From the NCBI GenBank assembly GCA_045660545.1, contig JAZREA010000019.1, forward strand, positions 21,179 to 85,178: DNA of 64,000 nt, read 5' to 3'. Shown here piece by piece: positions 1-64,000 of this stretch; position 1 is the stretch's first letter; each line of letters begins with the position of its first letter. The translations under genes were made by a program, and so were the position numbers. Under the pieces are notes generated by a model. It saw only the letters and a program-made list of their open reading frames with translations, was not told the origin of the DNA and did not search any database. This stretch comes from Clostridia bacterium (GTDB lineage Bacteria; Bacillota; Clostridia; Monoglobales; Firm-18).

Positions 1-2
1 CC

Positions 3-470
3 ATACACAGCAAGTACACGATGTTTAAGATTGCGGACAGACTTGGAACATATGTGTATGAGTGCGATGTCGAGGAATGCAGTGATCTTTCGTCGCACTG
101 GTACGAAACTACACTTGTTACTGAGGAGAAGTCGCTGTCACATTCTGTCAGAGAAATACAGTTTACGGAAATTGCAAAAAAACAAAAGGCTAACGGAAGA
201 TTTGTTCTTAGCAATTCGAGGAGCAAGGATGCTGTGGCGCTTACTACGGCGGAGGTAGTATTAAACTTTTGTCAAAATTGCTCGGATGTATTTATGTACA
301 GGTGGCACCTTAGAAAATCTGTTTTGTTTCTTTTAGACTATATAGAGAATGCGGACATACCTGTTGTTCCAGAAAAGATAATTGACGCTCTTGTCTTATG
401 GAACGAGATTTTTGGCTCGTCTGACGAAGCGAGCCAGAAAATAGAGGTACTTGCATATTTATATAAATAG
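3..470 (+). CDS. Hypothetical protein, probably the C-terminal part of a gene truncated by the window edge
   Basis: Frame of ORF 21..470 is open back to base 3; no recognisable motif. Confidence 0.5.
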   Translation: MHSKYTMFKIADRLGTYVYECDVEECSDLSSHWYETTLVTEEKSLSHSVREIQFTEIAKKQKANGRFVLSNSRSKDAVALTTAEVVLNFCQNCSDVFMYRWHLRKSVLFLLDYIENADIPVVPEKIIDALVLWNEIFGSSDEASQKIEVLAYLYK

Positions 471-628
471 CATGTGCTTGTGATAAAATTAACAAAAAGT
501 ACTAAATTTATTTTTGTTTAATAGTATATTATGATTAAAAATTAAAAAAGTACTTGTAAAATTTTGAAAAATAGTATATGATATATACTAATGGTTTATA
601 ACTAATTATTATTTAGGAGGAAAATATA

Positions 629-1645
629 ATGTCAGTAAAAGTTGCTATTAATGGTTTTGGACGTATCGGTCGTTTGGCTTTCAGACAGATGTTCGGTGCA
701 GAAGGTTATGAAGTTGTTGCTATCAACGACTTGACAAGCCCTAAGATGCTTGCTCATTTGTTGAAGTACGACTCTTCACAAGGCAGATACGCTCTTGGTG
801 ATACTGTTACAGCTGGTGAGGATTCTATCACTGTTGACGGTAAGACAATTAAGATTTACGCTGAAAAGGACGCTAAGGACCTTCCTTGGGGCGAAATCGG
901 CGTAGACGTTGTTTTGGAGTGCACAGGTTTCTACACTTCAAAGGAAAAGGCTTCTGCTCACATCGCAGCAGGTGCTAAGAAAGTTGTTATCTCTGCTCCT
1001 GCAGGTAACGACCTTCCTACTATCGTTTACAACGTTAACCACGAAACATTAAAGCCAGAAGATACTGTTATCTCTGCTGCTTCATGTACTACAAACTGCT
1101 TGGCTCCTATGGCTAAGGCTCTTAATGACCTTGCTCCTATCGAGAGCGGTATCATGAGCACAATCCACGCTTACACAGGCGACCAGATGACTTTGGACGG
1201 CCCACAGCGTAAGGGTGACCTCAGAAGATCTCGTGCAGCTGCTGTGAACATTGTTCCTAACTCAACAGGTGCTGCTAAGGCTATCGGTCTTGTTATTCCT
1301 GAGCTTAACGGTAAGCTTATCGGTTCTGCTCAGCGTGTACCTACTCCAACAGGTTCTACAACTATCCTTGTTGCTGTTGTTAAGGGTAAGGTTACTGTTG
1401 ATGAAATCAACGCTGCTATGAAGGCTGCTGCTACAGAGTCTTACGGCTACACAGAGGAAGAGCTCGTTTCTTCAGACGTTATCGGTATGAGATATGGTTC
1501 TTTGTTTGATGCTACTCAGACAATGGTTTCTCCTATCGAAGGTACTGACTATACTCAGGTTCAGGTTGTTTCCTGGTATGACAACGAAAACTCATACACA
1601 AGCCAGATGGTTAGAACTATTAAATATTTCGCTGAACTTAACTAA
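629..1645 (+). CDS. gap: Type I glyceraldehyde-3-phosphate dehydrogenase
   Basis: [19 protein letters not shown] active site, WYDNE; AGGAGG RBS; highly biased codon usage. Confidence 0.98.
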
Positions 1646-1652
1646 TTTTAAT

Positions 1653-1689
1653 GAGACTGCATTTGTAAAAAATGCAGTCTCTTTCTTTG
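1653..1689 (+). terminator. Intrinsic terminator after gap
   Basis: GAGACTGCATTT...AAATGCAGTCTC stem followed by T-rich tract. Confidence 0.85.
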
Positions 1690-1698
1690 TAAATTTTA

Positions 1699-1727
1699 TT
1701 GACATAATCGCCTGATTGTGGTATACT
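1699..1727 (+). promoter_or_regulatory. Sigma-A promoter of pyr operon
   Basis: TTGACA-17bp-TATACT with extended TG. Confidence 0.85.
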
Positions 1728-1742
1728 TTTTAAAGATACGAT

Positions 1743-1849
1743 TTTTAAGTCGGTACTGTGATGCCGGCAAGATTGTAGAACACTTTGTATAGCTATGCTT
1801 TTATGCTGCTTTTGTTTGTACAGTCTTGCTTTTTGGCAAGACTTTTTTG
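1743..1849 (+). promoter_or_regulatory. PyrR-type attenuator (binding stem-loop, antiterminator, terminator)
   Basis: TTTAAGTCGGTACTGTGATGCCGGCAAG resembles the PyrR binding loop; GGCAAGA can pair with GTCTTGC of terminator AGTCTTGC-TTTTTG-GCAAGACT-TTTTT upstream of pyrC. Confidence 0.7.
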
Positions 1850-1869
1850 ATTATTATTGGAGGTAAATT

Positions 1870-3063
1870 ATGAGCTTGATTAACTGCTGTGAACTTCATA
1901 AGATTAAAGCTGCTGCATCGGAATTTTTGTCCGCAAGTGGCCTTTCCTTCGATTTTAACGATAATATAGTATTTTTGCCCGCTTTTTGTGATGTACATGT
2001 ACATTTCAGAGAACCGGGCTTTTCTTATAAAGAAACGTTTGCTACCGGTTCTGCCGCTGCGGCTCACGGAGGATACACTGCCGTCTGCACGATGCCGAAC
2101 TTAAAGCCTGTTCCTGACTCTGTCGAAGCAATCACGCTGCAAAAGAGTATGGCTGAGGAAAACTCGTTAGTCAGAGTGTTTCCTTACGGCTCTATAACAA
2201 AAGGCCAGACGGGCGAGGAGCTTGCAGACCTGGACGGAACAGCCAAGTACGCGATAGCTTTTTCTGACGACGGAAGAGGTGTGCAAAGCGATGAGATGAT
2301 GCAAAGAGCTATGCTGACCGCAAAAAAGCTTGGTAAAATGATTGTTGCACACTGTGAGGATAATTCGCTACTAAGAGGCGGCTACATTCACGACGGGAAA
2401 TATGCAAAGGAACACGGCCACGCGGGGATTTGCAGCGAAAGTGAGTACGGGCAGATTGAAAGAGACCTAAAACTTGTCGAAAAGACGGGGTGTGCGTACC
2501 ATGTATGCCACATTTCTGCAAAAGAAAGTGTAGAGTTGATTAGAAAGGCAAAGGCAAAAGGCCTTGACGTCAGCTGCGAGACGGCTCCGCATTATCTGAT
2601 TTTATGCGACGAAGATTTAAAAGAAAGCGGTAACTTTAAGATGAACCCGCCGATTCGTTCGAGCGAAGACCGCGACGCTTTAATCGAAGGAATAATCGAC
2701 GGCACGATAGATATGATTGCGACTGACCACGCGCCGCACAGCGCAGAGGAAAAGTCAAAAGGGTTAAAAGACAGCCTGATGGGTGTTGTGGGGATAGAAA
2801 CAGCGTTCCCGCTGCTGTACACAGGGCTGGTTAAAAAAGGGATTATTTCCCTGGAAAAGTTGATTGACTTAATTAGTACTAACCCTAAAAAGAGGTTTGG
2901 GATTGAAACTTATGACGATTTTACTATTTTTGATCTGAGTCAAAAGTATGTGATAGATGAGAATTTTATGCTCTCAAAAGGAAAATCAACTCCGTTTTTG
3001 GGCACGGAAGTGTATGGCAAATGTTTACTGACTGTTTGCGACAACAACATAGTTTATAAATAG
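1870..3063 (+). CDS. pyrC: Dihydroorotase
   Basis: DVHVHFREPG, MPN, KMNPP, ATDHAPH motifs; pyr operon context. Confidence 0.95.
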   Translation: MSLINCCELHKIKAAASEFLSASGLSFDFNDNIVFLPAFCDVHVHFREPGFSYKETFATGSAAAAHGGYTAVCTMPNLKPVPDSVEAITLQKSMAEENSLVRVFPYGSITKGQTGEELADLDGTAKYAIAFSDDGRGVQSDEMMQRAMLTAKKLGKMIVAHCEDNSLLRGGYIHDGKYAKEHGHAGICSESEYGQIERDLKLVEKTGCAYHVCHISAKESVELIRKAKAKGLDVSCETAPHYLILCDEDLKESGNFKMNPPIRSSEDRDALIEGIIDGTIDMIATDHAPHSAEEKSKGLKDSLMGVVGIETAFPLLYTGLVKKGIISLEKLIDLISTNPKKRFGIETYDDFTIFDLSQKYVIDENFMLSKGKSTPFLGTEVYGKCLLTVCDNNIVYK

Positions 3064-3081
3064 AGAAGGGGAATACACGTT

Positions 3082-6000
3082 ATGGCAAAGAGAAAAGATT
3101 TAAAAAAGATTATGATTATTGGCTCAGGCCCTATTGTTATCGGACAGGCTGCTGAGTTTGACTATGCGGGTACGCAGGCTTGTATTGCGCTGAAGGAAGA
3201 AGGATATGAGGTTATCCTTTGTAACTCTAACCCTGCGACCATTATGACCGATACAACTATGGCTGACAAGGTTTATATGGAGCCTCTTACTTTGGAATAT
3301 ATAGCTAAAATTTTGAGATACGAAAGACCAAACGCTATTATTCCCGGAATCGGTGGTCAGACAGGACTTAACCTTGCTATGCAGCTTGAGAAAAAAGGTG
3401 TATTAAAGGAGTGCCAGGTTGAGCTTTTAGGCACAAGCAGCGAGAGTATTGAGTGCGCAGAAGACAGAGAACTGTTCAAAAAACTTTGTCAATCTGTCGG
3501 TGAGCCGACTATTCCCTCGGAAATTACCTATTCTCTTGATGAGGCTAAGGCAGCTGCTGAAAAAATCGGCTACCCTGTTGTTTTACGCCCTGCTTTTACA
3601 CTTGGTGGTACAGGTGGCGGATTTGCCAACAACGAGGAAGAGCTTGTTGAAATCGGACTTAATGCGTTTAAGCTTTCTCCTGTGCATCAGGTTTTGATTG
3701 AAAAGAGCGTTAAGGGCTTTAAGGAAATTGAGTTTGAAATGATGAGAGACAGTACCGACAAGGTTGTTACAATCTGCGGTATGGAAAATATCGACCCGGT
3801 CGGAGTACATACCGGGGACTCTATGGTTGTTGCTCCGATACTCACTCTTAATGAGCACGACCACAAGATGCTAAACGACAGTGCTATAAAGCTTATCAGA
3901 GCGCTGAAAATCGAGGGTGGATGTAACGTACAGTTTGCTCTTAACCCTGATTCGAGTGAATATTATCTTATTGAGATTAATCCGCGTGTATCACGTTCTT
4001 CGGCTCTTGCGTCCAAGGCGAGCGGATATCCGATTGCAAAAGTAACTGCAAAAATCGCTGTTGGTATGACACTTGATGAAATCGAGATTGCCAACACCAC
4101 TGCTGCGACAGCTCCGAGACTTGATTACATCGTGGCGAAGTTGCCGAGATTCCCGTTTGACAAGTTTGTCAGCGCTTCGAATCAGCTGGGTACACAGATG
4201 AAGGCAACAGGCGAGATTATGGGTATTGGCTCTAACCTTTGTGAGACACTTTTAAAATCAGTACGTTGTCTTGAAACAGGGGCATATCACTTTACATTGC
4301 CTAAATTTGAGGCTATGCAGGAAGAAGAGCTCTTTGAATACATCAAAGAATTTAAGGATGACAACATTTTTGCAATTGCGCAGTTATTCAGACTTGGTGC
4401 TTCGGTTGAAAAAATGCATGAAGTTACTATGATTACCGAGCTGTTCTTAGAGGCAATTAAGAAAATTGTTGATTATGAAGAGGTATTGACAGAAAATGTC
4501 GGAAACTTAGATGTTCTTTTGGAAGCTAAGAAAATGGGATTTTCTGACAGATATATTGCTAAGTTCTGGGGTAAAACAGAGAAGGAAGTGTTCTACACAA
4601 GAAAAGAAAACAACATTATGCCTATTTACAGAATGGCGGACACTTTGCACACCGGAGCTTATATTCCGTATTTTTATTCCTCGTACACAGGAGAGAACAA
4701 GTCGCGACTTTCTGACAAAAAGAAGATTGTTGTGCTCGGCGCAGGGCCTATCAGAATCGGTCAGGGCGTAGAGTTTGACTATTCGACCGTTCACGCAGTG
4801 TCTACGATTAAGAAAGTCGGATACGAGGCTATTATCATAAACAACAACCCTGAGACTGTTTCGACAGACTACACGACTTCGGACAAGCTGTACTTCGAGC
4901 CTTTGACGGTTGAAGATGTTATGAACATAATTGAATTTGAAAAGCCTGAGGGTGTTATTGCTTCCCTCGGCGGACAGACTGCTATTAACCTTGCGCAGCC
5001 TCTTTATGACCTTGGCGTTAACATTATAGGTACAGACTGTCAGGCTATTGACCGTGCTGAAAACAGGGATTCGTTTGAAAAACTCCTCATTGCTCTTAAC
5101 ATTCCGCAGCCTAAGGGCAAGGCTGTAACAACAATTGAAGACGGTGTTAAGGCGGCTGAGGATATTGGCTATCCTGTTTTGGTCAGACCTTCGTTTGTGC
5201 TTGGCGGACGCGCTATGCAGATTGTTGCTAACGAGAACCAGCTAAGACATTACCTTAAAAATGCGGTTGAAATTGACGCGGACAAGCCGGTTTTGGTCGA
5301 CAAGTATATTATAGGTAAAGAGGTTGAGGTTGACGCGATTTGTGACGGAAAGGACGTTTTCTTGCCGGGAATTATGGAGCTTGTTGAAAGAACCGGTATT
5401 CACTCGGGCGACTCGATAAGCGTTTATCCGACATTTAGTATTTCTAATGAAGTTAAAGAGAAAATTTTGGAATACACACAAAAGCTTGGACTTGGAATAG
5501 GCATTATCGGTCTTTACAACATACAGTTTATCGTTGACAAGGACGACAACGTATTTATAATCGAGGTTAACCCACGTTCGTCAAGAACGGTTCCGTTCCT
5601 CTCTAAATCTACCGGATACAGCCTCGCGGATATTGCGACTGAGGTTATACTAGGTAAATCCTTAAAGGAACAGGGTATAACCGAGATGTATCCTGAGCAG
5701 AAGAAGCGTTGGTACGTTAAGGTACCCGTATTTTCGTTCAGTAAAATCAGAGGTCTTGACGCTTACCTTTCACCGGAAATGAAGTCTACGGGCGAAGCAA
5801 TCGGCTATGACGACAAGCTAAACCGTGCACTTTACAAGGCTTTGCAGGCGGCAGGAACAAGGCTTACGAACTACGGTACTGTTTTTGTAACTGTGGCTGA
5901 CTGCGACAAGGAAGAGGCGTTACCTCTTATTAAGCGCTTCTACAACCTTGGATTTAACATCGAAGCTACGAGCGGCACTGCTAAGTTCTTAAAAGACCAC

Positions 6001-6255
6001 GGAATAAGGACAAGAGTGCTTAAAAAGATTGGCGAGGGAAGCGACGAAATACAAAACTCGATTCGTCAGGGACATATTGCGTATGTAATTAACACAAGTG
6101 ATGTTTCCTCGGCAGGACACCTTACTGACGGATATATGATAAGAAGCTTGGCCACTGAAAACAACATCACTATGTTTACAGCGCTTGATACCGTTAGGGT
6201 ATTGCTTGACGTTTTGGAAGAGACTACGATTTGTGTTTCTACAATAGATGCATAA
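3082..6255 (+). CDS. carB: Carbamoyl-phosphate synthase large subunit
   Basis: GSGPIVIGQAAEFDYAG, duplicated ATP-grasp domains, C-terminal MGS domain. Confidence 0.98.
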   Translation: MAKRKDLKKIMIIGSGPIVIGQAAEFDYAGTQACIALKEEGYEVILCNSNPATIMTDTTMADKVYMEPLTLEYIAKILRYERPNAIIPGIGGQTGLNLAMQLEKKGVLKECQVELLGTSSESIECAEDRELFKKLCQSVGEPTIPSEITYSLDEAKAAAEKIGYPVVLRPAFTLGGTGGGFANNEEELVEIGLNAFKLSPVHQVLIEKSVKGFKEIEFEMMRDSTDKVVTICGMENIDPVGVHTGDSMVVAPILTLNEHDHKMLNDSAIKLIRALKIEGGCNVQFALNPDSSEYYLIEINPRVSRSSALASKASGYPIAKVTAKIAVGMTLDEIEIANTTAATAPRLDYIVAKLPRFPFDKFVSASNQLGTQMKATGEIMGIGSNLCETLLKSVRCLETGAYHFTLPKFEAMQEEELFEYIKEFKDDNIFAIAQLFRLGASVEKMHEVTMITELFLEAIKKIVDYEEVLTENVGNLDVLLEAKKMGFSDRYIAKFWGKTEKEVFYTRKENNIMPIYRMADTLHTGAYIPYFYSSYTGENKSRLSDKKKIVVLGAGPIRIGQGVEFDYSTVHAVSTIKKVGYEAIIINNNPETVSTDYTTSDKLYFEPLTVEDVMNIIEFEKPEGVIASLGGQTAINLAQPLYDLGVNIIGTDCQAIDRAENRDSFEKLLIALNIPQPKGKAVTTIEDGVKAAEDIGYPVLVRPSFVLGGRAMQIVANENQLRHYLKNAVEIDADKPVLVDKYIIGKEVEVDAICDGKDVFLPGIMELVERTGIHSGDSISVYPTFSISNEVKEKILEYTQKLGLGIGIIGLYNIQFIVDKDDNVFIIEVNPRSSRTVPFLSKSTGYSLADIATEVILGKSLKEQGITEMYPEQKKRWYVKVPVFSFSKIRGLDAYLSPEMKSTGEAIGYDDKLNRALYKALQAAGTRLTNYGTVFVTVADCDKEEALPLIKRFYNLGFNIEATSGTAKFLKDHGIRTRVLKKIGEGSDEIQNSIRQGHIAYVINTSDVSSAGHLTDGYMIRSLATENNITMFTALDTVRVLLDVLEETTICVSTIDA

Positions 6256-6264
6256 GGAGAGACT

Positions 6265-7002
6265 ATGAAAAAGTCGGTTTTTACTGTTAAGAGCAACGAA
6301 AAGATTGCAAACAACGTATATAAGATGGTTTTGGCGGGCGACACGTCTTCTATTACGGCGCCCGGTCAGTTTGTAAACATCAGCCTCGACGGGATGTACC
6401 TTAGAAGGCCGATTTCCGTATGTGATTACGAATGTGGACTACTGACAATTGTATACAAGGTGGTTGGAAAAGGTACTGAATATATGAGCGGACTAAATCA
6501 GGGGAAAGAGCTTGATTTATTAACAGGACTTGGAAACGGATATGATGTTTCAAGAAGTGGTGAAAGGCCTTTGCTGATAGGAGGCGGAGTAGGTGTGCCT
6601 CCTATGTATAACCTTTGCAAAAAGCTGATATCGCAAGGAAAAGAACCCACTGTTATAATCGGCTTTAATACAAAGGACGAAGTCTTTTATGAAAATGAAT
6701 TTAAGGAGCTTGGGGCAAAAGTATATGTAACAACTGCTGACGGCTCTTACGGAACAAAAGGCTTTGTTACCGACGTAATGAAAGATATGGAGTACACATA
6801 TTTTTATACCTGCGGACCTGAGCCGATGTTTCGTGCAATAGACAAGGTGGCAACCAAAAGCGGAGAGTACAGCTTTGAGGAAAGAATGGGCTGTGGCTTT
6901 GGCGCTTGTATGGGATGCTCCTGCAAGACTTTGACGGGCAATAAGAGAATTTGCAAAGAAGGACCCGTTATGAAGAGGGAGGAGATTTTGTGGGAAGATT
7001 AA
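6265..7002 (+). CDS. pyrK: Dihydroorotate dehydrogenase electron-transfer subunit
   Basis: LRRPISV, GGGVGVPP, MGCGFGACMGC 2Fe-2S motif. Confidence 0.95.
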   Translation: MKKSVFTVKSNEKIANNVYKMVLAGDTSSITAPGQFVNISLDGMYLRRPISVCDYECGLLTIVYKVVGKGTEYMSGLNQGKELDLLTGLGNGYDVSRSGERPLLIGGGVGVPPMYNLCKKLISQGKEPTVIIGFNTKDEVFYENEFKELGAKVYVTTADGSYGTKGFVTDVMKDMEYTYFYTCGPEPMFRAIDKVATKSGEYSFEERMGCGFGACMGCSCKTLTGNKRICKEGPVMKREEILWED

Positions 7003-7907
7003 GTGTGGATTTGTGCGGAATTGGCCTTGATAATCCAGTCATTCCCGCAAGCGGCACCTTTGGATACGGATATGAATTTGCTGAGCTTTATGACATAAAT
7101 ATACTTGGGACATTCTCTTTCAAGGGTACTACAAAGGAGCCAAGGTTTGGCAACCCTACCCCGAGAATTGCAGAATGTACAGCCGGAATGATTAATGCGG
7201 TCGGGCTGCAAAACCCGGGCGTAGACAAGGTAATTTCCGAGGAAATGCCAAAGCTTGAAAAGTGCTTTAACAAAAAGGTTATGGCTAATGTAAGCGGATT
7301 TTCCGTTGACGAATATGTATATACATGCAAAAAGATTGATGAACTTGAAAATGTTGGGTGGATTGAAGTTAACGTAAGCTGCCCTAATGTACACGGCGGC
7401 GGTATGAGCTTTGGCACCAGCCCTAAGGCTGCGGCAGAGGTTACAAAGGCGGTTAAGTCTGCTGTTAAAAAGCCCGTTATTATCAAGCTTTCGCCAAATG
7501 TTACTGACATTGTAGAGATTGCAAAAGCTTGTGAGGAAGCGGGCGCAGACGGTATCAGCCTTATAAACACGCTGCTTGGTATGAGGATAGACCTTAACAG
7601 GAAAAAGCCCGTTATTGCAAACAAGATGGGCGGATTTTCCGGAAGCGCGATATTCCCTGTTGCGCTAAGGATGGTTTATCAGGTTGCGTCTAATGTTAAA
7701 ATTCCTGTTGTAGGAATGGGCGGTGTTTCGTCAGCAGAGGATGTAATAGAGATGATGCTTGCGGGCGCTACGGCGGTTGAGGTTGGTGCGGCTAACCTTG
7801 TTAACCCGTATGTGTGCAAAGAAATTATCGAAGATTTACCGAAAGTTATGGATAAATATAAGATTAACAACTTAAAGGACATTATTGGAGGTGCGATTAA
7901 TGGGTAA
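6990..7907 (+). CDS. pyrD: Dihydroorotate dehydrogenase B catalytic subunit
   Basis: ASGTFG, NVSCPN, KLSPN, INTL; GTG start overlapping pyrK end. Confidence 0.95.
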   Translation: MGRLSVDLCGIGLDNPVIPASGTFGYGYEFAELYDINILGTFSFKGTTKEPRFGNPTPRIAECTAGMINAVGLQNPGVDKVISEEMPKLEKCFNKKVMANVSGFSVDEYVYTCKKIDELENVGWIEVNVSCPNVHGGGMSFGTSPKAAAEVTKAVKSAVKKPVIIKLSPNVTDIVEIAKACEEAGADGISLINTLLGMRIDLNRKKPVIANKMGGFSGSAIFPVALRMVYQVASNVKIPVVGMGGVSSAEDVIEMMLAGATAVEVGAANLVNPYVCKEIIEDLPKVMDKYKINNLKDIIGGAING

Positions 7908-8616
7908 GGACGTAATTGTTGCTTGTGACTTTGCAAGCAAGGAAATGACTATGGACTTTCTTGCAAAATTTAAGGATAAAAAGCCTTTTGTTAAAATTGG
8001 TATGGAGCTTTTTTACGCGGAGGGACCACAGATTGTAAAGGAGCTTAAAGAACGCGGACACAAGGTGTTTTTAGACCTTAAGCTTCACGATATTCCAAAC
8101 ACAGTTAAAAAGGCTATGGCTGTTTTGTCGCGTCTTGATGTTGATATGTGCAACGTCCATGCGGGAGGTACCTGCAAGATGATGGAGGCGGCGTTAGAAG
8201 GCCTTACAAGAGATGACAAAACCCGACCGATTATTATCGCGGTTACACAGCTTACTTCAACAGACCAGGAGAGCATGGAAAAAGATTTATTGATTGAAAA
8301 GCCTATTGCTGACGTGGTTATGCACTACGCAAAGAACGCTAAAAATGCAGGTCTTGACGGAGTTGTGTGCTCGCCATTGGAAGCTAATGGAGTACACGCA
8401 TCTTGCGGAGACGACTTTATAACAGTTACTCCCGGTGTAAGATTTGCGGACGGTGACATTGGCGACCAAAAGCGTGTTATGACGCCGGCAGAAGCTAAAA
8501 AGGTCGGCTCTGACTATATCGTTGTCGGAAGACCGATTACGGCGGCAGACGACCCGGTTGCGGCTTACAACAGATGTGTTGCAGAATTTGTTGACCGATA
8601 TATAAAGGAGGAATAA
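7900..8616 (+). CDS. pyrF: Orotidine-5'-phosphate decarboxylase
   Basis: FLDLKLHDIPNTV, TPGVR, VVGRPIT. Confidence 0.97.
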   Translation: MGKDVIVACDFASKEMTMDFLAKFKDKKPFVKIGMELFYAEGPQIVKELKERGHKVFLDLKLHDIPNTVKKAMAVLSRLDVDMCNVHAGGTCKMMEAALEGLTRDDKTRPIIIAVTQLTSTDQESMEKDLLIEKPIADVVMHYAKNAKNAGLDGVVCSPLEANGVHASCGDDFITVTPGVRFADGDIGDQKRVMTPAEAKKVGSDYIVVGRPITAADDPVAAYNRCVAEFVDRYIKEE

Positions 8617-8618
8617 CG

Positions 8619-9260
8619 ATGACCGAAATTCAAAATACAATTGCGAGAGATTTACTTAAAATTAAGGCGGTGTTTTTCAGACCTGACGAGCCGTTTACAT
8701 GGGCAAGTGGAATAAAGAGCCCTGTATACTGCGACAACAGGCTGACCCTTACTGCACCTGAGGTTAGGTGCGACGTAGAAGAAGGGCTTGCAAAGCTGAT
8801 AAAGGAAAACTACCCTGACGCGGAAGTGTTGATGGGTACTTCCACAGCAGGTATTGCTCACGCCGCTATAACTGCTCATATCATGGGACTGCCTATGGGA
8901 TACGTTCGTTCCGGAGCTAAGGACCACGGCAGACAAAACCAGATTGAGGGCAGGCTTGAGAGAGGACAGAAGGTTGTCGTTGTTGAGGACCTTATCTCTA
9001 CCGGCGGAAGCGTAATTGAAGTAGTAAACGTTTTACGTGAGGCAGGTGCGGAAGTTTTAGGTATCGTAAGTATCTTTACCTACGGAATGAAAAAGGGTAT
9101 TGAAAGGCTCGAACAAGCTGAGGTTAAAAACATCAGCCTTACAGACTTTGATTGCATCGCACAGGTTGCGGCAGAGGAAGGATACATTAAAAACGAGGAT
9201 ATTGCAAGACTTATTGCATTTAGAAACAACCCTTCTGACGAGAGCTGGATAGGTGAGTAA
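8619..9260 (+). CDS. pyrE: Orotate phosphoribosyltransferase
   Basis: [29 protein letters not shown] motif. Confidence 0.97.
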
Positions 9261-9261
9261 A

Positions 9262-10179
9262 ATGAGAAACGTAATTAACATATTAGACTTGACAACTGGC
9301 GAGATTGACGAGCTTATTGCTGTTGCAAACGATATGAAGGCCCATCCTGAAAAGTACACCGAAGTTTGCAAAAACAAAATACTTGCGACACTTTTCTTTG
9401 AGCCTTCCACAAGAACGAGACTTAGCTTTGAGTCTGCTATGTTGTCCTTGGGCGGAAGTGTATTGGGCTTTTCGGAAGCGTCATCAAGCTCTGCAGCAAA
9501 AGGTGAGAGCGTAGCTGACACAATTTCGGTTGTTAGCGGATATGCAGATATAATAGCTATGCGTCATCCAAAAGAGGGTGCGCCGATTGTTGCGTCGAAG
9601 CACACGCTCGTGCCTATTATCAACGCGGGAGACGGCGGACACTATCATCCGACACAGACTCTTACGGACCTTATGACAATTTATCACGAAAAAGGAAGGT
9701 TTGACAACCTTACAATTGGACTTTGTGGTGATTTGAAATTCGGAAGAACTGTACATTCCCTGATTGGCGCTATGTCCAGATACAAGGGGGTTAAGTTTGT
9801 CTTGATTTCTCCTGACGAGCTTAAACTACCGAGCTTTGTTAAAAACGAGTACATCAAAAACAAGGGCATTGAATACGTACAGAGCAAGTCGCTTGAGGAT
9901 GTGATTGGTGACCTTGACATACTTTATATGACACGCGTACAGCAGGAAAGGTTCTTTAACGAAGAAGAGTATCTAAGGCTTAAAGACAGCTATATTCTTA
10001 CGGAAGAAAAGATGAAGCTTGCTTCAAAAGATATGTCTGTTTTACATCCGTTGCCGAGGGTTAACGAGATTTCTACCGCTATTGACAGCGACCCTCGTGC
10101 ATGTTACTTTAAGCAGGCTCATAACGGCAGATTTATAAGAATGGCTCTTATCAAAAAGCTTTTGGAGGAAAACGCATGA
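9262..10179 (+). CDS. pyrB: Aspartate carbamoyltransferase catalytic subunit
   Basis: [22 protein letters not shown]. Confidence 0.97.
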
Positions 10180-10592
10180 ATATAGACAGCATAAAAAACG
10201 GCTTTGTAATTGACCATATTGCAGCCGGTAAAGGTATGGGACTTTACAAGCTGTTAGGGCTTGAAAAGCTCGACTGCACGGTTGCTATTATTAAAAACGT
10301 TCAGAGCAAGAAACTTGGACGCAAGGATATTATTAAAGTTGACGCGGATATTGATTTGAATCTGGACGTTATTGGGTACGTTGACCCTAATGTTACTGTA
10401 AACATAATTAAAGACGGCAAGCTGGTCGAAAAAACATCTATTTCGATGCCTGAGTTTTTGACGGATGTTTTAAAGTGCAAAAATCCTCGTTGCATTACGT
10501 CTACTGAACAGGAATTGCAACATGTATTTAAGCTTACTGACGAGAAGGAAAAGGTTTATCGTTGCATTTATTGTGAATCAAAGCATAGCTGA
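10176..10592 (+). CDS. pyrI: Aspartate carbamoyltransferase regulatory subunit
   Basis: [13 protein letters not shown] and YRCIYCE zinc motifs. Confidence 0.95.
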
Positions 10593-10621
10593 AAATTTAA
10601 TAAATATGATTGTTAAGTGGC

Positions 10622-10650
10622 TTGACAAAATTCGCGCTTTTTGTTAAAAT
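10622..10650 (+). promoter_or_regulatory. Sigma-A promoter of pur operon
   Basis: TTGACA-17bp-TAAAAT with extended TG. Confidence 0.85.
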
Positions 10651-10667
10651 GTATCTATAATTTAACA

Positions 10668-10790
10668 GCTTTCCGCGACTGACGGAATATTGCGGATAAC
10701 CGCAAGGGAACGGGAAGTATAAGCTTTGATTTTTGCCGACCGTCTGGGCGCACTTAACATTCTTGTTGGGTGTGCCTTGTTCATTTTTTG
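10668..10790 (+). ncRNA. ZMP/ZTP (pfl) riboswitch with terminator expression platform
   Basis: CGCGACTGACGGA...GCGGATAACCGC...GGGA and distal GCCGACCGTCTGGGC; GACGG/CCGTC pseudoknot; overlapping hairpin GGGCGCACTTAACA...TGTTGGGTGTGCCT plus T tract; upstream of purE. Confidence 0.9.
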
Positions 10791-10802
10791 GAGGTGTTTT
10801 AT

Positions 10803-11291
10803 ATGAAAAAAGTTGGAATTATTATGGGTAGTGACAGTGATTTGCCGATTATTCAAAAAGCAGTTGATGTTTTAAAGGATTTTGGCGTTGAATACGAGGT
10901 GCATATTTATTCCGCACACAGAACTCCGAAAGAGGCGGGCGAATTTGCTCGCTCGGCAAGAGACAACGGCTTTGGTGTTATGATTGCGGCTGCAGGTATG
11001 GCGGCACATTTGGCCGGCGCCATTGCAGCTAACACTACTTTGCCTGTAATTGGTATTCCTTGCAAGTCCAAGGCTTTGGACGGTATGGACGCTTTGCTTT
11101 CAACCGTTATGATGCCTTCCGGAATTCCGGTTGCGACAGTTGCGATTGATGGCGGAGCCAACGCTGCGCTTTTGGCTGTTCAGATGTTGGCTGTAAGCGA
11201 CGCGGACCTTGCAAAGAAACTTGACGAAAAGAGAAAAAAAGCAGCTGACGATGTTCTTGCAAAGGACGCGCAGATTGCTTCTAAGTTATAA
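10803..11291 (+). CDS. purE: N5-CAIR mutase / AIR carboxylase
   Basis: IMGSDSD, SAHRTP, AGMAAHL, PVATV. Confidence 0.96.
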   Translation: MKKVGIIMGSDSDLPIIQKAVDVLKDFGVEYEVHIYSAHRTPKEAGEFARSARDNGFGVMIAAAGMAAHLAGAIAANTTLPVIGIPCKSKALDGMDALLSTVMMPSGIPVATVAIDGGANAALLAVQMLAVSDADLAKKLDEKRKKAADDVLAKDAQIASKL

Positions 11292-11339
11292 TATTAGTGC
11301 AATAATTAATTAAATTCATGGTGAATATGGGGTGCAAAA

Positions 11340-12767
11340 ATGGGTGGATTTTTTGGTGCAGTAGGAAAAGGAGATATTATATCTGACGTTTTCTTCGGAA
11401 CGGACTATCATTCTCATCTTGGAACAGTAAGTGCGGGAATGGCAGCTTATGACGAACAAAGCGGTATTCAAAGAAAGATACACAATATTTCAAACTCTCC
11501 TTTTCGTACAAAGTTTGAACATATTTTTGACAAAATGAAAGGTCATGCGGCTATTGGCTGCATAAACGACACGGACCCACAGCCTTTGATTGTTAAATCA
11601 AAGTTTGGCCTTTATGCTATATGCTTTATCGGTGTTATTAACAACGCAGAAGAGCTGATTAAGCGTTCACTTGACGAAGGGTATGGTCAGTTTGGCGCTA
11701 TGTCCGGCGGTGGAGTTAACACTACCGAGCTTGTTGCTGCTTTAATCAGCCAGAAGGAAACCTTTACCGAAGGTATTGAATACGCACAAAAGAGCATCGA
11801 CGGAACAGCATCTATTTTGATTTTAAAGGACGACGGGCATATTATCGCTGCTCGCGACAGGCTGGGAAGACTCCCTGTTTTGCTTGGCAAAAACGATGAC
11901 GGTTGCTGTGTTTCGTTTGAATCCTTTGCTTATACTAAACTTGAATATTACGACGAATATGCTCTTGGTCCCGCTGAGATTGTGGAGATTGATGAAAACG
12001 GCTACACAGTTTTAAAAGAAGCGGAAAAAGAGATGAGAATTTGCTCGTTCTTGTGGTCATACTACGGATTCCCTACTTCGAGTTACGAGGGGGTAAACGT
12101 TGAGGTTATGAGGTGCAAAAACGGCGAAATAATGGCAAAAAGAGATGAAAAAATCGGTATTTTACCAAAAGACGCGGACTTTATTGCGGGAGTTCCTGAT
12201 TCGGGAACACCGCATGCGATAGGATACGCTAATTACAGCCACATTCCTTTTGCAAGACCGTTTATAAAATATACACCCACATGGCCGAGAAGCTTTACTC
12301 CTACGTCCCAGAGGGAAAGAAACAGAGTCGCTAAAATGAAGCAGATACCAGTTCACGAACTCATTCGTGACAAAAACTTGATTTTTGTCGACGATTCAAT
12401 TGTAAGAGGTACACAAATCAGAGAGACAGTTGACTTTTTATATGAACACGGTGCAAAAAAAGTTCATATGCGTTCGGCTTGTCCACCGATTATGTACGGA
12501 TGTAAGTATCTTAATTTTTCACGCTCTACAAGCGATATGGACCTTATTACCCGTTCTACAATTCTTGATATTGAGGGCGAAGAAGGTTTTAAGCACATTG
12601 ATGAATACATCGACGCTGATTCGGAGCGCGGAAAGAAGCTAAGAGAAGCCATTGCGAAAAAGCTGCATCTTGCTTCGATTGAATTCCAGACTATTGATGG
12701 CCTTGTGGAATCGATTGGTATTGAACCGTGCAAGCTTTGCACATATTGTTGGAACGGAAAAGAATAA
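11340..12767 (+). CDS. purF: Amidophosphoribosyltransferase (variant lacking N-terminal Cys)
   Basis: [18 protein letters not shown] motif, Fe-S cysteines (CTYCW); N-terminus MGGFFG. Confidence 0.9.
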
Positions 12768-12781
12768 AGGAGGAAGAAAAC

Positions 12782-13819
12782 ATGAAATCTATGTCTGAAA
12801 GCTACGCTGCAGCCGGTGTTGATATTACCGCAGGATATAAGGCTGTGGAGCTAATGAAAAAACACATAATGACAACTATGACAAAAGGTGTATGTTCTGA
12901 TGTCGGCGGATTTGGCGGACTTTTTGAGCTGGACCTTGAGGGGATAAAAAAGCCTGTATTGGTTAGTGGGACCGACGGAGTTGGTACTAAGCTTAAACTG
13001 GCGTTTTTACTTGACAAGCACGATACAGTAGGTATTGACTGCGTGGCTATGTGTGTAAACGACATCATCTGCGCAGGTGCTAAGCCTTTGTTCTTCCTTG
13101 ACTATATTGCCTGCGGAAAAAACGTGCCTGAGAAAATTGCAGACATTGTAAAAGGCGTTTGCGACGGATGTGTTGCGTCCGGTGCTGCTCTTATCGGCGG
13201 CGAAACTGCAGAGATGCCCGGATTTTATCCGATTGATGAATACGACCTTGCAGGATATTGCACAGGCGTTGTTGACAAGGACAAGATAATCGACAACAAG
13301 ACAATGGAAGAAGGCGATATTATTATCGCTCTTCCGTCAAGTGGTGTACATTCTAACGGATTTTCACTTGTAAGAAAGGTGTTTGACGTTGAAAACGCTG
13401 ACATTAAAACACCTGTCGACGAGCTTGGCGGCAAATCAATTGGAGAGACTTTGCTTACTCCTACAAAGATTTATGTTAAACCTGTACTTGCTTTGCTTGA
13501 CGAGGTTAAGGTTAAGGGTATTTCACACATTACCGGCGGTGGATTTTACGAGAACATTCCGCGCAGTATTCCTGACGGATTATGCGCCGAGGTTATAAAA
13601 GACGATGTAAGAATTTTGCCTATATTCGACCTGATTGCAAAAAGAGGTGGAATCAGCGAGAAGGATATGTTTAACACATTTAACATGGGCGTTGGTATGA
13701 CTATCGTTGTTTCGAAAGATGACGCTGACAAGGCGCTTGACATCTTAAAGAAAAACGGCGAAGACCCATACGTTATTGGTAAGATTATCAAATCTGACAG
13801 CAAAATTGTTATTAGATAG
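12782..13819 (+). CDS. purM: Phosphoribosylformylglycinamidine cyclo-ligase
   Basis: [36 protein letters not shown]. Confidence 0.97.
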
Positions 13820-13830
13820 GGTGAAGTTAT

Positions 13831-14445
13831 ATGTCTTTAAAATCGGTTAATATTGCTGTTTTAGTTTCCGGTGGTGGAACTAACCTACAAGCGTTAATCG
13901 ACGCGCAAAAAAGCGGTATTATACATAGCGGTAAGATTAAGCTTGTTATTTCCAACAACTCTGAGGCTTACGCTATTAAAAGAGCAAATGATAATAAAAT
14001 AAAGTCGGAAATTGTTTTGAAAAAAGACTTTCCGTCACAAGATGCCTTTGAGGACAAGATATCGCAGCTTTTAACACAAGAGGGAATCGGACTCATTGTA
14101 CTGGCCGGATTTATGAGCATTTTAAGCGAGAAGTTTACTAAAAAGTACGACAAAAAGATAGTTAACGTACACCCTTCGCTGATACCTTCGTTTTGCGGGC
14201 AGGGCTTCTACGGGCTTAAGGTTCACGAGGCGGCGCTTGCAAAAGGTGTAAAGGTAACCGGCGCTACGGTACACTTTGTAAATGAAATCCCGGACGGCGG
14301 AGAAATCATTATGCAAAAGGCCGTTGAAGTAGTTGACGGCGATACACCAGAAATCTTACAAAGACGTGTGATGGAACAGGCAGAGTGGATAATTCTCCCC
14401 GCTGCTGTTGAAGACGTTTGTGCAAAAATGAATGATAAAATATAA
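13831..14445 (+). CDS. purN: Phosphoribosylglycinamide formyltransferase
   Basis: SGGGTNLQA, NVHPSLIP, GATVHFV. Confidence 0.96.
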   Translation: MSLKSVNIAVLVSGGGTNLQALIDAQKSGIIHSGKIKLVISNNSEAYAIKRANDNKIKSEIVLKKDFPSQDAFEDKISQLLTQEGIGLIVLAGFMSILSEKFTKKYDKKIVNVHPSLIPSFCGQGFYGLKVHEAALAKGVKVTGATVHFVNEIPDGGEIIMQKAVEVVDGDTPEILQRRVMEQAEWIILPAAVEDVCAKMNDKI

Positions 14446-14458
14446 GGAGGACATAGCT

Positions 14459-15181
14459 TTGAATATATATAAGATTGACAACATTGGCGAGCTGATTAAA
14501 GACAACTCGTATCTTGGCAGAGGTATTGTTATTGGTAAGACTGAGGACGGCAAAAAAGCTTGTGCAGCTTATTTTATCATGGGCAGAAGCGCAAACAGCA
14601 GAAACCGTATTTTTAACTTAAAAGACGACGTTTTGTATACTGAGCCGTTTGATGCTTCTAAGGTTGAGGACCCGAGCCTTATAATATACGCGGCTGCAAG
14701 AAAGTTTGAAAACAAGCTTATCGTTACAAACGGTGACCAGACTGATACAATCTATGAAGGACTGGTTGACGGAATTGACTTTTCAAATGCTCTTAAAGTA
14801 AGAAAGTTTGAGCCTGATGCTCCAAACCTTACTCCCCGCATAAGCGGTATGCTTACTTTTGACGAAGGCGACTTCACATACGAAATGAGCATATTAAAAA
14901 GTGCAGACGCCGATGGTACTGCTTGTAACCGTTACAGCTATTCCTACGAGCCGTTGGCTGGGCTTGGACACTTTATTCACACTTATGTTTGTGACGGAAC
15001 CCCGATTCCAACCTTCCAGGGAGAGCCTGAGAGGGTATCAATACCAAATGATATTGACGAATTTACAAACACACTTTGGGATAATTTAAACGAAGACAAC
15101 AAGATTTCTTTATATGTTAAATATATTGATTTGTCAACAGGGGAAGAAACAGACAGGTTGATAAACAAAAATGTTAAATAA
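14459..15181 (+). CDS. Stand-alone IMP cyclohydrolase (PurO-like Ntn-hydrolase fold)
   Basis: YLGRGIVIG, YFIMGRS..SRNR, VTNGDQTD, FEPDAPNLTPRISG; TTG start after AAGGAGG. Confidence 0.85.
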   Translation: MNIYKIDNIGELIKDNSYLGRGIVIGKTEDGKKACAAYFIMGRSANSRNRIFNLKDDVLYTEPFDASKVEDPSLIIYAAARKFENKLIVTNGDQTDTIYEGLVDGIDFSNALKVRKFEPDAPNLTPRISGMLTFDEGDFTYEMSILKSADADGTACNRYSYSYEPLAGLGHFIHTYVCDGTPIPTFQGEPERVSIPNDIDEFTNTLWDNLNEDNKISLYVKYIDLSTGEETDRLINKNVK

Positions 15182-15193
15182 AGGAGATAACTT

Positions 15194-16378
15194 ATGAAAG
15201 AATTTGAGCTTAAATATGGTTGTAACCCAAACCAGAAGCCATCAAAAATTTTTATGAGTGATGGCAGCGATTTACCGATTGAAATTTTAAACGGCAGACC
15301 TGGGTACATTAACTTTCTTGACGCATTTAACAGCTGGCAGTTGGTTAAGGAACTAAAAGAGGCTCTTGGCCTTGCAGCAGTTACTTCCTTTAAACACGTC
15401 AGCCCTACTTCGGCCGCAGTTGGAATTCCGCTTTCGGACAAGCTGAAAAAGGCATGCTTTGTTGACGACATTGAGGGGCTTGACGATTCTCCGCTTGCAT
15501 GCGCATACGCACGCGCAAGGGGCACAGACAGAATGTGCTCTTTCGGTGACTGGGTAGCTTTGTCAGATGTCTGCGACGTAGTAACAGCGCGCATGATTGC
15601 AAGAGAGGTTTCTGATGGCGTTATCGCTCCGGGATATGAGCCTGAGGCGCTTGAAATATTAAAGACTAAGCGCAAAGGAACATATAACATCGTAAAGATA
15701 GACGAAAATTACGTTCCGCAGGAAGTTGAGAGAAAACACGTGTACGGAATTACGTTTGAGCAGGGACGTAACAACTTTAAGATTAACGAAGAGCTTTTGG
15801 CTGATATTGTTACAAAGAACAAGCAGCTTCCTGACAGCGCAACAAGAGACTTGATTATAGCTCTTATTACTCTTAAATACACACAATCAAACTCTGTGTG
15901 CTATGCAGTAGACGGACAGGCTATTGGTGTAGGAGCAGGTCAACAGTCGAGAATACATTGTACCCGTCTTGCAGGTTCTAAGGCTGACACTTGGTTTTTA
16001 AGACAGTATGACAAAGTTTTGAACCTTCCGTTTAAGGATACATTAGGAAGAGCTGACAGAGACAACGTTATCGACGGATACATCAACAAGAACGAAGAGG
16101 ATGTGTGTGCTGATGGTATCTGGCAGAAATACTTCACTGTAAAGCCGGAACCCTTGACAGACGAAGAAGCCAAGGAATACCTTGCAACAATAGACAATGT
16201 TGCGCTCGGCTCGGACGCTTTCTTCCCATTTGACGACAACATAGAAAGAGCGAAGAGAAGCGGTGTTAAGTACATTGCACAGCCCGGCGGCTCTATCAGA
16301 GACGACATTGTAATTGATTGCTGTGACAAGTATGGTATGGTTATGGCGTTTACAAAAATGCGCTTGTTCCATCACTAA
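15194..16378 (+). CDS. purH: AICAR formyltransferase (PurH transformylase domain only)
   Basis: LKYGCNPNQ, SFKHVSP, GAGQQSRIHC, SDAFFPF, QPGGSIRD, RLFHH; lacks IMPCH domain. Confidence 0.92.
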   Translation: MKEFELKYGCNPNQKPSKIFMSDGSDLPIEILNGRPGYINFLDAFNSWQLVKELKEALGLAAVTSFKHVSPTSAAVGIPLSDKLKKACFVDDIEGLDDSPLACAYARARGTDRMCSFGDWVALSDVCDVVTARMIAREVSDGVIAPGYEPEALEILKTKRKGTYNIVKIDENYVPQEVERKHVYGITFEQGRNNFKINEELLADIVTKNKQLPDSATRDLIIALITLKYTQSNSVCYAVDGQAIGVGAGQQSRIHCTRLAGSKADTWFLRQYDKVLNLPFKDTLGRADRDNVIDGYINKNEEDVCADGIWQKYFTVKPEPLTDEEAKEYLATIDNVALGSDAFFPFDDNIERAKRSGVKYIAQPGGSIRDDIVIDCCDKYGMVMAFTKMRLFHH

Positions 16379-16411
16379 TTTTTAGATATAAACGTAGGGA
16401 GATATATAGAT

Positions 16412-17650
16412 ATGAACTTTTTTGAAGAACTTAAAAATTACGACACAGAAGTAGCAGGTGCTTGTGCGCTTGAGCTTGAAAGACAGCAGCACAACATCGA
16501 GCTTATCGCTTCGGAAAATATTGTTTCCAAGGCTGTTCTTTTGGCAGCAGGTGGTGTTTTGACCAACAAATATGCAGAAGGATATCCTGCAAAGCGTTAT
16601 TACGGCGGATGCCAGTGTGTAGATATTGTTGAGGAAATAGCAAGAGAAAGAGCAAAGAAGCTATTTGGCGCTGAATACGCTAACGTTCAGCCACACAGTG
16701 GTGCTAACGCTAACCTTGCGGTGTTCTTCGGTCTTTTAGAGCCGGGCGATACTGTTATGGGTATGAACTTGCAGCAGGGCGGACATTTGTCACACGGTTC
16801 ACCTGTTAATATCTCGGGCAAATATTTTAACATCGTTCCTTACGGTGTTAACGACGAAACCGAGATGATTGACTATGACGAGATGAGAAGACTCGCGATT
16901 GAAAACAAGCCAAAGCTTTTGCTCGTTGGTGCAAGTGCTTATTCAAGAATAATTGACTTTAAGCGTTGCCGTGAGATTGCGGACGAGGTTGGCGCATACC
17001 TTATGGTTGACATGGCGCACATCGCAGGCCTTGTTGCCGCAGGCGTTCATCCGTCACCTGTTCCTTATGCAGACGTTGTAACAACTACAACTCACAAGAC
17101 ACTAAGAGGCCCAAGAGGCGGTATGATTCTTTGTAAGGAAAAGTACGGTAAGATTATTGACAAGGCTGTTTTCCCGGGTACTCAAGGTGGACCGCTTATG
17201 CACATTATTGCTGCTAAGGCAGTTGCATTGGGCGAGGCTATGACAGATGAATACAAGCAGTACCAGACACAGATTGTTAAAAACGCAAGCGTTCTTTGTG
17301 AAGAGCTTAAAAATAAAGGTGTTAAGATTGTTTCGAACGGTACTGACAACCATTTGATGCTCCTTAACTTAAAAGATACTTCACTTACAGGAAAAGAGCT
17401 TGAAAAATATCTTGACGACGTTCATATTACAGCAAACAAGAACACTGTTCCTAACGACCCGCAAAGTCCGTTTGTTACAAGCGGTCTTCGTATCGGTACA
17501 CCTGCTGTAACTTCTCGCGGATTTAAAGAAGAAGAAATGAAGAAGATTGCTAACTGGATTAGCATGATTATTAACGATTACGAAGGATGTAAAGACAAGG
17601 TTTCTTATGAAGTTCAAGAGCTTTGCAAAAGATTCCCGATTTACGGATAA
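16412..17650 (+). CDS. glyA: Serine hydroxymethyltransferase
   Basis: [31 protein letters not shown] lysine. Confidence 0.98.
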
Positions 17651-17669
17651 AACTAAGGCGGTGTGAATT

Positions 17670-18935
17670 TTGAAGATTTTAGTTGTTGGCAGCGGTGGCA
17701 GAGAACACGCTATAATAAAGAAAATTAAAGAAAACCCCACGGTTAAAAAAATTTACGCTATTCCCGGTAACGGCGGGATTGCAAAAGACGCCGAATGTGT
17801 TAACATCGGTGCTAAGGACATTGATGCGATTGCAAAATTTGCAACTGAGTCTAAAATTGACTACGCGGTTGTTGCACCTGATGACCCGTTAGTGTTAGGA
17901 TGTGTTGATGCTTTGGAAAAAGTAGGAGTTCCCTGCTTTGGCCCAACCGCAAAGGCGGCTATTATCGAGGGCAGCAAGGTGTTTTCCAAAAACCTGATGA
18001 AAAAATATAACATTCCTACTGCTAAGTACGAAGTTTTCTCGGATGCTGAAAAGGCGCTTGAATATTTAAAGACTGCGCCGATTCCTACAGTTATTAAGGC
18101 CGACGGACTTGCTCTTGGTAAGGGTGTTATTATTGCACAGACTTATGAAGAGGCAAAGCAGGCCGTTGTAGAGATTATGGAGGACAAGAAGTTTGGCGCA
18201 AGTGGCGAGAACATCGTTATCGAGGAATTCTTGACAGGTCCTGAGGTGTCTGTGCTTGCGTTTACAGACGGCAAGGTGGTTGTGCCTATGGTGTCTTCTA
18301 TGGACCACAAGCGTGCAAAAGACGGCGACGAAGGCCTAAACACCGGCGGTATGGGTACTGTTGCTCCCAACCCTTATTACACCAAAAAAATTGCTGACGA
18401 GTGTATGGAAAAGATATTTATCCCTACTATCGAGGCAATGAACAAAGAGGGAAGAACATTTAAAGGATGTTTGTACTTTGGACTTATGCTGACTGAAAAA
18501 GGACCTAAGGTTATTGAATATAACTGCAGGTTTGGCGACCCGGAGACACAGGTTGTACTGCCGCTTTTAAAGTCGGACTTACTAACTGTTATGATGGCGG
18601 TTACAGAAGAGAAGCTTGCAGAGTGTGAAGTAGAGTTTTACGACAAAAACGCATGCTGTGTTATTATGGCTTCCGATGGATATCCGTCTTCTTACGAGAA
18701 GGGATTTAAAATTGACATTCCATCAGAGATTGAAAGCGACGTCTTTGTTGCAGGCGCTAAGATTAAAGACGGCGAGCTTGTGACCGACGGAGGAAGAGTC
18801 CTTGGCGTAACAGCTATTGCCGACGACCTCCAGGGCGCTATTGACAGTGCTTACGCAAAGGTTGGTAAAATTGCGTTTGATAACGCATATTACCGCAAAG
18901 ACATAGGTAAGAAAGCCCTTATGGCTATTAAGTAA
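17670..18935 (+). CDS. purD: Phosphoribosylamine-glycine ligase
   Basis: GSGGREHA, KADGLALGKGV, NTGGMG, RFGDPETQ. Confidence 0.97.
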   Translation: MKILVVGSGGREHAIIKKIKENPTVKKIYAIPGNGGIAKDAECVNIGAKDIDAIAKFATESKIDYAVVAPDDPLVLGCVDALEKVGVPCFGPTAKAAIIEGSKVFSKNLMKKYNIPTAKYEVFSDAEKALEYLKTAPIPTVIKADGLALGKGVIIAQTYEEAKQAVVEIMEDKKFGASGENIVIEEFLTGPEVSVLAFTDGKVVVPMVSSMDHKRAKDGDEGLNTGGMGTVAPNPYYTKKIADECMEKIFIPTIEAMNKEGRTFKGCLYFGLMLTEKGPKVIEYNCRFGDPETQVVLPLLKSDLLTVMMAVTEEKLAECEVEFYDKNACCVIMASDGYPSSYEKGFKIDIPSEIESDVFVAGAKIKDGELVTDGGRVLGVTAIADDLQGAIDSAYAKVGKIAFDNAYYRKDIGKKALMAIK

Positions 18936-19001
18936 CATATTAAACAATATTATGAGCCCGCGCTAAGTTATAATTTGTGGGTAGAAAGGCTATGGATTAG
19001 T

Positions 19002-22000
19002 ATGGTTAACAGAATTTACGTTGAAAAAAAGCCACAGCTTGCACACGAGGCAATGTCACTGTTGTCTGATGCTCGCTCTTTACTTGGTATTAGTTCTTTG
19101 GAAAATGTCAGAATTATCAACCGTTATGATGTTGAGAATATTTCTGACGAGCTTTTGGAATACACTAAAAAAACTGTTTTTTCTGAGCCTCAGCTTGACT
19201 TGGTATACGACGAGCTTGAGCTTGGGGACGCAAAGAAGTTTGCAGTTGAGTTTTTGCTCGGTCAGTTTGACCAGAGGGCCGATTCTGCCGAACAGTGTGT
19301 CCAGATTATTTCGCAGGGAGAACGTCCGCTTATTCGCACAGCTAAGGTATACGCTCTTTACGGCAATATCAGTGACGCTGAATTTAACGAGATAAAGAAG
19401 TATGTTATTAACCCTGTTGAAGCTCGTGAGGCGGCATTTGAAAAGCCGTCAACTTTAAAGGTTGATTATGAGATACCTACCGAGGTTGCAACTCTTGACG
19501 GATTTACTGACCTTGACAGAAGTGGGCTTGCTGACTTTATTGCACAGTATGGGCTTGCTATGGATATCGACGACATAGCTTTTTGCAGCGAGTACTTCAA
19601 AAAAGAGGGAAGAAACCCAACTATTACTGAAATCAGGATGATTGATACTTACTGGTCTGACCATTGCAGACATACTACATTTTTAACTACTATTGATTCT
19701 GTTAAGTTTGAGGACGAGCTTTTGCAAAGCGCATATGATGAATACATTTCTGTCCGCAAACAGCTTGGCAGAACTAAGCCGATTTGTCTTATGGACCTTG
19801 CTACTATCGCAGTAAGGCATCTTAAAAAGAACGGAAAGCTTCAAAAGCTTGACGAGTCGGAAGAGATTAATGCCTGTACGGTTAAGATTGACGTTTCAGT
19901 TGACGGCAAGACTGAGCCGTGGCTGTTGTTGTTTAAGAACGAAACACACAACCATCCGACAGAGATTGAGCCGTTTGGTGGCGCTGCTACATGTATCGGT
20001 GGTGCTATTCGCGACCCGTTATCAGGACGCTCGTATGTTTACGGAGCGATGCGTGTAACAGGCGCTTCTGACCCGTTAAAGCCTGTTAGCGAGACTATTA
20101 AAGGTAAGCTTCCACAGAGAAAGATTGTTACAACTGCGGCTGCCGGATATTCGTCATACGGTAACCAGATTGGACTTGCAACAGGTATCGTAGATGAGAT
20201 ATATCACCCGGGTTACGAGGCTAAGCGTATGGAGATTGGCGCTGTTGTGGCGGCGGCTCCTGCTGAAAACGTGCGCAGAGAAAGACCGGCGCCCGGTGAT
20301 GTTGTAATTTTGCTTGGCGGAAGGACCGGACGTGACGGATGCGGTGGAGCGACAGGCTCTTCAAAGGCGCATACGATGGATTCGCTCGAAAACTGTGGCG
20401 CAGAAGTTCAAAAGGGTAATGCACCAGAGGAAAGAAAGCTGCAAAGATTGTTCAGAAACAAAGAAGCCTGCCTGATGATTAAGCGTTGTAACGACTTTGG
20501 CGCCGGCGGTGTTTCTGTTGCTATCGGCGAGCTGGCTGACGGACTTGAAATCGACCTTAACGCTGTTCCTAAAAAGTATGACGGTCTTGATGGCACGGAG
20601 CTTGCTATCAGTGAGTCTCAGGAGAGAATGGCAGTTGTTGTTGAGGAAAAAGACGTTGAAAGATTCTTAGAGCTTGCTGACACTGAAAACTTGCAGGCTA
20701 CTGTTGTTGCGCATGTTACTGCCGACCCACGACTTGTTATGAACTGGAACGGCAAGAATATTGTGAATATTAGCCGCGAATTTTTAAATTCTAACGGCGC
20801 TGAAAAGCATATCGACATTGCGCCTTTAAAGATTGAAAACTTTGACAAGAACATAGCAGATGACTTTGTAGGTGGATACAAGGATTTGGCACGCGACTTA
20901 AACGTATGTTCAAAGAGAGGCCTTTCTGAAAGGTTTGACTCTACGATTGGCGCAGGTACTGTTTTGATGCCGTTTGGCGGAAAGTACCAGCGTACGCCGA
21001 TTCAGGCTATGGTACAAAAAATCTCGGTTGAGAAAAAGCATACTGACGACTGCTCGCTTATGGCGTACGGCTACAACCCGTTTATTACTGAAATGAGCCC
21101 TTATCACGGTGCTTACCTTGCGGTTGTTGAGTCAGTTTCCAAGCTGATTGCCACTGGCGCTGAGTTTAAGGACGTTTATCTTACATTCCAGGAATATTTT
21201 GAAAATCCTAAAAAGGATGCAAAAAGATGGGGCAAGCCTCTTGCGGCTTTGCTTGGTGCCTTTAAGGCACAGATGGAGCTGCAGATTGGCTCTATCGGCG
21301 GCAAGGACTCTATGAGCGGTTCTTTTGAGAACATTGATGTTCCGCCGACTTTGGTATCCTTTGCGGTTACTACTGACAAGGTTTCTAACATTGTTTCGCC
21401 TGAGTTTAAAGCGGCTTCAAACAAGGTTGTATTAATTAAGCCGGAGTACGACAAAGACGGACTGCCTGTTGCAAATTCGTTAATTAATGTATTTGACAAG
21501 GTATGCAAAATGTTAAGAGACGGCAGAGCAGTTTCCTGCTACACGATTGGCTACGGCGGTATTGCAGAGGCTGTGCTAAAAATGTGCATCGGTAACGGAC
21601 TTGGCTTTGAATACGAAAGCGGAGTATCTAATCAGGATATATTCGGCTACTGTTACGGCGGATTTTTGCTCGAAGTAAAAGATGTAAACGATGGAGAAGA
21701 AGTAATCGGACGAGTAACCGACTGCGGCTGTATTTCGCGTGGTGCTGAAAAGCTTGACCTTGCGGAAATCTCTTCAATATACGAAGACAAGCTTGAGAGC
21801 GTTTACACCTGTAACATTGACCAGAAGGGCGGCAAGGTAGAAACATTCTCTTACAAGGCTGCTGATAGATACACAACAGCGTTTAAGTGCGCTAAGCCTA
21901 AGATTTTGATTCCTGCTTTCCCGGGAACTAACTGTGAATACGACAGTGCAAAGGCTGTTGCAGACGCGGGCGCCGAGCCTGAGATTATGGTTATCAACAA

Positions 22001-22691
22001 CCGTTCTGCAAGCGGAATTTCAAGGAGTATTGAAACATTCGCAGAAAAGATAAAAACCGCACAGGCGATATTTATCCCCGGTGGATTCTCCGGAGGAGAC
22101 GAGCCTGACGGAAGCGGAAAGTTTATTACCGCGTTTTTCAGAAGTGCTGCTATAAAAGAAGGAGTTACCGAACTTTTAGAGAGCAGAGACGGACTTATGT
22201 GCGGTATTTGTAACGGCTTCCAGGCTCTTATTAAGCTTGGCCTTGTTCCGTACGGCAAAATTGTCGACACAGACGAAAACTCGCCTACGTTGACCTTTAA
22301 CACAATTGGCAGACATCAGTCGAAGATTGTAAGAACGAGAATTGCTTCCAACAAGTCGCCGTGGCTTGCTCTTACAGAGGTCGGAGATGTATATAACGTT
22401 CCGATTTCACACGGTGAAGGAAGATTCTTGGCTGACGAGGCTACTATTATGGCGCTGGCCGAAAACGGACAGATTGCAACACAGTATGTTGACTTTGACG
22501 GTAAAGCCACAACAGACATACAGTTTAACCCTAACGACTCTATGTTTGCTATTGAGGGTATTACCTCGCCAGACGGAAGAGTGTTCGGTAAAATGGGACA
22601 CAGCGAGCGTATTGGAGATGGGCTTTATAAGAACGTCCTCGGCAACTATGATATACAGATGTTTAAGGCAGCTGTAAAATACTTTAAGTAA
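19002..22691 (+). CDS. purL: Phosphoribosylformylglycinamidine synthase (large fused form)
   Basis: WSDHCRH, ETHNHPTEIEPFGGA, C-terminal glutaminase GICNGFQ...GHSER. Confidence 0.97.
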   Translation: MVNRIYVEKKPQLAHEAMSLLSDARSLLGISSLENVRIINRYDVENISDELLEYTKKTVFSEPQLDLVYDELELGDAKKFAVEFLLGQFDQRADSAEQCVQIISQGERPLIRTAKVYALYGNISDAEFNEIKKYVINPVEAREAAFEKPSTLKVDYEIPTEVATLDGFTDLDRSGLADFIAQYGLAMDIDDIAFCSEYFKKEGRNPTITEIRMIDTYWSDHCRHTTFLTTIDSVKFEDELLQSAYDEYISVRKQLGRTKPICLMDLATIAVRHLKKNGKLQKLDESEEINACTVKIDVSVDGKTEPWLLLFKNETHNHPTEIEPFGGAATCIGGAIRDPLSGRSYVYGAMRVTGASDPLKPVSETIKGKLPQRKIVTTAAAGYSSYGNQIGLATGIVDEIYHPGYEAKRMEIGAVVAAAPAENVRRERPAPGDVVILLGGRTGRDGCGGATGSSKAHTMDSLENCGAEVQKGNAPEERKLQRLFRNKEACLMIKRCNDFGAGGVSVAIGELADGLEIDLNAVPKKYDGLDGTELAISESQERMAVVVEEKDVERFLELADTENLQATVVAHVTADPRLVMNWNGKNIVNISREFLNSNGAEKHIDIAPLKIENFDKNIADDFVGGYKDLARDLNVCSKRGLSERFDSTIGAGTVLMPFGGKYQRTPIQAMVQKISVEKKHTDDCSLMAYGYNPFITEMSPYHGAYLAVVESVSKLIATGAEFKDVYLTFQEYFENPKKDAKRWGKPLAALLGAFKAQMELQIGSIGGKDSMSGSFENIDVPPTLVSFAVTTDKVSNIVSPEFKAASNKVVLIKPEYDKDGLPVANSLINVFDKVCKMLRDGRAVSCYTIGYGGIAEAVLKMCIGNGLGFEYESGVSNQDIFGYCYGGFLLEVKDVNDGEEVIGRVTDCGCISRGAEKLDLAEISSIYEDKLESVYTCNIDQKGGKVETFSYKAADRYTTAFKCAKPKILIPAFPGTNCEYDSAKAVADAGAEPEIMVINNRSASGISRSIETFAEKIKTAQAIFIPGGFSGGDEPDGSGKFITAFFRSAAIKEGVTELLESRDGLMCGICNGFQALIKLGLVPYGKIVDTDENSPTLTFNTIGRHQSKIVRTRIASNKSPWLALTEVGDVYNVPISHGEGRFLADEATIMALAENGQIATQYVDFDGKATTDIQFNPNDSMFAIEGITSPDGRVFGKMGHSERIGDGLYKNVLGNYDIQMFKAAVKYFK

Positions 22692-22696
22692 AATTT

Positions 22697-22721
22697 TAAG
22701 GCCACAATTATTGTGGCCTTA
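22697..22721 (+). terminator. Hairpin after purL
   Basis: TAAGGCCACAA-TTA-TTGTGGCCTTA perfect stem, weak U tract. Confidence 0.6.
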
Positions 22722-22781
22722 TCGTCGTTTGTTGACAATATGTTTTCTTGCATAATCTTGCACAAGAAAGGATGTATAATT

Positions 22782-22862
22782 ATGAATTTTACAACCTGGT
22801 TTGCAATTGCCATAGCAATAATTCTTCCGGTGGCGGTATATATCTTTAACAACAAGGAATGA
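22782..22862 (+). CDS. 26-aa single-pass hydrophobic peptide MNFTTWFAIAIAIILPVAVYIFNNKE
   Basis: Read from sequence; AAGAAAGGA RBS; below ORF-track cutoff. Confidence 0.55.
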   Translation: MNFTTWFAIAIAIILPVAVYIFNNKE

Positions 22863-22864
22863 TT

Positions 22865-22917
22865 TTTTGTCCTGCCTTGTCGGGAGCCTAGTAAGAATGT
22901 CGAAATTTGACGAAAGG
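22865..22917 (+). repeat. Intergenic repeat copy 1 (short form)
   Basis: TTTTGTCCTGCCTTGTCGGGAGCCTAGTAAGAATGTCGAAATTTGACGAAAGG; aligns with 34791-34841. Confidence 0.7.
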
Positions 22918-22927
22918 AAGCATGAAC

Positions 22928-23281
22928 ATGAAGAAACTTAAAATAGTAGTTTTAATCATAATATCAGCGTTTGTACTATTTTGGATTTGTTCAATTGCTA
23001 TGTGCGAATATAATACATATAAGTATGGTGAAATTTTTAGAAATACTAAAATACACGATATTGGTGGTGAAGGATATTTAGACGATTGCAATATAAAAGT
23101 TTTAAAGTATAACAATGATTATGCTAAAGTATATGCAGTTTTTAAAAATGATTTAAATGAAGTAGGATTGGTTTATTATTTTGCAAAAAATGATGATGGT
23201 AATTGGGTTTTTGATTATTATGATTCTGTATATTCAAGGACAGGAAGTGCAGATGGGTTTATTTGGCCGTATATAAGATAA
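22928..23281 (+). CDS. Hypothetical membrane-anchored/secreted protein
   Basis: N-terminal basic plus hydrophobic segment; very AT-rich. Confidence 0.75.
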   Translation: MKKLKIVVLIIISAFVLFWICSIAMCEYNTYKYGEIFRNTKIHDIGGEGYLDDCNIKVLKYNNDYAKVYAVFKNDLNEVGLVYYFAKNDDGNWVFDYYDSVYSRTGSADGFIWPYIR

Positions 23282-23286
23282 ACACA

Positions 23287-23380
23287 TTTTATCCTTAACT
23301 TGATACGAACTACTGATAACTAACATTGGCATCTAGATTATACAGTCTTTATATAAAAGATGTCGAATGTTGTCGAAAGG
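23287..23380 (+). repeat. Intergenic repeat copy 2 (long form)
   Basis: 29-bp core ATTGGCATCTAGATTATACAGTCTTTATA at 23325-23353, identical to 23785-23813. Confidence 0.9.
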
Positions 23381-23391
23381 AGAAATGTATA

Positions 23392-23745
23392 ATGGATTAT
23401 TTATATCAAAATGGTGAGAATGTTTTTGATATATGCAAACTTGATAATGGTGAATTGTTAGTACAAGTTAAAGTGAAAGATTTTTTGGGACAATTTGCTT
23501 ATTGTATTGAAGAAAACAATTTAAATGATTATATGCATTCTTTAGAGCAATTAGATAAATCAGAACAAGGTGAATTAAGATTTTCTGATATGGATTCTGA
23601 TTCATTTATATATTTTGAAAAGACGAAGTTCGGACATATGAAGATAAGCGGACAGTTGGGAATGACATTTCGAAATAACTATCTTATATTTGAAATGGAT
23701 GCAGACCAAACTGTTATAGCAAGATTGATTAAAAGATTAAAATAA
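23392..23745 (+). CDS. Hypothetical protein, resembles WapI-type immunity proteins
   Basis: 117 aa after AAAGGAG; C-terminal GHMKISGQLG...LIFEMDADQT pattern (recalled resemblance only). Confidence 0.6.
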   Translation: MDYLYQNGENVFDICKLDNGELLVQVKVKDFLGQFAYCIEENNLNDYMHSLEQLDKSEQGELRFSDMDSDSFIYFEKTKFGHMKISGQLGMTFRNNYLIFEMDADQTVIARLIKRLK

Positions 23746-23840
23746 TTTTTAGACCTAACTTTATATGAACTATCGCTGAAAATGATTGGCATCTAGATTA
23801 TACAGTCTTTATAGTAAAGAATGTCGAAAAATGTAGAAAA
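23746..23840 (+). repeat. Intergenic repeat copy 3 (long form)
   Basis: CCTAACTTTATATGAACT...core 23785-23813...AAGAATGTCGAAA. Confidence 0.9.
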
Positions 23841-23861
23841 AGATAAAAAGGAGAAAAAGCA

Positions 23862-25001
23862 ATGTTTGAAAAGTTAAAAAGTTTTTGTGATTCGTTTCTG
23901 GAACTTGGAGTTCCGGGCTTTGATTTAGTGATTTACAAAGACGGAGAATGTATTCTCAGGTATATGAATGGCTATAGTGATCTTGAAAACAAGGTTAAAA
24001 TAGACGGAAAGGAAAAATATAACATTTATTCTTGCTCAAAGGTTATCACTTGTACAGCTGCTTTGCAGTTATTGGAAAAGGGATTGTTTTCGCTTGAAGA
24101 TAAACTTTCTGACTTTATGCCCGAATTTAAGGAAATGACGGTCAAGACCGATGACGGTATTAAAAAGGCTGAAAAACCAATTTTAATAAAGCATTTATTT
24201 GAAATGACTGCAGGTTTTTCCTATGCCTGCTATTCACCGCAGTTAAAAAGATGCATTGATGAAACTGTCGGCAAATGTCCTACTCGTGAGGTAATGAAGT
24301 ATCTTGCTAAGGAACCATTGCTTTTTGAACCCGGCGACAGATGGGAGTATAGTTTATGTCATGATGTACTAGCGGCTTTTGTTGAGATTGTATCGGGTGA
24401 AAAATTTGAAGTATATGTCAAAAAGAATATTTTTGATGTTATTGGAATGAATAATTCTACTTTTATGTTGCCTGATGCAGAAATTGAAACCATTGCACCG
24501 CAATATAGATTTGAAGATGGAAAAGCAGTTAATGTTGGAAAACCCATATTTAACTATAAAATCGGCTCTGAATATGCATCGGGCGGTGCTGGTTGCATTT
24601 CTACGGTAGATGATTACATAAAGTTTTTAGAGGGCTTACGTACTTGTAAATTGCTAAAACCTGAAACAGTTGAACTAATGATGAGCGACCGTTTAACAGA
24701 TGAGCAAAAAAGGACATATTGGACAAAAGACTCCCATGGTTATGGTTTGGGAGTGCGTTGCCCTAAAGGTGATAAAAGATATATTGATTTTGGTTGGGGC
24801 GGTGCTGCAGGCGCGTATCTTGCTATTGATGTTCAGAATGCAATTTCGATTTATTTTGGCACACATTTATTATCTTCTCCCGCCCAGGGGTTACGTTCGA
24901 TGCTTTATAGATTTGTAATAGCAGAACTGATTGACAACAGCGAGTTCGAAAGGGCGTATAAAGATTTGGAAGATTTGCATAATTATAAATTAACCTATTA
25001 A
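23862..25001 (+). CDS. Serine hydrolase, beta-lactamase/class C-like family
   Basis: YSCSK SxxK motif, LLFEPGDRWEYS, FGWGGAAG. Confidence 0.9.
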   Translation: MFEKLKSFCDSFLELGVPGFDLVIYKDGECILRYMNGYSDLENKVKIDGKEKYNIYSCSKVITCTAALQLLEKGLFSLEDKLSDFMPEFKEMTVKTDDGIKKAEKPILIKHLFEMTAGFSYACYSPQLKRCIDETVGKCPTREVMKYLAKEPLLFEPGDRWEYSLCHDVLAAFVEIVSGEKFEVYVKKNIFDVIGMNNSTFMLPDAEIETIAPQYRFEDGKAVNVGKPIFNYKIGSEYASGGAGCISTVDDYIKFLEGLRTCKLLKPETVELMMSDRLTDEQKRTYWTKDSHGYGLGVRCPKGDKRYIDFGWGGAAGAYLAIDVQNAISIYFGTHLLSSPAQGLRSMLYRFVIAELIDNSEFERAYKDLEDLHNYKLTY

Positions 25002-25043
25002 AAATGTAAAATACGTAGGTAGTTTTGTTGTAATAAAAATATA

Positions 25044-25096
25044 TTTTTGGGTTCTAACATGACATGAACTGCTACTGAAAAACTTTTGCATCTAAA
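25044..25096 (+). repeat. Intergenic repeat copy 4 (partial, degenerate)
   Basis: TTCTAACATGACATGAACTGCTACTGAAAAACTTTTGCATCTA matches the 5' half of copies 2 and 3. Confidence 0.7.
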
Positions 25097-25145
25097 CCGT
25101 CTGTCCCGCATAACTCGGATTATATCCTAAAAAGGAGAGAAGAAA

Positions 25146-25652
25146 ATGAAGTATTTAATTGTAGTTGATATGCAAAATGATTTTATAACAGGCAGTCTGG
25201 GTAGTGTGCTTGCCGAGAAAATTGTGCCTGATGTAGTTGAAAAGGTTAAAAATTTTGATGGTAAAATTATATTCACAAGAGATACACATTTTGCAGACTA
25301 TATGCAGACACAGGAAGGCGAAAATCTTCCGGTAGAGCATTGTATTAAAGATACTGATGGTTGGCAGATTTGTGATGAACTTAAGGCTTATGCTAATGAA
25401 GTTGTTGATAAAATCACATTTGGAAGTGTCGATTTGCCAGGAATACTGAAAGATTATGGCGATGAGATAGATGAAATAGAATTGTGCGGATTGTGTACAG
25501 ATATTTGCGTAATTTCAAACGCTATGATATTAAAAGCGAGCTTTCCTGAAACAAAAATAGTTGTTGATGGCAAGTGCTGTGCAGGAGTTAGTGTCGAAAG
25601 TCACAAAACAGCACTTGAGGCTATGAAGGCAGTGCAAATAGAAATCGTGTAA
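25146..25652 (+). CDS. Cysteine hydrolase (isochorismatase/nicotinamidase family)
   Basis: VVDMQNDF, TRDTH, HC, DK.TFGS, GLCTDICV. Confidence 0.92.
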   Translation: MKYLIVVDMQNDFITGSLGSVLAEKIVPDVVEKVKNFDGKIIFTRDTHFADYMQTQEGENLPVEHCIKDTDGWQICDELKAYANEVVDKITFGSVDLPGILKDYGDEIDEIELCGLCTDICVISNAMILKASFPETKIVVDGKCCAGVSVESHKTALEAMKAVQIEIV

Positions 25653-25698
25653 TTTGAATAGCTTGAAAACGATAACTTTTGAATTATGATTATATGAT

Positions 25699-25792
25699 TT
25701 TTTACTCCTGTCTTGACACGAGCTTGACGCTAAAAAGATTGTCATATAGATTATACAGTCTTTATATAAAGAGTGTAAAATATTGGCGAAAA
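25699..25792 (+). repeat. Intergenic repeat copy 5 (long form)
   Basis: TCCTGTCTTGACACGAGC then core ATTGTCATATAGATTATACAGTCTTTATA (27/29 to copy 2) at 25738-25766. Confidence 0.85.
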
Positions 25793-25833
25793 GCCAAAGA
25801 ATAATTTTAAAACGATATAAAGGGGAGTTTGTT

Positions 25834-26571
25834 ATGAAATTAATAAAAGACATTTGTTATGGTAAATCTAAACATCCGGAGCAGTATCTTGATTTATACC
25901 TTCCGGATAGTGATGAGTTCAAGGTTTTTGTGTATATGCACGGCGGCGGAATGGAACGCGGTGACAAAAAAAGTGCAAGTATAGTTGGTGAATATGTAGC
26001 AAGCCAGGGTATAGCGTTTGTGTCAGTAAATTACAGGATGTATCCACAGGCTATGTATCCCCAGTTTATTTGTGATGCGGCAGAGGCCGTTGGCTGGATA
26101 TATAACAATATTAATCAGTATGGAAAATGCGAAGGGATATATATCGGCGGAAGCAGTGCTGGTGGATATCTTTCAATGATGCTTTGCTTTGATAGCAGAT
26201 TTTTGTCTCCGTATAAGTTGCCTTCTGATGTAATAAAAGGATATGTTCATGATGCCGGTCAGCCAACAACACATTATAACGTACTTAGAGAACGTGGGAT
26301 TGATTCCCGAAGAGTGATAATTGACGAGGCGGCGCCACTATATCATATTGGAAACGCTGATAGCTATCCGCCTATGATGTTTATTGTTTCGGATAATGAT
26401 ATGAAAAATCGATATGAACAAACCCAGTTAACTATTTCTACATTAAAGCATTTTGTATACGATGAGAGTAAAATATATTATCGACTTATGAATGGTACAC
26501 ACTGTCACTATTCAAAAACAGAAGCATTTGGGAAAATGGTTTGTGAATTTATAAGAGAAACGGAAAAGTAA
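25834..26571 (+). CDS. Alpha/beta hydrolase (esterase/lipase)
   Basis: HGGG oxyanion motif, VNYR, GSSAGG nucleophile elbow. Confidence 0.9.
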   Translation: MKLIKDICYGKSKHPEQYLDLYLPDSDEFKVFVYMHGGGMERGDKKSASIVGEYVASQGIAFVSVNYRMYPQAMYPQFICDAAEAVGWIYNNINQYGKCEGIYIGGSSAGGYLSMMLCFDSRFLSPYKLPSDVIKGYVHDAGQPTTHYNVLRERGIDSRRVIIDEAAPLYHIGNADSYPPMMFIVSDNDMKNRYEQTQLTISTLKHFVYDESKIYYRLMNGTHCHYSKTEAFGKMVCEFIRETEK

Positions 26572-26586
26572 AAAATATTGATAACA

Positions 26587-26615
26587 AAAACCGGTCGATA
26601 AAATCGACCGGTTTT
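26587..26615. terminator. Bidirectional terminator
   Basis: AAAACCGGTCGAT-AAA-ATCGACCGGTTTT between convergent genes. Confidence 0.85.
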
Positions 26616-26637
26616 AACTTTATTTGCTATTTAACTT

Positions 26638-29600
26638 TCAGATTTTTTGTTCCTGCAAATTTGAATCGGAAAAATCCAATACGTATTCTTTTATATTGCT
26701 GTTTTGTGCAACATAAAACCTTTCTTTTGCCTCGCCTTGAGCTGTAAAGCTGTTTTGGTTTACACAAACAACTTCTGCAAGTTCGTTTTCCGGCCAAACA
26801 AAAGTGTTTGTGTCGGTAACAATTTTAACAATTTTGCCAAACGGCATTTCTACATCGAAGGATGTGTTTTTGGTAACAACTTTTGCTTTTCGTAAAGTAT
26901 CGTCTGTATTATACCAGTCTACCGCGGTAAGGTAAATGTGGTATGTGTTATCTTCCTGTTTAAAGATACTGTACTGGACATCATCGCCGCACTCGACGCG
27001 AACCTTTTCGTTTTTAAGTATTTCGTCGGCACAGCTTTTTATAAGATTGTTGTATACGGAATAAATCGCCTTATTACCCGGGTAGCAAAGGGTGTTTACA
27101 AGGATAATTTTACCTTTTCCGCATTCTAATTCATACACAACGTCTTCTGTATCGAAATCCGGACTGATTTTTTTAAGGTTATCAGAAAGATTTACACAAA
27201 CCTTGATTTGCGTACCTGCAATATTTTTTGACTCGAATTTTGGAGCGCCGTTTGCAAGCTTGTCGGTAATTGGATTTGAAACAACGTTAATATTAAAATT
27301 ATCGAGTTCATCTTTGTTTGTTGTATCGGTGAAATGCGCCCAGGTGCAAATAAGAGTTGAGCCGTTTTCTACTGCATTTAAAATCCTTTGGGTATCTTCA
27401 ACGGTAGAGTAGTTGTATCCTGCAAAAACAAGGAGAGCATATTTTGATAAATCGCCTGTTTCAACCGGCACTGCATCTACATTACCTCTTGGTGTACCGC
27501 TGAAAGTTCCGAAAGGCACATCCCTTTGTGGCGAAACAAAGCCTGTTTTGTGTGCGCCCTGTTCGTTAAGTGCGTCGAGCGGATAGAAAGATTTAAGGTG
27601 TATCCATGAATCACTTTCGTCGCCCGGCTTGATAGAAGGAATACCCCACTGGGTGTTAACCAAAAAGCCGTTCCATCCATCCATTCTTCCGTGTAAAAAT
27701 GCAAACGGAGTATAGAAAGTACCTGTTCTTGAATGTGTTCTTACAAACTTATTAAAGCGTAAAAGCTCTTCCCTGTGCTTTTCGCACGCTAAGGACAAAC
27801 GATTGTGGTAGGCATAAAAAGCCTCCATAAACCACAGGCCTTCTTCGGTGTTTATATCGGTTACTCCCTGAAGATATGGAACATAAAGAGAGAGGAGGTA
27901 TCTCCTGTAACGTCTTAGGTTGTCGTGAGGAAATGTTGACCACTGAAGAGCGAGATGTACACCGTATTTGTCTTTGTTGTATGCCTGTGATGCACCTCTT
28001 AAGAAAGACAAAAGAATCTCGGTAGAACTATCCATTGTTTCTGTACCAACCCACTCAAAACCGTTTTGTAAAAAGTATTTGTACATAACGGAAGGGCCTG
28101 TATGTCTTGTAAAGTTGCCGCTGCTAAGTAACTTTAATTCCTGCGAGGCTATATCGTGTGCCATAGCCATATCGTTTGACTCGGGAGTTTTTCTTGCATA
28201 AGAATACTCGCCGTCTTTATACATAATGTTAAAAGGTCTGTATGAGCTTTCTATTGTTTCGGGATACTCTCTGGCAAGTCTTGCCGCAAGGTCGTAAAAT
28301 TCTTCAAGAGGAGCTTCTATTTCGCGAGGTCTGCCGTTTTCCTGAGTCCAGTAAAACAACTGGCCGTCCCTTTCGTGGAGTTGACGTCCCATAAAGTGCT
28401 TTCCACTTAGCATTTTTTCGCTCGGGTTTGTGTGTACACCGGGAATGTCGCGTCCGTCAGATATGTGAACATAGTTAAGTTCAAGCTTTTCACAAAGGCG
28501 TGTAAACACATTCCATACACGAGAGTTTACAAATCTCTGACCGCCCCAGCGGTAAACAGGACGAATGGTAATGAAGCTACCAATATCGTTAGCTATGTAC
28601 CATTTAATGTAGTCACAAACAGATTTTAGGCTTGATACGTCAATGTAGATCATATCGCCGCTTGCAGTAATAACATTATCGTTGGTTTTACTAACGCAGC
28701 GCCTCATGGTATATGATTTTGAAAAAGAATCTGATTTAAGGGTAAAGGAGAGCCCGTTTTTGGCTTTAAGCGGTTTTAGCGATAAAACCACAAGATTAAC
28801 CTCATCAAAAACGGTTTTTTCTGTAAGTTCAAAATCCGAGCTTTCAAATTCTATATTTACATCGTTGTTTTTTGTTTCTACAAGGAGCTTCAGATCTTTA
28901 TCTGCATAGAATTCGTCTGCTGAATTCATAAGTGTAAACGGAGTATTTTCCTTTTCTAAAACCAGTATTTCGTCAAACAGAAGAGGTATTACATCGTGGT
29001 AATTGCTTGTATATTTAATTGAAATTGTGTTTTCGCCGTTGGTAAATACACCTTCGGGGAGTTCAATTTCCACAGGTGAAAAACGATGGATTTTAAGAAA
29101 CACCTCACCTTTATAGCACAAATTTCCGTTTACTGATATTTCAAATTCCGGCCAATCTCTTTTTGAAAGATTCTGTCCGAGCCAGGCAAACCTTGTAAGA
29201 CCAATGTTGCCTCTGTCAAATTCGGGAAGAAGATTTCTGCCTTCTGTGTCGCAGATAAACGGTGATTCAAAATACAGATTTCCTGAATAGTTTTCGCCTT
29301 CGAGCGTGATAATTACACAGGCAGTTTTCTGTTGTTCTATTTTAATATGTTTTTTAAGCTCAGTAAAATCATAGGTACCCTCGGGCACGTTTATAATATG
29401 ACGTTCGTCGGGTGCGGCGGTTGTATCATTAGGGCTTATTCCGTCTTTTGTGTACCACACATCGAGTATTATGCGCACATATCCGCCATCTTCAATTTTA
29501 AGATTACGCGCTTTTGCGCTCATACCAAAAGACCATTCGTCAGAGTATTCGGTAAAATCTTCATACGGAAACAGCCCGTACAACAACCCCTGCCATACAA

Positions 29601-29898
29601 CTTTTTTTAACACTCTTTTTGCGTATGGAAGAGGATTCTGCGTTGAATAATCAAGACAGAAACGGTTATTTTTTGACTCTTCATAATTAAGAGAATCGTC
29701 TATGAGCATATACAAAAGCTCCGCTCCTGATTCGTTTTTAAGTGTCGGAGCCGATGCATCTTCACAGGAAAAAAAGAGCTTGTGCAGATTGTTTGTATTA
29801 ATATTGCTGCCATCTAATTTGAAGGTCAATTCCTGACCTTTTTTTAACACAACATTTTTGTTGTCGGATTTTAAATCAATCTTTTTTGATTGTATCAT
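26638..29898 (-). CDS. Large hypothetical protein (1086 aa), possibly carbohydrate-active enzyme-like
   Basis: Long ORF with AGGAG RBS; aromatic/acidic central region; no firm family match by eye. Confidence 0.75.
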   Translation of the reverse strand: MIQSKKIDLKSDNKNVVLKKGQELTFKLDGSNINTNNLHKLFFSCEDASAPTLKNESGAELLYMLIDDSLNYEESKNNRFCLDYSTQNPLPYAKRVLKKVVWQGLLYGLFPYEDFTEYSDEWSFGMSAKARNLKIEDGGYVRIILDVWYTKDGISPNDTTAAPDERHIINVPEGTYDFTELKKHIKIEQQKTACVIITLEGENYSGNLYFESPFICDTEGRNLLPEFDRGNIGLTRFAWLGQNLSKRDWPEFEISVNGNLCYKGEVFLKIHRFSPVEIELPEGVFTNGENTISIKYTSNYHDVIPLLFDEILVLEKENTPFTLMNSADEFYADKDLKLLVETKNNDVNIEFESSDFELTEKTVFDEVNLVVLSLKPLKAKNGLSFTLKSDSFSKSYTMRRCVSKTNDNVITASGDMIYIDVSSLKSVCDYIKWYIANDIGSFITIRPVYRWGGQRFVNSRVWNVFTRLCEKLELNYVHISDGRDIPGVHTNPSEKMLSGKHFMGRQLHERDGQLFYWTQENGRPREIEAPLEEFYDLAARLAREYPETIESSYRPFNIMYKDGEYSYARKTPESNDMAMAHDIASQELKLLSSGNFTRHTGPSVMYKYFLQNGFEWVGTETMDSSTEILLSFLRGASQAYNKDKYGVHLALQWSTFPHDNLRRYRRYLLSLYVPYLQGVTDINTEEGLWFMEAFYAYHNRLSLACEKHREELLRFNKFVRTHSRTGTFYTPFAFLHGRMDGWNGFLVNTQWGIPSIKPGDESDSWIHLKSFYPLDALNEQGAHKTGFVSPQRDVPFGTFSGTPRGNVDAVPVETGDLSKYALLVFAGYNYSTVEDTQRILNAVENGSTLICTWAHFTDTTNKDELDNFNINVVSNPITDKLANGAPKFESKNIAGTQIKVCVNLSDNLKKISPDFDTEDVVYELECGKGKIILVNTLCYPGNKAIYSVYNNLIKSCADEILKNEKVRVECGDDVQYSIFKQEDNTYHIYLTAVDWYNTDDTLRKAKVVTKNTSFDVEMPFGKIVKIVTDTNTFVWPENELAEVVCVNQNSFTAQGEAKERFYVAQNSNIKEYVLDFSDSNLQEQKI

Positions 29899-30151
29899 AC
29901 TTTTCGCTCCTTGCCAAACAAGATAATAGTGTTATGATTTAGACATTATATCAAAACTAAAACTTATAGTCAAGCAAATGTTTTCTTTAATTTGACTTTC
30001 TTACAATTTCTGTTTGTAATAGGTGCTTAAAATATTGATTTTTCAACAAATTTATGATAAAATTATAATATTATTTAAAAGCTTTGACGATTGCTTTCGA
30101 TGTGGTTTATAACCGGCAATATTTAAATTATTATCTATGGGGGAATATACT

Positions 30152-31153
30152 ATGAAAAAACACTTATTACCACAAACAGGAAATTTTTATAAATCAAACC
30201 TGCACTGTCATACAACCGTTTCTGACGGTAAGATGACACCGGAAGAAATAAAGGAAATCTATACGGCGGAAGGTTACTCTGTAATCGCTTTTACAGACCA
30301 TGACGTTTTGGTTCCCCATCCTGAACTTGCGGACGAAAACTTTTTGCCGCTGAATGGGTATGAGATGGAAATTAACGAAGACGCTTCTGTAAAAATCGGT
30401 AGAAAAAGATGCCATATATGTCTGATTGCAACAGACCCCGAAAACACAAAGCAGGTATGCTTTCATCGTACCAAGTATTTACCGGGCAACACGGTAAATT
30501 ACTTATCGCAGATTAATTATGATGAGTCAGAGCCTGATTATGAGAGAGAGTATGGCAGCGAATGTGTCAACGACATAATAAAAAAGGGAGTTGACAACGG
30601 ATTTTTTGTTACATATAATCATCCCACCTGGTCAAGAGAAAGATATAACGATTATGTTCAGTACAACGGTATGCACGCAATGGAAATTTACAATTCCGAA
30701 TGCGAACTGGTTGGCTATTATGAATATAACGAAAAAGAATATGACGATATGCTCTGCTCCGGAAAAAGAATCTATTGTATAGCTACGGACGACACGCACC
30801 CCAGGGAATCTTGCTTTGGCGGCTATACTATGATTAAAGCGGATAAGCTCGAATACAAAGCTATTACATCCGCTTTGATGAACGGTAATTTTTACGCTTC
30901 TCAGGGGCCGGAAATATTTGACCTTTGGTTTGAAGACGGTATTTTGCATGTTGAATGTTCGGACGCGAAGAACATAAGGCTCAGCACGGGTGCGAGAAGG
31001 TGTAAAAGATGTGCCGCGCCAAAAGGCGAATTTATAAATTCAGCAGATTTTGAAGTCAGGCCGGAAGATGTATATGTCAGACTGACAATAACCGATGAGA
31101 ATGGTAAATTTGCTTATACAAACGCTTATTTTATTGACGGTTGGTTTGAGTAA
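30152..31153 (+). CDS. PHP-domain metallohydrolase
   Basis: NLHCHTTVSDG, FTDHD, YNHP, ATDDTH. Confidence 0.88.
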   Translation: MKKHLLPQTGNFYKSNLHCHTTVSDGKMTPEEIKEIYTAEGYSVIAFTDHDVLVPHPELADENFLPLNGYEMEINEDASVKIGRKRCHICLIATDPENTKQVCFHRTKYLPGNTVNYLSQINYDESEPDYEREYGSECVNDIIKKGVDNGFFVTYNHPTWSRERYNDYVQYNGMHAMEIYNSECELVGYYEYNEKEYDDMLCSGKRIYCIATDDTHPRESCFGGYTMIKADKLEYKAITSALMNGNFYASQGPEIFDLWFEDGILHVECSDAKNIRLSTGARRCKRCAAPKGEFINSADFEVRPEDVYVRLTITDENGKFAYTNAYFIDGWFE

Positions 31154-31191
31154 GATATTATCAATGGCGCAGGAAGGGTTGGTATTTAATC

Positions 31192-31710
31192 ATGGAATAT
31201 GAAAAGTTAATAACAGAAAGATACTCTGTCAGAAATTTCAAGCCTGAGCATCTGTCGCAACAGGATATTTCAAAAATATTAGAGGCTGCATATAAGGCAC
31301 CTACGGGATGTAATTATCAGCCACAGAGAATTCTGGTCTTAAACACAGATTCGAGCTTGGAAAAACTGAAAAACTGCACAAAGTGTCACTTTAATGCGCC
31401 TACGGCGATGCTTGTATGCTATAATGAGGATGAAAGCTGGAAAAGGGTGTACGACGGTGCTCTTTCTGCACCGGTTGACGCTGCAATTGTTGCAACCCAT
31501 ATGATGCTTGCCGCACATAATGTAGGAGCAGGTTGTTGTTGGGTTATGCACTTTGACCCTTATGCTATGAAAGAAACATTTAATATTCCCGATAATATAA
31601 AACCGTTAGCTCTTTTGGTTATGGGATACCCGACGGATACATCTGTGCCGTTTGAAATGCACAACAAATTCCGCCCTTTTGAAGAAATGGTACTTTACGA
31701 GCAGTTTTGA
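31192..31710 (+). CDS. Nitroreductase family protein
   Basis: RYSVRNF, APTGCNYQP, MLAA...GCCWV, MGYP. Confidence 0.92.
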   Translation: MEYEKLITERYSVRNFKPEHLSQQDISKILEAAYKAPTGCNYQPQRILVLNTDSSLEKLKNCTKCHFNAPTAMLVCYNEDESWKRVYDGALSAPVDAAIVATHMMLAAHNVGAGCCWVMHFDPYAMKETFNIPDNIKPLALLVMGYPTDTSVPFEMHNKFRPFEEMVLYEQF

Positions 31711-31759
31711 AATCCAATATAAAGGATTAAGTTTTGTTGTAAGGATATAGGAGGAAAAG

Positions 31760-32284
31760 ATGTTGAAATTATTGATTGCTTCTGATATACACGGCTCCGC
31801 GGAGTACTGCCGTCAGCTGATTAAAGCGGTAGAAAGGGAAGGGGCTGACAAGGTGTTGTTGCTGGGCGATTTATTATATCACGGACCACGTAATGATCTC
31901 CCTGCTGAATATGCGCCAAAAGAGGTGGCGCATATGCTTAATGGAATTAAAGAAAAGCTCCTTTGCGTGCGGGGTAACTGCGACACGGAAGTCGACCAGA
32001 TGATGCTGGATTTTCCTGTTTTGTCCGATTCTGCTTTGATTTGCTGGGAAGGTGTGACTATTTATGCCGCCCACGGACATCACGATTTTCCTACATTACA
32101 ATCGGGAGAAGTCTTCGTTTCGGGACACACTCATATTCCGGTAGATTATGTTAAAGAAAATGTTCGCTACATTAACCCGGGTTCTGTCTCCATCCCCAAG
32201 GAAGATTCGTGGCATGGATATATTGTTTTGGAGGATGGAATCTTCACATGGAAGAATCTTGACGGGGAAATACAACCTCTTTAA
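31760..32284 (+). CDS. YfcE-family metallophosphoesterase
   Basis: SDIHG, GDLLYHGPRN, VRGNCD, HGH, SGHTH, NPGSVSIPK. Confidence 0.92.
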   Translation: MLKLLIASDIHGSAEYCRQLIKAVEREGADKVLLLGDLLYHGPRNDLPAEYAPKEVAHMLNGIKEKLLCVRGNCDTEVDQMMLDFPVLSDSALICWEGVTIYAAHGHHDFPTLQSGEVFVSGHTHIPVDYVKENVRYINPGSVSIPKEDSWHGYIVLEDGIFTWKNLDGEIQPL

Positions 32285-32295
32285 AAAACGTGTTG

Positions 32296-32318
32296 TTTTG
32301 TCCCGACTTGACACGAGT
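32296..32318 (+). repeat. Intergenic repeat 5' motif copy
   Basis: TTTTGTCCCGACTTGACACGAGT. Confidence 0.65.
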
Positions 32319-32354
32319 TATATTGTGGAGAATATTATTGAGAAGAGGGAAAAT

Positions 32355-33479
32355 ATGAAGAGAGAAATTGAATTTACTGATAAGGTGTATTTGTTTTCGT
32401 GCAAGACATATATTCAGGAAGAAGTTTCGTCGGTTTTGAACAATCTTCTTGATAAGATATGTGCTGACAACAATTTTACGGATTTTCAGGGCAAAAAGGT
32501 TGTTCTGAAACCGAATTTGCTCGCGAAAAGAGCTCCTGATATGGGAGTTACGACGCAACCCTCGTTTGTTGTGGCGGCATCAGAATACTTTTCTAAAAAA
32601 GGTGCTGATGTTATAATTGCCGATAGCCCGGGTGGCGTATATCACCCTACTTTATTAAAATCCCTGTACAAAGTCTGCAAAATGGACGAAGCAGACTGTG
32701 CAGAGCTCAATTTTAATATTGAATCGGATTTGGTAAAGTGGGAGGATAAAGAGTTTAACATTATAAAGCCGCTTGTGGAGGCGGATATAATCGTAAACCT
32801 CGCCAGGATGAAAACGCATACGTTGTGTGATATGACGGCGGCGGTTAAGAATCTCTTTGGCTCTGTTCCGGGATTGTTGAAGGCGGAATATCACGCAAAA
32901 TATCCGAACAAAAAAGTTTTTTCAGATATGCTTGTGGACCTTTGCCTTGCTAACGCTCCGCAAATTAATATTATTGATGGAGTTGTTGGTATGGAGGGGG
33001 ATGGCCCTGCAAACGGTACACCTATCAAAACAGGCGTAATTATCGGCTCTGCAAATCCATTTGCAGCAGACTGCTTATGCGCACACATTATGGGCTTTGG
33101 GGAAGATGAAGTTGACACCGTGAGGATTTCAAAGGAACGAGGCCTTTGCCCAAAGGTTGAGGAGCTTGAAATTGAGGGAGAGGATATTGCTTCATATCGT
33201 TTTAAGTTTAAAAGACCAAAGGGCAGCAAGTCTACGATTGGCCTTGTAAGAATTTTGCCCAAATTTATTAAAAGAAGCTTTGAAAAGAAGGTTCCGCATC
33301 CTTTTGTTTTAAAAGAAAAATGTGTAGGCTGCGGAGAATGTGCAAGATGCTGTCCTGCCGAAACCATAACGATGGTGGAAGGCAAAGCTACTATTAATTA
33401 TGAAAAATGTATTAAATGTTTTTGCTGTCAGGAACTTTGCCCACAAAAAGCTGTTGTGATTAAAAAAATGAAGGTATAA
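32355..33479 (+). CDS. DUF362-type protein with C-terminal 2x[4Fe-4S] domain
   Basis: VLKPNLL, KTH, AVKNLFG, GMEGDGP; CxxCxxCxxxCP twice. Confidence 0.88.
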   Translation: MKREIEFTDKVYLFSCKTYIQEEVSSVLNNLLDKICADNNFTDFQGKKVVLKPNLLAKRAPDMGVTTQPSFVVAASEYFSKKGADVIIADSPGGVYHPTLLKSLYKVCKMDEADCAELNFNIESDLVKWEDKEFNIIKPLVEADIIVNLARMKTHTLCDMTAAVKNLFGSVPGLLKAEYHAKYPNKKVFSDMLVDLCLANAPQINIIDGVVGMEGDGPANGTPIKTGVIIGSANPFAADCLCAHIMGFGEDEVDTVRISKERGLCPKVEELEIEGEDIASYRFKFKRPKGSKSTIGLVRILPKFIKRSFEKKVPHPFVLKEKCVGCGECARCCPAETITMVEGKATINYEKCIKCFCCQELCPQKAVVIKKMKV

Positions 33480-33521
33480 CCATAATAAGTTTCGTGCAGT
33501 ATTGACGAAAGGATTAACAAT

Positions 33522-34766
33522 ATGGATCAGTATAAACTTACAAAAAAAGCTTGCCACCTTACAGGTATGACGATGGCAATATCAGCGAATTTGTCGCCTC
33601 TTTTATTTTTGACGTTTAAAGATATGTATAATTTATCTTATACGCTGCTTGGATTTTTGGTGGTAATCAATTTTTGTACCCAACTCTTTGTTGATTTAAT
33701 ATTTACGTTTTTTGCTAAACATTTCAATATACATAAAGCAGTAAGAAGTACACCATTAGTTATCTTTGTTGGCTTAATACTGTATGCGGTTTTGCCGATG
33801 GTTTTTCCGGAGAAGGCGTTTTTGTGGATAGCGATTGGGACGGTAATATTCTCTGTTGCTTCCGGATTGAGCGAGATTTTACTAAGTCCTGTGATTGCGG
33901 CAATTCCGAGCGAAAATCCCGAGGGCGAAATGAGTATACTTCACTCAATGTATGCCTGGGGCGTAGTAGGTGTAGTAATACTTAGCACGTTGTTCTTAAC
34001 CATTTTTGGCGGCACAAATTGGACGTATCTTGCGCTAATTTGGTCGGTAGTGCCGTTTACAGCCTTTTTAATGTTCTTAAAGGCAAAGCTTCCTCCAATC
34101 AACACTTTTGAATCTAAACAAAAGAAAACAAAAATATTTAACAAAGGTATTGTACTATGCGCCTTTTGCATATTTTTTGGCGGAGCGGCAGAATGTACAA
34201 TGTCTCAATGGGCATCAGGATTTATTGAAAATGCTATTGGCGTTCCGAAATTGTATGGGGATGTCATAGGTGTTGCGCTGTTCGCAGCATTGTTGGGGAC
34301 GGGAAGAATTTTATATTCAAAATATGGTAAAAAAATTATTAATATTTTGCTCTTCGGTATGTTAGGTGCGAGTATCTGTTATTTCCTGGCGAGTTTGTCG
34401 CTGAGCCCTGCAATTGGAATTATAGCGTGCGCGCTGACAGGTATTTTTACGTCTATGTTATGGCCGGGAACTTTAATTTACGTAGAAGAAAAGTTCGAAA
34501 ATGTTGGTGTGGCTGTTTACGCACTTATGGCTGCCGGTGGGGATATGGGCGCGTCTGTTGCTCCACAGCTGCTTGGCTTTGTATCTGACAAATTCAGCCT
34601 TACGGATTATGCTATGAAGATTTCACAGACTTTTAATATAAGTGCAGAACAAGTTGGTATGAGGGCAGGTCTGCTTGTGGCAGGGATTTTTCCTGTTGCC
34701 GGTCTGCTGTGCGTACTTTGTATGAAAAAACATTTCAAAAGGCCAGGCAAGATTGCATTGAAGTAG
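33522..34766 (+). CDS. MFS transporter
   Basis: About 12 hydrophobic segments in 414 aa. Confidence 0.85.
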   Translation: MDQYKLTKKACHLTGMTMAISANLSPLLFLTFKDMYNLSYTLLGFLVVINFCTQLFVDLIFTFFAKHFNIHKAVRSTPLVIFVGLILYAVLPMVFPEKAFLWIAIGTVIFSVASGLSEILLSPVIAAIPSENPEGEMSILHSMYAWGVVGVVILSTLFLTIFGGTNWTYLALIWSVVPFTAFLMFLKAKLPPINTFESKQKKTKIFNKGIVLCAFCIFFGGAAECTMSQWASGFIENAIGVPKLYGDVIGVALFAALLGTGRILYSKYGKKIINILLFGMLGASICYFLASLSLSPAIGIIACALTGIFTSMLWPGTLIYVEEKFENVGVAVYALMAAGGDMGASVAPQLLGFVSDKFSLTDYAMKISQTFNISAEQVGMRAGLLVAGIFPVAGLLCVLCMKKHFKRPGKIALK

Positions 34767-34790
34767 CCATTCGGCATTTTAATTAATGTA

Positions 34791-34841
34791 TTTTGTCCTG
34801 ATTTTACACGAGCCTATAAGAATGACAAAATTTGAAGAAGG
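34791..34841 (+). repeat. Intergenic repeat copy (short form)
   Basis: TTTTGTCCTGATTTTACACGAGCCTATAAGAATGACAAAATTTGAAGAAGG; aligns to 22865-22917. Confidence 0.75.
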
Positions 34842-34849
34842 TGATATAA

Positions 34850-35578
34850 ATGATTAACGAGATACAGTTTATAGCGATTTTACTCGTATCGGCAACGGGT
34901 GCATTTATACAAAGAGTAACCGGTTTTGGTTATGGTATTTTTGTTATGATATTTTTCCCGTATATTATAAAGACACATACTTCGGCAGCGGCAGTATCTA
35001 TGATTGTTTCATGCATATTATCTATGTACAATTCAATTATTTACAGAACAAAAATACCCTATAAAAAAGTTTTTCCTTTAATTGCAGCGTCTTTGGTTAC
35101 TATTCCTATTGCTGTTCGTTTTTCGGTTATGGTATCGGGAGATGTTTTTAAAAAAATACTTGGTATTGTTCTTATTGTGCTTAGTCTTTACTTTCTTTTT
35201 CTGAATAACCGTATAAAGATGAAGCCAACCGTAAAAAACGGTGCAATTGCCGGAGGTCTCGGCGGAGTGCTGACCGGATTGTTTTCAACCGGCGGACCAC
35301 CTATTGTACTATATCTTATGAATGCTTTAACAGACAACGTTATGTATTTTGCGTCAACGCAATTTTATTTTGGACTGACAGGTATTTATTCAACACTTGT
35401 AAGATTTTTTAACGGAATTATTACTATGGAAGTAGTTGTTTATTCTGTTATTGGCTTGGTTGGAAGTTTGGTTGGAAATTTTGTAGGCAAGCATATCTTT
35501 GATAAATTGAATGCGCAAAGACTCAAGCAATTGGTTTATTTTGGGATGATTATAAGTGGCATCGTCATGATTTTATAA
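34850..35578 (+). CDS. TauE/SafE (sulfite exporter) family membrane protein
   Basis: TGFGYG and FSTGGPP repeats, about 8 TM segments. Confidence 0.85.
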   Translation: MINEIQFIAILLVSATGAFIQRVTGFGYGIFVMIFFPYIIKTHTSAAAVSMIVSCILSMYNSIIYRTKIPYKKVFPLIAASLVTIPIAVRFSVMVSGDVFKKILGIVLIVLSLYFLFLNNRIKMKPTVKNGAIAGGLGGVLTGLFSTGGPPIVLYLMNALTDNVMYFASTQFYFGLTGIYSTLVRFFNGIITMEVVVYSVIGLVGSLVGNFVGKHIFDKLNAQRLKQLVYFGMIISGIVMIL

Positions 35579-35636
35579 AATATGAAATAAATATTGAAAA
35601 ACAATAGTGTAAAATTTAAGAAGAGGAGGGGGAGCT

Positions 35637-38066
35637 TTGAGAAAATTTGACGTTAAGGGGATGAGCTGTGCGGCGTGCAGCAGCCGTGTGGAAAGAGCGG
35701 TTGCTTCATTAGACGGGGTAGATGAATGCGCCGTTAACCTCCTTAGTAATTCGATGGTTGTAGAGGGAAGTGCTACGGACGACGAAATTATTGCTGCTGT
35801 AAAAAAGGCCGGGTATGAAGCTTCCTCAAAAGACGACAACAAAGCTGTAAACGACGAGCTAAGTCATGCAAAAGAAGTCAACAGCGTTAGAAAGAGGCTG
35901 ATTTATTCCGCCCTTCTTTTGTGTGTGCTGATGTATATATCGATGGGATATGTTATGTACAATCTGCCCCTGCCTCAATTTTTGGCTCGTAGTGATGCTT
36001 TGATTGTAGTTGTACAGCTTGTTCTTGCTACGTTTGTTTTGATTTTGAACAAGAAGTTCTTTGTAAATGGTTTTTTGGGGCTTGTACGTCTTTCGCCAAA
36101 TATGGACACGCTTGTTTCGATAGGGTCGCTTTCGGCTTATCTATACAGCGTTGTTCTGCTTGCGGACATGCTGATTAACAAATCTCATCATCTGCACGGA
36201 CTTTACTTTGAATCGGCCGCTATGATACTGACTTTGATTACAGTGGGTAAGATGCTGGAAGCAAGGGCAAAAGGTAAAACTACAACCGCGATAAAAGGCC
36301 TTATGGAGCTTTCGCCCAAAACTGCGACGTTAAAAAGAGGCGAAGATGAAGTTGTAACATCAGTTGATGACGTTAAAGTTGGAGATGTATTTATAGTTCG
36401 TCCCGGGGAGAGCGTGGCGGTTGACGGCGTAGTTATTGACGGACAAAGCTCAGTAGACGAGGCGATTCTTACCGGAGAGAGTATCCCTGTCGACAAGTCG
36501 GTTGGAGATAATGTTTCTGCCGCTACAATAAATCTGAGTGGTTACCTTGTTTGCAGGGCAACACGTGTCGGTAAGGACACAACACTTTCGCAGATTATAG
36601 AGGTGGTTAACAACGCCTCTGCAACAAAAGCTCCTATTGCAAAGATAGCGGACAAGGTTTCCGGTGTGTTTGTGCCGGTTGTAATTGGGGTTTCTGTTGT
36701 TACTCTTATTGTATGGTTATTGATTGGACAAGGATTTGAATTTGCGCTTGCCAGGGCGATTTCTGTGCTTGTTATAAGCTGCCCTTGTGCCCTTGGACTT
36801 GCAACCCCTGTCGCTATTATGGTAGGTAGCGGGTTTGCTGCAAAAAATGGAGTTTTATTTAAAACGGCGACTTCTCTTGAAGTTACAGGAAAGGCTAAGA
36901 TAATTGCCTTTGATAAAACCGGCACTATTACACAGGGCAGACCTGTTGTAACAGACGTGATATCCGTAAATCCGGGCGGAGAAAAAGAGCTGATAAGTAT
37001 AGCATATGCTTTGGAAAAAAACAGTGAACATCCGTTGGCAAAGGCAATAGTCAGCTATGCAAATGAGACAGATGTACAACGGCTTACGGTTACTGAATTT
37101 AAAAACGTGCCCGGGAACGGACTGATTGCAAAGCTTGAAAACGCAGATGTTTGTGCCGGAAATCTTGAATTTATAAAAAAACAGATTGATGTTGACGAAG
37201 ATACTATAAAAAAGGCACGGGAACTTTCTGCGCAGGGGAAAACACCGCTATATTTTAGCAAGGGAGAAAGTCTGCTTGGAATAATTGCCGTAGCTGACAC
37301 TATTAAAAAGGACGCAGCTGACGCTGTGACAGAGCTTAAAAAGATGGGAATCCGTGTAGTGATGATAACCGGAGATAACCAAAGAACTGCAAAGGCGATA
37401 AGCGAAAAGACAGAAATAGATGAAGTGTTTTCGGATGTTTTACCCGATGAAAAAGAGAAAATCGTTAGCGAATTAAAAAAGACTGCAACGGTTGTTATGG
37501 TAGGCGACGGGATTAACGACGCACCAGCGCTTACAACGGCTGATGTTGGGATATCGGTAGGAGGTGGTACCGACATAGCTATTGATGCGGCGGATGTAGT
37601 CTTAATGGGAGATTCGCTTTCGGACGTTGTGGCGGCTGTTAAAATCAGTAAAAGTGTGATTAAGAACATACATGAGAACTTGTTTTGGGCGTTTGGATAC
37701 AATATTATAGGAATACCGCTTGCGGCCGGAGCGTTCACACATCTGGGACTTACCATGAACCCGATGTTTGGTGCGGCGGCTATGAGCTTTTCCAGTATAT
37801 TTGTTGTGTCTAATGCGCTTAGGTTAAACTTTATAAAACTAAAAAAAGAGGAGACGGTGAAGATGTTAATAAAAATTGAAGGTATGATGTGCCCACACTG
37901 TGAGGCGAGGGTTAAAAAGACCTTAGAAGAGTTGGCAGGAGTAGAAAAGGTGGAGGTAAGCCACGAAAAAGGCACTGCGAACATAACTTCCTCAACAAAT
38001 ATAAGTGAAGAAACTGTCAAAGCTGTAATAGAAAACCAGGGATACAAGGTTCTAGCTATTGATTAG
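35637..38066 (+). CDS. copA: Copper-translocating P1B-type ATPase
   Basis: GMSCAAC and GMMCPHC HMA domains, [29 protein letters not shown]. Confidence 0.93.
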
Positions 38067-38090
38067 ACAGATTTTGTATTTGTGCAAACA

Positions 38091-38117
38091 AAAAGACACC
38101 GTATGGTGTCTTTTTTA
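38091..38117 (+). terminator. Intrinsic terminator after copA
   Basis: AAAAGACACC-GTAT-GGTGTCTTTTTT. Confidence 0.85.
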
Positions 38118-38211
38118 ATATCTGAGTCAGCGATTTTTTATGATTTTACTGTCGAAGTTAAGATGTTGGTGCATATAATGATAATATAATTTTTTGGTTG
38201 GAGATGATTCC

Positions 38212-38691
38212 TTGAGAAACATAAATATTCTGTCATACACGAAAAAACCTTATGCTGTGGCAAGGATACAAGGCAGCAGCAACTATCCAAAGATACAGGG
38301 CTTGGTTAGATTCTATCAAAGAAAAGAGGGTGTCTTGGTGTGGGTTTATGTATCAGGTTTACCCAAAAGCGATGATGTGTGTAAACAACCGATTTTTGCT
38401 ATGCATATTCACAACGGGGGCAGTTGCACAGGAAACGAAGAAGACCCTTTCGCTGATGCTATGACGCATTATAATCCAAACAATTGTACACATCCTTATC
38501 ATTCAGGAGATATGCCGCCTTTATTTGGAGCCAATGGAATAGCTTTTTACACCTTCTTAACTGATAGGTTTTCTGCAAAAGATATTATCGGCAAAAGTCT
38601 TATTATTCATTCCAAGCCCGACGACTTTACAACACAACCGTCAGGAAACTCGGGGGAAAAGATTGCTTGTGGAATTATAGTGAAAAATTAA
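38212..38691 (+). CDS. Cu/Zn superoxide dismutase family protein
   Basis: MHIH, HYNP, HSGDMP, IIH..PDDF, GNSGEKIACGII. Confidence 0.88.
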   Translation: MRNINILSYTKKPYAVARIQGSSNYPKIQGLVRFYQRKEGVLVWVYVSGLPKSDDVCKQPIFAMHIHNGGSCTGNEEDPFADAMTHYNPNNCTHPYHSGDMPPLFGANGIAFYTFLTDRFSAKDIIGKSLIIHSKPDDFTTQPSGNSGEKIACGIIVKN

Positions 38692-38737
38692 ATTTAAGTC
38701 GATAAAACCATAATGTATTATATTGGCATAAAAAAAA

Positions 38738-38765
38738 ACAAGCATCTAAAGATGCTTGCTTTTTA
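38738..38765. terminator. Bidirectional terminator; original terminator of the tRNA-Ser pair before element insertion
   Basis: AAGCATCT-AA-AGATGCTT flanked by A and T tracts, adjacent to the displaced tRNA 3' end. Confidence 0.75.
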
Positions 38766-38766
38766 G

Positions 38767-38779
38767 TGGCGGAGAAGGA
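38767..38779. repeat. att core (left junction), duplicate of tRNA-Ser 3' end
   Basis: TGGCGGAGAAGGA identical to 48209-48221. Confidence 0.92.
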
Positions 38780-38888
38780 CTTTTACCGTCAGAAAACACA
38801 AAACGCACTTCTCCTAAACAAGCCATTTTCAGCCACTTGATTTTCTATATTTCAAGAGAAAATCTGAAAAGAGCATATCGTTAAACTT

Positions 38889-38922
38889 ATTTTGTCCCCA
38901 GATGAATTTCTGGGGGCAAAAT
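38889..38922. terminator. Hairpin terminator at element left end
   Basis: ATTTTGTCCCCAGA...TCTGGGGGCAAAAT. Confidence 0.7.
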
Positions 38923-39885
38923 TTATTTTCTATTCTTATTCAAATCTGGTATTCCCTTATAGGTCTTAAAGTCTTTTTTTGATTCAGCATTTTTCTTTTC
39001 AATAAGGTCATTTGTCATTGTTCTGCTGAAACCTATGAAAAATGATTTCTTACAGATGATGTCAAAAACTCTATCACTACCATTTAGAGTATAGCCATTT
39101 AGATTTAACAATTTTTCTGTAAGCGATAGAGGGAATGAAAGGGCAAAAGAAAGATTTATAAATATCTTCTTTCTAAATTCTTGTTCGCATTTGTTTTTAC
39201 TGATGAAATCATTATATACACTTTTGGGAACTCCATATTCTTCAAGTGCTTCACAATAACTGCTTTTACTTGTTCTTTCAGTAAATTCAATTTCATAATT
39301 TCTTTTCTTGTCGCACTCTTTCAAGAATTCATCATAAGAAGATGATTTAAGCCACTTATTGTCAATAAATACTCTTGTTCTTATTTTTAATTCATTAAAT
39401 CGCTGATTTAAGATAATATCGTGTAATGTGTCTTTATAAGAAATTTCGTGTTTTGCTTTTTCTTCTTTTGAAGTGTCTGTGTCCTTTGCTTCTTTCTGTT
39501 CAAAGACCTTAATCAGTTTATCATAATATTTGTTAAACTGTTGTGAAAGTTCGTTTTCTATCTTACTGGAAGCAAAAATAGAATTTTCAAAGTTATAAAT
39601 AAAAGGATTGATTGTTTCTTTTCCACTACCGAAATCAAAATGGAATGAAATCATATCTCGGTATGAAGTATAAATAATCGCTTTCTTATATTTTTCACTT
39701 TTGTAAATGCTTTCGTTTGCTTCTGAATGTCTTTCCCATTCATCACAAAAATTTTCTAATTCAATATAATAATCTTCAATTCTATCAAAATTTTCACGAA
39801 CTACACATTGACGGCAACTGATAATCCAATCGGCAATCTCTTTATAATTCATTTTTGATAAATCAACTGAAAATAAACCATTCAT
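38923..39885 (-). CDS. Hypothetical protein with C-terminal Cro/C1-like HTH region
   Basis: Start MNGLFSV after AGGTGG; C-terminal LSFAL...TEKLL...GYTL...FDII pattern seen in XRE-type domains of Clostridia. Confidence 0.65.
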   Translation of the reverse strand: MNGLFSVDLSKMNYKEIADWIISCRQCVVRENFDRIEDYYIELENFCDEWERHSEANESIYKSEKYKKAIIYTSYRDMISFHFDFGSGKETINPFIYNFENSIFASSKIENELSQQFNKYYDKLIKVFEQKEAKDTDTSKEEKAKHEISYKDTLHDIILNQRFNELKIRTRVFIDNKWLKSSSYDEFLKECDKKRNYEIEFTERTSKSSYCEALEEYGVPKSVYNDFISKNKCEQEFRKKIFINLSFALSFPLSLTEKLLNLNGYTLNGSDRVFDIICKKSFFIGFSRTMTNDLIEKKNAESKKDFKTYKGIPDLNKNRK

Positions 39886-40122
39886 AATAATACACCACCT
39901 AAAAGAGAAAACCGCCAGAATGTAAAAACACATTCTGACGGTTTCTGTTATTCCTACCATTTGTATTTGTTGCCTGCCCCAAAGGGCAGGAGTAATACCA
40001 TTTCTTAACCATTTTGTTTCCTGCCATTGTTATTCTTTTAGACTAACAAAATAGATATGAGGGTGTAAAGGTTGCCCTTTACCTTATATACTATGCAGGA
40101 ATATGTCAGAATATAACCTTTA

Positions 40123-41430
40123 TTACAATTTAGTCAAGTTAAATACCCATTTAAGCCAACAAGAAACCGAAGTAGAACGCCGTTCTATCTGTCCTTTATT
40201 ACAAACATTCAATTCTTTCATCATCTTTGTAATATCGCTTTTCTTTGGAAGTTCCCCAGAACTAATAATTTCATCAAAGAAGTGAGCATATATTTTATGT
40301 TGTAAAATCAAACTGACTATTTTAAGTTGTCGTTCTTTATAGTTTAACTTAAAAACTCTATTTCCAAGTTCGGTTAGTTGTACGAAAATTTGTTTATCTT
40401 CCTTGACTTTTTCAAACAACCCCAAATATTTCCCAGCATTAAAATAATAATCAGATTGTCTTTCTTGAAAATCCATAAGTTCTGCTATCTGGACTGTTGT
40501 CATAGGATTATCATACATATTTTCAAGTAGAGAAATAATGCGATCCATTGAATCTGCCTGAACAAATGGTATGGTTGTTTTTTCCATATTATCATCTGTT
40601 ATAATGTTTGTATTGTTCCTGACAGAGATTAAATCTTCCATATCAATACTGGTATCTTGTAATGAATAGTTTTTTGTCTTGACCAATTCAATAGAAGAAT
40701 AATCTTCAAGTTTTGTAAATCTATATTCAAACAATCTATATATCATATTTGAATATACAGAGAACACAAGTCTTATAGGCTTATTTACTTTTGTTTTCCA
40801 CAATCTATATGGATAATATAATTGTCTTATATGAAAATCTTCATATACAACATTTTTGGCTTCCATTATAACTACTGATTCATCATTTTCAAAACCACCG
40901 TCAATTTCACAACGAGCATTATTAACTACAACATTCCTTTTTATGTTTCTAAAAGTATCTACTTGAAACTCAAAAGTCCCCGTCCCCATTTTTCCATTAA
41001 ATGTTGAAACATTTTTACTTGTTCCCAGAAAATCGTCAAGTATGCCTGTTAGAATCAATACATTTATAGCATTAGCCTCGGAGTTTATATTGTTTATGTC
41101 TATTGACTCATACTCTGGCACATCAACATGTGTCATTTTTTCCACTTTTTCTTCCAATTCAGGTATTTCTTGATATAGTATAAAATCACTTATAACATAA
41201 GAACTGCTACTGTCAGGCAGAATATTTAGTTTGTTTTTCCTCAATATATCTGGAAGTGATGATGTGCTGTCCCATTTTGCCATAAGTCTAGGTTCTTTAT
41301 ATTCTTTTATTTGACTTGCCTTTATATGAAATATTCCGTTTGTTTCAACTTCTTGTATGATATTATATTTTTCTATTAACTCTTTCCAAGCGTCATTAGT
41401 AGAAAGGTTTTTACTTTTGTTCTGGGACAT
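40123..41430 (-). CDS. Putative type II restriction endonuclease (PD-(D/E)xK)
   Basis: EIDGGFE...IMEAK catalytic motif, RQLYYPYRLW; overlaps methylase gene. Confidence 0.75.
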   Translation of the reverse strand: MSQNKSKNLSTNDAWKELIEKYNIIQEVETNGIFHIKASQIKEYKEPRLMAKWDSTSSLPDILRKNKLNILPDSSSSYVISDFILYQEIPELEEKVEKMTHVDVPEYESIDINNINSEANAINVLILTGILDDFLGTSKNVSTFNGKMGTGTFEFQVDTFRNIKRNVVVNNARCEIDGGFENDESVVIMEAKNVVYEDFHIRQLYYPYRLWKTKVNKPIRLVFSVYSNMIYRLFEYRFTKLEDYSSIELVKTKNYSLQDTSIDMEDLISVRNNTNIITDDNMEKTTIPFVQADSMDRIISLLENMYDNPMTTVQIAELMDFQERQSDYYFNAGKYLGLFEKVKEDKQIFVQLTELGNRVFKLNYKERQLKIVSLILQHKIYAHFFDEIISSGELPKKSDITKMMKELNVCNKGQIERRSTSVSCWLKWVFNLTKL

Positions 41431-42256
41431 AATAAACTAACACCTCATTTATTTCCCCTCTTTTTTCAGCATTACTGTTTATTGTTCGTTTTGCTTGAAC
41501 TGTAAGAATGGAATAATCTTTATATAAATCTCTAATCTCTGGACAATCAGAGTTAGAAAGCAAAAAGCCTATATTCTTGGCTTTTAATTTATCACACTCT
41601 CTTTTTAACTCAACTTGTTGTTCATAAGAAAAGCCGTTTTCAGTATAGCCAGTAAAAGAAGATGATGATGAAATAGGCATATAAGGTGGATCAAGATAAA
41701 CAAATGCCCCTTTTCTCAATCCTTTTAAAGCTTCTTTATAATCTCCCTGCTTAATTGTAATGTTATTATTTTTCAAATATTTTGACATTGCCCTGATTGT
41801 AGGAGCATTGACTATGTTAGGATTTTTATATTTACCATAAGGGGAGTTAAATTGCCCTGCTGAATTAACCCTATATAAACCATTAAAGCAAGTTTTGTTT
41901 AAGTATATTATTCTCGCCGCTTTTTCCACATCGGTAAGAGAATCAAAGTTTTTAACTCTATCTAATGCCCTTACCTTGTAAAAATACTCTTCGTTGTTAT
42001 TTAAACTATGTTTTTCCAGTTCCTTAATTAGTTCTTCTGGGTAATCTCTAACAGTCAAATATACATTTATCAATTCTTCATTGTAGTCATTGATAATAGC
42101 TTTTTTAGGTTGTAGTTCAAAGAAAACCGCACCACCACCAATGAATGGTTCAACATAAGTAGAACAGTTGGCATTTATTAAAGGAATTATACTATCTAAT
42201 AATTGCCTTTTTCCACCAACCCATTTTAGTATGGGGCTAATAAGCACATTTTTCAC
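41411..42256 (-). CDS. Dam/DpnM-family N6-adenine DNA methyltransferase
   Basis: LKWVGGK, EPFIGGGAV (motif I), YRVN..G.FNSPYG, YLDPPY (motif IV). Confidence 0.93.
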   Translation of the reverse strand: MKNVLISPILKWVGGKRQLLDSIIPLINANCSTYVEPFIGGGAVFFELQPKKAIINDYNEELINVYLTVRDYPEELIKELEKHSLNNNEEYFYKVRALDRVKNFDSLTDVEKAARIIYLNKTCFNGLYRVNSAGQFNSPYGKYKNPNIVNAPTIRAMSKYLKNNNITIKQGDYKEALKGLRKGAFVYLDPPYMPISSSSSFTGYTENGFSYEQQVELKRECDKLKAKNIGFLLSNSDCPEIRDLYKDYSILTVQAKRTINSNAEKRGEINEVLVYYVPEQK

Positions 42257-42359
42257 TTGAACACCTCTTTTCAAAACAATCTAAATTTATTATAACACAT
42301 AATTTCCCAAAAGTCAATTTTCTTCCGCATAAAAGGATAATTTCTGAATATTTATTGTT

Positions 42360-43097
42360 TTATGGTGGAATATATATTCTTTTCTTATCTATTCTTAATA
42401 GATATACCTTCTTAACTGATATATTCTTTCTCTTACTTAATAGAGGGGTATATATTATATAAGTCATATTACATTGTAGTCTTTTTGTATTTAATTGTGT
42501 TCGGGAATGTCTTTGTCTGCCTTGTTTCTTCGGTTGTGTCGGTTTTTCTATATGTGTAAATTTAATTCGTTGTGCCTTAATGGTGGCGTTTGCTTTTGAT
42601 ACGGCGGTATAAAATCCGTGCTTGTCGGTTGATAATATTCCTTTTTCGTCTATCTCTACTGTTCGTATGGTCTGGGATTGTCTTAATACATAGGTCAATG
42701 CTTCTTCTTGATATTCTCGGCAATCGTTATACCATACTGCTTTGGTCTTATATTTGTTGTTCAAGCGGTCAGCCATAAGGGAACATATCATATCAGCAGG
42801 ATTGCCGTATAGAACGATATGTATGTGCGGTGCGGTCTTGTGGTTAGGTAGATAGTAGTTAGTTCTGGCAAATCTCTTTTTCGGTCTGCCCCTTTTTCCA
42901 GTTCGCACAGTTGTCATAGTCCCTGCTTTTGGATTGTATTCACTAACACCGATAACCGCCTTACAAAAGTAGCCTTTTCTCGCACATAGTCTTTGAAGCC
43001 ATATTTTAATGGTGTTTGCTTCCTTTACTGCTTCTTTGGTGTTGCTAAAAATACTGCTTGAAACAGTAAGCATCATAACTTTGGTCTTTCTTTTCAT
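42360..43097 (-). CDS. Putative HUH endonuclease / rolling-circle Rep
   Basis: Motif 1 MLTVS, motif 2 PHIHIVL, motif 3 YVLRQ; very basic. Confidence 0.65.
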   Translation of the reverse strand: MKRKTKVMMLTVSSSIFSNTKEAVKEANTIKIWLQRLCARKGYFCKAVIGVSEYNPKAGTMTTVRTGKRGRPKKRFARTNYYLPNHKTAPHIHIVLYGNPADMICSLMADRLNNKYKTKAVWYNDCREYQEEALTYVLRQSQTIRTVEIDEKGILSTDKHGFYTAVSKANATIKAQRIKFTHIEKPTQPKKQGRQRHSRTQLNTKRLQCNMTYIIYTPLLSKRKNISVKKVYLLRIDKKRIYIPP

Positions 43098-43256
43098 TTG
43101 TATCACTCTCATATCTCTATTTTTAGAAACATACGGAGAAAATGAAAAGTATATAAATTTTAAGTGTCTGACGATTTTTGAAATCGTTATAACATAAGTA
43201 TTTCAAGGCATTTTATAACAAAAAAATAGCCTTATACCGCAGTATAAAGCCATTTT

Positions 43257-43370
43257 TTAAATTTCTCCCAGAGAAAATTCCATACTCTCTACCCATTGTT
43301 CAAAATCTCTCTGGAAGGTCTCTCTTGATATTTCTTCCAGAAATTCAATCTCGTCTTTTGTCAGTTTCAT
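43257..43370 (-). CDS. 37-aa acidic peptide MKLTKDEIEFLEEISRETFQRDFEQWVESMEFSLGEI
   Basis: Read from sequence; upstream AAAGGAAAGGA RBS. Confidence 0.55.
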   Translation of the reverse strand: MKLTKDEIEFLEEISRETFQRDFEQWVESMEFSLGEI

Positions 43371-43421
43371 ATCTAATCCGCCGTCCTTTCCTTTATATAT
43401 TATATAAGGTAGGAACTCGGA

Positions 43422-44300
43422 CTATAACCATTTTTCTACATCAATCCCAGAAAAGAGACGATTTTTTACATTATACCAATGAAATCTTATGTTTTCATCT
43501 GGGAAATGATTAAAAACTTTCTTTTGTAAGAATTCTGATTTTTCATTAAGAGAATACACATCAAATATAACTCTTGTCGGTATGCCATACATCATTGATG
43601 ATACCGCTTCAAGAGATTTTTTTATGTTCCTTATAAGTTTCTCGGCATTGTTCTGGTGTAGAAAGATAGCCAGATGAACTTGGAGCGTGTTCTCGGTGTA
43701 GTCGGCATAACGAACATAAACATTATTATTTCTCATAATAAGTAGGTCTGTTGTCTGGCAGGCGGTTTTCTTCAAGGTGTCTTTTCGCCCTTTGGTGCTT
43801 GATTTCAGAAACTCGGTTTTCTCTTTCAGTTCGTCCAGATATAATTTTAATGTGCTTGTGTCGGCACTTTTGCCACTCATAAAGCAAAATACTCGGTTTA
43901 AGAAATTCAAACTGTTCTCTACGGCATAGTAGCAGAAATTCCCTTGTTGTAGGATTTTAACCATTTTCTCGGTGTTGTCAAAATATGTATGTATCAGCAT
44001 TTCGCAGAGTAAGGCAGAGTGAAGCAGGTGCTTACTCGTTAGTCTGGGCGATTTTGTTGATAATCCAAAATGACGATAGGCAATATGCTTGACGATTATA
44101 ACCTTGTTTCTTCCTATCTGCTTTACCTTGATAATGCCATTGTCTATAAGTCTTTCAATTAGTCTGGTGTCGGTTTTTCCTATCATACTGTAAAAGTGTT
44201 TCAGGAACATCACGCCCCCACACCCTGAAATAATTATATATATAATTTTTTCGTTATCTGCCAGAAGTCTTTTCTGGCACATTTCTTTTATTCCGTCCAT
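43422..44300 (-). CDS. Hypothetical protein (possible replication-relaxation-like)
   Basis: 292-aa ORF with GGGG RBS; wHTH-like N-terminus followed by HSALLCE. Confidence 0.6.
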   Translation of the reverse strand: MDGIKEMCQKRLLADNEKIIYIIISGCGGVMFLKHFYSMIGKTDTRLIERLIDNGIIKVKQIGRNKVIIVKHIAYRHFGLSTKSPRLTSKHLLHSALLCEMLIHTYFDNTEKMVKILQQGNFCYYAVENSLNFLNRVFCFMSGKSADTSTLKLYLDELKEKTEFLKSSTKGRKDTLKKTACQTTDLLIMRNNNVYVRYADYTENTLQVHLAIFLHQNNAEKLIRNIKKSLEAVSSMMYGIPTRVIFDVYSLNEKSEFLQKKVFNHFPDENIRFHWYNVKNRLFSGIDVEKWL

Positions 44301-44320
44301 TTTTAATTCCCCCTTGTTAA

Positions 44321-44926
44321 TTAAATTCGTTCCATTTCAAGACTTCCACCAATTATAGAAACCGTCTCAATTTTAGCATTCACTTCAATTTCACTATATG
44401 CCGAAGTAATCACCTCGTAATACTCATTTGTGCCGTAGGCAAGGTCTGGCATTGATACTGTGTGATTAGTCAAAGCATTATATAGTTCTTCGTGTCGGTC
44501 ATATTGTTTGTCTTCTAACAGTTTGTCCAGATGTTCTTTGAACTCGTCCCTGATTTCTGCTTCACATCTCATAGTAAGCCTTTGTTCTGGCGTTAATGAT
44601 ATTATCTTGTTCATCAGCCTTAAATCGTGTTCTGTGCCAGTGCTTGTATAATATTTGCGGTCGGCAAGTGTCGGCACATTCTGGGCAATCCATTTTCTGC
44701 CGTCATCTGATATTCGGTAAATGCTTTGTCTGTTGCCCTTATCATCTATGTATGAGCATTTCTGGATTGTCCTATCAAGCACGAAATTTTTAAGGCGGTT
44801 AGCCGTAATAAATTTGAGTGCTTGTTCCTTTGAGCAAACACCAGAACATCTAAGGGCGTTCAAGAATTGAATGTCCTTGTGGTTCGGTGTTTGTATATAA
44901 TGAGATTTTCTTCCCAAGAAAATCAC
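44321..44926 (-). CDS. Replication-relaxation-like protein (wHTH plus PD-(D/E)xK-like)
   Basis: YRISDDG wing, EHDLRL, MPDLAY, YEVIT. Confidence 0.55.
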   Translation of the reverse strand: MIFLGRKSHYIQTPNHKDIQFLNALRCSGVCSKEQALKFITANRLKNFVLDRTIQKCSYIDDKGNRQSIYRISDDGRKWIAQNVPTLADRKYYTSTGTEHDLRLMNKIISLTPEQRLTMRCEAEIRDEFKEHLDKLLEDKQYDRHEELYNALTNHTVSMPDLAYGTNEYYEVITSAYSEIEVNAKIETVSIIGGSLEMERI

Positions 44927-45188
44927 CCCCTTGAGCTTCTGGCAAGACCGAACGAAGCAAGAAAGAAAAAAATATTCACATTCTGGGAATATGGTGGCAT
45001 AGCCATTTTTCTTTTGGTGGTATGAAAAAATTATTAAAATAATTTTTATACCTGCGGAGTGAGGTCTTGCGAGATTGTTTTCTTACCGTATTATATATAA
45101 TACTTTATTTATAAGTGTTCTATAACTTGAAGATGTTGAAACAAGGCGATTAGTCTGGTTGGTGTTGATTTCAATATTTTTCAATATC

Positions 45189-45240
45189 TTCCGTATATAC
45201 GGAATGGTTTTCTTGACACATAGTGTAGGTGTGTTATAAT
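45189..45240 (+). promoter_or_regulatory. 16-bp palindromic operator plus sigma-A promoter
   Basis: TTCCGTATATACGGAA (45189-45204), TTGACA (45213), TG-n-TATAAT (45235). Confidence 0.85.
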
Positions 45241-45337
45241 AAAAATAGATAGATTTTGTCGCATTTACTTGAATAATGGCGTTCTTCTCACAGTAGTATA
45301 TAAGAAAAAACAAAATAGAAAGAGAGGAACAAAAGAT

Positions 45338-45790
45338 ATGAGTAGAATGGCGGTATATTTTATTACCCAAAGTAAAGCAGGCAACAAAATAGGTATTGAG
45401 GGGAAATGGGTTAGATTACCCATAGGTAGAGTAGCACTTGAAAGAGTGCTGAAACAAATCGGTAAGAATGATGAATGTATGGAATGTTTCATCACGGAAT
45501 GTAAAAACGAAGTATTCGGCAAAGGCAATAAGTTAGATAATCACAAGAAGATTATAGAACTGAATAATTTGGCAGGGCGGTTAAGAAATCTTTCAAATGA
45601 TGATACTAATAAACTCTGTGCTTTTATTGAAGCATACAATTATTCAAGTTCTGATGATTTAATTAAGATTTTAGATTGCCTTAAAGATTATAAGTTAATC
45701 CAAAATGTAGATGAAAGTGCTTACAACACCAGAGAATACAAGGGGAAACGAGTTTTTACCACTTACGGACTATTGATTAAAATAGTTTGA
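45338..45790 (+). CDS. ArdA-like anti-restriction protein (divergent paralog)
   Basis: GKWVRLP...LKQIG...ECFITE...IIELNNLA...FTTYGLL aligns with the ArdA at 46030. Confidence 0.65.
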   Translation: MSRMAVYFITQSKAGNKIGIEGKWVRLPIGRVALERVLKQIGKNDECMECFITECKNEVFGKGNKLDNHKKIIELNNLAGRLRNLSNDDTNKLCAFIEAYNYSSSDDLIKILDCLKDYKLIQNVDESAYNTREYKGKRVFTTYGLLIKIV

Positions 45791-45794
45791 TTTC

Positions 45795-45847
45795 TTCCGT
45801 ATATACGGAATGGATTTCTTGATTTATAATGATTTTTATGTTAAAAT
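45795..45847 (+). promoter_or_regulatory. Second copy of palindromic operator plus promoter
   Basis: TTCCGTATATACGGAA (45795-45810), TTGATT-17bp-TAAAAT with TG. Confidence 0.85.
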
Positions 45848-45902
45848 ATAATTGTAAGATGTGCATCACAAACAAAAAATCAAATCAAGGAGCGTTTAAG
45901 CT

Positions 45903-46016
45903 ATGAAAAGTAAAAATAAAAAAATAATCTATATTCCAAAGGAAGAAAACATCATTGATTACAATGAGATAATTAAGATTTTATGCGAAAATATGAATAA
46001 CTATATTAAAAGATGA
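45903..46016 (+). CDS. 37-aa small protein MKSKNKKIIYIPKEENIIDYNEIIKILCENMNNYIKR
   Basis: AAGGAG RBS; first gene of the ardA-recombinase operon. Confidence 0.6.
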   Translation: MKSKNKKIIYIPKEENIIDYNEIIKILCENMNNYIKR

Positions 46017-46029
46017 AAGCGAGGCACTA

Positions 46030-46557
46030 ATGATGTTAAATTTGTATATTAGTAATCTCGGAAAATATGTAGAAGGCTTTCTCGTTGGGGAATGGGTAGA
46101 ATTACCCGTTCCCACAGAGGAACTTGACGAAGTATTAAAGAGAATTGGTATTAACAAAGAATATGAAGAATTTTTTCTGACCGATTGGGAAAGTGAAATC
46201 TATGGCTTAACAAAAGTTATAGGTGAATACTCCAATATTTATAAATTAAATGAACTTGCTGAAATGATTGAAGCACTTGATTCTTATGATATTAAGAAAC
46301 TAGAAGCAGTTTTAGAGTATCAGGGTGCTACATCAGCAACAGAGGTAATGGAACTGATTGAAGATTTAGATAGTTATACTTTATATGAAAATATTGAAAA
46401 TGACTATGATTTAGGCTATTACTTTGCGGAGGAATGTTGTTGTATTGATATTCCAGAAAACCTAAAATGCTATTTTGATTATTCATCTTATGGCAGAGAT
46501 ATAGACCTTGACGGTTGTGGTTGTTTTACTAAAAATGGTTATATTATGGCTTATTAA
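46030..46557 (+). CDS. ardA: Anti-restriction protein ArdA
   Basis: YISNLGKYVEGFLVGEWVELP, EEFFLTDWE, YFDYSSYGRD; highly acidic DNA mimic. Confidence 0.92.
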   Translation: MMLNLYISNLGKYVEGFLVGEWVELPVPTEELDEVLKRIGINKEYEEFFLTDWESEIYGLTKVIGEYSNIYKLNELAEMIEALDSYDIKKLEAVLEYQGATSATEVMELIEDLDSYTLYENIENDYDLGYYFAEECCCIDIPENLKCYFDYSSYGRDIDLDGCGCFTKNGYIMAY

Positions 46558-46577
46558 AGCAGAAAGGATTAACAGAT

Positions 46578-48290
46578 ATGAGAAACAGAGAATTACAAGT
46601 TGTAGGTTATGCGAGATATTCTTCTGACCTACAAAGAGAAGAAAGTATTGAAGCACAAGAAAGAGCAATTAGAGAATTTTGCGATAAAGAGGGTTATACC
46701 CTAATCAAGTTTTATGAAGATAGAGCACAATCGGCAAAAACCGATAACAGAACTGCTTTCAAGCAGATGATTGCCGATAGTAGTAAAGGCAGATTTGATG
46801 CCATTGTAGTACATAAACTTGACCGCTTTGCCAGAAACAGATATGATTCGGCACATTACAAGTATATTATTAAGTCAAACGGAGTTAAACTGTTCAGCGT
46901 AACAGAAAGGCTTGATGATAGTCCAGAAAGTGTTATTCTGGAATCGGTTTTAGAAGGTATGGCTGAATATTATATTCTTAACCTTGCCAGAGAAGTTGAA
47001 AAAGGCAAAATGGAAAACGCCTTAAAATGTAATCATACGGGGGGACTTCCCCCGCTTGGCTACAATGTAGATAAACAAACAAAGAAACTCGTAATCAATC
47101 CAGACGAAGCAGGTGCGGTAAAACTGATATTTGAAAACATCTTAAAGGGAGAATCCTATATGGATGTTGTAAATGAATTAAATCGTAAAGGCTATAAGAC
47201 CAAAACTGGAAATGTGTTTGGAAAGAACTCACTATTTTCAATTTTGAAAAACGAAAAGTATTGTGGCACATATATTTACAATAAGTCTGAAAAGGCAAAT
47301 AGTGCTACAAAAAAGAGAAATGGGCATAAATACAAGCCAGATGAAGAAATTGTCAGAATTGAAAATGGTTGCCCTGCCCTTATAAGTAAAGATGATTTTG
47401 ATAAGGTTCAAAAGATAATGAAAGAAAGGCAACAGAGAGCAGGCAGTTTCAAAGCACGAGAAACATATTTATTGTCTGGGAAAATTATCTGTGGCGAATG
47501 TGAATCTGCCTATGTTGGAAATAGCAGAAAGGCAAATGATACACACCCACAATATGTAAGTTATCGTTGCACCCATAAAAATCAAAAGGTTAAATGTCAT
47601 AATGGCGAAGTCAATCGTGATGTCCTTGATAAGAGTGTAGTTCAACTTATTAGTAAAATTGTCTTTGACGAAAGCAGAATTGAAGAAATTGTTTCTGCTT
47701 ATAGGAAATATCACAATTCACAAGATGATAACTATACACAAGAGATTAAAAGGCTTGAAAAACTCATTGATAGTGTAAATTACAAAATCAACAATACAAC
47801 TAATGCTATTGCTTCAATAGGTTTTTCACAAGCACTTGCTGATAGTTTGAAATCTCTTGAAAATGAAAAAATCAGTTTAGATATTGAACTTGAAAATGTA
47901 AAGGCGAAAGCCAGAGAAACAACATTAACAGAAGATGTAATTCTTGAAGCATTCAGATATGCTAAATCAGAGTTTGAAAACGGCACATTGAAAGGTATTA
48001 AAGAAATTGTAAATCTTTTTGTTGATAAAGTGGTAGTCTATGAAGATAAAGTGGAAATAACATTATGCTATGGTAATGATTTATTAAAACTTGTAGCAGA
48101 TGACTACGGCAAGGATAATTCCTTGCGGTTTAGGATTGTTGAATTTATTCCTGCCAGAATTTTAGACAAAAAAAGAAAACACAATTTTTTTCAAAATTGT
48201 GTTTTCTCTGGCGGAGAAGGAGAGATTCGAACTCTCGCGCCGGTTTCCCGACCTACACCCTTAGCAGGGGCGCCTCTTCGGCCTACTTGA
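46578..48290 (+). CDS. Large serine recombinase (integrase)
   Basis: YARYSS catalytic Ser, DRFAR, recombinase domain, CGEC...C zinc ribbon, coiled coil; 3' end runs antisense through tRNA-Ser. Confidence 0.95.
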   Translation: MRNRELQVVGYARYSSDLQREESIEAQERAIREFCDKEGYTLIKFYEDRAQSAKTDNRTAFKQMIADSSKGRFDAIVVHKLDRFARNRYDSAHYKYIIKSNGVKLFSVTERLDDSPESVILESVLEGMAEYYILNLAREVEKGKMENALKCNHTGGLPPLGYNVDKQTKKLVINPDEAGAVKLIFENILKGESYMDVVNELNRKGYKTKTGNVFGKNSLFSILKNEKYCGTYIYNKSEKANSATKKRNGHKYKPDEEIVRIENGCPALISKDDFDKVQKIMKERQQRAGSFKARETYLLSGKIICGECESAYVGNSRKANDTHPQYVSYRCTHKNQKVKCHNGEVNRDVLDKSVVQLISKIVFDESRIEEIVSAYRKYHNSQDDNYTQEIKRLEKLIDSVNYKINNTTNAIASIGFSQALADSLKSLENEKISLDIELENVKAKARETTLTEDVILEAFRYAKSEFENGTLKGIKEIVNLFVDKVVVYEDKVEITLCYGNDLLKLVADDYGKDNSLRFRIVEFIPARILDKKRKHNFFQNCVFSGGEGEIRTLAPVSRPTPLAGAPLRPT

Positions 48291-48300
48291 GTACTTCTCC
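48209..48300 (-). tRNA. tRNA-Ser (GCT)
   Basis: GGAGAAG acceptor, anticodon loop CT-GCT-AA, long variable arm, GTTCGAATC, encoded CCA. Confidence 0.96.
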
Positions 48301-48335
48301 ACGGACGAAAAAAATAAAAATATTAAATAAAAAAA

Positions 48336-48425
48336 TGGAGGAGAGGGGCGGATTCGAACCCCCGGACGTCGCAAAACGTCACTGGTTTTCAAGACCAGCT
48401 CTTTAAACCACTCAGACACCTCTCC
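48336..48425 (-). tRNA. tRNA-Ser (TGA)
   Basis: CTGGT-CT-TGA-AA-ACCAG anticodon arm, long variable arm, GTTCGAATCC, CCA. Confidence 0.95.
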
Positions 48426-48440
48426 AAGTCAACGTAATAG

Positions 48441-48469
48441 ATTATAACACATTGTGTTTGATGTGTCAA
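48441..48469 (-). promoter_or_regulatory. Sigma-A promoter for tRNA-Ser pair
   Basis: TTGACA-17bp-TATAAT on minus strand. Confidence 0.9.
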
Positions 48470-48511
48470 TAGATTTTAACACTTTTTTATGGAAAAATAG
48501 GTAAATAATGT

Positions 48512-48538
48512 GGGGTTTGAGCTATTAACTCAAACCCC
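48512..48538 (-). terminator. Terminator after gatB
   Basis: GGGGTTTGAG-CTATTAA-CTCAAACCCC. Confidence 0.75.
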
Positions 48539-48546
48539 TGTTGGTG

Positions 48547-49980
48547 TTATCTTCTGTCAAGCTCTTCTTTAATTAGCTTGTTTAAAATTTGCGGATTGCC
48601 CTGACCTTTGGTTGCTCTCATTGTCTGGCCTACCAAGAAGCCGATTGCTTTATCCTTACCTGCCTTATAGTCTGTAACGGACTGTGGGTTGTTATCTATG
48701 ATTTCCACTACAATTTTAAGAAGGGCGCTCTCGTCACTGATTTGAACGAGGCCTTTTTCTTTAACTATGATTTCAGGGTCTCTTGGGTTTTTAAAGAGTT
48801 CTTCAATAACCTTTTTACCTGCTGTATTACTGATGGTGCCTTTTTCGATAATTTCTATCAGTTTAGCGAGGTGTTCTGCTTTAAAAGGTATCTGTGACGG
48901 CTCTAAGTTGTTTTCGTTAAGAAGCCTTGAAATATCGCTTAAAATCCAGTTGCTTGCAGCCTTAGCCTTTGCGCCGAGTTTAACACATTCGTCAAGGAAG
49001 TCGGCAAGATAGATGCTGAGCGTGATTTGGCTTGCGTCATATTCAGAAAGGCCATGTTCATTGATATACCTTTCCTTACGCTGTTGCGGAAGCTCGGGAA
49101 TGGAAGCTCTGATTCTCTCTATCCATTCATCGTCAACAACAATCGGAACAAGGTCCGGCTCGGGGAAGTAGCGGTAATCCTGAGCCTCTTCCTTACTTCT
49201 CATAGCGTAGGACATACCCTTTGAGTCGTCCCAACGTCTTGTTTCCTGGATTATTTCGTTACCGCAAGTGATTTCGGTAATCTGTCTTTTTGACTCGTAC
49301 TCAATCGCGCGGAAAGCGGCGCTGAACGAGTTGACATTTTTCATCTCTGTTCTTGTGCCGAACTCTTTTTGTCCCTCGGGACGAACGGAGACGTTGATGT
49401 CGCATCTTAGGGAACCCTCTTGCATTTTGCAGTCAGAAACCTTTGTATATTCCAGGATAGACTTTAAGTTTTCGAGGAAAGCTCTGGCCTCCTCAGCACT
49501 GCGCATATCAGGCTCTGAAACGATTTCGATAAGTGGAACTCCGCATCTGTTATAGTCAACAAGCGTGTTGCCAGCAACTGCTTCGTGAAGGAGCTTACCT
49601 GCGTCCTCTTCGATGTGGATTCTTGTAATACCAATCGACTTTTTCTCGCCATTTACGTTAATATCAACATGTCCGCCTACGCAAAGAGGAAGGTCGTACT
49701 GTGATGTCTGGTACGCCTTTGGAAGGTCGGGGTAGAAGTAGTTCTTTCTGTCCTGCTTGCCCTCTCTTGTGATTTCACAGTTTGTGGCAAGGCCCGCCTT
49801 TATCGCGTAGTCTACAACCTTTTTGTTAAGTACCGGCAAAACGCCCGGCATACCTGTACAAATCGGACAGCAATGTGTGTTTGTATCGCCGCCGAATTCG
49901 TTTGCGCAACCGCAATATATTTTAGAGTCTGTAGCAAGTTCTGCATGAACTTCAAGACCTATGACTGTTTCGAATTTCAT
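48547..49980 (-). CDS. gatB: Asp/Glu-tRNA amidotransferase subunit B
   Basis: IGLEVHAEL, RKNYFYPDLPK, HIEEDAGK, DYRYFPEPDL. Confidence 0.98.
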   Translation of the reverse strand: MKFETVIGLEVHAELATDSKIYCGCANEFGGDTNTHCCPICTGMPGVLPVLNKKVVDYAIKAGLATNCEITREGKQDRKNYFYPDLPKAYQTSQYDLPLCVGGHVDINVNGEKKSIGITRIHIEEDAGKLLHEAVAGNTLVDYNRCGVPLIEIVSEPDMRSAEEARAFLENLKSILEYTKVSDCKMQEGSLRCDINVSVRPEGQKEFGTRTEMKNVNSFSAAFRAIEYESKRQITEITCGNEIIQETRRWDDSKGMSYAMRSKEEAQDYRYFPEPDLVPIVVDDEWIERIRASIPELPQQRKERYINEHGLSEYDASQITLSIYLADFLDECVKLGAKAKAASNWILSDISRLLNENNLEPSQIPFKAEHLAKLIEIIEKGTISNTAGKKVIEELFKNPRDPEIIVKEKGLVQISDESALLKIVVEIIDNNPQSVTDYKAGKDKAIGFLVGQTMRATKGQGNPQILNKLIKEELDRR

Positions 49981-49994
49981 TTTCGTTCACCCCT

Positions 49995-51455
49995 TTACAA
50001 CTGTGGACGCTTTGTATGAACGTCTGTGTTTTGCTCGAATGTGTAAGCTGCTCTAATCAACGTGGATTCGTCAAAATTCTTACCAATAAGCTGCATACCG
50101 ATTGGCATATTGTTGCTGTCAAAGCCGCACGGAACAGATATTGCAGGAACACCCGCTATATTGATTGAAACTGTGCAGATGTCTTCTAAGTACATCTGTA
50201 ACGGGTCTGTTGTCTTAGAACCAAGCTGGAACGCAGTATTCGGTGCAGTAGGAGTGAGGATAAAGTCGTATTTTTCAAAAGCGGCTTCAAAGTCGTTTTT
50301 AATAACTGTACGTACCTGCTGAGCCTTTTTATAATATGCGTCGTAATAGCCCGAGCTAAGAGCGTAAGTACCAAGCATAATTCTGCGCTTAACCTCGCTG
50401 CCGAAGCCTTCGCTTCTGGTGTTGTTGTAAAGCTCTGTGAGGTTTGTAAAATTCTCTGTCCTGTAACCATATTTAATACCATCGTACCTTGCAAGGTTAG
50501 AGCTTGCCTCGGCAGAGGAGATGATGTAATACGCAGGAAGCGCATATTTTGAAGCCTTCATATCGAAAAACTCTACGTCTGCACCAAGAGATTTATAAAC
50601 ATCAATTGCTTTTAAAATTGCGTTTTTGACATCTTCGTTTATACCTTCGCCTATATAGTCGCTTGGCACACCTATTTTAAGACCCTTAACATCGTTAACA
50701 AGAGCCTTTGTATAATCTACCTTTGGAAGATTAATTGATGTACTGTCCATAGAGTCGTGGCCTGCGATTGCGTTTAAAACCAAAGCAGTGTCGGTAACAT
50801 CCTTGGTAAGCGGACCTATCTGGTCCAAGGAAGAAGCAAACGCTACAAGACCAAAACGTGAAACAAGGCCATAAGTAGGCTTTAAGCCAACTACGCCACA
50901 ATATGACGCAGGCTGACGGATAGAACCGCCTGTATCCGAACCGAGTGAATACACAGCAAGGTCTGCACCGACAGAAGCTGCGGAACCACCGGAAGAACCA
51001 CCCGGAACTCTTGTGATGTCATATGGGTTTTTAGTCTTTTTAAAGTATGAGTTTTCAGTAGAAGAGCCCATAGCGAACTCGTCCATATTTAACTTACCAA
51101 GAATTGGTGCGTTAATTTCTTTAAGCTTTTTAACGACAAAAGCGTCGTACGGCGGAACAAAGTTGCCAAGCATCTTTGAAGCGCAGGTAGTCTTAATGCC
51201 GTCTGTGCATATGTTGTCCTTAATTGCAGCAGGGATACCCTCGAGTGGAGCGATTTCTTCGCCCTTTGCAATCTTTTCGTCAACTGCTTTTGCAGTTTCA
51301 AGGGCAAGCTCAGGCGTCAAAGTGATGTAACTTTCAATTTTGCCCTCAACATTATCTATGCGGTCAATAACCGACTTGGTTATCTCGACGCTTGAAACTT
51401 CTTTGCTTTTAAGCTTGTCCGAAAGCTCGTGCGCAGTAAGCTCGTATAAATTCAT
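49995..51455 (-). CDS. gatA: Asp/Glu-tRNA amidotransferase subunit A
   Basis: Amidase signature [21 protein letters not shown]. Confidence 0.98.
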
Positions 51456-51466
51456 AACATTACCTC

Positions 51467-51754
51467 CTATTCAACAACCTTTGGTACAAGATAGCAGCCT
51501 TCGTCCTGAGAAGGAGCGTTCTTTAAAATCGCTTCTCTGTCGTAAGAGCCTGTAACCTTGTCTTCTCTGAAAACATTTTGTACCTTCATGGCGTGATTGG
51601 TAGGCGCTACGGAAGATGTATCTATTTCAGACAGCATATCCGCAAAGGTTATTATGCTTTCCATTTCGTTTGCAAGCTTTACGGCTTCGTCGTCTGTTAC
51701 GTTAAGCCTTGCGAGCTTTGCAACGTATTTTACATTGTCTGTTGTAATTTTCAC
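51467..51754 (-). CDS. gatC: Asp/Glu-tRNA amidotransferase subunit C
   Basis: [19 protein letters not shown]; GTG start. Confidence 0.95.
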
Positions 51755-51823
51755 TTGTGTCATCCTTTCTTTGGATTTTAACCCTATTTTTTTATTATAT
51801 AACAAAAATTGTAATATTTCAAG

Positions 51824-53824
<2,001 letters not shown>

Positions 53825-53847
53825 TCACACTTTTGGTAATTTTACAA

Positions 53848-54525
53848 CTATTTAGCTATATAAACATTCGGGATTTTACCAAGTATTATTGTTTCGCTCA
53901 GCATACTCTCGGAGGAGACTGTTGTCTTTAACTCTTCGTAGGGTAAAATAATCAAAATTTCAACACTTATAATCATTGAAATCTTGTGCTTGGTCTGGTT
54001 TATCCCTGCGCTTTCAAACCGGTTGTCGATTTCTGCTTTTGGGGTGCCTGATATAAGCACTCTTATCGGAATTGACGGGCCGCGGCCTGAGAATAAGCTG
54101 CTTTTGGTTATGTTACCAAGCGGTATGCTTAGTTCATTATAGTTTGAATTACTTAGAAGCTCTACAAGCTTTTTACTCGATTTCAGCTTGATTTCGTTAA
54201 TGATTTTTGTGTTTTTATCTATCGAAACTATGTTTCCGTTTTCGTCCTTTGTTATCACTGAAAGCTTTGAATAATCGATATTGCTTTTGGCGGTTTCGGT
54301 TGATGTTTTGTTAATAAGATCAATAGCGTACAACTTTGCCTCCGATACAGCAAGATTGGTAAGCAACGGACGAAGTGAGCGCTCTGTTAAGTTGTAAACA
54401 AGAGTTGTAGAAACGAGCATAATGGATACAATCAGAAGAAGAGCAACCTTTTTGCTGTTCAGGTTAAGGCTATAAATTAAGCGTGATTTATGCTTGTTAT
54501 ATGAGCTTTTCATCTTTGTCCTCAT
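53848..54525 (-). CDS. yunB: Sporulation protein YunB
   Basis: N-terminal TM, IPLG, GPSIP, FESAGINQTKH, GKIPN. Confidence 0.88.
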   Translation of the reverse strand: MRTKMKSSYNKHKSRLIYSLNLNSKKVALLLIVSIMLVSTTLVYNLTERSLRPLLTNLAVSEAKLYAIDLINKTSTETAKSNIDYSKLSVITKDENGNIVSIDKNTKIINEIKLKSSKKLVELLSNSNYNELSIPLGNITKSSLFSGRGPSIPIRVLISGTPKAEIDNRFESAGINQTKHKISMIISVEILIILPYEELKTTVSSESMLSETIILGKIPNVYIAK

Positions 54526-54599
54526 TTCATATTTAATGTTTGGTTTAATATAAATATATTAGCTTTAATAAAATATTAAACCTATATTCAGGAGGAGCT

Positions 54600-54836
54600 A
54601 TGAGCAGATATGCAGATTTGAGGAACAAAGAAATAATCAATGTTGTTGACGGAAAAAGGCTGGGGTATGTTTGCGATGTGGATTTTGACCTGTCTTGTGG
54701 TACGGTTTCAGCGCTGATTGTGCCTCACAAAATAAGCTTTTTGGGTCTGTTTGGGAAGAAGGATGAATACGTTATCCCGTGGGAAAATATCAAAAAAATT
54801 GGTGATGATATAATTATTGTTGAAATTTGTCTTTAA
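54600..54836 (+). CDS. YlmC/YmxH PRC-barrel sporulation protein
   Basis: KEIINVVDGKRLG, IPWENIKKIGDDIIIV. Confidence 0.9.
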   Translation: MSRYADLRNKEIINVVDGKRLGYVCDVDFDLSCGTVSALIVPHKISFLGLFGKKDEYVIPWENIKKIGDDIIIVEICL

Positions 54837-54990
54837 GTGATTGAAAAAAACAAAGTATTATGATAAAATAATAAAAAGCAATTAATGGAGCTATTAATTA
54901 TGAAAGAAAATTATGATGTAATTTCTGAAATTATGAGCAAAGAAGCATAATTGCAAAATATTTAATAACGTTGTAGACGGAAGTGGTTAT

Positions 54991-55863
54991 ATGTATATAG
55001 ACAAACAAGGACAAAAATGGTATAAAGTAGGATTGCACATACACACTACGGAATCGGACGGTGCAGCAACAGTAGAAGAGTCGGCGGCTATTTATAAAGC
55101 TGCCGGTTTTGATGCGATTGCTGTTACTGACCACTGGAAATATCTCGGAGAAGATACTGTATGCGGATTAAAGTTAATTTCCGGTTGCGAATACAATATT
55201 GGTGCTTTTGACTCGATTTCGGGAGTAATGCATATTGTCGGTGTCGGAATGAAAAAAGACCCGTGCATCCAAAAACATTATACACGTCAGGAAGTTATTG
55301 ACGCTATTAACGAAAGCGGCGGGATTGCTATTTTAGCACATCCTGCGTGGTCGTTAAATACTTTAAAGGACGCCAAAGCGCTGTCCGGCTTTGTTGCGAC
55401 AGAAATTTACAATACTGTTTCCGGCGTAAGGCAAAGCAGTCGTCCTTATTCAGGACATTTTGTTGATGTTTTGGCAAACGCAGGGATAACGTATAAATTA
55501 GTCGCAACCGACGATACACACTACTACGGCGGCGTTGACGACGCTAAATCATATATAATGGTAAACGCGGAAAATGATTCAACAGAGGAAATCCTCTCAG
55601 CTATAAAAAAAGGTAACTTTTATTCTTCGCAAGGGCCTGAACTTTATGTTACAAGGGAAGAAGATAAAATTGTTGTCAACTGCAGCAAGTGTACAAAAAT
55701 CGCCTTTTTGTCGAACGCGGCGTGGGTATCGGACAGAATAATTCGTGGAGAAAATTTAACACATGCGCAGTACCGTGTTAAAGACTTTGAAAAATGGGTA
55801 AGAGTCGAAGTAACAGACGACAACGGGAATTACGCCTGGAGCAACATTGTTGTTCTTGATTAA
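54991..55863 (+). CDS. PHP-domain metallohydrolase (paralog of 30152-31153)
   Basis: LHIHTTESDG, VTDH, AHP, ATDDTH, GNFYSSQGPE. Confidence 0.88.
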   Translation: MYIDKQGQKWYKVGLHIHTTESDGAATVEESAAIYKAAGFDAIAVTDHWKYLGEDTVCGLKLISGCEYNIGAFDSISGVMHIVGVGMKKDPCIQKHYTRQEVIDAINESGGIAILAHPAWSLNTLKDAKALSGFVATEIYNTVSGVRQSSRPYSGHFVDVLANAGITYKLVATDDTHYYGGVDDAKSYIMVNAENDSTEEILSAIKKGNFYSSQGPELYVTREEDKIVVNCSKCTKIAFLSNAAWVSDRIIRGENLTHAQYRVKDFEKWVRVEVTDDNGNYAWSNIVVLD

Positions 55864-55901
55864 AGTTCTATAATTTGTCCGGTAGAGGAGGATTTGGGTT
55901 G

Positions 55902-56300
55902 ATGAAAATTTTTGCCGCATTACTTTGCGCTTTGTTGCTTCTTTGCGGATGCTCACAGGGAACAGAGCAAAATTCGCAAAGTCCAAAGGCATCAGTATCT
56001 CAATCCGTAACGATTTTGGAAAAGGGAGACTTTTTTTTCATAACGGGTGTTGTAAACTACTCGGACGAGCCAAGTGATATTGGACAGGAATATTGCTTTA
56101 TAACAACAGGTGAGAAGGTAGAATATAATTACATAGATATTTATGGCGAGACATCCAAATGGTCGAGCGATGTGTTTTGCACCAAGGGCGAAGATACGAC
56201 CCTAATGAAAGATTATGTTGGTAAAACCGTTACAATATCAGGTGTATTTGATGCGGAGTCGCACGGAATACCCTATATAACTAATATAATTATAGAATAA
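55902..56300 (+). CDS. Putative lipoprotein
   Basis: Signal peptide ending in lipobox-like LLCGC. Confidence 0.75.
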   Translation: MKIFAALLCALLLLCGCSQGTEQNSQSPKASVSQSVTILEKGDFFFITGVVNYSDEPSDIGQEYCFITTGEKVEYNYIDIYGETSKWSSDVFCTKGEDTTLMKDYVGKTVTISGVFDAESHGIPYITNIIIE

Positions 56301-56339
56301 CATTCAGGCAAACACCGTTCTAGAATATGGGGTACTATT

Positions 56340-57257
56340 ATGAAAAAGAGATTAATTATATCCACGATTTTTATTGTCCTTGTTGCTTTGACTGTATTCT
56401 TGCTTGAAAATGTCGGAAATAATTCAAACGACGAAATGTTTAATGTAAAAAAGATGTACGCTATGCGAAATACTCCTATAACTGACAAGGTTGAGGTGCA
56501 TAGGGTGGCGAAAACGGTCAATATGACAGGATATCAATACGTGGGAGTTGATATCTGGAACGATGCTGGGAATGACAGAGTTGATGTGAAGTTTAAAGTT
56601 GATGATCGTTCTAATTACAGATATATGGATTACACAGCTATAAATAAAACAGCTGCCTTTTTGCTTGCGCTTATACCTGACGCAGATGCGGTAGCTTTTT
56701 ATGTATTTGATGAGTATGGTGATGAAAACAACCTCGAAACATCGTTTAATGGCTCGTATTTTGATAGGGAGCTTGTGCACGAACGAACAGGAATGGATAT
56801 ATTTCATAAAGAATACATAGACGCTGCTTTTAATAGCACTGAAACTTTTAATGAATATTACACAGCAGTAATGAACATTGTTGGTAAAGATACGAAATCC
56901 GACTGGCAGGATCAAATGTATGCGTTTATAGGCGATGACTGCGAAATAGTAGTAAATAGCGGTATGGGAGTAGATATTGCACTTGACGATGAGTTTTTGA
57001 GCAGTGATGATTGCGCTATAATCGAAGAACTCCTTAGCGATGATGGAAGAGGAGTCGACTTTTCATCTTATCCCGGTAAGGGAGAAAGTGTTCATATTGC
57101 CAAATACGATGTTCGTAATTTTAAAACCGGCGTAACCAGAAAATGTGCAATTGCATATTGCTATCATAATGAAACAGGACTTATGATGCTTGCACAAAAG
57201 TTTTTGGATAAACCTGATGACATACAAATTTTCCGTAATCAAATTACTAAAAGATAG
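56340..57257 (+). CDS. Membrane-anchored hypothetical protein (DUF4825-like)
   Basis: N-terminal TM; weak recalled resemblance to DUF4825. Confidence 0.6.
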   Translation: MKKRLIISTIFIVLVALTVFLLENVGNNSNDEMFNVKKMYAMRNTPITDKVEVHRVAKTVNMTGYQYVGVDIWNDAGNDRVDVKFKVDDRSNYRYMDYTAINKTAAFLLALIPDADAVAFYVFDEYGDENNLETSFNGSYFDRELVHERTGMDIFHKEYIDAAFNSTETFNEYYTAVMNIVGKDTKSDWQDQMYAFIGDDCEIVVNSGMGVDIALDDEFLSSDDCAIIEELLSDDGRGVDFSSYPGKGESVHIAKYDVRNFKTGVTRKCAIAYCYHNETGLMMLAQKFLDKPDDIQIFRNQITKR

Positions 57258-57340
57258 CTATGAACCGGGCGGACATGCGAAACCGGTAGTTACAACAGAA
57301 GAGGGGTTAATATCCCTGTACTTAAAAAATAGTATATGCA

Positions 57341-57368
57341 ACTTCGTGAAATAAATATTTCGCGAAGT
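57341..57368. other. Candidate dif recombination site
   Basis: ACTTCGTGAAA-TAAATA-TTTCGCGAAGT: 11-6-11 inverted repeat (10/11) just upstream of a Xer gene. Confidence 0.7.
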
Positions 57369-57391
57369 ACGAGGGAGGTGTTTTTGGCGAT

Positions 57392-58360
57392 ATGATTAAT
57401 TTTGACGACTGTACCCCTGAATTAAAGGATTTTCTTACATATTTAGAGGTTATCAAAGGTAAATCAAATAACACTGTTAATGCATACTATTACGATTTAA
57501 GACTGTTTTATAAATTTGTAAAGTACAAAAACAACAGCTCTTTTAAATTGGAACAAATCGATGAGCTTCAGATTAACGATGTACCTTTTGAACAAATCAA
57601 AAAGATACGCCTTACTGATTTGTATGAATATATGAATTACGTTAACAGATATCGTTCCAATTCTTCTTCCGCACGTGCCCGTAAGGTTTCATCGCTGAAA
57701 ACGTATTTTAAATACCTGACCAACAAGGCCGAGCTGATTGACATAGACCCAACTGTCGAGCTTGATGCGCCGAAAATCAGCAAAAGGATGCCCAGATATC
57801 TCGATTTGGACAGCAGTATTAAACTGTTAGACGCTGCGCAGACACTAAATGAGCGTGATTTTTGCATATTAACTTTGCTTTTGAACTGTGGGCTGCGTGT
57901 ATCTGAACTGGTTTCAATTAATCTTACAGATATCAGCGAGAGCAACCTTAGAGTTATAGGTAAAGGCGACAAGGAACGCCAGGTTTTCCTTAATCAGTCA
58001 TGTATAGATGCTATAAACAACTATCTCTCTGTACGTCCAAAGGCTAAGCACGGCTCTGAAAACGCGCTGTTTTTAAACCATCACGACGCAAGGCTTGGAG
58101 TGCGCGGAATCCAGCTTATAGTTAAGAAATATCTTATGCTTGCCGGGCTTGATTATAATTCATACACTACTCACAAGCTCCGCCATACGGCAGCAACGCT
58201 TATGTATAAGCATGGAAACGTTGACGTTTTGACGTTGCAAAAGATTTTGGGCCATACCAATCTTTCAACTACACAAATATACACCCACACGGACGATAAG
58301 CAAATTGAAAATGCTATTAAAAGCAATCCACTGGCGCAATATTCTCCTAAGGACAATTAA
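57392..58360 (+). CDS. xerC: XerC-family tyrosine recombinase
   Basis: GLRVSEL, GKGDKER, HKLRHT, LGH, TTQIY catalytic residues. Confidence 0.9.
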   Translation: MINFDDCTPELKDFLTYLEVIKGKSNNTVNAYYYDLRLFYKFVKYKNNSSFKLEQIDELQINDVPFEQIKKIRLTDLYEYMNYVNRYRSNSSSARARKVSSLKTYFKYLTNKAELIDIDPTVELDAPKISKRMPRYLDLDSSIKLLDAAQTLNERDFCILTLLLNCGLRVSELVSINLTDISESNLRVIGKGDKERQVFLNQSCIDAINNYLSVRPKAKHGSENALFLNHHDARLGVRGIQLIVKKYLMLAGLDYNSYTTHKLRHTAATLMYKHGNVDVLTLQKILGHTNLSTTQIYTHTDDKQIENAIKSNPLAQYSPKDN

Positions 58361-58373
58361 TACTTTACATATT

Positions 58374-58412
58374 AAAAGACAGCTTTAAAATTAAATCCGG
58401 CTGTCTTTTTTT
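58374..58412. terminator. Bidirectional terminator
   Basis: AAAAGACAGC...GCTGTCTTTTTT between convergent genes. Confidence 0.7.
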
Positions 58413-58420
58413 ATAAAAAT

Positions 58421-58588
58421 TTATTGATTTTCAGGCTTTTCTACATCACTAATAGCTATTTCGGCATAATCACCTTCAAATTCTATGCATTTACCACAGT
58501 TATCACAGATTTTGCTTGAATCTAAATCGCAAATATTACATTCGCCGCAGTCAATGCATCCTCTATCATATAAAATACATTTTTTCAT
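58421..58588 (-). CDS. 55-aa Cys-rich protein (ferredoxin/zinc-binding-like)
   Basis: MKKCILYDRGCIDCGECNICDLDSSKICDNCGKCIE..., 8 Cys. Confidence 0.75.
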   Translation of the reverse strand: MKKCILYDRGCIDCGECNICDLDSSKICDNCGKCIEFEGDYAEIAISDVEKPENQ

Positions 58589-58613
58589 AATCATTTTAGT
58601 TTACATAATAAAA

Positions 58614-59543
58614 TTATGGTAAAACTATCTCCTTTAAAATATCTTTTAAAACTTCAACATCCGAAAGGTAAACCCATTCGTTAGGTGTATATAGGTTTTT
58701 AATCGGTATACCAATAGCTAAAACATTCGATATTGTTGAATTTCTTTGCATAAAGCCTGCTTCACAAATCAGCTTGTCTGTTACTAACCTTTGAATCTTG
58801 TCGTATTTATCAAGCTTTTGAGTAATTTTTATATCTGCTATATAGTTTTTATCTCTTAGAATTACAACAGGTCCATTACCTAAGATTGCCTCTTCGTCTT
58901 CTACTGCACAAATGTTATATAATTCGTCAATATCTACACCGTAAAGCGCAGTTTGTGCACCTTTTTTATCACAATAATTTTGAGCAGAAAATACAAAGTA
59001 ATATTCGAATAGTGAATCTCTGACCTCACGTGCCAAATCACACAAAATTTTGCAACAAACCGACCTTTCTAAAGCTTTTCCTACAATGAATTTATCACTT
59101 TGAGTTAAATTGTTGCTAAAAACAAGGGTTTTTGATATCAATTCACTGTTAAGTATATTTGCTTTACACTTTGATAAAACATTCAGTTTGTAACCATCAA
59201 CCTTGCCATAATTTCCTTTTATTTCGTCATTTTGTGTGTTTAAAAAACAATTTCCGCTATTATCAGACAGTAAAATATTGTGTAATGATTTCGACTTTAC
59301 AGTGCCTATTGATGATGTGACGACAAAATCAGGTGAATTATGATGAGTAATTATAAAGCCTGTCTCATCCATAGGTGCTGTAATGGCAATTTTCTTGCCC
59401 TTACCGGCCTTGTGTATAATCAAATTACCCAAACTATCAACTTTTATATCGGAATAGAAATCGTTAAGTTCATTTATAATTATATTCCTTACTTCCTCTT
59501 CTCTGCCTGACGGCGAATAACAGTCTGAAAGTTTTTTAATCAT
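58614..59543 (-). CDS. M42 peptidase homolog lacking metal ligands
   Basis: SPSGREEEV, DSLGNLI retained; APMDE, ALERS, AQNY, LYTP replace the catalytic motifs. Confidence 0.8.
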   Translation of the reverse strand: MIKKLSDCYSPSGREEEVRNIIINELNDFYSDIKVDSLGNLIIHKAGKGKKIAITAPMDETGFIITHHNSPDFVVTSSIGTVKSKSLHNILLSDNSGNCFLNTQNDEIKGNYGKVDGYKLNVLSKCKANILNSELISKTLVFSNNLTQSDKFIVGKALERSVCCKILCDLAREVRDSLFEYYFVFSAQNYCDKKGAQTALYGVDIDELYNICAVEDEEAILGNGPVVILRDKNYIADIKITQKLDKYDKIQRLVTDKLICEAGFMQRNSTISNVLAIGIPIKNLYTPNEWVYLSDVEVLKDILKEIVLP

Positions 59544-60546
59544 TTATAATCACCTTGCTTTCTAAAAATGCTTTTATGAGAGCTATTGTGTTTTCTATAT
59601 CTTCCAAGCTTGCTACGTTAGATTGAGAGTGAATATATCTGCACGGAACAGATACAGAAGCAACCTTGTATCCTCCACCGCTTACTTGTATCGATGACGA
59701 GTCGTTTCCGCCCTTTGTAGTTTGCTTATATTGCCATTTAATATTGCGCTTTTTAGCAACATTTATAATTTCATTAGTTAGCCCGATGTCTGCGTAAGCA
59801 CCGCCATCACGCATCGAAAGCGCAGGTCCGCACTTTAAATGGGTGGAAAAACCAAATTCATCAGTACCGGGTACATCAGAGCAAGTAGTTCCCTCTAAAA
59901 CAATAGCGAATATCGGGTTAATAGCTTTTGCGGTAATTTTCGCGCCTCTGCAACCAACTTCTTCTTGCACAACAAAGGTATAATAAATGTCAAGCTCCTT
60001 TTGAACCTTAGCAATTTCGGTTAAGATATAGCATCCGATCCTATCGTCCAAAGCCTTGGATTTTACCATATTGTCGCCAAAGAGAACAAAACCGCTGTCA
60101 AAACATGCGTAATCGCCGATTTCTATATACCTTTTCGCATCCTCTCGAGAGGTTGCTCCTATATCTATATAAAGGTCGGATTCTGATACGTTTTTCGCCT
60201 CTTTCTGGTGGTGTGCGGGCGCAGTACCTATAACTCCTCCTACTTTGTTTTCGCCTATTACTACACGCTTTGATATTAATACGTTAGGGTCGATACCTCC
60301 TACGGTTTGGAATTTCAAGTATCCATCCTCGGTAATGTGCGAAATTATAAAACCAACCTCGTCCATATGTGCACTTAACATTATGCTTTTCCCGCCGATT
60401 AGTTTACCTTTTTGGTGGCAAATGAGGTTGCCCATTTTATCTTCGTAAACCTCGTCGCAGTAATTGGACATAAAATCCGAAAGTATTTTCCTAACTTCAT
60501 CTTCACATCCTGATGGTCCAAAAGCGGATGACAGTGTTTTAAGCAT
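59536..60546 (-). CDS. M42 family metallopeptidase
   Basis: SAHMDEVG, KALDDR, QEEVG, RYIHS. Confidence 0.93.
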   Translation of the reverse strand: MLKTLSSAFGPSGCEDEVRKILSDFMSNYCDEVYEDKMGNLICHQKGKLIGGKSIMLSAHMDEVGFIISHITEDGYLKFQTVGGIDPNVLISKRVVIGENKVGGVIGTAPAHHQKEAKNVSESDLYIDIGATSREDAKRYIEIGDYACFDSGFVLFGDNMVKSKALDDRIGCYILTEIAKVQKELDIYYTFVVQEEVGCRGAKITAKAINPIFAIVLEGTTCSDVPGTDEFGFSTHLKCGPALSMRDGGAYADIGLTNEIINVAKKRNIKWQYKQTTKGGNDSSSIQVSGGGYKVASVSVPCRYIHSQSNVASLEDIENTIALIKAFLESKVIIND

Positions 60547-61552
60547 CAAACACACCCCCTTGTAAAGCAGAGTGAATGCAATTTATGGCGTTTTCTATTG
60601 CATCTGAGTTAACTGTTTCAACGGTTGTGTGCATATACTTAATCGGCACCGAAACCAAAACGCACCTTACACCAAGCCCGGAAACCTGTATTGGCCACGA
60701 GTTTGTGCCCGGATTTGAGGAACAAACTTCCTTTTCGAACGGAATATTCTTTGCTTTGCAGACATCCATAAGTTTGTTTGTAGCTAATCTGTCCAAGTTT
60801 GGCCCAACGGCGACAGTTATCAATCCGTCTGTTTTAAAACCGTTTTCTTCGTTGGTGTATGGAGAAATGCCAAACGTAACGTCTACCACAACCGCAAAGT
60901 CGGGATTTAACTTTTCCGCAGACCGTACAGCACCTCTGCAGCCTACTTCTTCCTGTGTTGAAAACAAAGCGGTAACGTTATAGGGCGATTTTTCGTTTTT
61001 AAGCCTTTTTAGGCATTCAAGCAGTACGAATACACCAACTCTGTTATCAAGAGCTCCTGAGGCGTAAAAATCGTTTTTAAGCTCTGAAAATTTGGAACAA
61101 AGACTTATAGTGTCTCCGATTGTGACTATTTTTTCGATTTCTTCCTTCGAAAGGCCACAGTCAATATACATTTCACCGCAATCGGACAGCTTTTTATCGT
61201 CTTCGTTTTGCAGGTGTGGCGGTTTTGCGCCGATTATTCCAAAAAGCTCCTTTTTGCCGTGGACAGTAACCTCTGCGGTAGGTAAAATTGATGGGTTAAT
61301 TCCGCCGGATTTAGCAAATTTTATAAATCCGTTTTCGTCAATGCTTTTAACAACAAGCCCGATTTGGTCTATGTGTGCTTCTAAAAGCACATTTGTATCT
61401 GATGAGTTGTTAATTTTAGCCACAACACTTCCTGCGTCGTCGATATATACGTCGTCGCAAAAATCGCTTGCATATTCTTTAATTGTATTTGCAATTTCGG
61501 CTTCTGCACCGGATACTGCGCTAACCGAACAAAGCTTGTCTAGCAATTGCAT
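60539..61552 (-). CDS. M42 family metallopeptidase
   Basis: EAHIDQIG, ALDNR, QEEVG, VDVT, YMHT. Confidence 0.93.
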   Translation of the reverse strand: MQLLDKLCSVSAVSGAEAEIANTIKEYASDFCDDVYIDDAGSVVAKINNSSDTNVLLEAHIDQIGLVVKSIDENGFIKFAKSGGINPSILPTAEVTVHGKKELFGIIGAKPPHLQNEDDKKLSDCGEMYIDCGLSKEEIEKIVTIGDTISLCSKFSELKNDFYASGALDNRVGVFVLLECLKRLKNEKSPYNVTALFSTQEEVGCRGAVRSAEKLNPDFAVVVDVTFGISPYTNEENGFKTDGLITVAVGPNLDRLATNKLMDVCKAKNIPFEKEVCSSNPGTNSWPIQVSGLGVRCVLVSVPIKYMHTTVETVNSDAIENAINCIHSALQGGVFDA

Positions 61553-61616
61553 AAAACCACCCCGTTATATGAAATAAGCACCTATAAAATATTATAAGTG
61601 CTTAAATACTAAAATA

Positions 61617-63575
61617 TTATTCTTCTGTTTCTGCAACTTCTGCAGATTCAGCTGCTTCTTCAACAGTCTCGGGCTCGATTAAAGCTCTCATGCTGAGGCT
61701 GATTTTCTTATTTTCAGGGTCGAACTCTGTTACCTTAGCTTCAACTTCGTCTCCTACTTTAAGTACGCTGGAAACAGTGTCGATGTGCTTGTTGGCAATC
61801 TGTGAGATGTGGATAAGACCGTCAACAAAAGGAATGATTTCTGCAAAAGCACCGAAAGAAACGATTCTTACAATCTTTGCCTTTACAACGTCGCCAACAG
61901 CAACCTTTGTCTTAATGATTTCCCAAGGGTTGTCCTCAGCCTTTTTGTATCCCAAGGAAACTTTGTTAGATTCCTTATCAAGTGAAAGAATAAACACGTT
62001 AACCTTGTCGCCAACTTTAAGTATATCTGATGGGTGCTTAACTCTGCCCCATGAAAGCTCAGAGATGTGAACAAGACCGTCAACGCCGCCAACATCAACA
62101 AAAGCACCAAAGTTTGTAATAGATTTTACAGTACCAACGTATTCTTTGCCAACTTCAGCGCTAGCCCAAAATTCTTCAAGCTGCTTGGAAACAACTTCAT
62201 CAGCAACTGATTTGATTGAACCAACAATCTTTCTTCTTCTTGGGTTAAATTCGATAAGTCTGAACTGTACTTCGTTTCCAACCAAAGTTTCAAGGTCTTT
62301 AACGAATCTTGAAGAAGCCTGTCTTGCAGGAACGAAAACTCTTGTTCCGTTAGATAAAACAATAACACCGCCGTTAACTGCATCTATAATCTTACCATCG
62401 AGTATTTCTTTGGTCTCAACAGCTTCCATAAGCTTCTTCTGGCCGGCAATAATATCGAGCTTTTTCTTAGAAAGCTTAACAGTACCTTCAACGTCGTTAA
62501 CTCTAACAACGAATACGTCGATTTCCTCACCAACCTTCACTATATCTTCAGGAGATACAGACGGGTCGTCGCTGAGCTCTCCTACAGGAATAATTCCATC
62601 GGCCTTCGAGCCAAGGTCTACATAAACCTCAGTTGGTGTAATACCGATGACAATGCCTTTAACAATATCTCCTGTTCTAAGGCTCACCAATGATTTTTCC
62701 AGCTCTTCTGCAAAGCTGATTTCGTCTGTTACTTCCATAACTTTTTCTTTTGACATTTTACTAATGACCTCCTTAATTATCCATTCCGGTGTCGAGGCTC
62801 CCGCCGTGATACCGATGTTACGGCCATTCCAAGTCTCATTAGGTAACTCGGACGCCGTTTGTATATGATACGTATTGGGACATTGTCCCATACAGATATC
62901 AACAAGCTTTTTGGTATTGGAGCTGTGTCCTCCGCCAATAACTATCATAGTGTCGACTTCTGATGCAAGTTCTTTCGCTTCTGTCTGTCGTTCATCAGTC
63001 GCACTACATATTGTATCAAAAATCTCTACCAATTGGCAAGATGTTTTTGAAAATTTTTTTATATTTTTCCAAATATTTACAGAAAAGGTAGTTTGAACCA
63101 CAATACAAGTCGGCTCGGTTATCTTTAAACTTTGAAAATCCTCTTCTGTGCAAACAATATCTGCACAATTATCGCACCAACCGTTGATGCCTATGACCTC
63201 GGGGTGTGTTTTGTCGCCGACAATTATGATTTTTTTACCTTCATTATGCTTTTTCTGTACGATTTTATGAATCTTTTTCACAAACGGGCACGTGGTGTCA
63301 ATAATGTTGCATCCCTTTGCTTCTAACTCTTCGTACGTTGATTTTGGGACACCGTGTGTCCTTATAATTACGGTACTGTTGTCCGGTATATCGCTTGCAA
63401 AATCAAGCGCAAATACGTTTTTTTCCTCTAAGAACTTAACAACCTGTTCGTTATGAATAAGAGGCCCAAGTGTATAGATTTTATCGTCGGTCTGCCCCGC
63501 AATGTCGAGCGTAATATCAACCGCGCGTTTAACGCCAAAGCAAAACCCTGCACTTTTAGCAAGCTTAACAGCCAT
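61617..63575 (-). CDS. ispH: Fused IspH (HMBPP reductase) / ribosomal protein S1
   Basis: AGFCFGVKRA, TCPFV, TICSAT, SSNT, GITAGASTP; C-terminal S1 repeats (FGAFVD, GLVHISE). Confidence 0.95.
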   Translation of the reverse strand: MAVKLAKSAGFCFGVKRAVDITLDIAGQTDDKIYTLGPLIHNEQVVKFLEEKNVFALDFASDIPDNSTVIIRTHGVPKSTYEELEAKGCNIIDTTCPFVKKIHKIVQKKHNEGKKIIIVGDKTHPEVIGINGWCDNCADIVCTEEDFQSLKITEPTCIVVQTTFSVNIWKNIKKFSKTSCQLVEIFDTICSATDERQTEAKELASEVDTMIVIGGGHSSNTKKLVDICMGQCPNTYHIQTASELPNETWNGRNIGITAGASTPEWIIKEVISKMSKEKVMEVTDEISFAEELEKSLVSLRTGDIVKGIVIGITPTEVYVDLGSKADGIIPVGELSDDPSVSPEDIVKVGEEIDVFVVRVNDVEGTVKLSKKKLDIIAGQKKLMEAVETKEILDGKIIDAVNGGVIVLSNGTRVFVPARQASSRFVKDLETLVGNEVQFRLIEFNPRRRKIVGSIKSVADEVVSKQLEEFWASAEVGKEYVGTVKSITNFGAFVDVGGVDGLVHISELSWGRVKHPSDILKVGDKVNVFILSLDKESNKVSLGYKKAEDNPWEIIKTKVAVGDVVKAKIVRIVSFGAFAEIIPFVDGLIHISQIANKHIDTVSSVLKVGDEVEAKVTEFDPENKKISLSMRALIEPETVEEAAESAEVAETEE

Positions 63576-64000
63576 TTTCAACACTACCCTTTATTTCATC
63601 GTAATAACAACACTTATCTTCTACAAGCTCGTATATTTTGCTGATAAGCTTGTTCACAAGCGACTTATAATCATCGTTAGAAAGCTTACTTTCGTAGTAT
63701 TCGTTATAGTAAATCGGCTCGCCGAATTTAACAACCGTCTTTGAAAACGGCCTGAGCCTGCTGATTCCGACAGGGATGATCGGCACCTCGCTTTTTATCG
63801 CGAACATAACTGCCCCGGGCTTTACGTCTGCAAGGTGCATACAACGTCTTGTCCCCTCGGGAAAAATAATTAACGAATTTTCGTCCTTTAACAGCTTGAT
63901 ACAAATCCTCAGCGACTTTAAACTGCCGGTGCTGCGGTCAACAGGGACGCACCCTACCGAACGGAAAAACTTATCTAAAATTTTATTTTTAAACAGCTCT
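63565..64000 (-). CDS. plsC: 1-acyl-sn-glycerol-3-phosphate acyltransferase (5' end beyond window)
   Basis: IFPEGTR, PVDR, VPIIPVG motifs on minus strand. Confidence 0.88.
   Translation of the reverse strand, partial: ELFKNKILDKFFRSVGCVPVDRSTGSLKSLRICIKLLKDENSLIIFPEGTRRCMHLADVKPGAVMFAIKSEVPIIPVGISRLRPFSKTVVKFGEPIYYNEYYESKLSNDDYKSLVNKLISKIYELVEDKCCYYDEIKGSVENGC

Follow-up and report, generated by a model that had tools for sequence, protein, structure and literature searches.

Integron arrays, with their attC sites or Vibrio repeats, consist of tandem co-oriented single-gene units of unrelated functions; each unit closes 3' with a conserved site, units are gained and lost exactly there, and distant genomes have units in common; the cassettes are mostly promoterless. 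In Bacillus cereus, mobile insertion cassettes (MICs) are non-autonomous elements that carry passenger genes and are moved in trans; their inverted ends are of the IS231 type, and their transposase is known. Acinetobacter dif modules are discrete accessory-gene modules with short recombination sites whose enzyme is encoded elsewhere; the sites are of the XerC/D kind, similar to chromosomal dif, and the modules are mainly plasmid-borne. The rAID-1 arrays of Bacteroidales are low-GC arrays of small genes, mostly immunity genes, in gut bacteria, headed by a conserved XerD-family recombinase and containing repetitive intergenic sequences “reminiscent of integrons” (10.1101/471110). Promoter-early stem-loop (PeSL) regulatory cassettes of T4-type phages are conserved sigma-70-like promoter cassettes between non-essential genes; they carry a terminator stem-loop and undergo insertions, deletions and replacements at the cassette through phage homologous recombination, with mini-circles proposed as vectors (PMC2839356). 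Finally, putative mobile promoters (PMPs) are highly similar regions, defined without gene cargo, that precede unrelated genes across genera and families and whose mechanism of spread is unknown (PMC3575422).

Here we analyse 64,000 nucleotides of a Clostridia genome (contig JAZREA010000019.1; hereafter the window), in which an earlier note had proposed gene cassettes captured by recombination in trans, an interpretation that we find partly supported. With a probability of about one half, we explain this stretch as mobile cassettes of one gene each, arranged in tandem and exchanged at a defined junction by an enzyme encoded elsewhere.

Organization of the array

Five co-oriented, unrelated genes follow purL, as initially described; their AT-richness also holds, the GC content of the island being 0.339 versus 0.426 for the genome. 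The repeat upstream of the array genes is a modular linker of four parts: module A, which begins at the stop codon of the preceding gene; an optional core, either the promoter-like X or its diverged relative B; module D, with two TGTCGAA-type boxes; and a ribosome-binding site. From 5' to 3', the features are:

22782..22862, + strand: 26-aa hydrophobic ORF MNFTTWFAIAIAIILPVAVYIFNNKE, array head (translation; no Pfam family)
22860-22862, + strand: stop TGA of this ORF, with which module A copy 1 begins
22860..22891, + strand: module A copy 1 TGATTTTTTGTCCTGCCTTGTCGGGAGCCTAG (sequence), left part of junction 0, a core-less A-D junction
22892..22921, + strand: module D copy 1 (family D2), proposed start of unit 1; ribosome-binding site after the boxes
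22898-22904 and 22908-22914, + strand: boxes TGTCGAA and TGACGAA of module D copy 1 (sequence)
22928..23281, + strand: gene 1, 117-aa product with a hydrophobic segment at its N-terminus (no family in Pfam or PADLOC)
23279..23324, + strand: module A copy 2 (family D1) plus variable spacer, starting at the gene 1 stop codon
23325..23353, + strand: core X copy 2 ATTGGCATCTAGATTATACAGTCTTTATA, 0 mismatches, proposed 3' end of unit 1; junction after ...TTTATA
23337-23356 / 23349-23368: palindrome at copy 2
23354..23385, + strand: module D copy 2 (sequence), start of unit 2; ribosome-binding site AAGGAG
23361-23367 and 23371-23377, + strand: boxes of module D copy 2, both TGTCGAA (sequence)
23392..23745, + strand: gene 2, WapI-like immunity protein (PF24716, E 7.5e-7)
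23743..23813, + strand: third copy of module A and of core X with the spacer between them (core at 23785-23813), closing unit 2 on its 3' side
23814..23856, + strand: module D copy 3, start of unit 3; ribosome-binding site follows the boxes
23822-23828 and 23832-23838, + strand: boxes TGTCGAA and TGTAGAA of module D copy 3 (sequence)
23862..25001, + strand: gene 3, serine hydrolase (beta-lactamase / transpeptidase-like family, PF00144; SCSK at residue 57)
25044..25120, + strand: copy 4, in which module A is accompanied by module B TTTTGCATCTAAACCG..., without X and without D (nhmmer E 0.1)
25146..25652, + strand: gene 4, isochorismatase-family cysteine hydrolase (Pfam scan)
25693..25766, + strand: fifth copy of module A and of core X with the spacer between them (core at 25738-25766, 2 mismatches)
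25750-25767 / 25764-25781: palindrome at copy 5, 89% complementary
25767..25833, + strand: degenerate module D copy 5 and leader, moving together with gene 5 (sequence, relatives)
25774-25780 and 25784-25790, + strand: boxes TGTAAAA and TGGCGAA of module D copy 5 (sequence)
25834..26571, + strand: gene 5, BD-FAE / alpha-beta hydrolase (Pfam scan), last gene, no A or X 3' of it
26587..26615, no strand assigned: terminator hairpin that the array shares with the convergent 1086-aa gene, array end

The core identities first reported for the 29-nt core are reproduced (29/29 at 23325 and 23785, 27/29 at 25738), with 3 occurrences in the window against 0 across 100 shuffles; the repeat is confirmed as real. 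Of the five copies originally counted, copies 2, 3 and 5 contain the core, whereas copy 1 is a core-less A-D (22860-22921) and copy 4 keeps the 5' module but has the diverged core B and lacks the 3' module; in this, copies 1 and 4 depart from the initial description. It also remains true that the first three copies lie near the preceding stop: those of the 26-aa ORF and of genes 1 and 2 are at or inside the repeat start. In related loci, A is directly joined to D without a promoter core in 31 of 94 D modules, and B modules are present as well.

Per-position conservation of X is at least 90%, even in by-stander copies, and drops sharply going into D. X and B retain an identical -35/17/-10 geometry. 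The X-D stretch forms palindromes in the window, one of 18 nt with 89% complementarity and one of 20 nt with 75%. Promoter-like hexamers occur at copy 3 (TTGGCA-18-TATAGT, 23786-23815), and the opposite (minus) strand outscores the gene strand in promoter consensus (TCGACA-18-TATAAT, 11/12); we infer promoter activity of X-D from consensus matching alone. The repeat also reads as a promoter plus operator, and the promoter and cassette roles would not be mutually exclusive. Because some genes 3' of the linker are housekeeping-like, such as topoisomerase IV A and MTHFR, the linker would be an ordinary expression signal too.

Spread of the linker and mosaic origin of the genes

A profile scan of relatives, suggested in the earlier note, detects the linker in 18 of 61 relatives belonging to two families (control hits, 0), at a low copy number of 1-8 per genome, and on at least 119 contigs of metagenome-assembled genomes (MAGs) of gut Clostridia. 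These 119 loci hold 189 copies (nhmmer), and no locus has mixed orientation. Upstream ORFs are co-oriented with the linker in 92 of 95 cases, 58 of these 92 having their stop -14 to +10 nt from the start of module A, and downstream ORFs in 153 of 171. The 143 distinct downstream proteins form 123 clusters, and WapI-like immunity genes are minority cargo (2/142 and 3/150 proteins scanned). In three genera, the arrays occupy variable gaps flanked by conserved operons. The linker is absent from Rfam and from phage, plasmid and viral collections; the core string does not occur in the searched literature.

The window array is a mosaic: for units 1, 2 and 3 and for genes 4 and 5, the matches lie at 74-88% DNA identity in genomes of family f6, a different genome each time, so that the best match of every gene is in a different genome of another family. 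Unit 1 (22902-23384) shares 83% identity with G057:C19 and 86% with G145:C54; unit 2 (23356-23750), 85% with G120:C54; the gene 3 segment (23742-25025), 88% with G155:C43 and 80% with G103:C78; the gene 4 segment (25129-25653), 77% with G119:C13 and 74% with G141:C15; and the gene 5 segment (25696-26572), 83.5% with G051:C20. Of the 151 genomes of the order, 19 have homologues of gene 5. Inside the window's own family, the amino-acid identity of PurL does not exceed 69%.

Unit boundaries, gain and loss

Judging from sequence comparisons, what is inherited together comprises, in this order, D, the gene, A, the spacer and X, and the conserved core is for this reason the 3' end of each unit. The earlier idea of a gene plus its repeat as the unit thus stands as regards separate cassettes but not as regards the order, repeat then gene. 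Both identity values are computable in 10 of the 11 pairs of loci with a common downstream gene (the eleventh has no core-to-ATG value, and the locus end shortens the upstream stretch to 17-22 nt in 4 pairs): the region from core to ATG is 60-96% identical versus 22-67% for the upstream A plus spacer, being higher in 8 of 10 pairs and 5 and 2 points below in the other two. Pairs with a common upstream gene retain A, spacer and X and diverge immediately past TTTATA, with 14 of 28 HSP ends at 0 to +9 from its last A.

Cassette gain and loss at repeat boundaries, anticipated in the earlier note, is seen in a filled and an empty site. In the filled site (L104), a 1137-nt unit lies between X and a hairpin element, and the 29-nt X is duplicated; the empty site (L113) has the same flanks and a single X, and the difference is exactly the 1137-nt unit. 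Copies of this unit lie in 6 loci, at full length in 4 and cut by the locus end in 2, and are at least 99.4% identical; the right neighbour is a different one in each of the 6, the left neighbours number 4, and the end points are identical in all. Two of the left neighbours are entirely devoid of X (core-less A), and the right neighbours have only ~10 nt in common with the unit's own D. Break points occur elsewhere too (at the 5' edge of A in L058/L100 and at -52 in DUF559 units), and a “precise” break is ambiguous because X is conserved in every copy and homologous recombination inside X leaves the same edge. Metagenome contigs aligned to the window contain no excision joints; in such contigs, relatives at 90-95% identity retain the gene 1-repeat 2 and gene 5-terminator junctions.

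Proposed mechanism and search for a recombinase

In the mechanism that we propose, each unit runs from a D leader (two TGTCGAA-type boxes plus ribosome-binding site) through the ORF and its stop, A and a unit-specific spacer to the near-invariant core X (...GGCATCYRRATTATACAGTCTTTATA) that closes it. Where units abut, X and D form a ~32-bp imperfect palindrome with centre TA. On the gene strand, this junction also reads as a sigma-A-type promoter (A-tract, TGGCAT/TTGGCA, 17-18 nt spacer, TATA(T/G)(A/T)) with the two boxes immediately 3' of it, so that the 3' end of one unit would drive the gene of the next and a circularised unit would express its own gene. Insertion, loss and exchange of units would take place immediately after ...TTTATA. 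The sequences demonstrate where units begin and end, that they are gained and lost at the junction, and that they have spread horizontally. We favour a site-specific exchange over one by homologous recombination of the regulatory linkers, and infer a circular intermediate and, instead of general recombination, catalysis by a dedicated enzyme, either recombinase or transposase.

No recombinase or transposase adjoins the array in the window, as previously noted, the nearest recombinases being a large serine recombinase (46578-48290) and a Xer-like tyrosine recombinase (57392-58360). A recombinase co-occurring with repeat clusters, which the earlier note had expected, did not emerge: none is linked to the arrays, and the 25 listed of 159 families matched by 150 ORFs of multi-repeat loci include neither recombinase nor transposase. 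The Y1 transposase has 0 matches in the window's genome (G000), the IS630-type DDE_3 occurs in 1 of 61 genomes, itself without the repeat, and 3 of the 18 repeat-positive genomes, whose completeness is 70-86%, yielded no large-serine-recombinase domain.

Alternative explanations

The same cassette dynamics might possibly arise without a dedicated enzyme, if the linker were primarily a regulatory cassette (promoter, operator and ribosome-binding site) and homologous or micro-homology recombination between its conserved blocks looped out and re-inserted single genes. No linked or co-occurring recombinase was found, break points fall at more than one block edge, X and B retain promoter geometry, the ribosome-binding site is on D, and a crossover within X would give the 29-nt X duplication of the filled site. 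PeSLs offer a precedent of sigma-70-like promoter cassettes that shuffle genes, with mini-circles (PMC2839356). By contrast, the identical block spans only ~25-45 nt and the 99.4%-identical unit stands twice after a core-less A, with no X for pairing. Identities of ~25-45 nt are a poor substrate for bacterial RecA-type recombination. Moreover, ends are base-exact in all contexts despite the ~10 nt common to right neighbours and D, and a plain promoter spacer requires no such invariance as ends in the sharp X-to-D drop.

It is improbable that the repeat is only a conserved sigma-A promoter with two tandem Spo0A-type boxes, marking a Spo0A~P regulon whose genes spread with their promoters by ordinary horizontal transfer. 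The 0A-box consensus is TGNCGAA, and the D boxes match it, 10-11 nt apart and directly 3' of a -10-like hexamer; promoter-like hexamers are found, Spo0A is present in the window's genome (2 copies) and in 51 of 61 relatives, and tandem boxes are rare in that genome (7 genome-wide, 2 in the array). However, this would leave unexplained the conserved module A at stop codons, the movement of X with the upstream rather than the downstream gene, the exact filled/empty pair and the cross-family near-invariance of a promoter spacer, as well as the 31 of 94 D modules directly after A. Furthermore, Spo0A copy number does not track repeat presence, and the regions upstream of abrB-type genes in the window's genome are unrelated, abrB being switched by Spo0A~P.

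We consider it very improbable that X plus spacer (~45 nt) is a small mobile promoter, of the MITE or PMP type, inserting between A and D, with the genes not being the mobile unit. The same gene is found with A-X-D (G000, G051), with A-D only (G021) or with neither (G119), the core-less junctions are common, and PMPs are likewise near-identical regions before unrelated genes (PMC3575422). Nevertheless, there are only 1-8 copies per genome, the spacer-plus-X segment itself shows neither terminal inverted repeats nor a target duplication, spacer and X alike belong to the gene upstream and accompany it when it moves, and filled and empty sites differ by whole genes, not by X alone.

A classical integron or integrase-less attC cluster (CALIN), which co-oriented unrelated genes with a conserved site closing each unit might evoke, has next to no probability, being refuted by the missing attC boxes (RYYYAAC in 1/5 and GTTRRRY in 0/5 intergenic repeats, as first observed), hairpin (no conserved fold, with 0 RNAalifold pairs on 54 copies and ssDNA z-scores of -0.3 to -1.4 for copies 2 and 3, gene strand) and adjacent integrase (no IntI-like gene near the array; one array-rich genome with only two tyrosine recombinases, adjoining each other).

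Comparison with known systems

The window array resembles integron arrays in its tandem co-oriented units, their conserved 3' site, the exact gain and loss there and the units common to distant genomes. It differs from them in having no attC consensus boxes, single-strand hairpin, adjoining IntI, attI or Pc, in a conserved site that is itself promoter-like, and in its Clostridia host. The linker shares with PeSLs the promoter cassette and the exchanges at it, but is bacterial-chromosomal and without stem-loop, and units insert even beside a core-less partner; the units are discrete modules like those of Acinetobacter, but core X is unlike this genome's dif-like palindrome (window ~58596-58626) and all sites are chromosomal and in direct orientation; and low GC, small genes, repeats and immunity genes recall rAID-1, but there is no linked recombinase and WapI-like genes are a minority. 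Compared with PMPs and promoter-bearing MITEs (Correia elements), the linker is low-copy, has no inverted-repeat or target-duplication signature, and its core is the 3' end of the preceding unit. We found no IS231-type inverted ends or MIC-type transposase in this analysis; like MICs, the units would be non-autonomous carriers of passenger genes moved in trans. Without the integron's known parts, gut relatives gain, lose and exchange units at this linker in an integron-like manner.

An array of single genes downstream of purL

Five co-oriented genes lie between the purL terminator and a convergent gene for a 1086-aa protein, in an AT-rich island with a GC content of 0.339 (0.426 genome-wide). 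Pfam bore out most of the gene calls of the earlier note, including the immunity-like protein and the three hydrolases (genes 2 to 5); the label of secreted hypothetical for gene 1 agrees with a hydrophobic N-terminus but finds no family match, so that "secreted" is unconfirmed beyond that. PADLOC assigned no defence family to any of the five.

Features of the array and its right-hand neighbour (window coordinates)
22782-22862: very hydrophobic 26-aa ORF heading the array, with its own TTGACA box upstream; its stop codon is part of linker module A
22928-23281: gene 1, no family match
23392-23745: gene 2, WapI-like immunity protein
23862-25001: gene 3, PF00144 serine hydrolase with SCSK
25146-25652: gene 4, isochorismatase
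25834-26571: gene 5, BD-FAE / alpha-beta hydrolase
26638-29898 (-): protein of 1086 aa, convergent with the array; neither Pfam nor PADLOC gives it a family

Judged from its sequence, the 26-aa head ORF possibly resembles a small membrane peptide of the type-I-toxin kind.

The intergenic linker had been described as five copies of one repeat with a 29-nt core. The copies of this core at 23325 and 23785 are perfect and that at 25738 has two mismatches, compared with 0 matches in 100 shuffles, and repeat detection in the window returned one 81-nt family and one 30-nt 3' family, each in three copies. The core is present in copies 2, 3 and 5, whereas copy 1 consists of the 5' and 3' modules without it, and copy 4 has the 5' module but a diverged variant in place of the core. 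In the whole 1.55-Mb source genome (G000), nhmmer found just five copies, four at the window array (one of them weak) and one on contig C5. The latter (G000:C5:30597-30694; ~1450-1550 of locus L004), the sole core copy away from the window locus, belongs to a sub-family with other flanks, namely a TTTGAAC...GTTCAAA palindrome upstream and a different 3' module, and sits between a UDG-family gene and a 217-aa ORF without known family.

Anatomy of the linker

To define the linker modules, we aligned 54 full copies, drawn from many genomes, with 47 by-stander copies, which lay outside the selection made by the search pattern.

Linker modules (A, spacer, X and D from the alignment)
A: T(G/A)ATTTTTnnTCCTAACTTGAyAyGAAC; starts at the upstream stop codon
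Spacer: between A and X; variable, with an A-tract at its end
X (core): TTGGCATCYRRATTATACAGTCTTTATA; every position at least 90% conserved, by-stander copies included
B: TTGCATCTAAACCTTATGnnTCGCAAT; diverged relative of X
D: (T/G)(A/T)AAGAnTGTCGAAnnnTGnCGAAAGGAG; two boxes 10-11 nt apart and a ribosome-binding site

Together with the start of D, X forms an imperfect palindrome around a TA (18 nt at 89%, 20 nt at 75%). The sole variable spot in the core is a YRR (window 23335-23337, 23795-23797 and 25748-25750), found within TCTAGA, TCCAGA, TCTGGA, TCCGGA or TCTAAA; these variants would fit C-to-T decay of a methylated TCCGGA, and the spot may owe its variability to frequent mutation instead of marking recombination. 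Modules combine in several ways: among 94 distinct strict D modules in the loci compared, 36 follow X, 31 directly follow A and 27 follow something else, mostly B. Junctions of D with X and with B both keep a promoter geometry (TGGCAT-17-TATATA and TTGCAT-17-CAATAT, respectively). A promoter scan placed TTGGCA-18-TATAGT on the gene strand and better matches on the opposite one; since promoter-like hexamers thus occur on both strands, both the promoter function and its strand are putative.

The consensus of the Spo0A box (0A box) is TGNCGAA. Tandem boxes of this type stand in D beside the promoter-like hexamers and Spo0A genes are present in G000, a correspondence at the level of the motif; D also occurs without the promoter core. 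Two Spo0A-type genes are encoded in G000 (G000:C7:33555-33866 and G000:C4:9923-10234). The second of the two, of a more divergent type (116-136 bits), recurs in the repeat-bearing genera g1, g7, g9 and g12 of family f1, as well as in the repeat-less g4, and is mostly absent from family f6; the idea that this paralogue tracks the repeat holds partly in f1 and fails in f6.

Neither a known RNA family nor a conserved fold was detected: Rfam covariance models gave no hit on the repeats at E values up to 5, and RNAalifold predicted 0 consensus pairs on the 54 copies. Stability z-scores as single-stranded DNA were unremarkable for copy 2 (-1.40 and -0.82) and copy 3 (-0.34 and +0.16); copy 5 alone reaches -3.0, with a fold that is partly a GGCGAAAAGCC hairpin outside the core palindrome.

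The inherited unit

When two loci have the downstream gene in common, their leaders from core to ATG are 60-96% identical, compared with 22-67% for the upstream A and spacer, leader identity being the higher in 8 of the 10 computable pairs and slightly the lower in the other two (four upstream stretches were shortened by the locus end). When it is the upstream gene that is common, A, spacer and X are shared and divergence sets in straight after ...CAGTCTTTATA. In an all-against-all comparison, half of the HSP ends of this kind (14/28) fall at 0 to +9 from the last A of the core; 6 more lie at -52, at the borders of DUF559 hairpins. Because the leader mostly tracks the downstream gene and A, spacer and X track the upstream gene, we infer that the inherited unit is D, gene, stop/A, spacer, X. 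The earlier proposal of gene plus repeat as a unit therefore survives in that discrete units are gained, lost and exchanged at a conserved boundary, but not in its repeat-then-gene boundaries.

A 1137-nt unit with the gene for a PF03601 membrane protein illustrates this most clearly. It is present at full length in four linker-bearing loci (L062, L019, L104 and L102; 99.5-100% identical), and its 3' part opens two others (L158 and L103; 98.9-99.4%). Six different sequences follow its ...TTTATA and its start is always the same ATA, preceded by four different left neighbours, two ending in X and two in a core-less A. Moreover, L104 and L113 have common flanks (85% and 88% identity) and differ by exactly this unit, with two copies of X at the filled site (L104) and one at the empty site (L113). 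L062 and L104 are short contigs (1.7 and 2.6 kb) in MAGs labelled Alphaproteobacteria that carry the Clostridia linker and the PF03601 unit (99.5%), so that the label is probably a binning error. Other units behave similarly: L076 and genome G006 share a WapI-like unit at 92% identity with unrelated genes on both sides, and a two-gene unit recurs in L091, L144 and L176, its left junction being core-less once.

Mosaic origin of the window array

An order-wide DNA search with units 1-4 returned matches one unit long, each in a different genome of family f6.

Best matches of the array units (DNA identity)
Unit 1: G057 83%, G145 86%
Unit 2: G120 85%
Unit 3: G155 88%, G103 80%
Gene 4: G119 77%, G141 74%

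Linker copies flank the match in all five loci matching units 1-3, and none was detected in the two loci matching gene 4. For gene 5, the segment that begins with module A of its linker and ends with the stop codon matches G051 at 83.5% identity; homologues of the gene are patchy (19/151 genomes) and stand in different contexts, A-X-D in G051, A-D only in G021, between rpoC and rpsL, and neither in G119. Given these unit-by-unit best matches in different f6 genomes, and a PurL identity of at most 69% (amino acids) within the window's own family, the array is a mosaic, made up of single-gene units that were acquired horizontally. X is missing from its first junction and present in later ones, as one would expect from the insertion of units with a terminal X at an A-D site.

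Genomic context, distribution and cargo

The surroundings of arrays vary among relatives. Two conserved genes of genus g9 enclose an array, and the gap between them has a content of its own in every one of three species. In genus g7, one array stands behind a conserved operon of five genes, and three sister species lack it. Six species of g7 vary at the rpoC-rpsL gap, a hot spot with content differing in every species and no clean empty site for the gene-5 unit. Another repeat, of 57 nt (L343 2136-2200; also G006, G014, G016 and G020; 84-93% identical), occurs within this variable rpoC-rpsL gap on several g7 contigs, frequently close to where a contig ends. Downstream of purL, island genes and repeat are absent from the six nearest family members and from 80 metagenome loci (PurL 79-82%). 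In metagenome contigs from four runs, relatives at 90-95% identity keep the array junctions of gene 1 with repeat 2 and of gene 5 with the terminator, the repeat bins of the window show a 20- to 30-fold depth excess in the same runs, and no excision joints were found in the contigs compared with the window.

With up to 3 mismatches, the core occurs in 18 of 61 relatives (10/21 in f1, 7/31 in f6, 0/8 in five other families; reversed-pattern controls gave 0), in 1-8 copies per positive genome, frequently in clusters and frequently at the end of a contig. Exact scanning of a collection with one genome per species yielded at least 119 stretches, and the core-bearing records among the matches listed are MAGs labelled Clostridia, Oscillospiraceae, Monoglobaceae, Congzhengia, Ructibacterium or Aphodoplasma. 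The repeat had no match in collections of phages, plasmids and viruses.

Among the matches listed, nhmmer found 189 copies in 119 loci, none of mixed orientation. The downstream ORF in this set is co-oriented for 153 copies, opposite for 18 and missing for 18; for the 111 listed copies with module A, the upstream ORF is co-oriented in 92, opposite in 3 and not present in the locus in 16, and for 58 of these 92 its stop codon lies within -14 to +10 nt of the start of A. Clustering of the 143 distinct proteins encoded downstream among these matches gave 123 clusters. A Pfam census of 142 of the listed downstream proteins counted DUF559 (6), RbsD/FucU (3), GDSL lipases (3) and WapI (2); among the families seen once are GH43, GH123, topoisomerase IV A, MTHFR and polyprenyl synthetase. 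Elements rich in hairpins, in which CTCGATATG units are repeated, start immediately behind ...TTTATA, and a further core comes after them (L104, L113, L022, L023, L031, L036, L053 and L129), some of them carrying a DUF559 (Vsr-like) nuclease gene. These elements behave as cassettes of the linker system, DUF559 being the commonest cargo among the matches listed.

Search for an enzyme

As the earlier note had observed, no transposase or integrase adjoins the array, and we found no recombinase next to it; the nearest tyrosine recombinase is 31 kb away (57392-58360), beside a dif-like site. No recombinase co-occurring with repeat clusters showed up in the 25 of 159 families listed for 150 ORFs of multi-repeat loci. 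G000 encodes 5 tyrosine and 7 large serine recombinases, the latter many for its genome size, and one array-rich genome has just two tyrosine recombinases, side by side. The large-serine-recombinase domain was not found in 3 of 18 repeat-positive genomes, all three incomplete, and Y1 transposase (Y1_Tnp) gave 0 hits in G000, from which DUF559 is also absent.

Other features of the window
40126-41430 (-): 435-aa protein made up solely of DUF6996, DUF6997 and DUF7226
46578-48290: large serine recombinase, within another AT-rich region (38-48 kb, GC 0.31-0.34) that may be an integrated element
57392-58360: Xer-like tyrosine recombinase, 322 aa, PF00589 and SAM-like N domain
~58596-58626: candidate dif-like palindrome, about 235 nt past the Xer-like gene, at gene convergence and a GC-skew sign change

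The chromosome terminus probably lies at 57392-58626, where the recombinase and the dif-like site would form a module like that of streptococci.

Mechanism and significance

Site-specific insertion at the TA of the X-D junction is the mechanism we favour, at about even odds, because the ends of the PF03601 unit are identical in contexts without left homology and with ~10 nt of right homology. A strong rival, possible though on the doubtful side, is recombination between conserved regulatory linkers, as at the promoter-early stem-loop cassettes (PeSLs) of T4-type phages: any crossover within the invariant block would yield the same picture, and other break points exist besides the X edge. More specific candidates fared poorly. 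DUF559 nucleases as the driver are absent from G000 and from 4/4 repeat-bearing g9 genomes and present in 4/9 repeat-less g21 genomes; for IS630-type transposition at TA, DDE_3 occurs in 1 of 61 genomes, and that one is repeat-negative; and the core as a dif mimic shows, by eye, no clear similarity between the X-D junction and the candidate palindrome at ~58596-58626.

The boldest reading, to which we give a probability of roughly 0.45, is that small-genome gut Clostridia carry an undescribed, non-integron cassette system in which single genes would cross species as units ending in a 25-29-nt invariant site, inserted at a fixed TA by a putative unlinked recombinase or transposase, the joined site being a junction-formed promoter that would express each captured gene on arrival. 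The mobility of this cassette system is clearly recent, the PF03601 unit being at least 99.4% identical in six loci of a one-genome-per-species collection, and the system is spread through rumen and gut Clostridia known solely as MAGs, with a cargo that includes esterases, glycoside hydrolases, transporters, immunity proteins and nucleases. Should there be a dedicated enzyme, it would represent a new recombination system and might serve as a genetic tool in organisms that lack one; should there be none, cells would have their own version of the phage PeSL mechanism, with a shared promoter as the recombination handle for accessory genes. Under either mechanism, the system accounts for the breaks of carrier-MAG contigs at the repeat and supplies a marker for hypervariable loci.

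Comparison with known systems

In Firmicutes, the capture of genes in the manner of integrons is regarded as rare or absent. The array resembles that of an integron in its way of working, the exchange of discrete units at a conserved boundary site. Every integron or CALIN feature tested nevertheless fails for the linker: attC boxes, a single-stranded DNA hairpin, and IntI, attI and Pc by the first cassette. The lack of attC ends agrees with the earlier note, RYYYAAC occurring in 1/5 and GTTRRRY in 0/5 of the window intergenic repeats. MITEs, REPs and IS200/IS605-derived repeats differ from the linker, which has a low copy number (1-8 cores per genome) and no transposase; module A as an inverted copy of D, in the manner of terminal inverted repeats, scores 11.5 against 11.2 in shuffles. 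Modules of the dif/IMEX type differ from the linker array in site sequence and orientation, and the rAID-1 arrays of Bacteroidales have a head recombinase (10.1101/471110), unlike linker arrays. PeSLs (PMC2839356) have a terminator stem-loop and a phage host, whereas the linker is found in cells and without a stem-loop. Of PeSL-type traits, the linker has promoter-like hexamers on both strands, as consensus matches, and no conserved stem-loop. The core string is absent from the papers searched, and a search of the literature combining cassette, immunity and Firmicutes was also without match.
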